The translations under genes were made by a program, and so were the position numbers. The notes under the pieces are model-generated. The model ran no database searches, had not been told where the DNA came from, and saw only the letters and a list, made by a program, of their open reading frames with translations. A stretch of 64,000 nucleotides of DNA from Pseudogymnoascus verrucosus. Taxonomy: Eukaryota. Positions 1-64,000 of the stretch are shown one piece after another. Position 1 is the first letter of the stretch, and each line of letters opens with the position of its first letter. Where the stretch lies: NCBI GenBank assembly GCA_001662655.1, contig KV460217.1; one strand, given 5' to 3'.

Positions 1-1973
1 GTCGAGAAGTGTAGTGTACCAGGAGGAACAATACTATTAAAATTGCCACGCAAACGCTAGCGTAAACCCCATCAACAAAAATCATTGCAGTGCCAGAGAA
101 AACAGCACCGAGAAAAGCGGTTTGCCAACTAAAAAAGTGGAAAGATGGTCGGAAGTTGGGTGCAGATCCTATTTTGAGGAGGAATGTGGCTAAATTCATG
201 ACCAGGAATGTCATCTACAAAAAGTCAGTATGATTATCACTTTGCTCCAATATGTAGGAGCATCAAATACACTCTCGCTCTCGCATACGGAGGAGGTATA
301 AACAGCACCCAGGGAAGATAATGTAGGGAAAGTAGAGTCAGAGAGGCAACATACCAGGTATGCCATGGTGATCAATGACGCAATCTGGTTGATATCAAAC
401 AGCATGACAATCTGCGCTGCGAGATAAGTGAAGCAAATCGCATATACAGGCTCGTCGCCTTTCTTAGTTCCTTGTCCAAAGATGCTTAGCCCAGGATAGA
501 GCTCGTCTCGAGCAAGAGCTTGCATAAGCTTAGCACATCCGATAACACCCATCAATGTTGAAAAGAAGGTGGTTGCAAACTCTCCTGCCAAAACCAGAAC
601 CGCAGAAACGTTCGTATCCTGAATAATATTGATATCCGCAACGAATGAGGCTCTGGTCACCGTGCAGGCCAATGACAGTATAACAAGTGTGTACGAAACA
701 AATGTTAGAGCCAAGGCCCATAAAGTGCCTTTCGGAATAGCTTTGCTAGGATGTTTAAGATCTCCGCTCATGCTTGCGCCAGCAAATATTCCTGAAGTTG
801 CTGGGAATAGAATGCCAAAAAGCCCTTGGAAACTTTCTCGTCCCTTTGACTGGCTGCCAGCAGCGCCTTTGGTAAAACGAGGGAAAAGGTTGCCTTTGAA
901 AGTAGCCAAGCTCATTCCAGTAAACTGAATGCCAAGTTGCCGGCTCTCGAATGGTGCCATAACCAATGCAGAAAATGGGATGCTCATAGTGGAAATGAGC
1001 AAAATGATAAGCAAGCCATTGCTGGCACGAGCAAAGACGCCGCTTCCTGCAAGGCATATGCCCGTGCATACAAGAAGCACGACAGTGGCCCACAGATAGT
1101 TATAGCCTTGAGATTCTGGTAAGATTCGAGCCCAGTCTCCGGTGGCTGCACCAATATTATTTTGAATGGCATCAACCAACGCAACTGCGTTTAGACCAGT
1201 ATTGAAGACTTGGCCCATGTAAAAGACGAGCCCTATTGCACCTCCGAATTCTGGGCCCAGTGATCTTGATATGAGATAATAGGCCCCCCCTCCACGAACT
1301 GTGCCGTTCGATGCAATTGCAGAGAGAGAGAATATCGTTATGAGATCGATGGAATAAGCGGCCACGAGCATTCCTAAAATATGGTGGTCAGATTGGTCAC
1401 GAAGGTATATGGGGATGGCATAGCCTTACCTAGTATACCAAGAACTCCTGCTTGGCCTAATATAAACCCAAAACGCAAAAACATAAGAATGCTCAGCACA
1501 TTCAAACATGTTGGTACGAACACTCCTGAGAAAGTCCCAAGCTTGTCAGAACCTCCAACTGGCCTTGGGCCCAGCCCAGGCTTTGTTCGCTTATCATCGC
1601 CATCAGGATTTCTTTGGTCTGTGTGTAGGTCTGCCCGTGTCGGTGATGCTTGTGATTTCTGCCCGTTGGCCGTTGTTCGCTTTCGCAGTAACGGCGTGGT
1701 CTCGGTCGCGCTGGAGCCATTGTGGATATTCAAAACTCGCTTTGTAAAGTTGAATGGCGACGACAAGATACTGCCGCCGCCCTTTGAGGTGCCAGGGCCC
1801 GGAAGCTCATTGCTACCAGCAGGTCCATCGCTGCCCAACTGGGCTTCCTGAGATGGAGCAGAGTCGTCCACAAAAACGGAGAACCGCCTATTCAACTCGC
1901 CAGAAGCATCTACCGCAGTTCGAGTCTGAAATGTTGGTCGGTTCGTCGGAGGATGGTCGTTCCCAGGAGCCAT
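1..1973 (-). CDS. VHC1: Cation-chloride cotransporter (SLC12 family, vacuolar Vhc1-like); 3' end runs off the window
   Basis: Motifs KLGTFSGVFVPTCLNVLSILMFLRFG, SAIASNGTVRGGGAYYLISRSLGPEFGG and LFPATSGIFAGASMSGDLK. GT-AG introns at 1429-1374 and 354-215 join the ORFs in frame and continue MTFLVMNLATFLLKIGSAPNFRPSF. Confidence 0.93.
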
Positions 1974-2764
1974 TGCCCCTCACTTCGGCGATAGAGTCCA
2001 AATACAAATCTAGGCAAGCACGACAGCCAATGATCGAATGGGCCTTGAGCCACGGAAAGTAAGAATAGCACAATTATAAAGATTTCATCGTGATAGTACT
2101 CGAGTAGTTATTGTGCAGGTTGAAAAGGTGGGATAGCTAAGGGAACCAGTAGCTATTCTTTGAATTTGACTCTTGGCATGAGCTTTCGAAGCTATACTCT
2201 GATGTCGGCCAGGCACATAAAACAGGGCAACCCGGGTAGCTCCACCCGATTGATTGGTAGCACTGATAAGGGAAAAAACGTGACCAAATTTTCCAAATCC
2301 CCCCCAAATGCGCCCCCACACAGCCCAGTAACCGTACCAGAGAGCGTGACAGGGTCTTGTGCCTTTGGGATCCGCTTATCGATGACACCCAGCATACAGA
2401 TACAGCTGAGTACATGCGACTACGACTTGTCGTACATATATATCACGGAGAAACATAGATCTCGTCAGCCTCATCACTCTACCAACAAACGTGTGCCTAC
2501 AGAAGAGCATAGTTGCTTCTGCTCTACACGAGTATTGAGACACAATACGCAGGTTAGACACGCCTTCTAGTTCTGATATTCCAAGCTTTGTCTCCCGACC
2601 GCAGTACTTGGCGCTAACACGAACAACCCTTCAAGCTACCTACTCGAGAAGAGTACCACAAAGTCATCTTCACCCAACGCCCGGTATGCTTCGATAGAGA
2701 CCACAATTCGACATCGAGATTGTGAAGCCTTGCGACGAATCAACCATCTGCCGCATCGACTACA

Positions 2765-5141
2765 ATGGACCATTCGGCTTCCAACCCTCTGCTGGGCACG
2801 TCTCCTGGGTCATCCCGACTTGGGACCTCCGCCCCTCGTGCAACCTCCACTGCCCGGCTTGCGTCGCCAGTGCCCTCAAGCCATTTGTCTGGCACTCCTA
2901 CACTGCGGCAAATACCCGTATCCGGCCAGGCAGGCACAGCGGGAGATTCGTTAACGCCACTTGCTGGCGGCCCGACCGAGCACTCATCCCTTACTGGCCC
3001 CGGAGTCTCTGCACTTGCTGCCGCCTTCTCAAGCTCTATCGGCAATTCTCCGCCTCGGTTTGGCACTCCACCACTGCGACCTCTGTCTCCTGCAACTGCG
3101 GGTGCGAATTTGCAAGCCGCCGACCCACAGACCAACTACGGCTCCTTCACTCGCTCGATACAAGGTGCTCACACCTCTGGCTACCAAGGTGCAGCAGGTC
3201 TTGAAGATCCAGACATTGTTCAAAGACATCTTGTTCAATCCTCGGAGGTGCAAGAGAGCGATGGCGCTTCCAACGGTGGGTCTGACACGCACCGTGATAC
3301 TTCAAAGACAAAGACGGACTTCGATTCGATTGCACCAGGTTTAGGGGACGATGAGTTTTCCAGCTTGCAGTTACAAGGAGGAGATATTACTAGACCAATA
3401 TACAAGTGGACCGAGGAGGCTCAGGCTAGAGCGCTAGGCCGAGGGCGTGGAAGAAGTCACAGCTTCAACCTGTCAAGGCCGCATACGGACGACGAAGTGC
3501 TCGATATCAACTCGATAAAAGTACCTGGTGGAATGCGTAGGAATTACCTACGAAGAGTCGCCGCAAGCCCCAGCCCTGAAAGAGATGTAGAGGAAGGCGA
3601 AAGCAGTGGTTCGGCAAGAACCCCAAGGCATGCAAAGCTGTTTACGAACAACTTCATGGAATTCCTGACGATATACGGCCATTTCGCCGGTGAAGAGCTC
3701 GAGGAAGACGATGAAGCGTTGGGACCCAACGAGTACTTCGCTTCTGATTCATATGATGAGTTTTACGATGAAGGGGAGGGTAGTGAAGGGGAGCGCATGG
3801 AGAATAGCGCTCTTCTTACCCCAGGCGCACGTAAGAAGAGGAGGCGTAAGGACCGCGGTGGGAGCGGCCAAAATGACTCTTGGGGAGCACTCCTGCTTCT
3901 CCTGAAGTCCTTCGTTGGCACCGGTGTGCTCTTCCTGCCGAAGGCCTACCTAAACGGCGGAATGCTCTTCAGCAACGTGATTCTTCTTTTTGTCGCAATC
4001 ATCAGCTATTATTGCTTTGTGCTCTTGGTTAATACACGATTGAAGATAGAAGGCTCGTTTGGTGACATGGGCGGAATTTTATACGGAAAGTGGTTACGGA
4101 CAGCCATTCTTGCATCAATCGTTATCAGCCAGATCGGCTTCGTCGCTGCATATATCGTTTTTACGTCGGAGAACCTGCAGGCATTCATACTCGCCGTGTC
4201 AGACTGCAAAACAAATATCGAGATCAAGTATCTGATCTTGATGCAAATGGCGATATTCCTGCCATTTTCGCTGATGAGAGACATCAGCAAATTAGCATTT
4301 ACGGCCCTTGTCGCCGACGCCTTGATTCTTCTCGGCTTGGCTTATCTGTACTACTTCGACATACTCACTATTGCCACGCAAGGAGTGGCTGATATCGTTA
4401 ACTTCAATCCGAAAGACTGGACTCTCTTCATTGGAACCGCCATTTTCACGTTTGAGGGGATTGGTCTCATCATTCCCATCCAAGAATCTATGCGTGAGCC
4501 ACAGAAGTTCCCACGCGTTTTGGGCGTGGTCATGGTTATCATCACCGTTATCTTCCTGTCCATGGGTGCGCTCTCATATGCCGCATTCGGCTCCAAGACT
4601 GAAACCGTCGTCATCCTCAACATGCCGCAGGACGACAAGTTCGTCAACGCGGTGCAGTTCATGTACAGTGTTGCGATTCTGCTGTCGACGCCTCTTCAAA
4701 TCTTCCCAGCTATTCGCATCACCGAAACCGAGCTTTTCACGAGGAGCGGAAAGTACAACCCATACATCAAGTGGCAGAAGAACGCCTTCCGCTTCTTCGT
4801 TGTGATGCTCTGCGCTGCTATTGCATGGGGAGGTGCGGCAGATTTGGACAAGTTCGTGGCCATCGTTGGAAGCTTTGCTTGCGTGCCACTTGTTTATATT
4901 TATCCTGTAAGTTCCCCCGCCTTATCCTGTCGTCTGGAATCGACGTACTAACAGCTATCAGCCTATGCTCCATTACCGCGCCGTTGCCACGACTCGTTTC
5001 CGGAAGTTCTCCGATATTTTCCTCGGCGTCTGCGGCGCAATAGTCATGGTGTACACAACGTCGATGACAATTATAAACTGGGCTGGTGATGGTAAGGCAG
5101 TCCCTGTACCGAAATTCTGTGACGGAAAGAGAGGGGTGTGA
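2765..5141 (+). CDS. AVT3: Vacuolar amino-acid transporter (AAAP family, Avt3/Avt4-like)
   Basis: Long hydrophilic N-terminus with LQLQGGDITR and FMEFLTIYGHFAGEEL, then LLKSFVGTGVLFLP and GTAIFTFEGIGLIIPIQESM. Intron 4907-4961; last exon PMLHY...RGV ends at TGA 5139-5141. Confidence 0.92.
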
Positions 5142-5509
5142 GTTGTGAGGTATACAGGAGATCACACCTAGACGATTACGTGATATAGATGGTCATCTTC
5201 ACGGATCCTGTAGTACATTTTGTTTTCTTCTACTTGGTTATGGTCACCTTCTAGAATGCGTTGTTTTGCATAGCCTGCGTTTTATTGTCAGCATTTTGTT
5301 CCTGTCTCATATATACACCCCAACGTCGAATTTAGAACCTACAAACATAAATCTATCGTATACCAAAGAATTACTTGCTTTATTGATTTTATCAACATGA
5401 TTTCGACCCATATGGCCCCTGCCGATTTTTCAGCCCTGTCAGCCATAACGCAGTAGTCACAATTGCCGCCTTGCATACACGACGAAGCTTTTGTTAACAA
5501 CACAAACCA

Positions 5510-6751
5510 ATGAGCCACGTCCATGCTGACTGTCCAAGATGTGGCGGTGGAGGGACTACGAATTCTCCTAGGTGGCACTGACTACATCGTATTCGTCAGA
5601 AGCCTTATACTCCTTTGAACTGGTTTGGTGACAAGAGAGTACCCCCTACGAACGAAAACCCTCAATCTCCGGCATACCCAACTCTCCCTACGCCACGCCC
5701 TCGTGCTTTAACTCTAGATTCGTCGCCGTATCCGCCTAATCCAGCTGAGACGTCAACCCCAATCTTGCATACAGCCTCGCAATCATCAAGCTTATTTTTT
5801 TCTCGGTTGCCCTTTGAACTGCGGATGCTCGTATATCGCAAATTATTCGGCAACCGGACGGTGCACATACAGTTGTACCATGGTTATCCTGACATCCCAG
5901 GCATGATACACAACATGTCCACGGATGAGGACAAGAGTAGGCCTAAGGGGTGGTATTGGTGACATAGCGTCTGTCATCGGGATCCCGAGATAGTACCCTT
6001 ATGGCGGGACACTTGCCGAGTGGGAGGTCCTGGCCTCTACTGCTGGGGAAAAAAAGATAGAAGTGGTTGCCATATTGATACTGCGTGGCTTTTTACATGC
6101 CGCCAAGGGTGAGCCTGACTCTTATATATCCGCAGCCTATGGACCCAAGTGTTTGTCCATGTCTAGCACCAAGTAGGTATTCTGAAGCTATTGCGGTGTT
6201 ATATGGAACGAACAGATCACATATCCAGAGGGAGTAACACTTTGAAGTCGCTCCAATTCGCGTTCCTTCCCCAACGCGTCGCGAGTATTACCGCGGTGGA
6301 TATCTTCTGGCCTCAACTGGGAACGCTATATACGATACCAGACCATAGGCCTATATATACTTCTCTCTGGGATGGGATCTTTTTATTGACTAACCTGCGT
6401 TCCCTACGCCTAAACCTCATGATGGGAGCGCTCCACACAAACCCACTTTTGCCCGACTCTTCCGAAGAAGAAAAACGTGCTATAGAACGTGAGTGGTTAG
6501 GACCTCCCGACGAGCTTGTTCGACGTCTAGGTTCACAGTTGGAAGAGTTCGTGCTTCTAGTGGCAGACTCCCTTTACGATGTGTTGCAGGGGCTAGGGAA
6601 TGAGGAAGAAGTGCCTTCGGGTTATTATGAAAACATGATGTGTTTCACGCGAGTTATTGGCGGCTACGAGTATGTCATCAATGAGTGGCCAAACTTTTCA
6701 CATAATTCAAGGTACTGGGCAAATATTAAACAGAAGGGAATGCCATGGTAG
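5510..6751 (+). pseudogene. Disrupted DUF7730-like (F-box-like) fungal gene
   Basis: One frame from ATG 5510 reads FFSRLPFELRMLVYRKLFG...WYW*HSVCHR...WLFTCRQG, then intron 6109-6176, then YSEAIAVLYGTN. It has in-frame TGA at 5579 and 5960, and a +1 shift near 6215 into the LPQRVASIT ORF (6191-6751). Confidence 0.7.
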
Positions 6752-7184
6752 TAACCGACCTGGACAAGTAGTTCTCTTGACTATTTGACAATGGAAATTT
6801 CGCCATTTTTTATTAGAAAACAGAAGCGGATTTTACACTTCGCACTCCATAAAATCAACAAAATATATCAATACTAAGGCGGAAATGAAACCCCACAAAG
6901 GATTTAAAGGATTTGCAATAACAAAGTGTCGGGGGGTAAGAAATGATGAACCATGATGATATCACAGCCTTGCATGCGAGGCTGACAGTAACAACTGCAG
7001 TTTAGGTCTGCCTAGTCGCCCGGAAAATTTTGAAAAGTTGCTGGGCCATTTTCAACATCGAATCTGATCCTATCAACAGCATCGCCAGTTTGCAGTTCGC
7101 CCATTCATCTCTCAATCTTCGGCTCACCGCTGAGCATATAGACGAATTCCACCAATATCCATCCAGGATACGGAATATTGAGCC

Positions 7185-8680
7185 ATGGCCGACCAAGATG
7201 CGCAGAATGGAGAGGAGGTGACGAGGTCTGGTGGACAGGTGCAAGTCCACTTTGTGACCGAGGAGAAGGAATTCGAGCTCGAGGAGTCCAAGAGAGTCCT
7301 CCTCGTCCCTACTGGTAATAATTGCCCCATCCTATGCTTATATAGCCATACTAACCCCTCCTCGCAGACATCCGTCGTTACAACCTCTCTCAAATCCTCA
7401 ACTCCCCCGCGATGCTCGATCTCCCCACCCCCACCCCATTCGACATCCTCATCAACGGCACATTCCTCCGCACCACCCTCGCCGAGTACCTCGTCTCTGC
7501 CGGCCTCTCCGCCGAAACAACCCTAACGCTTCAATTCCTCCGCTCCAGCATCCCCCCCACCTTCACCGCCGCCTTCGAGCACGACGACTGGGTCGCAGCG
7601 GTCGACGTCCTCTCGGCCACCTCCCCCCACTCCTCCGCCTACGAAAAGGACCCCCGCATCCTCTCCGGCTCCTACGACGGCCTCCTCCGCATGTGGTCCC
7701 CCTCCGGAACCGTCATCGCCACCTCCCCCGGCGCCTCCAACGGCGGCCACACCTCCTCCATCAAAGCCGCCAAGTTCCTCTCCCCCACCACCATCGCCTC
7801 GGCCGGCCTCGACCGCACAGTCCGCATCTGGTCGTACGCTGACGCCACCGGCCCAGACGCGCAGGGCAAGCTAACCCCCACCCTCGCGCTGTACGGACAC
7901 ACCCTCCCCATCGATTCCCTCGCCGCGCACACGCCCTCCAACCGCCTCCTCTCCGCCTCAGCAGACGGCTCCATCGGTCTGTGGACCCCTAACAAATCCG
8001 CCCCCGCTGCTCCCGCCGCGCTTCTCCCTGGCTCCGCGCCTTCCGCGAAGAGGAGGAAAATGAACGCCGCTGTTGATGTTCCGGCGCGCGGCGCGACTCT
8101 CATGATGGCTGCGCATACCGCGCCTGCTACGGGCGTGGTGTTCCATCCTGATGATGCTACGGTTGCGTACTCCACTTCGCTGGATCATACTCTCAAGACG
8201 CTCGATCTGGCGACTGGAAACGTGGTTGATACCCGTGCGACTGGACATGCGCTACTGTGCTTGACTACCCTTGCGCCAGGTGGGAGCGGACATGTCGTAG
8301 CTGTCGGATCGGCGGCGAGGCACATTACCCTTATTGATCCGCGGGCTGGAAGCGTGGTGATGACCCTGCGTGGACACAAGAATAAGATTGCGAGTCTGGC
8401 AAGGGATCCGTCGAGTGCGTTTGGCCTGGTCAGTGGTGCGCACGATGGAACAGTTAGGGTGTGGGATGTCAGGTCTTCAAGAGAGGGGAATCTTGATGAG
8501 GGCGGACGAGTGGGCGAGGCGGTGTTCGTGGTTGGCCGTGATGGCGCGGGGAAGAGCAAGGTTGGTGGTGAGGGCGAGAAGGTGTTTGGTGTTGTGTGGG
8601 ACCAGACTGTGGGTATTGTGAGTGCTGGTGAGGATAGAAGGGTGCAGATCAACGCACCGGCGAGGTTGGAGAAGTCGTAG
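7185..8680 (+). CDS. YTM1: Ribosome biogenesis WD40 protein Ytm1/WDR12
   Basis: NLE/UBL domain (QVQVHF...[15 protein letters not shown]) followed by HDDWVAAV and WD40 repeats. Intron 7315-7367. Confidence 0.93.
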
Positions 8681-8951
8681 GCGTTGAGAGAAACGGGGGG
8701 ATGATACCCGGAAGTTGGTGGATTGGATGTTGCATAGGTTGGAGTAAATGGTGTAATAAATCTATGGCTTTATTTATCTCGTATTTATTTTGAGCGGCGC
8801 CGCCGTCCGTCTATCTTAGCTATGTGACTTGGTCGTATTATCCAACCAGTGCCATGCTTCAAACCCATTCCGATCCGAAAACGCCATTGCATGCACCCAA
8901 TCATGTATTTCGTCCCATTCATGCCAACTCAAGCGACGGTATTCACGTCGA

Positions 8952-10856
8952 CTAGGTGCTTTTCCTTTCTCCGCCAACTATCCTCCATAGTCCCCTCCAC
9001 CTCCACCCGGATGTATCCCCCTCAACTCCCTCTAGTAACGCCCTCACCCTGTCCTCTCTCCCCTTGATGTCTAGCCCCCTCTCACTTCGGAGCCCCGCGC
9101 CGCTCCCCAGAACCCCTCGGCCCTCCAATCGCAGCGCCTCAAGGATGTATCCCCGTACCGTCCCGATCTTCAGCGGCGGATCCCGCAGCAACCCTGCAAT
9201 GTCCTCAACCGACAGGTCTTCATGTGATGACCAGATATGGTAGGCACGTAAAGCCGCAGGTGCTGCAGTGGTAGAAGGATGCGCAGCGCGATATGAGACT
9301 GCAAAGGCAGCAGCGGCGTCCACTCGAGGGTCGGCAGGTCGCTCGGCCTTCTTTGCAGGGCGCTTGGGTGATTTGGTAGAAGGTTGTGGGGATGAGTCCT
9401 CATCAGTTTCTAGGGGAATAGAAAGGGACGGGTCTTGGGGGGCAGAGCGTGACGTCTTGCGCGGCTCGAGGGCTGCAGTAGCATCATCGAGTGAATCGTC
9501 AACTGTGACGAGTTCGATTCCAGATGCAAGGCGGATGGGGAGGCCAAGTTCGGCGTGGTATGGGCGCGGCGGCGTAGGGCGCAGGGCCTTTCGTTTCGCC
9601 TCGAGGACATCGTACAATATGAACCCGGCATACGCATCACTAGCTGCATACAAAATCTGCTCCATGCTCAGGGCCTCACTCCAATCGCTGCCACGGACCT
9701 CTCCTTTGAAGATGGGGAGGGCAAGATGCTCGGATGCTTGCGATGTGAGCGACACGAGCTTCTTGTTAATGAGAGTTGGATTACGTGCGGCGGAGCCTTC
9801 GATTAGGCGGTGCAGATGGCTTAACTCGAAAATACCGCGCGTATCAACCTTCAGGAATTTCCGCACGCGTGTGCAGTCTGCTTTGATAGCGACCCCACAT
9901 TTGGAAACATTGGGATCCTCAAGGATAGCTTTGAGGGTTGGGGCGACCAGGTCATCGATGCCGTCTTTGGGGAAGAGTGCGAGATGACTTAGGATGATAC
10001 GGTCTTCACAGGCCAGCTGTATAAGGGAAACATTCTTCTTTGGAGAGGAAAATCGAGTCGCGTCGATTTTCCATTCAATGTCGAAGCCAAGGATAGGCTT
10101 GCCCAAGAAGTGCTTCTGAAGCACGGATTCGGTAGTGTGTCGGGACTTGCAATAATGCACTTTGACTTTTGCGTCGTCGGGGCCTGTGTATAGTCTGTGC
10201 GTCCAGAAGGAGTCGGGGGTATCCGGGGTTGCATCTTTGGCTTTCTGGAGGACTTCCGCCGGCATCACAAATGAGAGGGGTGTGTGGACTTCTTCTTCTT
10301 CTTCGGTTGGTTTCGGCTTTTCTGTAATAGCCTCTTGTTGCTGGGAGACCTCGGTTTGAGACGGGTCCGTCTGTAAACCAGCCGTGTCGGGAGCTGAAGG
10401 GGCCCAGCTACTGGAGCTGCTCGGGATGGATTGTGTTCCTTGATCAGATTCCCGTGCTGGTGTCAAGTTTTCCTTGCTTGACAAGGTATAGGTATTCTCA
10501 ATCGTAGCCGTCGACGTTTCTAGTGTGGATAATGTGGTCGTACTGAATGCCCTCGGACTGCTCCCCCGCAGTCCAGTCTCACCATTTCCAAATACGATTC
10601 CTTGGGCTGGGCTCCATAATCTCCCCAGGCTATATGGTCTTGCAGGTGCAGCGGTGGCTCTGTTTAAATGATTATTAGCTTCTCTCCTCACCACGGTACA
10701 AAGGAGCAGCACTTACGGTGGCTTGCCTCTCAGTGCAGCCAGAGAGCGCATCGCATCGTTCGCAAGGCTAGTAGTGCCCGTAAAGCTGCTCATCGAGGTC
10801 TGTGATTTTGCGAGGAGTCTGCTCGATGGTGATACTCCATGATAGCAAAGGCGCAT
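8952..10856 (-). CDS. DEDDy 3'-5' exonuclease (WRN-exo/EXD2-like) with a C-terminal helix-turn-helix-like domain
   Basis: Motifs LGFDIEW, LIQLA, GVAIKAD and SDWS..LSMEQILYAASDAY. ATG 10856; intron 10716-10660 (GTAAGT..AACAG) joins in frame. Confidence 0.85.
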
Positions 10857-11584
10857 GTCGTGGAGTGTCGGATTGACAGGTGGGGGGTTGATGGAATCCC
10901 CACACTCTTGGGTCACCTTGGTCCCCTGGTCGCGTCGGCTTTCGCGTATCGGCGGCAAATGAGTGGCTACCACACGCGTAAAGCGTCGCAGGTATCATTA
11001 TCTCCCATCCAGCTTCTTAAGGGGTGAGAAGATAATAGATGCGTAATTTGTAGTTTGTATCAATACTAGGGATTTAATAAAAGGAAGGTGGTTATGAGAA
11101 TATAATCTATATATACATGAATCAAGTATGACGGTGATATCAGTATTTGATCGAATCGTCCCTAAATACATCCGGCACTCATAAATCAAACGCACGGACC
11201 ATGACTTATTTCAACGTTCCATGGACTTTCGACGGTCGTTCTACTAGCGCCGAATTTGTGTTGGTGATGGAGTTGTTCCGTTCTCGACAACACCAAAATC
11301 GAACATCACCATCCCATAAACACAATTCGGTTGTCAAGCCTCCCCAAACGACCCAACCCAACATCGCTGAGCTGACACCTCGACTAAGCGCTCTGACTGC
11401 TAAATTCACTCCTCTATATTTTGTCCACAATCTGTAAGTTCTTTTTACTTCCTTGCCTACTCTTTCTCTCTCTCTCTCACCACACTTCATATTGGCACAT
11501 ATCACGTGCTGTTCTGTGTCCCCTTTCTCCTCACCAAGACTCCTATTGCAAATCAAATCATTTATTCATCTACCCATCTTCATC

Positions 11585-12363
11585 ATGAGCATTGATATGG
11601 AAAAAACCGATGTCCCTGCCCCTACCTCTCCCTTTGCTCCCCCTGCCTCTACGCTCAAGGAGCGCATCAAAGCAAGGATAATCTCCTGGGGCCATGACCT
11701 TGACGCCCATCTCAGGGATTTCTTCCACGTGTCAGGAGGCCCATACTACTATCAAGTCGCGAAACAAGAGAGTCAGCTTCTCCTCCCTCCCATCTACCCC
11801 GACCTGCCGTTTGTCTCTTTCCTGTCTCCCATCCTCAAGTCTACGGTTCTACGGTCGCACATGGTCATCACAAAGCCCCAGCTAACACTTCACAGAGGTC
11901 AAACGCAACGGCAAGAAAAAGAAGCTCCGTAAGAAGAACCCCGGAAGCAAATACATCTTCATCAACGGCGTCCCCTACCCAAAGCCCAGCGCCTACTACC
12001 CTGCTCCACGCCTCCCCTCCATCTCACCAATCTCAACAATCTCAATCACCTCCGTCACCTCTGTGCAAACCCAACTAACCATCACACAGGCTTGCACCAC
12101 GAGTTCCGCAAGCAAAAAAAGGCTGAGGCTAAGCTTCGAGGTGAACGCTACGTACAGCCTAAGCATCCGTACCGTACCTACAGGGCTTTGAAGTCGCACC
12201 CGGTCTTCTCAGAGAAAGAAAAGGAAGCCGCTGAGCATCAGCACGCCGTCAGCCACTATGACGTCGACGCAATTACTCCCGCTTGGTATGTGCTTGCTCT
12301 TTTGCTTCCCGTTTGACCTTCGTTATGCATAGAGGGATCGTGCGGCGCGCTGACGGAGATAGA
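11585..12363 (+). CDS. Uncharacterised basic protein of about 138 aa, overlapping the LSM5 start
   Basis: ATG 11585. Introns 11772-11895 (GTCAGC..GCTAAC..CACAG) and 11929-12089 (GTAAGA..CTAAC..CACAG) keep one open frame. The stop is TG|A across intron 12286-12362, or TGA at 12314-12316 if that intron is retained. Confidence 0.55.
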
Positions 12364-12786
12364 ACTCATCGATCGCTGTGTCGGAAGTAAGATCTGGGTT
12401 GTCATGAAGACCGACAAAGGTATTTGGACCCCAACTTCGCTCAGCAGCACCGTACCCACACTAACTCTCTGAAGAATTCACAGGCACCCTCACCGGTTTT
12501 GATGACTATGTAAACATGGTCCTGGAAGATGTGACGGAATTGTAGGCCACTTCCCATCCCAACTTCCCAGACCAATACTTACCAATCCCAGCGACTACAC
12601 GGGCGCAACAACAAAGATGGAGAAGATTCTGCTGAACGGGAACAATATCTGCATGGTTCGTTCCCCCCTCTCTCCTCCTTTTGCTCTGGCCCCTTTCAAC
12701 CTTTCCCCAATCTCTACTCATGAGCTGCGGTTAATAAATCACAGCTGATTCCAGGAGGAGAGGGACCATTGGCTTCTGCACCATAG
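12258..12786 (+). CDS. LSM5: U6 snRNA-associated Sm-like protein Lsm5
   Basis: Not in the ORF track. Spliced product is [85 protein letters not shown]. Introns 12286-12362, 12420-12474, 12542-12591, 12656-12743. Confidence 0.95.
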
Positions 12787-13376
12787 ATCGCCTTATGTGG
12801 GTGTCGGGCTGTATAGCAGATAGATGAACGGAATGAGATTATTCTTTAACTTTTGGCTACGTCCGTATATGTGATGATTTGGCCTATTGTGGTGGTTGGA
12901 GCTATAACTACTGTGAATGGCTGCCACGGATTTTGATCCTGGCTGTCATAATGCATGCTGCCGCTATTTTGTGTCGCCAGCGATGTCGCACCCCTTGGCC
13001 ATTACGGTGACAGATTCTCTAACACACAAAACAATCAGCTTCATGATACATATTCTGTTTACCTCTGCAATCACGCGTTTCCCCCTTTATATCACTATGT
13101 TTAGAATCTATCAAATTTAAGGCTCCCGGGATCATTATTCACATAGGATAGATACATAGTCACAAAATATTGAAGACAACATGCAAATCGTTGGAGAAGG
13201 ATATTGCTGCATTGATTTTCCCCCACCGAAAACGTATCAAAGTCCCCAGATACCACGCCAAACCCAACCACCCACCCATAAAACTCCCAACACCCGCTAT
13301 GCATAAACCCCCATACCCATCAGCATCCCACCCTCCCTGAATCCCAATGCCAGTGCCGCAAAGCAAACTGAATCTA

Positions 13377-14064
13377 CTACTGGCCCTGGTTGGTATCCGC
13401 AGCCGCGCCCGTCACCATCTTGCGCAGCTCGAACTCCTTGGTGAATTCACGGCTCAGCTGAGCCAGCTCGGCCACGAGGGATTTGGCGATGCCGATGACG
13501 GCTTCTTTGGGGGTGAGGGTGCCGTCGGTTTGGACGCGGAGCTCGATGGTGGCGAAGAGGGGGTGGGGGACTGGGGAGGGGTCGTTAGTTAGGTTCTGGA
13601 TGCTGTGTGGTGGTGGGGGTGGGGTGAGATACCTCTGTAACCAGCGAAGGTGACGTGAGGGTCTTTGAGCAGGTGGGCGCGCAGGAGGTTGGCCAGGGTG
13701 TGGTCCTCCTTCAAGATGGTAAAGATAGATGAGTTTGGGGTGCCTGTTCGGTCGGATTAGCTCTCAGTTCACGTGTATGAGGTAGAATTGTGGTGAACTT
13801 ACGAGTATCAACAGCCTCAGTGATCTTCTTCTCTCCATCACCCAAGAGGAAGAGTTCGAATCTGTCAGTGATGTTAACTTCCGTTCCCACACGTTGCATG
13901 TGCTCGAAGCGGTCCAGGAGGTGGCTGTCAGGATTGAAGCTGGCCATCGTGTTGGGGGGGCGGTTGTAGACCGATTTGAGGTTGGCAAGCTCGACCTCAA
14001 GGCGATTGGGGACGTTGATTAAGTGGGCAGTTTGAATGACAGGATCGTCATAAGAGTAGGCCAT
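13377..14064 (-). CDS. RPB11: RNA polymerase II subunit Rpb11 (start uncertain; N-terminally extended)
   Basis: [15 protein letters not shown]...[41 protein letters not shown]. Introns 13802-13744 and 13632-13571; TAG at 13379-13377. Confidence 0.93.
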
Positions 14065-15318
14065 TGCGGTTCGCTGCCGATGCTGGCTTTTGACCGTTTT
14101 CTTAGGAGTACAGGCGTATAATTACAACTCAGACGGTTTGTTTTTATGTTGGAAGACAGAGTTGCGACAGATGGTTTGTAGAGTTGGTTGGGAATATGTG
14201 CCGAGTTTGTTGTGCACATAGGACGATGTCTGGAGTATTGTGGTGTCTCCTGGCTTATGCCTTCGCGCAACCCCCTCCACACCCCGCCTATCTCCTATCG
14301 GCAGCGTACACTATTCCAGAGCCATCGCTATGCTTTTTTTATCTTTCAGACGGCTCGTATAGAAGACTCTCTTTATACGTCGGTCCTTTTTCCCAGAACC
14401 ATGCTGACGATCCCCAGGCCATGTCCCATTTGCTTCTTGCGCCATAAATCGTCGAGGAAGCCGAGCCCGGAGAAACACCCTCTACCGCTTCTATTTTTTC
14501 TCGCCGTGTGCCCACCCATCTTATATCAAGCCCAGGCACCATTCGAAGTTGTCGCGCCACGCCCATCTACGCCCTCAAGTTCCTCGCCACGATGTCGTTG
14601 CCCACGTTCCAGAATATCCACACGCTCCAGAGGACCGCAACCAAAGCAAGGAGCAACGGAAGGGATGCAACTAACCTATCCGGTGCGTTCATGGTTATAT
14701 ATATATCGGTTTATCGTCTAAGAATGGTCGTTCGTTCTCCGGCAGTTCTTCCAAAAGTGGCGGCGCACTTGCAAAGGCGGCAAGAAAGGATATGGCACTT
14801 TTGGCTATATCATATAAGGGGTATAGAAAGAGATAACTAAGGCAAATGGAAATGGAAAGTCGTACAAGTGAAGATAGATGCCAAGGGAGCTATCGCAGGT
14901 CGTATCGAAATAGACCTTCGACATGGAAATTTACCTTTCGACGCCCTATGTCTGATGGCGCGGCTCTGCGGGAACGCTTGTCTATTTTTGGATCTTGGCG
15001 CCATCACGTCTTGGCAAGGGCGTGGCTCCTTCCGAGGTCCGATATATGATGTCAAAGCTAGTGTATTTATAAATCATCTCGGAATCTGCCCGAGAGGTGA
15101 CTCTTACATATATATTACATGGTAGGTCGTCGAGTTGTCGACTGTTTGTATGAAATCTATTATATATCCTCCCCATCATATATATCTTCTCCTCAATCTA
15201 ACTCCCAGTTTCTCTTTTTGAACCTACCAGCTTGGCGTGAATGTGATAAGATATAGTACCCCGCCATCCACAACAAACCAACAGCAACTTCAAAAGCAAA
15301 GCATCTCAGCTCTTCACA

Positions 15319-16395
15319 ATGGCTTCCAACCCAGCCAGCTCCACTTCCAAGACGCTGGTCCAGCAATACCCCGGCACCACCTCCCCCCTCATTGTCTGCG
15401 CCCCCATGCGCCTCATCTCCTCCCCCGCCCTCGTCCACGCCGTCTCCCAGTCCGGCGGCCTTGGTTTCCTCGGCTTCGGTATCCCCGGAACAGACACAAG
15501 CATCGCAGACATCAAGATCCTCATCGATGAGGCCAACGCCCTCTTTACCTCCTCCCCATCCTCCGGCCCCGCACCCTTCGGCATCGGCTTCCTCCTCATC
15601 ACCGACCCCTCCCCAGCCGAAACCGTCACTCTCCTCGCCAGCCTCCCCCCCGCCCAAGTGCCCGCAGCAGTCTGGCTCTTCCCCGCCGCTTCCCCAGATA
15701 CGATCGCGCAGTGGACAACGAGCTTGCGCTCCCTCCCCGCTCCTCCCAAAATCTGGCTCCAGGTCGGGACGAAAGCACAAGCTCTCAGCTACGCTAAGCT
15801 ATGCCAGCCTGACGTCCTCGTCCTCCAGGGCGCCGATGCGGGTGGACACGGTCTGGCGGCTTCAGCTTCGATTGTAGCACTCGTACCTGAGACTACAGAT
15901 GCGCTCCGCGAAGCGGGGTTGAATATCCCCGTCATCGCCGCAGGGGGCATAGCGGATGGTCGCGGGGTAGCAGCGGCGACGGTGCTTGGTGCGGACGGTG
16001 TGGCGATGGGGACGCGCTTCCTTGCTTGTCCCGAGGCGAAGATCGCGCGGGGGTACCAGGATGCGGTGCTAGTTGCGTCTGATGGGGGTGTTAATACGGT
16101 ACGTACGCGACTTTATGATACGTTGAGGGGATCGAAGACGTGGCCTGAGGGGTATAATGGGAGGGGTGTTGTGAATAAGAGTTATGTGGAGAGTGAGGCG
16201 TTGGGGGTGGAGGAGAATGTGAAGAAATATTTGAAAGCTATGGAGGAAGGGGATAAGGCGTGGGGGGTTGAGGGGAGGGCGACGACGTATGCGGGGAGTG
16301 CGGTGGGGTTGGTGGGGGAGGTTAAGGGGGCGGGTAAGATTGTGGAGGAGGTGAGGGGAGATGCTATCAAGCTGTTGGGGGGGGGCAGGGCCTAA
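15319..16395 (+). CDS. Nitronate monooxygenase / 2-nitropropane dioxygenase family FMN TIM-barrel enzyme
   Basis: Motifs PLIVCAPM, QGADAGGHG, IPVIAAGGIADGRG and GVAMGTRF; intronless, 358 aa. Confidence 0.9.
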   Translation: MASNPASSTSKTLVQQYPGTTSPLIVCAPMRLISSPALVHAVSQSGGLGFLGFGIPGTDTSIADIKILIDEANALFTSSPSSGPAPFGIGFLLITDPSPAETVTLLASLPPAQVPAAVWLFPAASPDTIAQWTTSLRSLPAPPKIWLQVGTKAQALSYAKLCQPDVLVLQGADAGGHGLAASASIVALVPETTDALREAGLNIPVIAAGGIADGRGVAAATVLGADGVAMGTRFLACPEAKIARGYQDAVLVASDGGVNTVRTRLYDTLRGSKTWPEGYNGRGVVNKSYVESEALGVEENVKKYLKAMEEGDKAWGVEGRATTYAGSAVGLVGEVKGAGKIVEEVRGDAIKLLGGGRA

Positions 16396-17513
16396 TTGCG
16401 GGCAAAGTCTTATGGCTTAGAGTTTCTTTATTATAGACGCACGTATTGAATTATGATTATGATGACTGAAGCAAAGTCTTCAACTCTATACATGGTGCTG
16501 AATGAGGCCAAAGCGACGGAGATGGTCTGGTCTGGTTGAACCGTTTACAAGCCTTCCCGCCCACAAAAAGCACAAAGAACTGCAACTAAGAGATTCGAGC
16601 CCAGCAGAAGATCCCACTATAAGTTGCAGTCGTGCCGCCTACAATATCTTCAAACCAACTATAATTATAGGTGACGAAATGAGAGCTTGCTGTGCCTGTG
16701 TCGGTGTGCATTTATTCCAAGTTCCGACGTTCGGAGGTTCTACTCTTGCTCTTCTCTGCCGCCCATCTAACATTTCTTATCACCGTTAACTCCTCCCTGC
16801 TGCCGTTCGCTCCTTCCTGCCGCCGCCCCTTCCTGTCACCACTCCTTCCCATCACCGTTAGTCCCTGCCGTCGCTCGCTCCGTCTTCGTCTCTGCCACCC
16901 ATTCGCCTCATAGTCGAGGATGAAGCGTCCAATGGCCGCATTTCTTACGCCTTGAAACAGAACTCGCCCTGTTTAGGCTCCAAAGACATTCCGGCCTTGG
17001 GCCCCATGCTGTGGAAGGTTGTGAGCTCTGCCTCCGGTTGTGTTTTGAATTCGAGATCATCGAACTTTCCATCTTCTGTTTTGAGTCAATGCGATATTTC
17101 TGTCTCGGACTTTTAGTCAATAAAATTACTCTAGATACCCAGCTCTAACATTATCATCATTGCGGAGGGTGACCTTCACAGTAGCATCATGGTGCAGGGG
17201 GAAAGGGGTCGCGCGAATATGAGAAGCTGCACATTATGGTTATAGAGTCAAATTCCTACGCTAAAAGCTCTGGTATAGGCTATAAAACGCTTGCCAATGC
17301 CCCACTCAAATAAACCCATCGCAGGTACGCAGGCAAGGCCCATATTCCACAGTCCGCCAATTCCGTAACCATACAAAATCCCTTGTTATCATGATCATCA
17401 TACCCATCCCACCTACTCCGAACCAAACCCTAAGCCGACCCCCATAATCCTCCCAACTCCCCAAAACAATAGCACCTATACCCAACGCCCCCAGTCGATA
17501 CATACACCCGTCC

Positions 17514-20500
17514 TCAAGTACCACGGAACAAAAACTGCATATCCTCCGCCGTCAAGCTCTCCATAGCCGCCTCATCATTATTAATCGTGCTACGAATCAT
17601 ATTGCTCTTCTTCTCCTGCAACATCACCATCCGGCTCTCGACACTGTCCTCAATGCACAGACGCGTGATGCTGCAGGGGCGACACTGTCCAATACGATGG
17701 CACCGGTCTGCGGACTGCCATTCCGCCGCTGGGTTCCACCAAGGGTCGACGATGAAGACGTGGCTTGCTTCTGTAAGGTTGAGCGCGACACCGCCGGCCT
17801 TCAGGGAGACAAGAAAACACTCGATGGTGGGGTCTGTCATGAAGGCGTTGATACTAGCCTGGCGCTGCGCAGGTGTCATGCTACCGTCCAACATGACCGT
17901 TGTGATACCAGCACGTCTGAGGCGCCATTCAACAAGTTGAAGCATCGTGGTGAAGCCGGAGAAGATGATGCTCTTCGTTGACGAGTTCTTGGAACGTAGG
18001 AGGTGGAGATCGTACAGAAGTGCCTCAATCTTGGACGAACTGGTCCAGTTCTCCATCTTGATCCGGTTGATGATGCTTGTCTTTTTAACCGCAGACTCGT
18101 CCTGCACCATCTCTGGCTGCTCGAGGTCAATGGCTAGGAGGAGATGGCAGCGTGGGCAGTCGGGGGTTCCTGTAGATTCTTCGGATGAGGCGATGTAATT
18201 CTTCACACAAGTACGACAGAAGTCATGTTTACATGCTGATCTGATCGCATCTTCGGCTGGTTCGTCACAAATACAGCAGCACAAGATGTTCTGGCCACCA
18301 GCCCCATCTTTCTTTAGAATCAAATCCGGATGGTCTGCGACTTGGCGCATTTGCATGATCAGACCGAAAATGTTGGCGTAGTTGTTCAGCAGCACACCTT
18401 GCGAAACGTAAGTCTCGAATTTGCGAGTGCCGCTGTTCATAATGCTGCCAGCGAAATCATTCTCCTCGTCTCCGAAGAACTTGCGATCAACATAGATTTC
18501 CTTAGCTGGCAGCTCCATCGCGGCAGAGTGGTCCGTCTTGACTCGACGGAGCATGAAGCGGTCTGTAAGGAGGCGCAGTTTGGCAAATGCATCTTTGCCC
18601 GGGCCATAGTTGCCGTACTTCTGAATTGGGTTGAGTAGCTCTTGGTTGAAGACCGAGACGTGCTGCATGCCATTGTGGGAGCATTTGGTGCAGCGGTTTC
18701 TTTCGTCCATTGCCCACTCAAGTTGGCTGCAGGGGCACTGCTTGCAGAAATAACTTGCAAAAGGTCGGACATCAAGAAACCTAATCAACGAAAAGAATTC
18801 GCCAATACGGTTCTGAAGCGGGGTACCAGAGAGACACCACTTGTGGTCAGCTTTAAGTGCAAAGCAAGCTTTGGCACTTCCGGTAGTACGTTGCTAGAAA
18901 AAAATAGTCAGCTCCTGGGGAAAAACAAATCGGGTCAGCTTCTTACCTTGATGTTATGAGCCTCATCTAGAATGACTCTGTGAAACTGGATTTGGTGAAC
19001 AGGACTCTTTTGGAATGCAACCTCGTCTTTTCTCTTCCTGCCCTTCTCCTGGAAGCGGTACAATGACTCCAAACTGTTGTATGACATCAAAATTACATCG
19101 TACTTTCGAAGCGTAGCAACTGTAACACCTTTCGCGGCGCTGTTTGTCCCGTGATAAACGAAGGTCTTTAAAGTACCATCTGTATACTGCGCGATTTCTT
19201 GCTGCCACTGCATGAGAGCGACAGGAGGTATAAGGACAAGCGACGGGTTCTTGGCCGGATAATCAGACATAATCAAGGAGACAGCTTGGATCGTCTTCCC
19301 CATGCCCATCTCGTCGCCTAACAATCCTCCGCCCCACTTAGTCTTCTCCATCATCTTCATCCAATTCAAACCTTCCAGTTGGAATGGTTTCAACTCCCTC
19401 GATATATTTGTAGGCTGCTCTGCTTTGGTGGGTGGGATCTTTGGCAGATCTCTCAGCTCTTTCCACATCACTAAAAGCTCTGGGTGATGGGTCTCCAATC
19501 TTTGGCGGGCAGCCCTGGCCCTGCTCTCCAACTTATATTCTCTTCTTTGTGCCGGTGTCATCGTGGCAAAATCAGGAATCTCAGAGTCATCATTACTGCC
19601 CTCCTCGCCAGCAGAATCGGGTTGTTGAATAGGGGCAGTATAGTCGGCGGGTTCCATAGCAGGAATAGATGGCTGTTGGAAGGTACTTCGGCGTTGGGAC
19701 GGGTTATTGCCGAAGCGGCGGCGAGCTTGAACAGGACGGCGAGGTGGTTGGGTTTCTTCATCGTCCGTGAGGTTGAGAAAACCCGGGAAATCGTTCTCAT
19801 CCGCAGAGGAGGAACCGTCAGTAAACTCCGATTGTTCGTCAGAGTCAGGAACTGTCGCACGTGCTTTGCCCTTTCCATCAGACAGCTTGGCCCTCTTTGA
19901 AGGCGGATTATAAGCATCTTCGCCCTCCGAAAACTCGTCTACAAAGTTCGTCATGGGCAAAACTGATCTCCGAGGTCGTCCACGTCGACTAGTTCCGAGA
20001 GAAGTCTGACGCTCTGTGCTAACAAGCTCGCTGCGCTCATTTTCTTCCTTCTGCAATGCCCTCGCGAGCTGAGCATCCCTAGAGTTGTCTTCGAACTCAT
20101 CGTCATCATCATCCTCACTGTCCAACACCTCGTGGGACCTCTTGCTGCTGCTCCTTGGATTCAGGGCAAATTCGCTATTGCGGAGTGCTTTGGCCCGGTG
20201 GACCACGGTGGCTGTAGCCGAAGACACCTCGTGGGCAAGAGACGAGGCGATGCGGCGCCTGAGATTGCGACTACTTCTAATTAGCATTGGAACGAGAGAG
20301 GCCTATGTCATTGATTCCCAAAATCCAGCCCACAAGAAAACAGATATGAGCACTTACGTTGAGGGTTCATCTTTCACCTGAGCTGGGGTAGTAACGGCAC
20401 TTGTAGCGGGGGTAGAATAGCCACTGCTCTCATGTGCGGTAGATGCCGATGACATGGAAGTTCGGTCGATTGATTCAGCGACCTGTAGTGGATCCACGTC

Positions 20501-20575
20501 GTTCTCATCCCCAGCACCATCGTAGGTGGCTGCCATGGAACTTCTAGTCCGACGTCTTGTACTAAGAGCGACCAT
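17514..20575 (-). CDS. RAD16: SNF2-family ATPase with RING finger, global-genome NER factor Rad16
   Basis: GGLLGDEMGMGKTIQ, ILDEAHNIK, RING CCICDE..CKHDFC..C..CPRC, SLKAGGVALNL, DRCHRIGQ. Introns about 20357-20277 and 18946-18894. Confidence 0.95.
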
Positions 20576-21299
20576 ATTTGTGTTGAGGCCCTGCCTTGCC
20601 CTTCAAGTTCGTATAGTTGCTGGAGAGGAATGATGTCAGCCCAGTCCAATGATGAGATGCTCGGAGTGGATAAGGAACCCCGAATTCCGGAGATAAGACG
20701 ATATATAGATTGAGTCTACTTACATCTGTCTCTCAATGATCTGGGACCAAAATAACGACCGGAATGGGTGTCCCAAAACGACAATGGATTGATGGAAACT
20801 TGAAAACTCTTTGTGCTGGACAAAAGAACGGAGTCGTGGAAGTTGAGGTCGGTACTGGATGTGGCTAGGTGAAGCCAGGCTGGGAATCCGACTATAAGCA
20901 GCGCAGGCGGGTGCTGGTTTGCTTTTGGGAAGTGAATGAAGTCAGGGTGAATTCACTCTGGGACTGAAACGACGGGATTCGCAGTGGCCCAAAGACAGCC
21001 AAAGAGGTTGTCAAGCGGCGACGGGTAGAAGTAACGAATGCTGACTCGACAGCCAACAAAGGTGGGATTGAGTACGAATGGGTACTCAATGGCGCAGCCT
21101 TAGTCGCTCAGTATAAAGGATCTTGAAGTGAAATTCTATACATTCATAGATATTTATTTGATGAAGAGGATAGAATGTAAACAGAAGATGAAGAAAGAGA
21201 GAGATCACCCGTATTACTTCTCTGCCTCTCTCCCCTCATTGCCACCCAGCCAACGAACTAACTCGTAACATTTGCTACATCTGTCCCAGTTTCCCCCCT

Positions 21300-21465
21300 A
21301 CGCGTTAACCCAAATAGGTCTCTCCTGTCGCGGTCTCACGTGACCTAAATTACCATTTTTCAATCGAATTTTAGGCAACAGCGGCCTCTGATTGGCTGGA
21401 ATTAAATAAAATACTCCACTTAAACTACGCTCCGTGTACTCCGTCCCTTCCCGCCTATCGATAAG
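21300..21465. promoter_or_regulatory. Candidate cis-elements in the RAD16/RAD7 bidirectional promoter
   Basis: ACGCGT (MCB-like) 21300-21305, palindromic TCACGTGA 21336-21343, ATTGG (CCAAT box) 21391-21395, CGATAAG 21459-21465. Function is inferred only. Confidence 0.35.
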
Positions 21466-21827
21466 CCTTTCGGCCTTTCAGTTTTGAAGCTTGTACCTTT
21501 GTACCTGTGTACCTCGCCCCCATCGAAACTGCTCCCCCACGACTTCCCTTCACTTACATTTCATCATTTGACTTCTCTTCCTAAATATTCTAGGGGTCCT
21601 CAATCCTCAAAGGCTTCATTTATTTCTTCTCTTCTTACCTTCTACACTTCCTCACATACTTCCCTCAATACCTAGGCTATATCCTGGGTCTTCCATAGCA
21701 GTCTCACAATCACCGACCACCCATCCTTTCATTGATTATTGACCAAAGGTTATAAGAAGGCCGCGTTTGGGCAGAAGTGAAGTCAGAAGCCTCACTTCAC
21801 TGTCTGCATTAATCCGATCCATCCAAA

Positions 21828-23839
21828 ATGTAAGCCGAACCCCCAATATTAATCACACCCACTCTCATTACGAATCCATTCTCACATACAAAGGTCGAAT
21901 CCTCCACCACCTCCTCCTCCCGGTGGCCCCAATCAGGGTCCTCCTGTCGTTCGTCAACGACGAATCCAGGGACCGTACGTATAGCCGTCGAGCTGAATAC
22001 TCTGTGAACCTCTCAACTAATCCATTTATTAGAACATCTGCTTTGACAGACTTTCTTGCTGTAAGCTGCACCACCACTGACAGACCCTTGCCTCTTCATA
22101 GCTACTAACACCTTCAGTCTCACAATATCGACGCCAACAGGATTCGAAGGGATGCCGAAGCGCGTCGAGCTGCAGCGCAGGCCTCCTGGGATGCTGAGAA
22201 TAGTCGGGAGCAGTCGGAGGAAGCAGGGCTCGAAGAAGAAACACCTTTGGAGGAGAAGCCGTTGACCAAAGCCCAGCTAGCGAGGAATAAAGCTACTCAA
22301 AAGGCTGCCGCCAAAGCCAAAGCCTCCAAGACGTTTCAAAAAGCTCAAAGGAAAGGCATGGACTTTTCCGACTCGGACGATGTTGACGAAGACCTATACG
22401 GCGCATCTAGCCTTCCAAAGATCGGCCAGTTTGAGAACTGCCAGATCTGTTACATCCGGTTTTCCGTTACCCCTTACAGCCGCACAGGGCCTGGTGGCGG
22501 GCTACTCTGTATGAAATGTACTAAGGACTTGGACGATGAAGAAGGGGGTCCGAGGAAGAAGCGGAAAACTGCTGCCCGTTACAACCGTCGCAACATCGAA
22601 AGCGAACGCCTTGAGGGCACATCTGCTCGTGGTGCAAGAGACTTGGTATCGCAATGTGTGAGTACGCTTGCGAACAACGTCCACCAAGCAGAAGATTTTG
22701 GCGACCTGCCTCCAGTTCTTGTGGATAAGCTGGCGCAGCTCTTGTCGAAGAGACGCATGCTGGATTCCAGAACTCTGGACCTATTCTTGAAGCCAGGTGT
22801 CGCAAATATCACTGCGTATGACGGCGCCAAACTAAAATCCGACGACTACATTCGGATATTCCAGGTCGCCCCAACCATAAAACACCTACGCCTGCGAAAT
22901 GCAATCCAGTTTAAGGAGAAGGTCATGGATTACTTGACCGCCTCCACGGTGGAATTGGAGTCCCTGAGTCTACACGGCGCAAACCTAATCGACGACGAGC
23001 ACTGGACGAGCTTTCTGATGGCAAAGGGCACCCATCTTCGATCCCTCAAGGTCTACCATACCGATGTATCCTTCGGAGACGAGGCCATGCGCACCATCAA
23101 AGACCTCTGCCCCAATCTCACCCGCCTCAAGATCTGCCACAACCAAAAAGTCACCAGCGCAGGCCTCTACCACATCGCAGCTCTCAAGAACCTCCAGCAC
23201 CTCTCCCTCGAACTCTACAAACCTACCATCACAGAACCCTACGTCGAAATCATCACCAGCCTCGGCGCCAACCTCAAAACCCTCTCCCTAGTCGGCATCC
23301 CCGACCTCGACGACACTCTCCTCAACGCAATCCATACGCACTGCACCTCCCTCTCCAAACTCCGCCTCAAGCGCAACGAAACCTTCACCGACGCCGCCTT
23401 CGCCGCGCTCTTTACTAGCTGGCGCAACCCTGCCCTCCGCATCGTCGATCTTGGCGAGTGCCGCCACGTTGACAGTCTCACGCTCGACAACCCCGACCGC
23501 ATCGGTCTCTGCTCCGCCGGCTTCGAAGCCCTGATGGCGCACTCCGGACGTCACCTCGGGTCGCTGAATATACTCTCCTGTCGCCATATTGAGAGGGCGG
23601 CGCTTGAGCGCGCGTTTGGAGAGGGGAAGATGTATCCGGAGCTCGAGACGGTGGATGCGAGTTTCTGTGGGGATATGGATGATTTCGTGGTTGGGTGTCT
23701 GTGGCGCAGCTGTCCGAGGGTGAAGAATTTGAAGGTGTTTGGGTGCTTTGGGGTTAAGGATGTTAGGGTGCCCAGGGGGAGGAATTTGTTGGGGAATCCC
23801 AATGCGAGAGGGATGATGATTGAGGGCGAGGAGGATTAG
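21828..23839 (+). CDS. RAD7: Leucine-rich-repeat NER protein Rad7
   Basis: Spliced N-terminus MSNPPPP..RRIQGPTSALTDFLASHNI (introns 21830-21893, 21975-22032, 22061-22117), the GQFENCQIC..RFSVTPYS..LLCMKC motif, and RNI-like LRRs. Confidence 0.92.
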
Positions 23840-24218
23840 TAGGTGTTTTCAGTCTTGGGGATGGGGATGGAGATGGATGTGTTATGATTAGTGTAAGGTG
23901 TTTATATGGGATTATTGCCTTAATGGGCGATATTGGGTTTGCTTCCTGGTGTGAATAGCAAGCTGGATTGATAGGAATTAAAGCGATGATTTATTTCAAT
24001 TTTCCCGCTGCATTTTCGGTACGCACAGTACGTAGTACAAGTCGTCGGTCGCACCTTCCCAACAATCCAATCAAAAAAAGAATTAGGAAGGCGCGACCGA
24101 CATAATTTAACTATTCTCATAGATGGATGGCGTTTCACGACGATGTCTTACAACATCACAGCAATTTTTGGAATGGTATATTATGTCTTGTAGGCCGCTC
24201 CCTTCAACAAATAAACAA

Positions 24219-24313
24219 GGCGTGGTGCCAGAGTGGTTAATGGGTATGACTCGAATGCTTCAATGCGATATCATATGGTTTCGGCCGCGTAGGTTCAAAT
24301 CCTGCCCACGTCG
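24219..24313 (+). tRNA. tRNA-Ser(CGA) with a 14-nt intron (24256-24269)
   Basis: Acceptor stem GGCGTGG/CCACGTC plus G discriminator, D-arm GAGTGGTTAA, anticodon stem TATGA/TCATA around CT-CGA-A, long variable arm GGTTTCGGCC, T-loop GGTTCAAATCC, downstream T-runs. Confidence 0.95.
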
Positions 24314-24763
24314 TTTAATTTTTTTTGCGTTTTTTTTTTTTGCTCGTGACAGACACTATGTATGCTACGGGTGGGAAAACACTAGGCGCTGTGCACGCTA
24401 TACTTGTAATTGTTATTATTGTCGCTCTTGCATTCGTTTATTCTTTTTTTTAGGGGATTTTAACTTTTAGGGGTGCAACACCATTACAGTGCTAGTTAAA
24501 GTTCTCACGAGTAACTATACACAGTGTAGTGTTTGCGGTTGCTTGCGCTACGAATGAGCCCGTGGGAGTTTATGCTAGTTATTTAAGTTAATAAGATCTC
24601 AAAATAAGAAGTCAGATGAACGAATTAAACAATTGTCTTGTCAGGATAACGAGATAGAACACATAGCATGCACGTTCCCAGTCCATACAATATGCGTGTA
24701 AGGGTATTATATATTCATAGCTCATACCATCTACCAACCCCCTTCCCAACAGCCCCAACCCTC

Positions 24764-27705
24764 TCACATCTCCTCCGGCGCCACCCCCCTCGGAAACGGC
24801 TCACTCCTAATCTCCGCAATTGCCTCCTTCGTCCGACGATTCGTCTCAAAGCTCAACTCAATCAAATCCACCACCTCCTCCGCCCCAAAATAAAGACTCA
24901 AATCGCTCTTCGACCACAAAAACATCAGGTCTCGCAGGTTACTCTGCAGCACCTCGCTCAGGAAGTGCAGCTTAAGCCAGAACGCCGCATAGTGCGATGT
25001 CGTCGGCACAGGCGGGTTCTCTGGGTCCTCATCTGCGCCCTCGGGTGTGAAGAGATCATCCAATTTCGTCACCAGAGCAATTAACGATGCTACACGAAAC
25101 GCCTCATCAGCACCCAGCACGGTAAGATCAGTGACGTCGCGAATCATCTTTCGAGCGACAGTAGATAGCAGCGCTCCAACAGCCTGGGACCACGCGGATT
25201 CAGAGAGAATACTGCGCCACTCCGCGGCAAGGGCGCGGATGTGCGCGACGACAGACTCGACAGCGACTTGGTCTGTGGCAGCGTCGTCGCCCTGGTTGAG
25301 GAAGCTCTGCGCGCCGCCGAGGAGGTCCGTGATGATAGTGCGCTGGGTGCTCATTTCGCGGCCGTAGGCGGCGCGGCTGAATTTCAGGAGGGATTGGACT
25401 TCGCCGTCGAGGCGAACTTTGCCTTTTGCGCGGGGGCCGAGGTCGGTGCGTTGGGACCAGGTGGCGGAGAAGTCTTTGAGGAGGTCGGAGAGGTGCATGG
25501 CGTCGTTGTAGCAATACCTGGGGGTGTTAGTGGGATTCGTGATGGATAGGGGTTGGAAAGACTGACATGTTACCGCCTGGGGCGAGGTTGTAGTATACTG
25601 GCGCAGAAGCACGGTACATGGCTAACACTAGAGTTGGAAGGCCAAATAGTCCAACAGCTGCTGCGCTGACAGGGTTTGTATCGTGGCTAAATATCGTTAG
25701 TATTACAACTGAAGATGCGATTTGCCAACTTACTTTTCGCGCGTCAGCGTTACTGCATCTTCTATGATGTGCCTGATGGTATCGAACACTGGTTCTGGCA
25801 TAGACGATACCGTGTACTTTTCAGTCAAGGTTACCTCTCGCTGCACTTCTCTTCTCGCCTGGGGTTCCGAAATCTCAGGTTTCTCAGGCATTGGAGCTGG
25901 CTCCTCCTGGGTTTCCGCAGGTGCCTCTTCCTCGTCATCATCGCCCCACCCCCAGGCATCAGCCCCGTCATCGTCGTCAGGGGCCGCTTCTTTCAAAACC
26001 TCAGCAGTCCAGTTGCTCTCTTTAGGAGAATCCCTTCCTAGGCTTGATGAAGATCTTGTATTTTCTTCGCCGTCGCTTTCTCCCCCAGCATTCCTTTCTT
26101 TGGCCTTGCCTTTATCGCCTCCTGGGGCGCTGTCTTCATTGCCCTTGTCCTCGTCATCTGACCACTCAACATCCCAGTCGTCCTCACGTTTGGCTGTCTC
26201 TTTGCCCTCGTTTGCAGCCCCGCCCGGAAGCTCTTCATCAATGAATTCGGTGATAGTTTGGGTTTCTGTTCGTTCAACCCCTTTAGTACGTCCAATACCC
26301 TTCGATAGCTGCCTCCTTGTAGAATCCAGCGCTGTCTCCCTGCGCTTTGCAACCCATAATCGAGGAGAGCTCTCAACCCAATCGTTGAGATTATCTGCTC
26401 CGCCCCATCCCAAGGCAGTGATGGTCTCCGCAAACTCGTGAACGAGAGCAATAGAATTCCGGAAATCGGTCATACGATCTAATGATACCGGTACTGCAGA
26501 GTCAAGCCATGTCTCTCTGATTAGTGTGGTGAGCTTAGGCATTAATACGGAAGACAACGGCTGAGCGAAGTCGGGAGGAAAGCTTTCGGAAAGGAAACGG
26601 ATCATCTTTTCGAGGTCAAGAAAAAGTTCCCTTATTCCTAACGATGCGGGTACTTCCTCAGACGCACGTATGGTTTTCTAGATTCACATTAGCCATAATT
26701 CCGCCCTTCTGATATAGCAGTAACGTACCCCCTCAACGGAAATAGACTTTAGCGGGCCGTAGCCTATGAGAACTCGAGGGTGTACAATTGCAGTTTCGAA
26801 ATCATCACAAAACTTTTTGATCCTCGTATCATCCTCTTTATAAGCCTTCATTATGAGAACCGACTGAGGTATATCTGTTGGGCCGACTTTCCCTCCGTTA
26901 GCATAGCACAATCATAACCCAGTTTCCAGTTCTTACTAATGGTGTTGTCCACTGTTAGAGAGGTCATTTCCTCATCGAAATGCACAAGCGTATTCCAGAT
27001 GTGGCCGAATTGCTCATGGATAGATTCCTTGATCAGGAACGCCCGCTCATTCAATACTGATAGCGGTCGAGTGATTTCATGTGCGGGGATATTTTCCATC
27101 TTCTCCCATGATTCTGGGGCACGTTAGTTGCAATCCAAAACAAAGTTCCAGGTCAACATACGTGCAAGTATATTCAGAGCTTCCAGAAGTCTGCCTTCAA
27201 CGCCTGCGCCTTCGGCCCCATCCAGCATTCTCTGGACATCCTGGATTCCGCCCAGCGCCTCTTTCAACTGGTTATTGTATTGAACCTCCTTCTCAAGAAA
27301 CTCGACATGTTCAGCGTCCTCCCTCGCCGCTCGTTGCAACGCATCTCCGCCTTCTGCATCACGAGCAATGTCCTCAGCAAGGTTCTTGGAGTTCTCAATA
27401 TCTTCCTGCAGGGCATGGGCATTCGTGATCCAGGTATCAACTTCTGGCGCACTATCGCGACTAGTTTTTCGAATCTCATCCTACACAGTTCATTAGCAGA
27501 TGTTACCATAATAGCCTTTACCCCTCCAAAGAGCCCCCCTCGTAACACTAACCTCCAGAGCAGACCTAGCTGCAGTCACGGCTTGCAATGCCAATGCAAG
27601 AGCTTCCCCTTCTACATAACTTTTGGAGATTTCCTCATCTCCCGGAAACTCTCCATCGCGGGCGAAGTTGGCAATCGATTGCCCCAAGGCTTTTGGTGCC
27701 GCCAT
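24764..27705 (-). CDS. ZW10: ZW10/Dsl1 family tethering/kinetochore protein (multi-exon)
   Basis: Chain of minus-strand ORFs separated by GT-AG introns; acidic loop with DAWGWGDDD; C-terminal LSEVLQSNLRDLMFLW...EEVVDLIELSF..RRTKEAIAEIR. Confidence 0.82.
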
Positions 27706-28150
27706 GCTTTCTCAGAGCTGTTGTCTCAAAATAGGTCCATTAATAAAATCGTAAATGTATGTCGTAGGTATCATATCACTCAACCATTCAAAGCAACATG
27801 GCTGCAATGGTTTCTTTGGAACTTTGGTTTTTCAAATATATGGAAATCGTTATGGACATGTATGAAGCTTGGATATGGAGCTTGGTCCCGCCGGTACCCC
27901 TGTACCCCGGAATATATTTACTCCGTTCTTTACGCAAACATGACAAACACCTCGACCTTGGAAGGCAACATTCACGAAATTCATCGAGGCCGCCAGCCAC
28001 GATCACAATCATCTCCAACTTCATCCTCATCAGCGCCTTCGCACCAATCTATCCTCAAACACGCCCTCTCTTGCAGCGAGCCGTGTCTCTATCCCCGCGA
28101 ATAGTGGCCTGCCACACCCACATCACCATCTCCACGCGCCCACCACCACT

Positions 28151-29188
28151 ATGTCCTCCTCCAACGGTCCCCCCGGACCCTTCACCATGAAGAAATTCTC
28201 CCTGGCCTCCAAACCTTCCAGCTCAACACCCTCCTCCCGCCCCTCCTCCACCAAACCCCCCTCCTCCCTCGGCAAACGCACCCGCCCCCCTCTCCACCAC
28301 GCCTCGGACTCCGACTCCGACCGCGAGCCCGAGCCCGTAGCCGTAACCGCCTTCGGCGCCTCGGGCGCAGAGACGCGCGAGCGACACACCCGCAGCGCGC
28401 CCATCATCGAGAAACTGCCTAATCGCGACTGGCGCGCTGAGGCGCGGCAGCGACGGGGTGGGAAGAACCTCCTACCGCCTGAGGTGCAGGCGCAGCGCGA
28501 AGGGGCGAGGAAGGCTGCTGAGGGGAGGGGTGTGGAGGAGGTGCAGGGGGGGGAGGAGATTAAATGGGGACTGACGCTAAGGTCGAAGGAGGAGAAGGAG
28601 AAGGATGTTGTTGAGGGTGTTGAGCCGCCTAGGTCTGCGCCGCCAGAGCCAACAGAGGCGCTGGTTCAGAAGGTGAAGACGGATGATGATCGTGCGCTTG
28701 ATGCGCTGCTGGGGCGTGAGGATAAGGTTAAGCGCCCGGATCTTGTTATTGCGTCTAAGGAAGACACGACGTATGAGGCTCCTATTAGCGATGGAGATGC
28801 GTATCAGCGCGCTATTGCCTCGGCGCCCGATGTATCCACGCTTCAAGATTACGAGGATATGCCGGTTGAGGATTTTGGGGCAGCGCTGCTACGTGGTATG
28901 GGATGGAAGGGGGAGAAAGTGGCGACGCCGAAGGAGGGGAAGAGGCGGTTAAATTTGCTTGGTCTGGGAGCGCGGGAGCTGAAGGGTGCTGAGGAACTTG
29001 GGGCTTGGGTGCAAAAGAGCGATGTTAAGAGATTGAATACTAAAGCAAAGAAAGAGAGGCGGGAGAAGCCTGGGGAATATAGAGAAAGAGAGGATACGAA
29101 GAGGAGAGAGCGGGATGAGAGATATGGGGGACGAGACGATAGGGAGAGGAGGGAGTATAGAGATCGGGATAGGGAGAGGAGGCGCTGA
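28151..29188 (+). CDS. SPP2: G-patch pre-mRNA splicing factor Spp2-like
   Basis: DYEDMPVEDFGAALLRGMGWKGE..RRLNLLGLGA G-patch motif; R/D/E-rich tail. Confidence 0.85.
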   Translation: MSSSNGPPGPFTMKKFSLASKPSSSTPSSRPSSTKPPSSLGKRTRPPLHHASDSDSDREPEPVAVTAFGASGAETRERHTRSAPIIEKLPNRDWRAEARQRRGGKNLLPPEVQAQREGARKAAEGRGVEEVQGGEEIKWGLTLRSKEEKEKDVVEGVEPPRSAPPEPTEALVQKVKTDDDRALDALLGREDKVKRPDLVIASKEDTTYEAPISDGDAYQRAIASAPDVSTLQDYEDMPVEDFGAALLRGMGWKGEKVATPKEGKRRLNLLGLGARELKGAEELGAWVQKSDVKRLNTKAKKERREKPGEYREREDTKRRERDERYGGRDDRERREYRDRDRERRR

Positions 29189-29774
29189 GAATGCTGCCAG
29201 GGTCGGATAGAGGCGGGAGCACTACGAGTATCATTCGAGGAGATATTGAAGAACATCGTCAACCGTAGCGCACGAGCGACGAAAAGAATGATACCAGACA
29301 CTAGACTTATTATATAGATTGGTCGCTAAAATACAAAACTCGAGACTCAAATAACTCCCAACGATCTAAGCTGATAATGTGCTTCCATTCAACTACGATA
29401 TATACACTCTCCAATCCCCCCACCATACAATCATTATGCCACCATTTTTCCTCCGCGTGTCCGCGCAATCTACCCATAACAGAGCGACCAAACCAACCGC
29501 AAATCGAAATCTAACCACGCCGTTAGGACAGAAAAAGCTCCTCCGCCACCCGGCCCAAAAACAAATAGGGAAAAGGATGGGCCAGTGAGGCCGCCGATAG
29601 TAATGCATGTAGACGAACTCCATGCCTTCCCCCCGATTACAAAAAAGATACAATGAATGCGTTTGTGCAACTCGTTAAGATTTCAATTCACCCCCTTCAA
29701 CCCCTCTCATCCTCCTCTTCAAGATACATGCCTTCGCATTCCCTCAACTGCCGTTCCCATCACCCGCTCAGAGC

Positions 29775-30950
29775 TTATCTTGCGGGCCCCTGATAATTCG
29801 GGTGATTCACCGGATAATTCCCTGGGGCAGCCCCAGCCTCATCAAACAGATCCTCAAGGTAGGCACTCGGCGCTCTGCCGCCAGGCCTCTGCGTCAGATC
29901 CAACGTGCTTGTGCTCATGTGCATGCCGTGTTGCGGCCCTGGGCTCAGCGCCGGTCCTACCCGTGGGCTATCCGGCGGCGTAGTACCGAGACTCTGCGCG
30001 CGTGCGTATCCCTTCGCCTGAGGTCCCAGATTCGACAATGAGATTGCCTCGCGAGCAGTGAGACCGCTGCCGCCAAGGTGTGCCATGCCAGATCCGTTTC
30101 CAGGGGCCGATGCGCCCGCTGCATAGTAGCCTGAGGGGAGGTAGCCGGAGTTGCGGTTGCCAGGGTTGAGCATGGAGCCACCGGCGGTGGGAGAGAAGAA
30201 GAGAGATTGGCCTGGAGCGGCGCCGCTCGATGTTGTGGGCCTGGTTGGCTTGGGGCTCTTGCGGAGGTTGGCGAGGGAGAGGGTCGAATCGCGGTCAGAG
30301 TACCTGTTGTATACTGGTGCTGCGGGTGGGCGGAAGTTGAGAAGGGCCTTGGTGTCTTGAACGTTGTTCCCCTTGGCAGCGCGCTTTACGGACCGCTTCA
30401 GAGCCCACACTGTGAGGCCGCGCCACAAGACGACGGCTAGAGCGAGGAAGCCAAGGATGGCACCGACGACGATGAAGACCGTGCCGGCAGGGAGTTTGGA
30501 CGCCTGCATATAGGGTGCATTGAGTGTAGGGGGAACTTGTGCTACGGGGATCTTGTATCCACCTGGAATCTGGGGCAAGTCGGTTGGCCCAACTGCATTA
30601 TCACTTGAGGCCGACGCATCTGTGATGGTGCTCTGAGGAACCTTGACATCATTTGTGCCGGTACTGTCTCCTGTTATGACCGCGCCAGTATCTGATGTTG
30701 GGGTTGGTGTGGGAGTGTTGTTGTTTCCTGTTTCTGAGGGTTGGTCGGTAGTGCCTTTTGTCGGCGCCGTTGTCTGCTTTGCGGTGTTGTTGTTGGTCTC
30801 GCTAGCTTTAGTTGCATCTGTCTTTGAGGCGTCTGTTTTCCCACTATCCGCCGTAGTATCCGACTTTTGGTCCTGAGCGTATGCGGTTGATGATACCAAC
30901 AACGTCGACAGTAGGGCTATAGCCACTGGTTGTCCCCGAAACAGATGCAT
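29775..30950 (-). CDS. Type I single-pass membrane protein (CSI2-like)
   Basis: Signal peptide, S/T-rich ectodomain, PPTLNAPYMQ..PAGTVFIVVGAILGFL transmembrane segment, C-terminal RAPSAYLEDLF. Confidence 0.8.
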   Translation of the reverse strand: MHLFRGQPVAIALLSTLLVSSTAYAQDQKSDTTADSGKTDASKTDATKASETNNNTAKQTTAPTKGTTDQPSETGNNNTPTPTPTSDTGAVITGDSTGTNDVKVPQSTITDASASSDNAVGPTDLPQIPGGYKIPVAQVPPTLNAPYMQASKLPAGTVFIVVGAILGFLALAVVLWRGLTVWALKRSVKRAAKGNNVQDTKALLNFRPPAAPVYNRYSDRDSTLSLANLRKSPKPTRPTTSSGAAPGQSLFFSPTAGGSMLNPGNRNSGYLPSGYYAAGASAPGNGSGMAHLGGSGLTAREAISLSNLGPQAKGYARAQSLGTTPPDSPRVGPALSPGPQHGMHMSTSTLDLTQRPGGRAPSAYLEDLFDEAGAAPGNYPVNHPNYQGPAR

Positions 30951-31765
30951 GGTCGTTTATATTCCACAAAGGAAGCCCGGTTGCTATCCAATATGAGAAT
31001 AGAGGTCGTCGAATTCCAAGGAAACGACTGGGCTTGTGTCGTTGTCGCCTCGACTCGGAGTCTTTGCGGTCTTTGGTCTGTAGGTGGGGGCTGTGTTGTC
31101 GTTGGCGACGACAATAAGGGGCCTGGCCGCTGGGCAATAATCGTCGCGATCGAGCGCCGGCGTCACAGATATCAATAGCTTCGATGAATGTCTTCTGTAG
31201 ATCGATGATGTATTCCAGGTGTCTCGGTCACTTGAGGGGTTGACGCAGCGGTTTCAAGGCGTGGGTAATACAGGGCGAATGTAAATAGAATCAAGGCGTT
31301 GAAAAGTAACGAGCGTCGTAGAGATACAAGGGATAGAGTATGCGCTATACAGTATAGTCGACTGGATATGCAAATTGAAGAAAGCGAAAGTGAAGTTATT
31401 GATCGAGGTAAGAGGGGAGCGAAGGGATGAAGACTTGGATAAGTCGGCGTTGGTCCCCTGTCTTGGATGGGAATACTCCTTCGTACAGTAGCAAAGTAAG
31501 AGTACAGGGACTTGTGTTGTGCCTCAGCAGCAAGTACGACGTACGAAGTATAGTACCCGCTATTTTTAGTGCGAGGGTGACATTTTAGCGTTGGCAACAC
31601 GAGAAAAAGAATCTCTCACTCTCCCCCATGTCGCTAACTTATCGGCCTCACTATCGCGATTAAGAAATATTGAAAACGTCTATCCACACTCCACACTCCA
31701 CACTCCAACACCACCACCACCACCTGCACCACGCTCCTTCCTTCACCCCGCATACACAATCCACC

Positions 31766-32457
31766 ATGGGCGTCGCAAAGAAAACCCGCAAGTTCGGCCA
31801 GGTATGTATTATTTCCAGCTCCTCAGCAAACTAGTTAGTCTAACGGTCTCGCAGGTCAAGCGCCTCATCGGCCAACGCGATGCGCGCCTCAAAAAGAACG
31901 TCGACGCCGCTGCCGAGGGACAAAAGAAGAAAGAAGTTGCCGTCGTTCGCCAGATCCCCCAGGTCTCCTCGGCCCTCTTCTTCCAGTACAATACCGCTCT
32001 CGTGCCGCCCTACTCTGTCCTCGTCGATACCAATTTCTTATCGCATACCGTCCAGCGCAAGCTGCCGTTGCTCGAGTCTATGATGGACACGCTCTACGCA
32101 AAGTGTACGCCTATAATTACATCGTGTGTGATGGCTGAGCTCGAGAAGCTGGGACCGAAGTACAGGATTGCGCTGCGGATAGCGAGAGATGAGAGGTGGG
32201 AGAGGCTTCAGTGCGATCATAAGGGTGTGTATGCAGATGACTGCATTGTGGATCGTGTGATGAAGAACAAGGTTTATATTGTGGCGACGAACGATTTGGA
32301 CCTTAAGCGGAGGAGTGAGCAAGCCCACATACCCCAAACAGTGCTCGCAGAATGATACTGACACCCAGCAGTAAGGAAGATTCCCGGTGTCCCGATTATG
32401 AGCGTCGCGAGAGGAAAGTATGTCATTGAGAGGTTGCCCGACGCACCTGAGAAATAG
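31766..32457 (+). CDS. FCF1: PIN-domain rRNA processing nuclease Fcf1/Utp24
   Basis: MGVAKKTRKFGQ|VKRLIG..PPYSVLVDTNF..HKGVYADDC..IVATNDLDLKRR|IRKIPGVPIM. Introns 31802-31854 and 32315-32371. Confidence 0.96.
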
Positions 32458-32814
32458 AGGACTGCAAGAACAAAGGATGGGATACGATTTTGAAAGGTTG
32501 TGTATACTGGCATAGCGTACGGAGTTTTGGGCGTTGAAAAGGGCCATGGTGACACCCTGTACGACATCAGGGAGATTAGGGGAGCAGCATCATTGACTGC
32601 AAAAGTGAAAAATATAATCAATCACAAGACAATCAGTAGTTCCTCGCCCTGCTGTCAAACATGAAGTAGATCAAACGCTTGCAGATCTCATATTGTAATT
32701 CTAGGAATCCCACCAACTCCGAGCAAGCACATACGGCCGCTGCTACAAAAATTAGGAATACAACTCGCTCTCGTACACATGCTATACCACATTCCCATAA
32801 ATCCAAGTATCCCT

Positions 32815-33922
32815 CTACTGCTGCACCTTCTTCTGTGCCGCAGGGCCCATCTCCTTCTCGAACGCGGCGTACGACACCTCTAGGCCAGCGATACCCCTGA
32901 TTCCCACAGAGAGGATAGCCACAAGGAGAAGCGTCACCATCAGTCCCATGAAAATTCCTATAAGTATTTAGCTGCAGTCCCTCAAAGAGAATGGCAAAAT
33001 TCATACCTGGTGTGAAGAATTGGTATTTCTCGAAAAGCGGTCTCCTGTCCACCTTGCTGTCTGCGCGACGCATAGCCCCTGTCTGTCGCTTGATCTCCGA
33101 GTGCAGCGGCTCCTGGAACTCCGACTCGTAGTTGGGGACATCAGATACACTACCGTGCACCACTGGAGCGGGGGCCTTCGAGTTTACTGGTGTCGTGGCA
33201 AAAAGAACGGCATAGCTGCGTCCCTTGAACTGGGCCACCAATTCTTGCAAAATGACATCTGCGCATGTTAGCGATTGAACCTCAAAGGAAAGGCAAAGGG
33301 GTACAAACCGTGATACGCAACCTGGCGAACACGCTGTGCCGGTTCGTCCGATAGCGGTCGCAGGTCCACCCTAATTCCCACGGTTGCTGATTCCTTGCCT
33401 GATACAGGAGTGAAGTCGATCTTCGAAACACCATCCTCGCCATAAGCTTCGACCTTCTGGAACCCAAAGCCGCATGAAGCCTCCACAGCTGTTTGTAGGC
33501 CATCCACATCCACAGCTCCTACGACCTCCGCCACATTGAGGCCAACATATACAGACCCATTGTCAACGCTGGTCTTCAGTGCTTTGCGCAGGTGGGGCGC
33601 GGCTGTCTTGCTGGTGTAGTCGGCGGCATTGGCGTCGGGTTGGACAATGATGAGGAGGGTCTCGACGGGTAGGCAAACCAAGCTGTTAACAAGGGAAGTT
33701 GTCACGGAGCTTGCAGTATCGATCTGATTGAGGTCGGATAGGCGCTCCGTTTGTCCTACTTCTTGGGAAGCCCAGATGCTGCGTTTGGTTAGTTGGAGAT
33801 AGGCAGAACCATGTTGGATATACGCACTCTTGGTTCGAGAAGAGGAGGAATGGCGAGGTATCTTTAAAGGCGCTAGCTGCAGCTATGCAAGCCGCAATCG
33901 TTCCAGCTGTAGAGAAGCGCAT
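32815..33922 (-). CDS. V-ATPase accessory/assembly protein (Voa1/Ac45/BIG1-like), multi-exon
   Basis: Signal peptide plus AFKDTSPFLLFS; C-terminal LFEKYQFFTPG|IFMGL..TM..LEVSYAAFEKEMGPAAQKK. Confidence 0.8.
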
Positions 33923-34145
33923 TCTGGTGGCTGTGTCTTATAGCTTCTCTACCTCCGTTGAAGCATCCAAAGACCCATGATAGGCACATACGTCGGGAGG
34001 CGTCTAGTGTAACCCTAATATCTCAGGCCGCCACCAAAGCTTATCGGCGGTGGTCCCCAGAAATAATCGCCAGAAATTATGGATAGGTACAAGACGAGAT
34101 AGAACCATGAAAATAAATTTATAAAACAACCACCAATATATTACC

Positions 34146-34881
34146 ATGATGTCCTCAGAGCATTTCGTCGTGCCGAGGCCGAAAAAGTCGACGTTACCGC
34201 CGCAACCTAAGAAAAGAAAGAGAAATGCCGCAATCGAGGAGATCAGTTTCGACTTCGATGCCAGAGCAGACTATCTGACCGGTTTTCACAAGCGCAAGGT
34301 GGAGCGTGCGAAGAGGGCGCAGGCAGAGAACGATAAAAAGGCCAAGGAGGAGCGCATTCTACAGAGGAAACAGGTAAATATGCCGTCGCCTTTACATGGA
34401 GGGTGTATTCTAATGTACTCAGTTACGAGAAGAACGAACACAAGAGCTGAAAGCGCACGTCGCCGCCGTCGATGCGATATTAGCGGAATCAAAGTCTCCA
34501 TTCTTGGATCATGAGGAATCCGGCGAGGATGGAGAGTGGGATGGCATAAAAGAAGAGGCGCCGGCGGAGCCAATCGATCACGAAGAAGAATACATTGATG
34601 AGGATCGGTTTACGACGGTTACTGTGGAGGAGGTAGGCGTGTCAAAAGATGGATTACATACAGCAGCAGAGGATGAGGAGTTAGAGTTAGAGGGCAAGAA
34701 GAAGGCAGCAGAGGCGGCCAAGGCAGCGAAGTTTGCAAAGGCAAATCCCAAGAAGCAGTGGCCGAAGAAGGAGAAGAAGAAGCCGTTCAGGTACGAGTCT
34801 AAGATCGAGCGGAAGATTGGCAGGGCCAAACAGAAGTCTTCGAATAAGAAGCAAGCGAGCGCTAGGAGAGGCGAGGATTAA
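34146..34881 (+). CDS. RRP17: rRNA processing protein Rrp17/NOL12
   Basis: IEEISFDFDARADYLTGFHKRKVER, EEYIDEDRFTTVTVEE and KKKPFRYESK. Intron 34374-34422. Confidence 0.92.
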
Positions 34882-35120
34882 GAGTCACGACACGAATAAT
34901 ATCATAGTTTTGGAAACGTGATATCTGTTTTAAGTGGCCTGTGATTACAGGAAGAAGCTCATCCACCCCAAACAGCAGTAACAGGAACTTCTATGGCGGA
35001 CAGTCGTAAAGACATAAGCGGGATGAGGAATAACGGTGTGAACCGCCTGGTGATGACTGCCTAAACTGAAATCGCAATGTGACGCGCGTAAAACGGGAAA
35101 GTCGGTCGTGGCCCTTGATA

Positions 35121-35834
35121 CTAGATCTGGCCAATCTCGTCCTGGAAGTCCTTCAGCTCCTTCTGTACCTTGGCGTACTTCTCGGCCATCTCCTCGTATT
35201 TCGCCTCCCATGAGTCCCTGTCGTTCTCGAGCGCCTTGACCTTGCGCTCGAAGTGGCCAGCCTTGACGTCTGTTTGACGGAGCCTGTAAATTTTATCAGT
35301 ACTCTTCCACACCATCAAAATAGGATGCGAAGCAGCTGAGATGTCTCCAACGTACTTGTCGTTTGTCTCGCGCAGGTTCTTGTCTGCCTCCTCTGCCTCC
35401 TCCTCAAGGAGCTGGAGACGGCGTTGCAGGGTCTCGTTCTGGTGGCCATGTTGGGTGCTCTCCTCAGCTGTAGCCTTGATCTCCTTGTTGTGTGTCTCCA
35501 GCTTCTCTACCTCAGCCTCCAATAAGCCGTTCTTGTGTTGAAGAGATGTGACTTCCTGCTCCTTGGCCAAGTTCTCCTGCTCAAGCGTCTTGACCTTCTC
35601 CTGGAGCTCCTGAGCCTTCGCGGTTGCCTCATCCGCCTCGATGCGGAGAGAGTTCATTTTCTGAGTATCGCGTTAGCTAGGTCATATTATAGACGCAGCA
35701 AGGCCAGCGTTGGATGTGCTCGCGCTCGTATTTCGTTAGGCAACACGAATGTGGTCTCAACGGTGGCATGGCGGGGTTCAAGGCGGTAAGGAAACAGGCA
35801 GGAGTGGACAACTCACTTCCTTGATGCGATCCAT
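35121..35834 (-). CDS. TPM1: Tropomyosin
   Basis: Coiled coil MDRIKE|KMNSLRIEADE...LQRRLQLLEEEAEE..LRQTDVKAGHFERKV. Introns 35816-35661 and about 35355-35284. Confidence 0.95.
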
Positions 35835-36213
35835 GGTGACTGATTTTTTTGAAATTCGCGGGGAGTTGAAGTAGAGATGGTCCGGTATGAAATTTCAAAT
35901 GTAAGAGCGGAAAGGTAGTTATCGTAAGGTTCAGGTGGTGGTGATGAATGAGGGGGTTGAGTATCGCAACCGAAAGAGCTGCTGATTAGCCAACAGGGGT
36001 TGCCCCTACTAATTTTGGGACGCACATCGTTGTTGCCATGTCAACCCCACATAAGGAAAACAAGCCTTGGCTGGTCCCCATTCAGGTTACGACAACCTCA
36101 GATCAACCACCTCATTAAACTACCGAGATACGTTATACTTGCACAAAATTGTCTCTCATCGCCATGACATTTACACCATAAGCAATTCTCCATTGAGCAG
36201 CAAATCATTCACA

Positions 36214-37614
36214 ATGTTAGCAGCTCGGGACCAGGAGAATCTGGTCCATGGCCAGCAAGCTCTCGCTGCTTCGAAGCCTCTGAACCAAGGCACAAGAGCT
36301 GCACCGCCAAAGACGCCAGGAAACCGATATCCCAAGACGCCACTCAAGATACCTCTGCACGACGAAAATGCGCCGACGGGCTTCGGAAAGAAGAGTGTCC
36401 TTCAAACGAAGGGCAAGGGGAATGAGAATCTAGTTACTGGCGGAAAGAAGGGCGCAGGTCTCGACAAGAATGCCTTCATAACTCCAATGGGTACGATGCG
36501 GAAATACTGATCGTATGGATTAATTGCTGACCATGAAATAGGTCCTCGGACTCGGGCACCCCTTGGGATGAAGACGACAAATGCCAAGGCGAAGGCATTT
36601 CAAACTCCAGCCGGACCTGAGATGGACAAGGGCCCCGAGAAGACACAGATCAGGCCGACGAGCACTCGCCCATTGAGGCAAAAGATTAGCCACGTCGATA
36701 CCGTCAAGTTGGAAATCCACGGCGACGAGCCAGACCCATTGGGTGAACGAGAGGTCGAATACTGCCCACCTAAATCTAAAGACCTTCCATACGAGAACGA
36801 AGATTTCCCCAACGGATACCTAGACTACAGCATCGTCAAGCGAGAGAATCAGAGGAAGGACTTCCACACACGCTACTATAACCCCGTGGATGCAAATGGT
36901 GTATCTAAGAGAGAGAGGGAGTTTGAGGAGGAGCTCGCCAGATCTCTAAAGGCGACTGATGATAAGATCCTCAAAGCAGTGGAGGAGGACCCCTGTATTG
37001 TCCACGACGTCCCAGAGACATTTCCGAAAGTTCAACGCAAGAAACCCACTGAAGAACGCCGTGCCGTCTCTGCCCAACTCCCTGCAAAGGCGTCTGCATT
37101 GCCCAGCAGAGGCCCAGCAACGCTTACATCCCGCCGCGCTGCGTCCGCCCTCGCATTGGCACCAAGGCCCACCACTACCTCAACAAAGCCATCCCGTCCT
37201 CTCCCTCTGACCAAGAAACCCGCGCCATTCCTCCTCCGCGGCTCCAACCCGACGCCTCCTGCTATCCAGCCTTCAACTATGCGCAACGCCTCTGCCAGCG
37301 CCGCCTCTCGCAGCACCATGGGCTATAAGAAGGGCCGTTCCGCATCCACAGTGCTCTCGAATGGTACCGTGTCTGCAGTGCCTTCAGCACCAGTGCGCTC
37401 GCTGAGCAATCTGTCCGCTATCTCAGATAAGACGATTACGCCTGCGCGTTATGGGGCGAAGCGAGAGGAAGAGAGCAGCAGGTTGGGGTTCCTGGGAGCT
37501 TTCGATATCAATGATGATGATCTCGGCTTTGGGCCTGATTCGGGGCTACCAGAGTGCATGAGGGGTGGAGCGGATGAAGAAGAAGAGGAGTTCGTTATGA
37601 CCTTGAATTTGTAA
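36214..37614 (+). CDS. Putative securin (separase inhibitor; Pds1/Cut2-like)
   Basis: Disordered protein with a D-box RAPLGMKTTN just after intron 36491-36541, KEN-like QEN/DEN/NEN motifs, several TP sites, and EVEYCPPKSKDLPYE. Confidence 0.72.
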
Positions 37615-38462
37615 GGGGCTATGCATGGCGTAAAGGAATAGGTGTGGGAAACAAGGAAATTGTCCTGAGTTGCCGGGGATGAGCTGTATACCTTTGCTAG
37701 CAGTTTATCTGGAAACCCGGTTCATGGTTACTCGTATTTTTGTTGTAATAAATTCTATTCATAGCGGGGGGTACAAGTAGTTCTGTCATCGGATTATCAA
37801 TAAAATATCATGAAACAAATGCCCTAAACTTTGCAACCCTATATATCAAAGATGAATACACAGTAACATGGATCGCGAGGGCATCGAAGCCATCATTGAT
37901 ACTACTGCAAAGAACAGGCGAAGCTCAAAAGGATAGCCAAGGAGCTTGTATTTGTAGAGGCCTCCATCATGTCTGTGGTATAATCGAGTCCATGCCAATG
38001 CTATTGCAATACTGTCACCACTATTCCAGTGCTGTCGTGCATCCCGCTACCGGCGGAGTTTGCTGTCACCGCCATGATATTATCGTGGGAGCAACGTACT
38101 CCGTCTTAGCCGTTTCCTTAGGTACGGGGGCACTCTCAAAATATATCCCTACTGAAGCAAACCAAGAAAGCAAATCCACAAAGTATTCTTGGTTTTCTTA
38201 AATGTGCGGTAGTGAGGAAGGTTGGAGTCAGTGCCCTCGCGCCTACTTTTATACCCATCGCGAAGCTCATTACTCATTATGTGTGTGGATTCAGGCAGGT
38301 TCTAATACTCTTCAATATAGCTGTTAGTTGTAGGAGATATGTGATAGTTCGAATCAGTTATTATTCGCCTTATATGCGTGTCGTATGGGCAAAACAGAAG
38401 CCATAACCACAGATTATATAAAGAGCTATCTCTCCGCCTACATAGGTCGGGTATCCTCTACA

Positions 38463-39923
38463 CTACTCTTCGTCGCTGCTCTCCTCCTCCTCCTCTTCAT
38501 CCTCATCCTCCTCCAGCACGTCGTCGCTCGCTCCCTCTGGGAGGTCCAGCATCACAAACGCAACAAGGCACGTAATCCGATTTTGTGTCTCGTAGTCTCC
38601 CACCATCTCGCCCACTAGCCCACCAGCGCCACCAAGCACATCCGCCATCTTCAGCCTCCACAACTTAACAGCTCCATCCGAAGACCCAGTCACGATAATG
38701 ACTGAGCCAGATTCCTCAAGCGGCAGGACCGCAAAGTCCTTAATCCTGTTCGTCACGCCGGCATCCTTCCCGCCAAGCTGCGCAAGAATCTTCGCCGCAG
38801 GTAAAGCGTCATCTCCCTCCTTGGCTGCTGGTGCAACTAGGTCCGTTGGATCGGTCGAGAAAAACACGATTCGGCCATCCTCAGTGCTAATCGCCAGCAC
38901 CATCTCTTCTCCCTCCTCGTCACGCTTCACATAGCGCACCTCATGGATCTTCGTGCGCCTATCAGGTAGGACCTTGCACCGAACCTTACAATCCATTCCA
39001 AACACCAACACACCCCACTCAAACGCAACTGCGAATTCCTCCCCTCCGGTCGTATTTCCCCACGCCACGCGGCGTCCCTCTCCGCTCCCAAACCTTCCCT
39101 CGTGAACCTCCCCAAGCATGCCACGCGAGAAATTCAACACTCCAGCCTTCTTTCCTGTCACCAAGTTCCACAGCCTCATGCAGCGTTCTCCACGTCCCAC
39201 GCTTAGCATAAGCTTCAGGCTGGGGTGCACAGCAAATGCATTCACTCCCGACGGCGCTCCTCCCACCGGTGCTGTGTCTCCACTCGGCCTTCCCTGCGCC
39301 TTCGGCACCGGAGCCTTAATAGACGAGAGAAGACTCCAATCCCTAGTGCGTGTAACAGCCATCGTGCAGTCCTCAGCGCTACTAAGTAACTTTCCACGAG
39401 TTGGGAAGTGCAGCCCTGTAACAGCAGCGGCGTGGTGCATCAGGGAGCCCAGCTCGCGGTTAGCTGGGTTCTCGACAACGGCGCGGGAGCTGAGGCCAGG
39501 GAGGGCGGGGACGGTGTGTTTGCGTGGCGGGTGGGCGGAGATGTGGTAGAGGTTTATGCGGGAGTCGGTGGAGCCGGTTGCGAGGAGGATTTTTTGTGGC
39601 TGGTTTGGGGTTGGGGCTGAAGGGGGGGAGAGGGCGAGGGCGCGGATGGCGGAGGTGTGCGCTGTGAAGAGGAAGGTGTCGGAGAAGGTGGCGGCCTCGG
39701 TGGCGGGGAGGGTCGCGGTGATTCCGTGGAGGATGCGGTCGTAGGAGCCGGTGATGATCTGGATTGTGACGTTGCTTCCAGATGCAGATGATTTGGCACC
39801 TGCTTTCGAAGGTTTGCTTTGCTTTGGGGCATTGACGGTTTTGGTCTTCTTAGGTGCCACTATTGGCTCCTCTACCGGTGCCGCCGCAGCGGTGAGGTTT
39901 TGGTTCCGCTTGCGTTTTGCCAT
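38463..39923 (-). CDS. MAK11: 60S biogenesis WD40 protein Mak11/PAK1IP1
   Basis: IQIITGSYDRILHG, FLFTAHTSAIR, HPSLKLMLSVG..RLWNLVTGKKAGVL, NRIKD, RITCL. Confidence 0.93.
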   Translation of the reverse strand: MAKRKRNQNLTAAAAPVEEPIVAPKKTKTVNAPKQSKPSKAGAKSSASGSNVTIQIITGSYDRILHGITATLPATEAATFSDTFLFTAHTSAIRALALSPPSAPTPNQPQKILLATGSTDSRINLYHISAHPPRKHTVPALPGLSSRAVVENPANRELGSLMHHAAAVTGLHFPTRGKLLSSAEDCTMAVTRTRDWSLLSSIKAPVPKAQGRPSGDTAPVGGAPSGVNAFAVHPSLKLMLSVGRGERCMRLWNLVTGKKAGVLNFSRGMLGEVHEGRFGSGEGRRVAWGNTTGGEEFAVAFEWGVLVFGMDCKVRCKVLPDRRTKIHEVRYVKRDEEGEEMVLAISTEDGRIVFFSTDPTDLVAPAAKEGDDALPAAKILAQLGGKDAGVTNRIKDFAVLPLEESGSVIIVTGSSDGAVKLWRLKMADVLGGAGGLVGEMVGDYETQNRITCLVAFVMLDLPEGASDDVLEEDEDEEEEEESSDEE

Positions 39924-40727
39924 TATGTTTGTTGGTTTTGTTGTGGTTTTGGGTTGTGTTGTTGACTTTTTGGAGCTTATCGGAAAAGTTTCTGGAGGGA
40001 AAATGCTCGGAAAATTTAAGGTTTCTTAGTGCCGGGTAGAGTTGACAGGGAGGGTCTACATCATTGATGATCAAAGGCGTCTCTAGTTATTGAAACAAAC
40101 AATGAGCCTTTCATAAGTGCACAGAGTAATTATCGTGTTTATTTGGGTAATAATAAAGGGATCTATTCATATTGCAATATAATTTATTTAAAAGTCCTAG
40201 GATTAATAACTAATACCGTCACTGATATTTTTTTACTTTGGGTTTAATTAATAAAACCAAATAAGGCCCCAGCAAATATATTTCAAACATATTTCAAATG
40301 AAGAAGAAAATGAAAATCGCCAAATTGCAAGAATACACTGCCACAGGCCTCCTAATAAAGTATATTTCCCGATAGAAGCTATATCTATAAGCCATCCAGA
40401 GTTTCAAGAGAGCGCCTTCTTTTGACCGACTGCCAAATCCATATACCACTGAACACACCGCAAATCTAGCCATTCCCCCTTACCTTCGATTGATATAATC
40501 TTACGAGATTAAAATAAACAAGCCTTTAAGAAAAACATATAAAAAAACCGCAGGAACTTAGAATATTAAAGATCTTAAACCACCACCAAACACCACCACC
40601 CAAAACCCCCACCATCACGTGCCGCACCCATATCTTATCGCCCAACCCCACATTCCCATCCGTCAAAAAAAAGCTTCCCATATCCCAGCCAACCCAACCC
40701 TCCCCCCACCACCGCGCGCCCGCAACA

Positions 40728-41205
40728 ATGAAGGTCCTAACCCTCAACTTCCTCACCTGCGCCGTCAAGGCCTGCAAGTCCTCCTCCGCCTCCTTCCCAC
40801 TACACCCCAAGGACGCCGAGCTTGTCTCCGAGGACCTGCCTACGAACGCGAAGCTGCTGGCGAACTTGCTGCCGAGACTGGATTGGGAGGCGCTTTCTAC
40901 TATCTCTGCTGAGGTTTGTCTATTCCGACTTCCCCTATAACCATTTCATGATCTTCTCGACTTTGCGACTTTTGGCTAGATTCAGGATGGAAGCTAACAA
41001 GCCCCAGCTTGGACTCCCCGCCCTTCCACCCACCGCCCCGGCGCCGGAGGACCTCGCTACCGATGAGCAGCTGCTGAAGGACTTGCATGTCCTGTTGATG
41101 GAGACGCAGATTAGCGCTGGAAAGCTGGTATGCGCGAACTGTGGACACGAGTACGTCGTTAGGGAAGGTGTTGCGAACTTCCTGCTGCCGGATCACTTGG
41201 TTTAA
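40728..41205 (+). CDS. TRM112: Methyltransferase activator subunit Trm112
   Basis: MKVLTLNFLTCAVKAC..FPL..LLPRLDWEAL|..LHVLLMETQISAGKLVCANCGHEY..EGVANFLL. Intron 40914-41007. Confidence 0.95.
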
Positions 41206-41848
41206 GGGGCGATGCGAAGACAGGGAGGGGTAGATAGAAAGAGAAAAAGGGCGGCGTTGGGCGTTGGGGTGGACTTTCGTGAATGCATGCATAACTTGGG
41301 AGGATGATAGAGAATGGGGTTGGTTGTATGCCGAATACCAGGAGAAGAAAGCGTATAGATCAAAAATCACATCAAACATATCAGAAACGAGCAATCACAA
41401 GGGACGAGAACAAAGATCATGTTCTACAATGCCTTCCTTTCTACCTGAAGGCCCTGACTCCGCCTCATGTCCTATGTTGAGGTCGCTGGACGCCCAAACC
41501 CTGTTGAAAGATCTCCGTAGTAGTCCCCCAATGCTGCAGTGCAATGCAGTCTTAATAGTACAATACACATATATACGTCCCCATCACCATCATGCACTTA
41601 CACCCCTTCCCTTCCCATAGTCCTATAACCACACACAAAAAAAATGACCACAAAATTACCTCACCCTTGGGTGAAGGCTAGTTAGTAGTAGTAGTAGTCA
41701 AAATTACCAATCATCCCACCCCCAACAACCACACCACGGACAGAAACAAAAGTGAAGACTAAACGCCATGCGCCCCATCTCCCTGGATTTTCCCGCCGGC
41801 GCCGAGCAATGCATGCATGATAGATCCAAACAAGGGAACAAAGGTGCT

Positions 41849-44800
41849 TTAGTTGAGGAAGCCCTTGCAGGCGACTGTGCCGCACAGGCACGGGATACGA
41901 TCGTCGCTGCCGATCTCGCGCTCGAACTTGTAATCGTAGGTGAGCTCCTCATCTGGTTGGGATGTTAGTATATATTTCTCTATTCTGTGGTAAAGGGGTT
42001 CGACTTACTCAGCTTAATATCGCGGAGGGCATAGATGACAATGCGACGTGTTCCCTCAACCTTGATGATCTTCGCCGTGCAGTTCGGCATGCAGCTGTGA
42101 TTGATGAATCGGGCAATCCCACCGCGCTTCGTCGCATCCACGACTGTGTTCTCATCGATTCGGAAGAGGTAACTGCTCCCGATGCCGCTCTTGAGGTATA
42201 TACGCTCACGCAGATCCGCGACCGACTGGCGCAGCTTCTCTCCTACGTACTCGATGATCATATCATTCATCGCGATATTCTCCATAGCATACAGGCCCCA
42301 GTTGTGGATAGCCGAACGAGCAAACTTGACGGGCTTCTTGCGTTTCTTGAGCTGGTTGAAGCGCAGGGCGTCAGCTTCGCTGCCCAGTGTCTTCTTCTGG
42401 TCGTTAAGATCTGCAACAAAGCGGCGGTTGTTAACACGGTTGGCGCGAGAGGAGTCCTTCGAGACAAGCTTGTCGGCAGAAGCTTGAGTAGCTTCGGCAT
42501 CTTCTGAGGGATCCTCCTTTCCATCCCTCTTGGCTCGTGCTTGGCGTTCCTCACGATCTCTCTGGACCTTGATGCGATGTGGGAGATACTTTGACTTTTC
42601 CGAGTTGAGAATCTTCGTCGTTCCCTCAGTTCTCGCGGCTCCGGTTTCGTTAGGAACGTAGTAACCGTTGATGGAAAGTGGGCTTGTGATTGCCCCCCTA
42701 TAACCACCAGCCTTGGCAGCTCGTGTTTCCATTTGTTGCCAAGCCCATGTTGGAGCGCTCCCAATCTCCGCCTTTGGTCCATCGCCTAGTGCCGAGCGAA
42801 GAGCTTCTTCATCTTCGTCGTCGAGGGCAAGATGCTTGAGACCAGCCAAATCTAGGACTAACTTGGGGTCATCGTTAACCGTTGACAAAGGAACCTCTGT
42901 GGGCGTACCCCATTCAAGGTCGATGTCCACAACAGGATCAACTTCGTAGATGACATCGATGTCCGAATCGGCGTCGGCATCGGAATCAACGGCCTCTTCT
43001 TCATCTTCCTCTTCTACCAGCTCCTCCAGCTCCTCCTGTTGCTTCTTCAGAGCCTCACGTTCCTCAAAGAGCTGTTTCTTGGTCTTCCTCTTCTTGATAG
43101 GCTTGAGACCCTTCTTCTTGAGAAGAGCTGCTGCGGCATCGGGAAGAGGGGTTTCGCTGTTTTCATCAAGCAGTGGCGTCTCATCACCATCAGTCATGGC
43201 AATATCATCCGCAGATGGATCTTCACTGCTGATCTTGTGAGCAGATACCTCGAAGATCGCATCGCCTGACTTCTTCTGGCGTTTAGTGACCTTATCGGCC
43301 TTCAGGACCAGTTTCCTCTTCTTTGTTGGCGCGGAATCCGAGGCAGCTACGCTTGCTTCGGTCATCGAATCATCGAAGTCCACCAGCGCCTCATGCGACT
43401 CGCGCAGCTTGGACCTGGGCAAGAACGAATCGTCTTCCGACTGTTCATCCTCATCATCCGAGCTGACCCTGCTTCGCGGTCTCGATTCAGGCTCCTCTGT
43501 ATCGCGGGCAGAAGTTCGGTCTTCGTTATCTTCATCCCAATCATCACGGTCGGTGTGGAAATCATGCAGACGGTGTGGGTGTCGACCAGGCTGGATAACC
43601 GTCTCCCTCTTGCGTAATTTACCACGTTTCTTCTCCTTAGCTCTGGCTTCTGCCAGCAGAACCGCCTTCTTGGATACGCGGCCCTGTGCCTTTCGAATCC
43701 TAGGGAGAGCAGTGATATCGAGCTTACCTGCCTTGAGCAGGCGCTTATCGACGATCTCTGCCCTTGAATTGGGAGTGCCCACAGGTGTAGTATCCTCGTC
43801 ATCGTCATCTAAGAAAGCAGGCGGTGGCTTGGAGTCTGCTGGATCTGCGATGTTCAAACGTCGTCTCTTGGCAACGTGGTTATCGGGATCCAGGTAGGAG
43901 TATAGCGCGGGGGCAGCGACTCTGATTTTCAAGTCTTTGATCAACTTTTCTGTCAGTTCTCGAACAACCACATCTGTGGCTTCCTTTGCTGGGTCGAAGT
44001 TCTTTGCCCGCTGCCTCTTCTCCTCCTCGAGGTCGATTTCGTCATCTCTCTTCCTTTGCGCAGCGTCATCGCGTTCCCTATGGCTCTCCACTCTACGGCT
44101 TGGGCTGGGATGACGCCTGTATGATGATCTCGTAGGCTCGGGGTCTGCAGGTGCAATTTGCCCTGTCCCCCACTCTGCATGAGGCTTGTGGTCTTCATTC
44201 TTCCCATCGGTGCCGAAGATGAAAATCTCCATAACCATCGTATATGTGAACAAGGACGTTCCATTGGCCTGTCTGAGACACCTTTGTGCATCTAACCGGC
44301 CCTTGACGGAATCCGGGAACAAGATGAAATATCCAGTCTTGTCCAGGCGCAAGTTTTCGAGTTCGAAAGTGTTCAGCTTGTTCTTCATATGCTTAACGCT
44401 GGAACCCAGTACAGGGACGGAGTCGTGCCCAACAAAGATGTATGGCTGGGTCTTGATTTGGGGTTTGATGGGAGTAAGTTCAATGAGCTCAGAATCCCTT
44501 GGCGGGCGAGGGACGAATGCTGGTGCATGGCCGGGCCCACGCGGAGGCGGTCTGGCCGCAAAAGACGACGCTGGACCTTTTGGAGCTGTCGGTGGAGGAC
44601 CAAAGGTTTTCTCTCCATCACCACCTTTGACTTCCGCTTGGGGCTTCGATGCCACGGGTTTAAGGGCCTTCTTCTTCTGATCCGCCACAACCTTTGTAAC
44701 CAAGCGCTTGCTCCTGACACCATCTCGGTCGAATTCCACTTTGACGTTCCCCCCCCCAACCTTCTCGCCATTTCCCTTCCGCACAGCTTGTTTCGCCGCA

Positions 44801-45901
44801 TTAATAGCGCTCATTTTCCTGCCTGACTTATCGGAATCTGCGTAGCGGAAAGTTGCAATTCCGAGAGGTGTCCCGGTTTCCGGGTGCATTTTGTTACTGC
44901 TCTCCTGGATCTGGCCATAACTCGCAAATACGTTCAGAACCAGTTGTAGAGGCATGAGCGGATCGAATCCAGTAACCATCACTTGCGTAGGAGGCCCTGG
45001 CCCCACCGATATCTTTGGGTCATAGTGGTAAGGTCTCAGAAGCATGGGCTCATGTCTGAGTCGTGCTTTCGCGTGCATCGTGTAGTCTATGTCGATTTTG
45101 CGGTCACCGCCCAAAAGGCGCGGATCCTCCGGGGGAGCGTCATCTTCCTAATAACCCGTTAGCACTTCAATGCACTCGTAAGATGACGCTCCCCACGTGG
45201 TTTATACATACCCAAGAAATATCCTTATATTTGACCTTCGGTTTTGGTTTTATGCCAGACTTGTCAAGTTGCGGATCGAACACGCATTTCTGGCCCTTGG
45301 GCTTATCTCGATCTCGCACTTGTGCTCGTTGCGGCTCCGCCATATCTTGTGTTGGTGGTGGTGTGTCTTGAAGCACGTGCTTCGACGAGGAAGATTCTAC
45401 GTGCTCCAAAGATGATGGAGTTTTGAGGCCCGCTTTGTGACCTCTCGGGCTCGCTACTTGTCCGATGGGCGATGAGTCGTCATTCGTCAATGGCGTGAGA
45501 CTGATTAGATTTGAGGCCGCCGCGGCGCCAGTATTCTGTGCCGTAGTACTGAAAACAGAAGACGCGGTACTTGTGTGTGAGCTCGTAGATCGGACACAGT
45601 TCAGCAAATCTCCCTGTTGTAGCTCGCCCTCATCTGTCGGCGCGAGTATATTCGTATCACGGGCTCCCTCCTCGCCAGCCGCGCCAGAGATACTGCCCCG
45701 CCCCGACTCGTCGCGTGACCTGGAGGGGATATGCGCATCCCGGTCTGCATTCACGGGCTCCAGCAGCGGGGAATCGAGGGGTTTCGACTTTGCGCGCTCG
45801 CGCTCCTTGGCCCTGTTCTTCGCGGCCCGGGGGGCTGACGGGAAGAAGTCCGAGAAGCCCGCCGTCGAGGCGCGCGACATGGTGCTCGCTGATCGGTTCA
45901 A
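41849..45901 (-). CDS. SET1: Histone H3K4 methyltransferase Set1
   Basis: RRM region, N-SET (GAARTEG), SET domain ([30 protein letters not shown]) and post-SET CLCG..CKGFLN. Introns 45211-45148 and 42008-41953. The start may instead be the MSRAS ATG 21 nt downstream. Confidence 0.97.
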
Positions 45902-46569
45902 CCCTGGCTCCCGCCAACCATCGCTCTTATGATGTAAGAGATCGGAGTCAGGTCATCGGTGGAAACTGGGGGCGGCGTGGGCGATAGATATGTACGCGAC
46001 AGGAAAGGCCAGAGTCACGTAACGCGACGTCAGGAGAGCAAGTGTCGCGTTGGGTAGGCGATCTACGCCGGAGAAACCTTGAAATGAGTGTAGAAAGGAT
46101 CGCAGTATTTGTATTATGTGAAGCAATGAGGTGAAGGGTCGTGAGGGAGAGAACGGAGGTGCAACGTGTGGGTGAATTTTGGGTATGAGGTCGGAATTGA
46201 CATGCGCTTCGAAATTCATGCCCGCGAGATCAAATTGGCCAACCGCCACTAGGCTTAGTGCGGACACTAGCACATTTAAACCTTGGTGCCTACATTACAA
46301 GGCAACAACATTATTCAAAGTCATGGCACCCCGCCCCTATCTCTCCTGACAGAACTTATATATAAACAATGTAAATTAATTATTATGGAATTACATATTG
46401 CAGAGCTTCTTGTACTTCCTGCGTATTTTTTGGAGTAGAATTTCCTCTATTCGTAGACCCCTACAGGGAACTTCAATGTATTATCCTTACACGCTATGCC
46501 GTGCCGTGCTTATGCCAACTCATCCAGGGTATATCGCCAACCTAAACCTTAGTTATTCTGAAGAAAACT

Positions 46570-47751
46570 TCAGTTGTTTTGAAGAGCCGCGGCTCTGGAC
46601 TTCCGCCTCAAGAGCGCCAGCCGCCTGCCAATGTGCCCAAAGCACAAGACGGAGCAAAACAGAACACTCATGACCCAAACTGCGCTTTCGAACAACTCAT
46701 TGTTGTCACCCTGAGCATAGAATCCGGCGTGAGCAGAGCCCGCGGTGCTGTTATATGACGAATGAGCAGCAAGCGGGCTCTGAACCATGCTGGAATCAAA
46801 CATGAGTAGTCCAGTAGTGCCAATCAGCCCGACGGTGACGGAGAGAACGAAGCCTGGCTTCGAACGATCCAATAGATACCACAGGAATGGATTCACAAGA
46901 GCAAGAGTAAGAGAGGCCTGCAGGGTAGATGTCCAGGCAAGCTTGCGCTGCGTATTGTTAGCACCGAACAAAATCTGTCAGGGGGAGGGGGGACCTACAA
47001 TAGCAAAAGCAATGCCGAAAAATGCCCCAATACTTCTAACAACCGGAGTCCATTGTGCTGCAACTCCTTCCTCCTCGTTGGCCCCATCCGCTACTTTCCC
47101 GCCAATGGCGCTGCTTGTTACTTCTTCACCGAAGTATTCCTCCCACATGCCATCGAACCAAGGCAGCGCGCTTCCCATCGCCACGCCCGCCACACCCCAG
47201 AATAGTAGGTATTTCTTGTCGTAGCTTGGTTGTATCAAGCCTTGGGCGCCAAAAGGCGCGAGGCGCTGTTCGTTGTGGAGGTGTGTAACCAGCAACCCGT
47301 ATGCGGTGCCGAGAAGAAAGAGTAGGGTTGATCGCAACGTGAGGCCAACGATTCGGAGGTGCAGTGGTGTGACAGGCACCACATGCGGCGAACGGGCCCT
47401 TGGTCTGGAAGGTAGACTGGAGCCTGCCGGAGACAGTGGTGTCATGGCGCCGGTGCCAAACGGAGTGCCGAGCTCATTGTCCGCCATCTTCTCCGTGAAC
47501 GACGGCGAGTATATCCCAAAGAGCGTCGACGACGTCAGATTCAGGACCGAGCGTGTGGGGAGTAAGCTCGGAGTGTCGGAGCCGCCATTGGCATAGCCGT
47601 TGCCTGACTTTGCATCGAGATGGTTCGGGGAACTCGGGCGTACCGATGGTGTTGAAGCTTCGGACTCCGATGGCGGCGTCGCGGTTGTGAGGTTGATGTC
47701 GAATGGACGCCGGGGGACCGGGCGGACAATGGGAGGAGATTCGTAAGACAT
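46570..47751 (-). CDS. INSIG-family ER membrane protein (Nsg1/Nsg2-like)
   Basis: SVLNLTSSTLFGIY, WGVAGVAMGSALPWFD, VRSIGAFFGIAFAI|RKLAWTSTLQASLTLALVNPFLWYLLDRS, SVLFCSVLCFGHIGRRL. Intron 46998-46948. Confidence 0.88.
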
Positions 47752-48205
47752 GATAACTGTATTTCTATCTGCTCGCGACTTTATGAGAGTGTTCGGCCCT
47801 GGTGATTATTTGTTGAGGGCTCCGATGAATCGGGTGGGAAGGTGGTGCTTCACATCCGCCGCTTCTGGAGACGGACGACAATAATGCACAGCGGTGTGCT
47901 GCGTGCGAGGCTGTGTGTGAGATAAAAGTAATAGACTCGTAGATATGGTTCAATTCGTGAATGTGAAGAAGAACCTCACGATGGTCGTCGTCCTGTTCTC
48001 TTGTGTGGGTTTTGCGTACAGGGGGGCCAAAGGTTCAGCCTTGTCGGTATGTGCTCGGCCGCAAATAGTCCCCAATAGAATATTCTCGGCCTGTGAGAGA
48101 GTGATGACGCGGGCAAAGATATCAAATCAGAAAGAACCCCATAGAATATAAAATGCTTATGGTAGCAATAATTGTAGAGTTTGTTGGTGGGGGAATGAGG
48201 GTGAT

Positions 48206-48228
48206 GAAGAAGAAGAAGAAGAAGAAGA
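48206..48228 (+). repeat. (GAA)7 microsatellite
   Basis: Read directly from the sequence. Confidence 0.85.
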
Positions 48229-48937
48229 GGGGAAGTAATGGTACAGTAGCTATTTGGAGGTAGTAGTAACTCAAGCTATGTGGCCAGAAGGCACAGTCAT
48301 TGATTCATGGAGTGCACCTGGTGCCTCTCCGGCGTCCACACACCCAACAAACATCAACCACACCAAAATCCCATGGAGCAGGAACGCATTACGAAGGACG
48401 AGAACGCAGTTTCCTCATTGGTCAACGTCGACGGCTGGTGCATCGTTAGCTCCTATATACGGTTAGGCCCGCAGACCAACGTCGAAGATACTTATCATGT
48501 GATTCTAGACCATCCCTGTGCCTCCTCCTTTTGACGACCACCGACTGGTCAGGAGTGTGAAATATACTGCAATATACTGCATATGGGTGTAGAAAGATGG
48601 GGATGCAGCGATGAAATGGCAATGCGGTGCGAGGTGAGAATGTGACATGCAGATCCTGTGCCACCTTTCAGCAGCCAAGGCCGGCGAACATACGTGCGGC
48701 CGTCATATATCACATATGGATCAGTATATCATCCTGGGCGATATTGTCACGAATGCACGAACCAGCAGCGAGGTAATGTCAGCAAGAAGTCAGCTTTCAT
48801 TTCGGCAGTATCAACGAGCAAGCAGGTGAGGTAAGCAGAAGAAAGTGCAAACGAACGTGCAGAAGAACATCAAGAATAACATGGAAGAACAACATGCAGA
48901 AACGAAGTGACACAGGCTCTCTCGGCCAGGACACCAC

Positions 48938-49164
48938 CCACAAACCGGGTATACGCGTAGAAAAACAGAAGCAAATCTCCACAAACCGGGTATACGCACA
49001 GAAAAACAGAAACAAGCCACGGGTCCTTCATGGACACCGCAAAGGTAAGACTCCTAGAAAAACAGAAAGAAGTCGCGGGTCCTTCATGGACACCGCGAAG
49101 GTAAAACTCCGCGAAAAACAGAAACAAGTTGCGGGTCCTTCATGGACACCGCAAAGTAAACTCC
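48938..49164. repeat. Composite minisatellite: 2 x 41-bp units, then 3 x 56-bp units (last truncated), sharing GAAAAACAGAA
   Basis: CCACAAACCGGGTATACGC at 48938 and 48979; CGGGTCCTTCATGGACACCGC at 49020, 49076 and 49132. Confidence 0.92.
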
Positions 49165-49478
49165 ACTCAGACATGCGCCGAGAGATCGAAAACTGCGTCG
49201 ACGCACGCCGAGGGAAAGAGCCGAGCAAAGTGATGGCAGCGAGGCACATCAGCAGTGCTGGCGAAAGAAAAAGAAAGAAAGAGAAGACCGAAGAAGCCGG
49301 TGCCGAAAGCTGGCATCCGCAGACTGGGAGCCGCGAGGGCGCAAGCAACGAGCCAAAGCCCGGGCCCAACTTGGAGACCGAAGCGGAGAAACGACATCTG
49401 ACGGCCATGCCAGAAGCGAGTTCCAACCGCGGCCACCGAAGAAGAGACACCGAACCAATACCCGACGGCGCGGAGTCC

Positions 49479-50878
49479 TCAAGCGTGCTCCCAAGCCTGG
49501 AGATCCAGGATGCGCTCTTCCCGCGAGACCAGCGATTCCAGCGATCGGTACTGTGCGAGTGTTAGAAGAAGGTTTTTGAGGTTGCGGGAGGGGGGTTGAG
49601 GGGTGAACTTACCATCGCGGATCTCTGTGCGCGCGGGCGGCCACGACTCGATGCGAAGAGCGCATCGATTCGGGCCCGTAGGCGGACCTCAGCGCGGTCG
49701 GGAAGAGGACCCGGATTGGCGACGGCGGGCACGGGAACGGCGACGGCAGCCGCTGGGCCGACGGCCGGCTCGATGTCGACGATGTTGACCGGAGCGACGA
49801 CAACCAGAGCAACTGGCTGTGCCGGAGCGGCAACAAAGTCGACGAGACCGGCACGATCGGTGGTGCCAGCAGCGTCAACGGCCGAACCCGAAGGCGCGAC
49901 GACAGGCTTCGCGACAGCAGTCACTGGAGTTGCCAATACAACGTCCAGGAAACTTGGCCGCTCTGGAGTTGCCAATACAACTTCCAGAAAGGATGGACGG
50001 GCGACCTCCACGATTCTGGAGCGCCTGCCACCCGAGGAAGTTGGGCGCAGGACGCGAGATCCAGAGGCGGAGGCCGGGTCCGCGGCCAAGATGCTGCCGG
50101 TCCAACGGCGCTGTGGCGACCGGTCACCCGCACCGTCGTCCTCCACATCTCTGGAGCGCTTGCAGCCCGACGAAGTCGAGCCCAAGACGCGAGATCCTGA
50201 GACGGAAGGTGGCTGCGACGGCGCAGGTTTGCCGGTGTCACCGGGGAGAGAAGCCGGCGAGGGTCGTGGGCCGAATCCGGGACTGGTGCTGCGACGGCGG
50301 CGCTGCGACGACCGCTCACCCGCACCGTCATCCTCCACATCTCTGGAGCGCTTGCTACCCAAGGAAGCAGGGTACAAGGCGCCGGATCCAGAGATGGAAG
50401 GTGACTGCGATGGCGCAGGTTTGGCGGGTCCAGACACCGAAGACCGCCGAGCCAGTGGTCGAGGGCTGGCGCTCCAGATGCCACCCCCGGGTGCCTCGCG
50501 CTTGATCCCGCGCTCTCCATCGGGATTGGAGGCGGCGCGGATCGGAGAGGCGCTTGGCGACGGCCGAGGGACGTCCGAGAGGCTGAGGCTACGAGAGGCG
50601 GAAGATTCTCGTACCGGAACCGAGGTCTCGGTGAAGGCTGGAGAGCCCGAAAGTCGAGGAGGAGGGGTTGGAGAGCCGGCGCGACTGCCGCTGGACTGGA
50701 CGACCCAGTTCTCCGTGCGGTCGATGCGATCGACAGCGTCGACGTGCTCGATCGACGGAACTGGGACGTCACAGTCCAGGGCGGAGGAAGAGGAGGAGGA
50801 GGAAGCCGAGGTTGAAGCCGTGTAGGAAGACGGCGGAGCTCTCGGGAGGGTAAGCTTGAGGTGGCGAGGAGGTGCCAT
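49479..50878 (-). CDS. Orphan S/P/A/R-rich protein (about 445 aa) with internal repeats
   Basis: ATG 50878 follows a C/A-rich leader and a TATA-like element near 51056-51061. Canonical intron 49612-49551 (GTAAGT..TTCTAAC..CACAG); last exon YRSLESLVSREERILDLQAWEHA*. Internal repeat periods of 192, 135 and 39 bp are all multiples of 3. Confidence 0.65.
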
Positions 50879-51241
50879 TGTCGTTGGCGGTGGTTGTGGT
50901 TGTGGTTGGTGGTATTGGTGGCGGGTGCCGAAATCGTTTGTTGGTTGGTTGGTTGCTGGTTGGTGCTTTTGGAGCTTTTGAAGCTTTTCGTCAGTTTCGA
51001 TTTGTGAGAAGTTGGAAGAAAGGAGAAAAAGGGGGGGCCGGACTTGGAGAGGGATATATCAGGGCAACACTCACAATGCGGTCTATCCTGATATTCAGGC
51101 CCCATTGCGCTTCACATTGAATCCAGTAGCCGAATTGTGGGTGTGCCGCCAATAGGGGCTAACAATTGAAGCAACCCGCGCTTAATTGGTGATACTGGCG
51201 GCAAGCGGGGCTAAGCGCCAAATCCTCAATAGACAATACAA

Positions 51242-51287
51242 ACTGACAATAGGAACCGGTAAGCGATTATACTGACAATAGGAACCG
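51242..51287 (+). repeat. 17-bp direct duplication ACTGACAATAGGAACCG (period 29)
   Basis: Copies at 51242-51258 and 51271-51287. Confidence 0.9.
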
Positions 51288-51825
51288 AGCACCCACACTC
51301 CGTTAGAGTGAATATTGGTGCCTCACCAAGTTCGAAGATATTACAGCTCATATGTGATGGTATTGCGCCAGCTAGAGCCTGAAGCCTGAAGATGCGTGGT
51401 TGGGAATTTACACCAGTAATTAATTTGATAGAATTTTCTTTATTTGACTACACTTTGAGCAACTGGCTCCTACAAACTGTATAATACGGTCAAAATATGA
51501 TAATAAAAGCTGTTAGTGATTGAGCGCCATGATTTTTCGGAACGGTTGCTGTAAACATTTGCTGTGGAGTACAGTCACTGAGAGGCCAAAAAAATCCGTC
51601 AAATACCCAATTTATAAAACACCATTCTCTTGTATTATTATCATATCAAATTCTTTTAGGCATTATAACTAAGAATATCGTGAAAGCAGGTGAGCGACGT
51701 AGGTCGCCATTGTGGCACCCCTGTCAAAATCCCCAGCTAGTAGAGAAGAGCCGCACCTTAAATCGCGACCCAAGAACCAGCCAGCCTCGGCCACCGTCAG
51801 GGTCCATGAATTATTTGCCCGCGCA

Positions 51826-53739
51826 ATGAATCTCAACACCCTCACATCCAGTCTACGGCGGTCCTTCCGGCCCAGGGCAAAAGTATTATGGACGAGTGAC
51901 TGGGTATGCAAGTCCTGCAGGATAAACAGCGTCGCTGTCCGGCCGCGGGCACGGTTTTCCAGCACGAAGACGCCCATGGAGAAGCCGTACTACATCACCA
52001 CCCCGATATTCTACGTCAATGCCGGTACGCACCTCCCAAAGCCTCGTAATAGAAGAAAGAAAAAAGAAGCATTTCTAACGCATCCCAGCTCCCCATGTAG
52101 GCCACCTCTACACCATGGTCCTAACCGACATCCTCAAGCGCTTCCAACAGCTCAAAGGGCGCCCCGCAATCCTCTGCACCGGCACCGACGAGCACGGTAT
52201 GAAAATCCAACAAGCCGCCTCCCTCTCGGACGAAGACCCAAAGGAATTCTGCGACCGCGTGTCCGAGACATTCAAGCAGCTCGCCGCGCGCGCAGATCTC
52301 TCTTACGACCACTTCATCCGCACAACTGATCCGGATCACAAGGAAGCTGTGCAGCATTTCTGGCAGCTACTGCAGGAACGGGGGTATATCTACGAGAAGA
52401 AACATGAGGGGTGGTACTCTGTTAGTGATGAGACATTCTATCCCTCCTCCGCGATCGAGAAGCGCCTCGATCCCGCTACGGGGCGTACTTTCATGGCTGC
52501 ACAGGAGACGGGGAAGGAAGTAGAGTGGACGGCCGAAACGAACTACCACTTCCGCCTCTCCGCTCTCAAAGAGCCCCTGTTAGCTTTCTACAAACAAAAC
52601 CCCAACTTCGTCGTCCCCGCAACCCGCATGCGCGACATCGAGCGCTGGGTCACCGAGGGTCTAGAAGACCTCTCCGTCTCCCGCCCCATCAACCGCCTCA
52701 CATGGGGCATTCGCGTCCCGAACGACGAGACGCAGACAATCTACGTCTGGCTCGACGCGCTGGTGAACTACATCACCAAAGCCGGCTTCCCATCCGCCTC
52801 CTTCTTCGACGGCGTCGCCGGCTGGCCCGCTGACGTCCACGTTATCGGGAAGGATATCATGCGGTTCCACTGCATTTACTGGCCTGCGTTCCTCCTCGCC
52901 CTGGATCTACCGCTGCCGAAACAGGTGTTGACGCATGCGCATTGGACGCTGGGACATAGTAAGATGGCGAAGTCGACGGGGAATGTAGTCAATCCCTTCT
53001 TTGCGATGGATCGGTTTGGGGTTGATGCTATGCGGTTTTATCTGGCGCATGATGGGGGGATAACGGATGATGCGGATTATGCGAATGCGAATATTGTGGA
53101 GAGGTATCGGAAGTGCCTTTCGGGCGGCCTTGGGAACTTGCTGCAGAGGGTGACGGGGACGAAGGTTTGGTCTGTTAGTGAGGCTGTTGAGGCTGCGGCC
53201 AAGGGGGAGTTTGAGGTGGGGGAGAATCCGATTGAGGCGGTGCATGGGGTGGGAGGGGTGGTGGATGGGCATTTTAAGGAGTTGAATCCCAGGGCGGGTT
53301 TACATGAGATTATGCGCGTGATTTACGATGTTCGTCCCCCCTTCCCTTCCTTCCCCCAACCTTTCAACTCGGTCTCCAGGCAGTACTGACACCCCTCCAG
53401 ACAAACAAATACCTCCAAACCACCGCCCCCTGGCTCATCGCCAAATCCGGCACCCCCTCGAGCGAAGCAGAAGTCCGCCGCATCATCTTCCACGCCTCAG
53501 AAGCCCTGCGCGTCTCGGCGATACTGCTGCAGCCTTATATGCCTACCAAGGCAGCACAGATCTTGGATACGCTTGGGGTGGAGCGGGGGAGGAGGGGGTT
53601 CGGGGACGCGGTTGTGGGGGGGGATTTGGGGTATGGGAGGGTTAAGGTTGTGGAGGGGGAGAGAGAGGGGGGAGTGGGGAAGAAGAAGGGGAAGGGGGCG
53701 TATGGGACGATTTTTCCGCCTTTGGCTGTGGAGGAGTAG
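51826..53739 (+). CDS. MSM1: Mitochondrial methionyl-tRNA synthetase
   Basis: Basic presequence, YYITTPIFYVNA|APHVGHLY (HIGH motif), GTDEHG, YVWLDALVNY, IGKDIMRFH, KMAKS. Introns 52025-52088 and 53330-53400. Confidence 0.94.
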
Positions 53740-54499
53740 GGAGGGGAGTGATGGCTGATGGCTAATGGCTGATGGGAGAGTGATGCGAAAGGTGATGAGA
53801 GGGAGTGTGCGTGGTGTGATCTGGCTGATATGGCCGATGCGGGTGAGGGGCGGTGTGTACGATTTAAGGCGCTCGGATCCCTGACCTCTCTGTGTGATGG
53901 GCTGGACTGGTCTGGGATTTCATGTATATTGTCTGTTGTGTCTCTACTACTGTAAGATAAGAGAGAGCGATGACTGGGTGTAAACTACTGTATAGATAGT
54001 AATTTTTTGTTGATATCCCTCATATCGTATGTTGTATACCGCCGGGCCGTTGTTTGTTTATGACTCGTCTGCTGCTGTATGTATGCGACTGACTGTTGAT
54101 ATCACTGTCGGACAATGGGTGTCTTACTGATAGTGTATGAATCGGCGGGCGACGGCGACGCGCAGATTGTGTCTTTGTCTTGTCTTTGTCTTGTTTACCC
54201 TCTCCGAGCAGTTCTCGTGATACCCTCCTTACCTGCAGTTTGTTTACACCTCCCCGCGATGCCGTTCCCGTAATCACTTGACTTGATTACCACCTGTTCT
54301 CGTCGTGGTCTCGACCCATCTCATCCCTCCCACCATGCCTCAAAGTACCAGTACATCTCTCCCATCGAAGCCTCCAACACGCTAACCGACACTACCCGAG
54401 CCCTACCACCCCCCTACCATACTTCTGCAGGTCATCACCCTACAATCACCTAGACCTCCGCCATAAATCCAGTCCCGCGCCTGTTTCCATCGAGATTCT

Positions 54500-54769
54500 A
54501 TTACCCTAGAAGTACCTTTCTACCCTCTCGCACCTTCTTCGTCTACCATGCTATTACCCTAGAAGTACTCCAGAGCCACTGTTCTCATTACCCTAGAAGT
54601 ACTGATACTTCTACCACTACTTTCTACTACTAACCTTCTATCCCATCTCCCCATCCTCCTTCCTCGTCCGCCTCTCTTTTCCCCCAATTCTCCCCCAAAA
54701 TAGTCTCAAAACTCCCCAATCCGCTCCAATCAACCCATAATCGACCTTCCATCCATTACCCTAGAAGTA
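54500..54769 (+). repeat. Four exact dispersed copies of ATTACCCTAGAAGTA
   Basis: Copies at 54500, 54553, 54587 and 54755; inverted partial TACTTCTA at 54606-54613. Confidence 0.92.
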
Positions 54770-55673
54770 TCCAACCCCCCCCCCATCCCCATCACCCCGT
54801 CATCCACCTTCCCCCAACGTCAACATCCCCCGCCACTACAACGTCAAGCTCCCCTCCCCTCCCCGCCAAAAATTCTCACATCTCACCACATTTCCACCCT
54901 AATCAAGCATCAATCAACTACCCACTAGCCCACCCGGCCGGACTTGCAACCCCGATCTCTCTAACAAATACGTCGTTTTAGACTTTCCCACGCCCGCAGC
55001 CGTGCCATTTGCTGCTGCTCCTCCTGCTGATGTTGTCCTCGCTGGCGCGCATCCGCCTCCGTGATTCTCTGGTCCGCCGCTAGGGATTGCGCTCCCGTCG
55101 CGGTCTTGTGCGAGACAACAGACAACCCCCCCCCCAGCGGCGCGCGCGGAGATACTGGGGGGAAAAGGGCTATGTACCGCGCCCTTTGGATGGATGACAC
55201 TGGCATTTTCGGGGCGCGAGAGGTCGATTGGAGAGGTATCCTGCCTATTTCCCATTATCTCTTTACCGCTCTTAGGAGGGACATGTCTTAGTGGAGCTAG
55301 GGTGGTGGTGCACTGCCTGCTGATATCGATACGGGGTTGATCCAGATAAGCTGGGTTGCTGGTTGTGGTGGTGGTGGTGGTGGTGGGTTGTATTTTTGGG
55401 AACCATATATATTGGGACCCCCCGCCTCATACCATTTCTCTCCCTTCTTTTTTTTTCTTTCTTCTCTGTTATTCTCTCTCTCTCTCTCTCTCTACTCTAT
55501 ATACATCTCTCGTCTTGTCTTGCCTTACTTCCTTCTTTCAGAACATAGAAGAGGATATATATTCAACATTTATCATATCCATTTTGTTGTTCTCACTTGA
55601 TATCACTCTTCAACATCAGTTGTGATTGCATCTCCTTGCCACGACTACTTCTCATATCACTTTCGATCTCACA

Positions 55674-56977
55674 ATGGGTTCTATCACGCCCCCGGTTTCA
55701 CCTTCTTACCAGAAACTATGGAGGGAGACACCATGCATTGAGTCTCGCGCTCTCTCCCAAGTAGCAGGATGGTACGCGTCCCCCCTCTACCCATCCTCCC
55801 CCTCCCAACCCTTTCCACCCTCTCACCACCACCCCGCCATCCTCCCCCATCACACCCCTCCGCCCTTCCTTCCACACCCCCCGCTAACACCCCCCGCAGC
55901 CGCATCTTCCTCAAACTCGACCACCTCCAACCCTCCGGCTCCTTCAAATCCCGCGGCATCGGCCACCTCATCTCCCTCGCCAGCACCCGCACCAGCAACC
56001 CCCACTTCTACTGCTCCTCCGGCGGCAACGCCGGCCTCGCCTGCGCCACCGCCTGCCTGACTCTCGGCCACCCATGCACCATCGTCGTCCCCGCCGCCAC
56101 CATGTCCTTCATGGTCGCCAAGCTGCGCGCTCTCGGCGCCACCGTGCACCAAGCGGGAAGAAACTGGAAGGAGGCTGATAACTTCCTGAGGGAGAGCGTT
56201 ATGGGGCGCGGTTCTCACAGCGGGGAGGAAGTATATGTTCCTCCCTTTGACCATCCTGATATCTGGGAAGGCGCGAGCAGTCTCGTGCCAGAGCTAGAGA
56301 GGGACATGAAATCCGTCGGCGGGTATGACGGGGTCGTATGCTCCGTCGGCGGCGGCGGTCTTTTGGTAGGCATCGCAGACGGACTCCGCCAAGCCGGCCG
56401 CACGAAGCAAGTCGGTATTCTCGCTGTCGAGACCGAGGGCGCTGCTAGTCTGGCCACCAGTCTCGAGGCAGGGAAGGTGGTCACCCTACCGGGGATCTCG
56501 TCAATCGCTACGAGTCTGGGGTGCGTCAAGGTGGCGGATCGCGCGTATGAGGTTGCCTGCCAGGAGGGGGTTCAGGTGGCGGTGCTGAGTGATGCGCAGG
56601 CGGCGATGGGGAGTGTGAGGTTAGCTGATCTTGAGAGGATTATGGCGGAGGTTGCGTGCGGGGTTAGTGTTGCGGCGTGCTTTGATGGGAGTTTGAGGAG
56701 GGGGTTGGGGAGGGGGTGTGGGGATGAGGAGTGGAAGGAGAAAAAGGTGGTGGTGGTGGTTTGTGGGGGGAGTATTGTGTCGACAGGGTTGTTGGAGGAG
56801 TATAGGGCGATGTATGAGGGGGTTGTGGAGAGGGAGTTGGTGGGGGGGAGGGATAGGATGGTGAGGAAGGTGTTGGAGGCGATGCCGGTTGAGGGGAAGG
56901 ATTTGGAGAAGGGGGGGTTTGAGCATCTGGGGGTGCAGAAGGTTGATCAGGGGTTTCAGTGGGCGGTGCGTGCGTGA
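55674..56977 (+). CDS. PLP-dependent L-serine/threonine dehydratase (Cha1/SDS family)
   Basis: LWRETP..|RIFLKLDHLQPSGSFKSRG, SSGGNAG, PFDHP, VGGGGL, VCGGS. Intron 55772-55899. Confidence 0.92.
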
Positions 56978-58550
56978 GCGTGGTGAGATGGATTAATGAT
57001 GGGTGATGGGAATGAGTCCGATTTTCTACGGGGAATAAGGATGAGGCTGGCGTTTGGGATGGGGGAATAGAAATAGGCTCTTGATTGGAGCTGTGCGTAG
57101 ATTTTTGCTTGACTTGGCTGGGGTTAATGAATGAATGGGAGGGGTTTTATGGTTAGATTTCGAAATGAATTTTATCATGGATATGATTTGGCCCTTTTGA
57201 TGATGTGTGTTGAGGTTATTTGCAACTACATTTGAGAGGATTATATTTGATCTTACAAATCCAAAACCATTTTTAAAAAATAAGAATGAAGGGAGTGGTT
57301 AATTATTATTAGATCTAGAAGTATACTTTTATCTGACTTACTCTCTGTATTTTCAGCGTGTGAAGGGTTATTTCTTATATTTCCAAGATCTATTTTATGT
57401 TTAAACTAGTATTTTATTAATAAATTAGAAGAGTTATTTATTTAGATGGAAATATGTTATTATCTTACTATTTATTTAGGCCTAGAAAAAAACAGCGAAG
57501 CCACCTATTATTAAGCCCATAAAATAGATTTCATCACATATACAATTTCACCCTTTTGACGTGGTGTGAATTCTGTTAATGCTGCCGTCGAGGTGGGATT
57601 GATCTACAACCAGTCACGTGACAGCCAGCCACCCACAGACCTCCCTGAATGTCGTGAACCCTGTCTTACGCGTATAGTACATAAAGCCAAAGTACCCTTT
57701 ACAGTCAATACGCAAACAATATAACCAGTCTCCTGCATCAAAAAACTCCATCCACTTGTAAAACAGAACAAGACATAACATATCTGTTCAGAAGCAAAAG
57801 AGCGAGAATCATTTTTGCCACTCATATCAGATTCACATATACGGATACATATTCATATATGTGAGATGGTATAAATAGGAGAGGATGCATAGATGTAAGT
57901 GGTGGTTGGCTGATTCCGTCTATCTAGGCTGCCGTATTGAATAGGAGGTGGTGGATGTGTTCTGGGCCCACAAGCCGGAAGGGAATGAGGAAGGAAAGTG
58001 GATCAGAGGAGAGTTGGGGTGCAGGGAGGAAGAGTGACGAAGACGGGGATAGGATAGGATGGATAGGGATGGATTTAATTGTGGGAAGAGATGGAGAGAG
58101 AGACGAGGAGTTCGAGTACATACATCTGGATGGCAATCTGGGGATGTATTTATCGCATTTATTTTGTAGTTCTATGCTGCCTCAAAGTAAACTATATAAA
58201 ATAATAGAAATAATAAACAACCAGTTGTGAAGAGTGAATTATTGAACCCCCTTCGTTAACGGTGACGACAGTAATATTAAGTGCCATTTTTTTTTTTTTT
58301 TCCTGGTCTGGTCGCAATCAGTCGAGGTTCCATCCCATCCCCCCCAATCCCTCTCGCTTACCCAGTCTTGCCTGCTTCTGTCCATAGTTTTACTAGGTAG
58401 TTTATCGACAATCGTCTCCTCTTCCCTGTTGAAATAGGCAAACGGACCATTTTCCTTTCCGATCCCCCCTCTCTCTCTCTTCCTCCACTTCTCATCCTCT
58501 CATCCACATACATCCCTCCATCCTCTCTCTTATTTCCTTGTTACCTTACA

Positions 58551-58920
58551 CACACCACCCACCACTATCAACCACCAACCACCAACCACCACTACTACCA
58601 CTACTACTACCATCAACAACCACCACCACTACTAACCACTACTAAATCTAAAATATTACCACTCCACACACCACCATCCACACCCACCACACCACTTTCC
58701 TGACACCACCGCACACTCCAACACACACCAAACACACTGCAACTACACCTAACCTACGCTACTCCTCCTCACAAACACAACCCACCACAACCCACTCCAG
58801 CACACCCTCACAGTGTCCAAACCCAAGAATTAATCCCACGATCCCGCCTTCACTCTATCAGAACGACAAACCACCCATCCACGAAAACACATCAATCAAT
58901 TAAACCCCAACACCACGACT
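58551..58920 (+). repeat. Low-complexity (ACC/ACT/CA)n tract upstream of EAF1
   Basis: Only 5 G in the 240 nt of 58561-58800 (hand count). Confidence 0.8.
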
Positions 58921-59026
58921 TATCCATCAATCTCCACCGATAAATCACATCCCGCGACCACCGCCAACACCGCTCCGACGGTCGTTTCCTCGAAAACGGA
59001 TGTCGCACGCCTCATCCTGAAATGCG

Positions 59027-62000
59027 ATGTCGAATGAGGTCGTGCTTGCCGGTCGCAAGCAACTAACGACGAGTCGCGAGAACGACATCGAGTAAGTCGC
59101 ACACCACAACCCCCGAAAATCACCCAAACGCCGCGTCGCGTTCCAACTTTTACCATTTTAATTATCCTGCTGTGTTGGTTTGTATTTATTAGACACGGGA
59201 CAATTGATCTGACGACCATCTAGTTTAATAGAGCGATCGCGCAAGCGCAAACTCCGCGAACTGTACGCCGTCGCGACCTGCGATGGGCCCATCCCTCTAC
59301 CTGCCTTTCTCGATCTCAACGCCCCCATTTCGGAAGCTACACCTGCTGAGCGCGCGTTCTTAACCTTGAATGATATCAAAGAGTGAGTTCCCCCGAATTT
59401 ACCCCGGTCGCAATGTCGAGTTCGGCGTTGTAAGGTACCTTTGTGCTGATACTTTGCAAACAGAGGTCTCATCTTAAAAGAACACACGATCCCCTCGCGA
59501 CGACGCCTCCGATCCGATGCGCCCAGAGCGTCAGTGGGAATCGATAAGTCGAGCCTAGTGTCGCGGGCGAGCGCGCCACTGGATTACGCTCAAAGAGATG
59601 GGAGGGAGTCGCTCCAGGAACGGCCGAAGACAGACGCCTCTTACAACACTGGGCCTTTGTACGCCAAGGCACCTGCGACTGTTGAGCGGCCTTTGTCCCG
59701 GACGACGCCACCGCGAGGATTGCAGGATGGAAAGGCCGCTGGACCGAGACGGAAATCAATCCCTCGCGAGGAGGCGCTGAGGATCGATCGAGCTGTGACG
59801 ACAAAGGTGCAGACTCCGACTGCCTTGCTGGATGCTGCTGTGGATGAGACGCTGGGCGATGCGATTTACAATGCGAATAACCCGCCTGCGCCTACCAAGG
59901 ACGATGCACCGACCCGCGAGATGTTAGAGAAGGATCACGTCGTCAAGAAGGCTGAAGCTACCCCCGATACACCTGGTGTCGATCCGAACGTGGCGATTCC
60001 AAAGTCGGCGGAAGATGCGGCGCAGTTGCCTGACCTTATAGTTAATGGCGCCAACGACCCTACCCATAAGCCGTCGACTGTCCATCTACCGCCGCAGGAG
60101 GCGCAGGAGGCGGCGATTAAGGAGAGGGAGGACCAGAGACATGCTGTGAGGGAGGAGAGGTCTGTTGATACGGCTGCGGCGAGGTTGGCCCTCGAGGTGC
60201 CTGCTCAGCACGAGAGACAGGTACAGGCGGATGTGGCATCGTCCCCTGGATCGACAGTCGGACCACTCTCCGCAACGACTTCGGCTCACCACCACGAGAC
60301 CTCCGCTGATACGAGCCCAGACAACGAGGCTCACCACTACGACCAAGAAGTCGCAGAGGAGAAGGTCGTCCCGGAAACTCCACCTGAGCTGGCACCTACC
60401 CAGGAAGAAGTGCGGGAGAAGGATGCACATGATAGAATACTAAAATCCCAGATCGACGTTGCGCGCGAGCACATCCTCGGAAGCAGCCCGACCGCCGCTG
60501 ATACGCAGTTATTGGAAGAGCAGGCCGCGGCTGCCTCGACTATCCCTGGGAAGGAAGGAGCTGCCGCCCGTCCCGCTAAGGCTGAGGTCGATGGACGTCA
60601 GCCGGAGGTGAGGGAGTTGGCGGGGGCGCCCGAGACGGCGAATGAACTTATGGATGATGAGAAGGAGGATCAGGATGAGGTTGTGGGTGTGCCGACTCCG
60701 GATGAGAAGGTGCCTGAACCTATGCCGGCGGCTGTTGAGGCATTGAAGAAGGAAACCGTGCCACAGCCTGCTGAGGAGGTACCTGAGCCTATGGACGTCG
60801 ATGTGCCGGAGCCAGCTCAGGCTAAGGGGAAGGAGGTTGAACAGGCTGCCCCAGCTCCGGAACCTATGGATGTTACGGAGCCAGCGACGACTGCGCCTGC
60901 TAAGCCTGAGGAGCCTAAGGAGCCGTCTGCGGAACGTGCGACCTCGACTGCGGTATCGACTCCGTCGATTGAGCGGATGACGACCCGCGTTGCGTCTGGT
61001 GCGATGAGGCATAAGTCTGTGTCGGAGATCCTAGGAGAGACTCCACGACCAAGCTCATTGAATACACCGGAAAGAACACCAGGGCGTGCTCTGGCCGAGA
61101 CCGATTCGAACCTCCCATCAGGGGTATCTACGCCAAAGTCCACTACGTCACGGATGCGAAGCCTGACTGAGCGCGCGCGCGAGAAGGAGCGCAGCAAGCT
61201 CTCCACCGTCGTATTCGCCAAACAGCCAGTGACCAAAGACACCAAGACGTCTGCACTGATCAGCGCGAACGCCAAGCCCCAGGGAACCGAATACCCCGAC
61301 TACTTCATGCCCCTAATCAACGCGCAGAGCTACACCGCGATCCGCGGCTACCAAACCCTCGAAGCCCTCCTCGCGAGCGCGCACAAGACCATCACGACCA
61401 CCAACGCCGCCCTACCCTTCCAAGAAGCGCAAGCCCAGAAGATCATCCGCCGCATCCACAGCCTGCAGAACCACGATAAGTGGTCCCTACGCCAGCCGAA
61501 GCGCAGCCCGGAACCGATCCGCCCGACGACGCATTGGGATGAGCTGCTAAAGGAGGCGCGGTGGATGAGGACGGATTTTAGGGAGGAGAGGAAGTGGAAG
61601 ACGGCGTTGGCGAGGAGGGCGGCGTGGGAGTGCGCGATGTGGGTTAATGGGGATCAGGAGGTGAGGGAGGGGTTGGTGAGGAAGGTGAAGGTGGGGGTTT
61701 TGGAGTCGGTGGAAGGGGGAGAGGAGATGGTGGTTGATGCGGAGGGTGAGGTTGCTGGGGAGGCGAATGCTGAGGATGAGGTGGCTGCTGATGCTATGGT
61801 TGATACCGATGCTGAGGTGTCGCATCCTACGCCTGATCTTGTGCCGTCGTCGGATAACGATACACCGCTTGATGAGTTTGATGATGAGCCTCGGATTAGT
61901 TTGCTCGAGACTGTTGCGCCGACTGCTATCTTCTCGCTGGACAATGATGATCTGGTGTTTGGACTTTCGAGGTCGGCGGCTTCGGATAAACTACTCCAGG

Positions 62001-64000
62001 AGCTGCCGATGTATGGTGCGCCGTTGAAGGTTCATCAGAGCGATCTGCCTACTTCGGAGGTTGACCCTGATGCCTCGTGGAGGAAGCCATATCTACCACT
62101 CAGCAAGTATATTGAGGGTAAGATTCGCTTCACTGACGAGCCGCCACCACGCAAGAAGAGCCGATACGAGTATGCTGAGGAGTCGGATGATGAGGACGAG
62201 GTAGTCTTTGGGGAGCGCACGCAGCGAAAGCCACAGGAGCCGTTACAAGTTGATGTTGCGCTGTTTAATCCGGAGAACAAGCATATTAGGGATCGGATTC
62301 ACGCCGGCCACCAGTTTAGGCCTCCGTCGGAGTTCCCAATGCCCCTACAGAGCTTCTTTGAGAATAGACATCCGTCGCAGTGGACGTGGGCTGAGGATGA
62401 TGAGCTGAAGCAGCTTGTGAGGGAGTATCAATACAACTGGTCTCTCATCTCGAGTATGTTAACGTCAAAGGGCGTTTACTACACAGCCGCCGAGCGTCGC
62501 ACCCCATGGGAGTGCTTCGAGCGCTGGATCCACCTCGAAGGCCTCCCCGCCGACATGCAAAAGACCCACTACTTCCGCGCCTACAACAGCCGCCTCGAAG
62601 CAGCCCAGCGCTCCCTCCTCCTCCAGATCCAAGCCCAAGCCGCGCAACCCCCACCGGCCGTCGGCTCTGCCCCGCCCCGCCAGATCCGCCGCTCCACGAC
62701 GAGCGTGCGCGTCGAGCGCCGCCGCAACCAGAAGCACCTCACCCTCGTGGACTCGATGCGCAAGGTGGCCAAGAAGCGCGAGACGACGGCGCAGAAGCAG
62801 CAGCAGGCGCAGAGCTTGGCGAATATGCGCAAGGCGAACGATACGCCGGTGCAGCCGATTAATAAGCATACCCCGGCGCAGTTTAGTAAGATTAAGCATG
62901 ATAGGGAGCAGGCGATCTTGGAGCAGAAGGCGAGGTTGGTCCAGCAGCAGGAGGCTCATAGGAGGGTATGTTGACCATTCTCTTTGTTTCTTCTATCGTT
63001 AAAAACATTGGTTGCGATGAATCTTCTTTGATCAAAAACTAACACACTACAGGCGCAAGTAATAGCACTCAGAAACCAGCAGCCAAACATGCAAATGGGC
63101 TACCCCGCCGGCCAAAACCAACAACAGCGCGGAAACCCTAACATGAACGCGCCCCCACCCCCAAACATGGGCGGCAACAACAACCCCCAAAACCGCCCCG
63201 CCAACCTCTCCGTGCCAGGCCAGCACCACCCGCAACAACAACAGCAGCAGCAACAGGGTATGCAACAACTTCCCAACGGCATGGGCGCACCCGGGATGCC
63301 AATGCCAAATCTGCACCCCGGTATGGGCGGTCCAATGCCACTCAAGGGCGTCCCGCAACAGGCACAGATGGGAATGCAAGGGATGCCCATGGGCCCCGCG
63401 CACCGCCTCCCGGCACCGAACGCGACACCCGATCTTAGTCTCGTCATGCAGGCGCAGAGGATCTCGCAGCAGCAGCGCGCGGCGGTGCAGATGCAGCAGC
63501 ATCAGGGGGGTGGGGGGGTGCAGACTATGCATTCTTCCCCGCCGAATGCGATTCGCGGTTTGCCTAATATGGGAGGGGTGCCAGGCCAGCAACAGCAGGG
63601 TTTCATGCCTACGAACGGCATGTCCCCCAACCCCATGCAGCAGCAGCAGCAACAACAGCATTTCGCCGGCTCACCACCCAACTCCGCCGCCGGCGTAGCG
63701 GGACTCCAGGGCTCACCACGCCTCAACCCCCAATACGCACAGCTGGAAGCGTCGTACCGCGCCAAGTTTCCCACCGCGACGCCGGAGCAGGTCCGCAAGA
63801 TGGTCGCGGATGCGCTGGGGAATGCGCAGAGGCAGGCGGCTATGCATGCTGCGGCCGGTGGGGGGGTGCAGGGGATGCAGGGCAGCTCGCCGGTGCAGTA
63901 TGCGCAGATGCTGAGGGCGCAGCAGGAGAGGCAGGCGGCGGCTGTGGCGGCGCAGGGGATGCAGAATCAAGGACAAGGAGGACAGCAGGGGCAAGGTCAA
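59027..64000 (+). CDS. EAF1: NuA4 scaffold subunit Eaf1/Vid21 (HSA + SANT, Q-rich tail); 3' end runs off the window
   Basis: SRKRKLRELY, KWSLRQPKRSPEP..THWDELLKEARWMRTDFREERKWK (HSA) and WTWAEDDELKQLV..YNWSLIS..RRTPWECFERW (SANT). Introns 59092-59223, 59383-59463 and 62967-63051. Confidence 0.95.

Follow-up and report, generated by a model that had tools for sequence, protein, structure and literature searches.

Can the leader exons of a core spliceosome and decapping gene also encode a second protein, and if so, from which mRNA would each frame be read? This question is raised by the LSM5 locus of Pseudogymnoascus verrucosus, located in a stretch of 64,000 nucleotides of contig KV460217.1 that is referred to here as the window. 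An initial annotation had described a three-exon ORF of 138 codons (exons 11585 to 11771, 11896 to 11928, and 12090 to 12285) that runs through the LSM5 start codon at 12258, which lies in the +1 frame, and the sequence contains this ORF as described. A bicistronic mRNA or an internal LSM5 promoter had been offered as explanations, and the stop codon of the ORF, built by splicing of LSM5 intron 1, had been considered a possible feedback device.

LSM5 and the overlapping reading frame

The LSM5 coding sequence comprises five exons on the plus strand (12258 to 12786), supported by contig joints and by Pfam LSM hits on relatives. Its introns extend from 12286 to 12362, 12420 to 12474, 12542 to 12591, and 12656 to 12744, and the stop codon at 12786 terminates a product of 85 amino acids. 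The spliced product corresponds to the C-terminal part of protein record P0003, a part that shares 79 to 84% identity with named Lsm5 proteins from several ascomycetes. The Pfam LSM domain (PF01423) was detected in the relatives' proteins with E values of about 1e-18 to 1e-20. By these matches, the 85-amino-acid product is identified as Lsm5, with an Sm/LSM domain and its highest identity to annotated Lsm5. The protein starts with MTSTQ, MTTTQ, or MATQ in Pseudogymnoascus and with MASQ in most of the other ascomycete records examined; a 3-nt length change at this start (12258 to 12285) leaves both overlapping frames intact.

LSM5 exon 2 (12363 to 12419) is identical at 57 of 57 positions between the window and L001, a metagenome locus that was the sole DNA relative compared, and it is also identical in the contigs of runs X1, X8, and X16. 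The other LSM5 exons differ from L001 at 14 of about 40 synonymous sites (contrast with exon 2, P of about 0.02). Conservation between the window and L001 also extends to the stretch ahead of the branch point of intron 1. A stable common fold was looked for in intron 1 plus exon 2, and none was found. At the other end of the gene, the spliced contig of run X16 stops at the donor of the last LSM5 intron (12656 to 12744), and the public models P0032 and P0033 read into this intron, which may be retained in some relatives.

The stop codon of the ORF arises as initially annotated. Removal of LSM5 intron 1 (12286 to 12362) joins TG|A (12284, 12285, and 12363), a joint that is present in four of four contig runs, and retention of the intron would add 10 residues to give 148 amino acids. 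The splice-made stop looks largely incidental, since TG|A consists of the end of an LSM5 leucine codon and the first base of exon 2, a second in-frame stop follows nine codons on, and the tails encoded by the retained intron vary. In protein records of relatives, these tails differ in both length and sequence. Of the records that extend to the next residue, all 14 have W or C there and thus preserve the TG ahead of the intron 1 donor. No evidence was seen for the splice-made stop acting as a feedback device. In our reading, the splicing decision that matters is the one between donors 11434 and 11772, upstream of this stop.

Transcripts and splice donors of the LSM5 unit

Spliced contigs were analyzed in four runs (X1, X5, X8, and X16) of the 24 listed; no listed run is recorded as RNA, and the four were judged to be RNA derived from their GT..AG joints. 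Run X1 matches the window almost completely; the other three, X5, X8, and X16, represent a relative, organism C, and not the window's own allele. In all four runs, position 11433 is joined to 11896, which excises the first exon of the ORF together with its AUG. The shorter side of this joint comprises 33 letters in X1 and X5 and 27 letters in X8 and X16. The long leader intron that is removed (11434 to 11895, 462 nt) extends from a distal donor, GTAAGT, to a common acceptor, CAG, and contains ATGs at 11585, 11597, 11610, 11694, and 11861. Record 6 of run X16 proceeds from 11404 through five joints to 12655.

The leader of this mRNA comprises a first exon with an ATG count of 0 (11311 to 11433, the 5' end being the contig limit), a common exon of 33 nt (11896 to 11928) that would be coding in an ORF mRNA, and, after removal of intron 2 (11929 to 12089), the common exon 3 (12090 to 12285). 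The latter is composed of a conserved core to about 12184, a fast-evolving tail, and the 28-nt dual-frame overlap. At the 3' end, the untranslated region covers at least 12787 to 13086, as judged from the relative in run X5 (record 10). Over at least 324 nt, the leader is free of ATGs, compared to 3.7 expected from base shuffles (probability of zero, 0.02). The matching stretch of L001 contains no ATG, and the common exons encode no methionine among 694 residues in nine proteins. In the frame of the ORF, the 11433|11896 junction creates a T|AG stop. The mRNA seen in four of four runs encodes Lsm5 alone, because removal of the 462-nt intron takes out every upstream AUG.

The spliced contigs support the placement of the ORF and LSM5 in a common transcription unit. 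Neither of the explanations offered initially is needed: all four runs show an ordinary Lsm5 mRNA whose path lacks an upstream AUG, which dispenses with a bicistronic mRNA, and the leader begins upstream of the whole ORF, which dispenses with an internal LSM5 promoter near 12258. The accompanying remark that there is no room for an LSM5 promoter applies directly upstream of 12258 but not overall, as the leader exons reach at least to 11311 in run X5.

The neighbors of the LSM5 locus are a WD40/NLE gene, a divergent 3'-5' exonuclease gene, a convergent RPB11-like gene, and a nitronate monooxygenase gene. The exonuclease gene (PF01612) occupies the minus strand from 8952 to 10994, head to head with the LSM5 unit, and a gap of about 300 to 450 nt separates it from the first exon of the unit. 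A candidate divergent promoter region for both was placed at 10995 to 11310 from the ends of the minus-strand exonuclease frames (10712/10994) and from the 5'-most spliced contig piece, which starts at 11311 (run X5, record 7) and, as a contig, cannot reveal the true transcription start. The promoter of the Lsm5 mRNA probably lies upstream of the whole ORF and is common to the divergent exonuclease gene.

The first coding exon of the ORF (11585 to 11771), whose AUG has an A at position -3, would be kept only via a proximal donor, GTCAGC, or via an internal start. Use of the proximal donor, which gives rise to a short form of intron 1 (11772 to 11895), is indirectly supported. Two internal junctions of the ORF had been proposed for checking. 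The joint that removes 11929 to 12089 was present in all four runs; the joint of 11771 to 11896 was listed in none of them, and no contig connects these two positions. It should be noted that contigs drop rare variants, so that an unlisted joint is not equal to an absent joint, and that run X1 has no cover over 11585 to 11771 and was not counted as absence.

Record 5 of run X16 covers 11404 to 11771 and ends on the last base ahead of the proximal donor. In the same run, record 6 stops at 12655, directly ahead of an LSM5 donor that is confirmed in other runs, and both records start 30 bases ahead of the distal donor. We read these contig ends as forks in the 31-mer graph. A contig would end by chance at the single donor that had been predicted with a probability of about 1 in 460 and ahead of any GT with one of about 18 in 462. 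The bases of the proximal donor are identical in L001, and the residues across it are the same in five of five unnamed read-through proteins. In runs X5 and X8, low-depth contigs run unspliced through 11772. Contig depth over exon 1 ranged from 3 to 19.5, versus 189 to 919 on the spliced path, a contrast that is a hint only, as contig depth is no measure of isoform level. A conserved block of the ORF extends across 11771|11896 and so takes in sequence that the Lsm5 mRNA loses as intron. Because this block spans the junction of exons 1 and 2, only a proximal-donor mRNA could translate all of it. The same junction sequence is carried by 16 named Pseudogymnoascus protein records, retrieved with exon 1, exon 3, and Lsm5 as queries, in which it represents gene prediction and not displayed cDNA.

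In intron 2, the first 75 nt (11929 to 12003) are identical to L001 at 65 of 75 positions, compared to 329 of 466 in the other introns (P = 0.003). They are in frame with exon 2, similar residues occur in the public models P0001, P0033, P0132, and P0133, and run X1 contains an unspliced fragment of intron 2. A second form of the ORF protein that retains intron 2 may exist; the dN/dS of 0.65 for 11929 to 12003 is not decisive.

Conservation and properties of the predicted orphan protein

The product of exon 1 and the start of Pseudogymnoascus verrucosus VE01_03205 share 100% identity. Among the 16 named records, 13 are modeled as Lsm5 fusions and 3 are not; the RefSeq entry "lsm5" XP_024325237.1, with 264 amino acids, is one of the fusion models. 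An in-frame fusion of the ORF to Lsm5 via other acceptors, as drawn in public models, was rejected, no such joint being listed in the four runs. A profile search of 1.84 billion representatives, in which the profile covered exon 2 with one sequence only, yielded 11 hits, 10 of them of Pseudogymnoascus type. The eleventh, the Diplonema repeat protein P0130, matches the tail only, through a repeat, and was dropped.

Pattern searches of metagenome contigs gave 237 matches that led to a single locus, L001, and 28 matches in viral contigs led to no locus. The 52 matches in prokaryote contigs led to one locus, L002, which was dropped as an 8-residue chance match followed by a stop. By eye, the N terminus of the ORF was found in none of the 26 long Lsm5 records from outside Pseudogymnoascus (31 records examined; 120 listed of 486). 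As far as these searches extend, the ORF appears in one genus only, Pseudogymnoascus, and unannotated relatives may exist in sister genera. A literature search, with subscription papers and supplements outside its scope, found no paper naming both Pseudogymnoascus and LSM5 and none on the locus.

In an alignment of nine members, the mean pairwise identity was 0.38 for the N terminus, 0.68 for a predicted helix, 0.88 for a block containing a GGPYYYQ motif, 0.93 for exon 2, 0.88 for the core part of exon 3, and 0.52 for the tail. Eight of the 12 columns of the GGPYYYQ block are invariant in the nine proteins. At the DNA level, 31 of the 33 bases of exon 2 are identical to L001. Exon 1 of organism C carries an in-frame deletion of 15 nt.

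Selection was measured on one sequence pair, the window and L001, and the core was defined as exon 2 plus 12090 to 12184 (42 codons), a boundary set after the protein alignment was seen. Eight synonymous and no nonsynonymous differences were found in the core (Sd 8, Nd 0; dS 0.39, dN 0; Fisher P = 1.8e-6). Its other two frames gave 1 synonymous and 7 nonsynonymous differences and 0 synonymous and 8 nonsynonymous differences, respectively. LSM5 showed 14 synonymous and 0 replacement differences (dS 0.35, dN 0). Over the whole aligned ORF, pS was 0.27 and pN was 0.13 (P = 0.008); exon 1 alone had a dN/dS of 0.53, which is not significant (Fisher P = 0.25), and the tail had a dN/dS of 1.6.

Judged from this pair, the core is under purifying selection as a protein, as tightly as LSM5. 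The constraint would act on the protein and not on the RNA, because synonymous divergence in the core is normal and equal to that of LSM5; constraint at the RNA level would lower it. The dN/dS comparison, which the initial annotation had put forward as a check, thus came out in favor of a conserved coding ORF (8 synonymous and 0 nonsynonymous changes in the core, one pair). The tail, in our reading of the same data, is neutral and dispensable. In L001, a 1-nt deletion at about 585 to 592 ends the ORF directly after the core, ahead of the LSM5 start. This deletion may be real, in which case the overlap would not be universal, or it may be an error in a low-coverage contig; the first letters of L001 resemble a sequencing adapter.

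An Rfam scan of 10800 to 13400 with E values up to 5 returned a single snoRNA match at chance level. Folding gave z scores from -1.23 to 1.25 for the long intron, the leader, the core, the regions of both alternative donors, the beginnings of intron 2, and LSM5 intron 1 together with exon 2.

The core is strongly basic, with 17 K/R and 3 D/E in 42 residues, and from this composition we would guess at nucleic acid binding, or at a role in the nucleus or on ribosomes, for the product. No Pfam family was found for the ORF protein. PDB sequence searches returned nothing at an E value under 0.26, and the family profile matched 0 PDB chains at E values up to 10. AlphaFold models were of low confidence (mean pLDDT of 52.8 and 34.2). 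FAM177 (PF14774) came out on top in two language-model feature searches with different members, scoring 0.75 and 0.84, where the tool's mark for an informative match is 0.9. Pfam scans with E values up to 10 gave no hit to PF14774 in the nine proteins or in the nine alignment members, and FAM177 membership is a lead only. A match to ribosomal protein eL32 (PF01655) was rejected; it occurred in one of nine members at E = 0.04, with 14.6 bits against a cutoff of 25. As part of the explanation that we prefer, we consider it fairly probable that the product is a real, genus-restricted small protein.

Proposed alternative mRNAs from one transcription unit

We favor, with moderate confidence, the explanation that competition between 5' splice sites of the first intron lets one transcription unit produce two mutually exclusive mRNAs, one for Lsm5 and one for an orphan basic protein. 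The distal donor at 11434 excises 462 nt and with them all upstream AUGs, which yields the Lsm5 mRNA with its AUG-free leader. The proximal donor at 11772, to which the contig-end footprint and the conservation point, would retain the AUG at 11585. According to scanning rules, ribosomes on the proximal-donor mRNA would read the 138-codon frame over the LSM5 start, and little Lsm5 would be made. This mRNA is probably sensitive to nonsense-mediated decay (NMD), because the stop of the ORF lies 56, 123, and 187 nt ahead of further exon junctions and more than 500 nt from the 3' end. In Neurospora, stops upstream of introns can trigger NMD (PMC7746235). The choice of donor would in this way set the output of Lsm5 against that of the orphan protein.

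Mutually exclusive mRNAs could also result from promoter choice, if transcription of the ORF mRNA began internally, within the C/T-rich tract at about 11434 to 11584, which we consider unlikely. C/T-rich tracts are typical of fungal core promoters, this one is 72% C+T, and it is directly followed by the AUG at 11585 with A at -3. However, pyrimidine-rich tracts are normal in introns too, and the low-depth contigs that cover this one start at the first-exon fork (11404 in X8 and X16) and are continuous with upstream RNA.

It seems just as doubtful that the core is a cis-acting, ribosome-stalling regulatory peptide on the LSM5 mRNA, perhaps with some low-level translation on the main mRNA from a near-cognate codon at 12092 (window, TTG; L001, CTG). 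Such a peptide would suit a conserved polybasic core that ends in a proline-containing motif and is followed by a neutral tail, with the stop of L001 just past it. The conserved block of about 50 residues, however, starts in exon 1 and so in sequence missing from the main mRNA, the main junction places a stop directly ahead of exon 2, and codon 12092 has a C at -3 in both the window and L001.

Still less probable is a frame that persists as a relic or by-product, whether of open leader exons, of splicing enhancers, or of a decaying gene absorbed into the LSM5 leader. The unlisted joint of exon 1, the neutral tail, the frameshift in L001, and the failure to find a family, a fold, or a credible relative outside the genus would all agree with this. 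They are opposed by the core, in which eight of eight changes are synonymous at a synonymous divergence equal to that of LSM5, and by the lack of an unusual RNA fold (z scores of 0.35, 0.59, and -1.23) or a credible Rfam match. The true bicistronic mRNA of the initial annotation, on which the AUG at 11585 would serve the ORF and leaky scanning would serve Lsm5, is the least probable of all, since such an mRNA would carry four AUGs ahead of LSM5, three of which have a purine at -3, the overlap of the frames rules out reinitiation, and a monocistronic Lsm5 path is present in four of four runs, even though AUG-rich leaders and leaky scanning are described for filamentous fungi (PMC7049704) and SNURF-SNRPN offers a precedent on an Sm-family gene (PMC2645379).

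For competing donors as we propose them at LSM5, the closest layout is that of fungal NMT1 and THI4, where a leader intron contains a uORF with one donor before it and one after it, and the donor used determines whether the main gene is produced (PMC5882874 and PMC3597705). In the type I switch described there, a single acceptor is paired with both donors. Splicing from the far donor takes out the upstream AUG and allows the main gene to be expressed, and splicing from the near donor leaves in the blocking uORF. Here, the distal half of the two-donor layout is documented by joints in four of four runs, and the proximal half is suggested by conservation and one contig-end footprint. In contrast to NMT1/THI4, the scan of 10800 to 13400 found neither a TPP aptamer nor another Rfam riboswitch, and the main gene is a spliceosome/decapping ring subunit. 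Moreover, the NMT1-type uORF is short and nonfunctional according to both sources (PMC5882874 and PMC3597705), whereas that of LSM5, at 138 codons, continues through two more exons and over the main start and shows protein-level conservation. With no TPP aptamer match in that scan and a long, protein-conserved upstream frame, the LSM5 locus does not belong to the NMT1/THI4 switches.

In mammalian SNURF-SNRPN, one mRNA is described as encoding both proteins (PMC2645379). The loci are alike in that a single transcription unit encodes an Sm-fold splicing protein and, ahead of it, an unrelated small protein. They differ in that the Lsm5 mRNA seen lacks the upstream start and in that the frames overlap. 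A rare LSM5-locus mRNA bearing both complete ORFs is predicted, and none of the contigs displayed it.

The arginine attenuator peptide of arg-2/CPA1 is encoded by a conserved-peptide uORF. The LSM5-leader ORF is similar to it as a peptide-conserved frame ahead of a housekeeping gene, with a likely link to NMD, but it is far longer, is split by introns, has its start codon in an optional exon, and carries its conserved part about 35 codons ahead of the stop. Conservation at the level of the peptide, with dN far below dS, is a mark of conserved uORFs and was found in the core in one pair. The AUG of the ORF is missing from the Lsm5 mRNA seen, in which only near-cognate codons in poor context are left in frame.

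Unproductive splicing with NMD occurs on splicing-factor genes. The arrangement at LSM5 is comparable in that a splice choice on a splicing gene would lead to an mRNA with a stop ahead of exon junctions and a low yield of the factor; it differs in that the unproductive form would encode a protein under purifying selection. Feedback, if real, would more likely act at the upstream donor choice than at the splice-made stop, since the RNA that Lsm2-8 serves, U6, reads 5' splice sites. For Arabidopsis, PMC5499552 reports a role of LSM2-8 in environment-dependent control of spliceosome activity. A bolder proposal, which we regard as improbable when taken as a whole, combines a de novo gene in the Pseudogymnoascus LSM5 leader with a self-regulating switch. 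The level of Lsm2-8/U6 or, these fungi being cold adapted, temperature would set the use of donor 11434 versus 11772, and surplus splicing capacity would lead to an mRNA that shuts off Lsm5 and makes a basic, RNA-binding microprotein, maybe with a second form that retains intron 2, which would act back on splicing or decay.

The LSM5 leader is probably of dual use, with a conserved orphan protein behind an alternative donor, and the locus an either/or gene and not a source of a true two-protein mRNA. The reach of this finding is limited to the one genus in which the ORF was found. Within it, the locus is mismodeled in public records, as 13 of 16 named Pseudogymnoascus records fuse the ORF to Lsm5. 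What this locus would add is a core spliceosome and decapping gene whose leader exons also encode an unrelated protein, with a core constrained like Lsm5. The known fungal donor-switch layout would operate here with no known riboswitch, and its alternative product would be a conserved protein. The locus may serve as a small, testable system for the birth of new genes in leaders and for the control of their own supply by Lsm rings.
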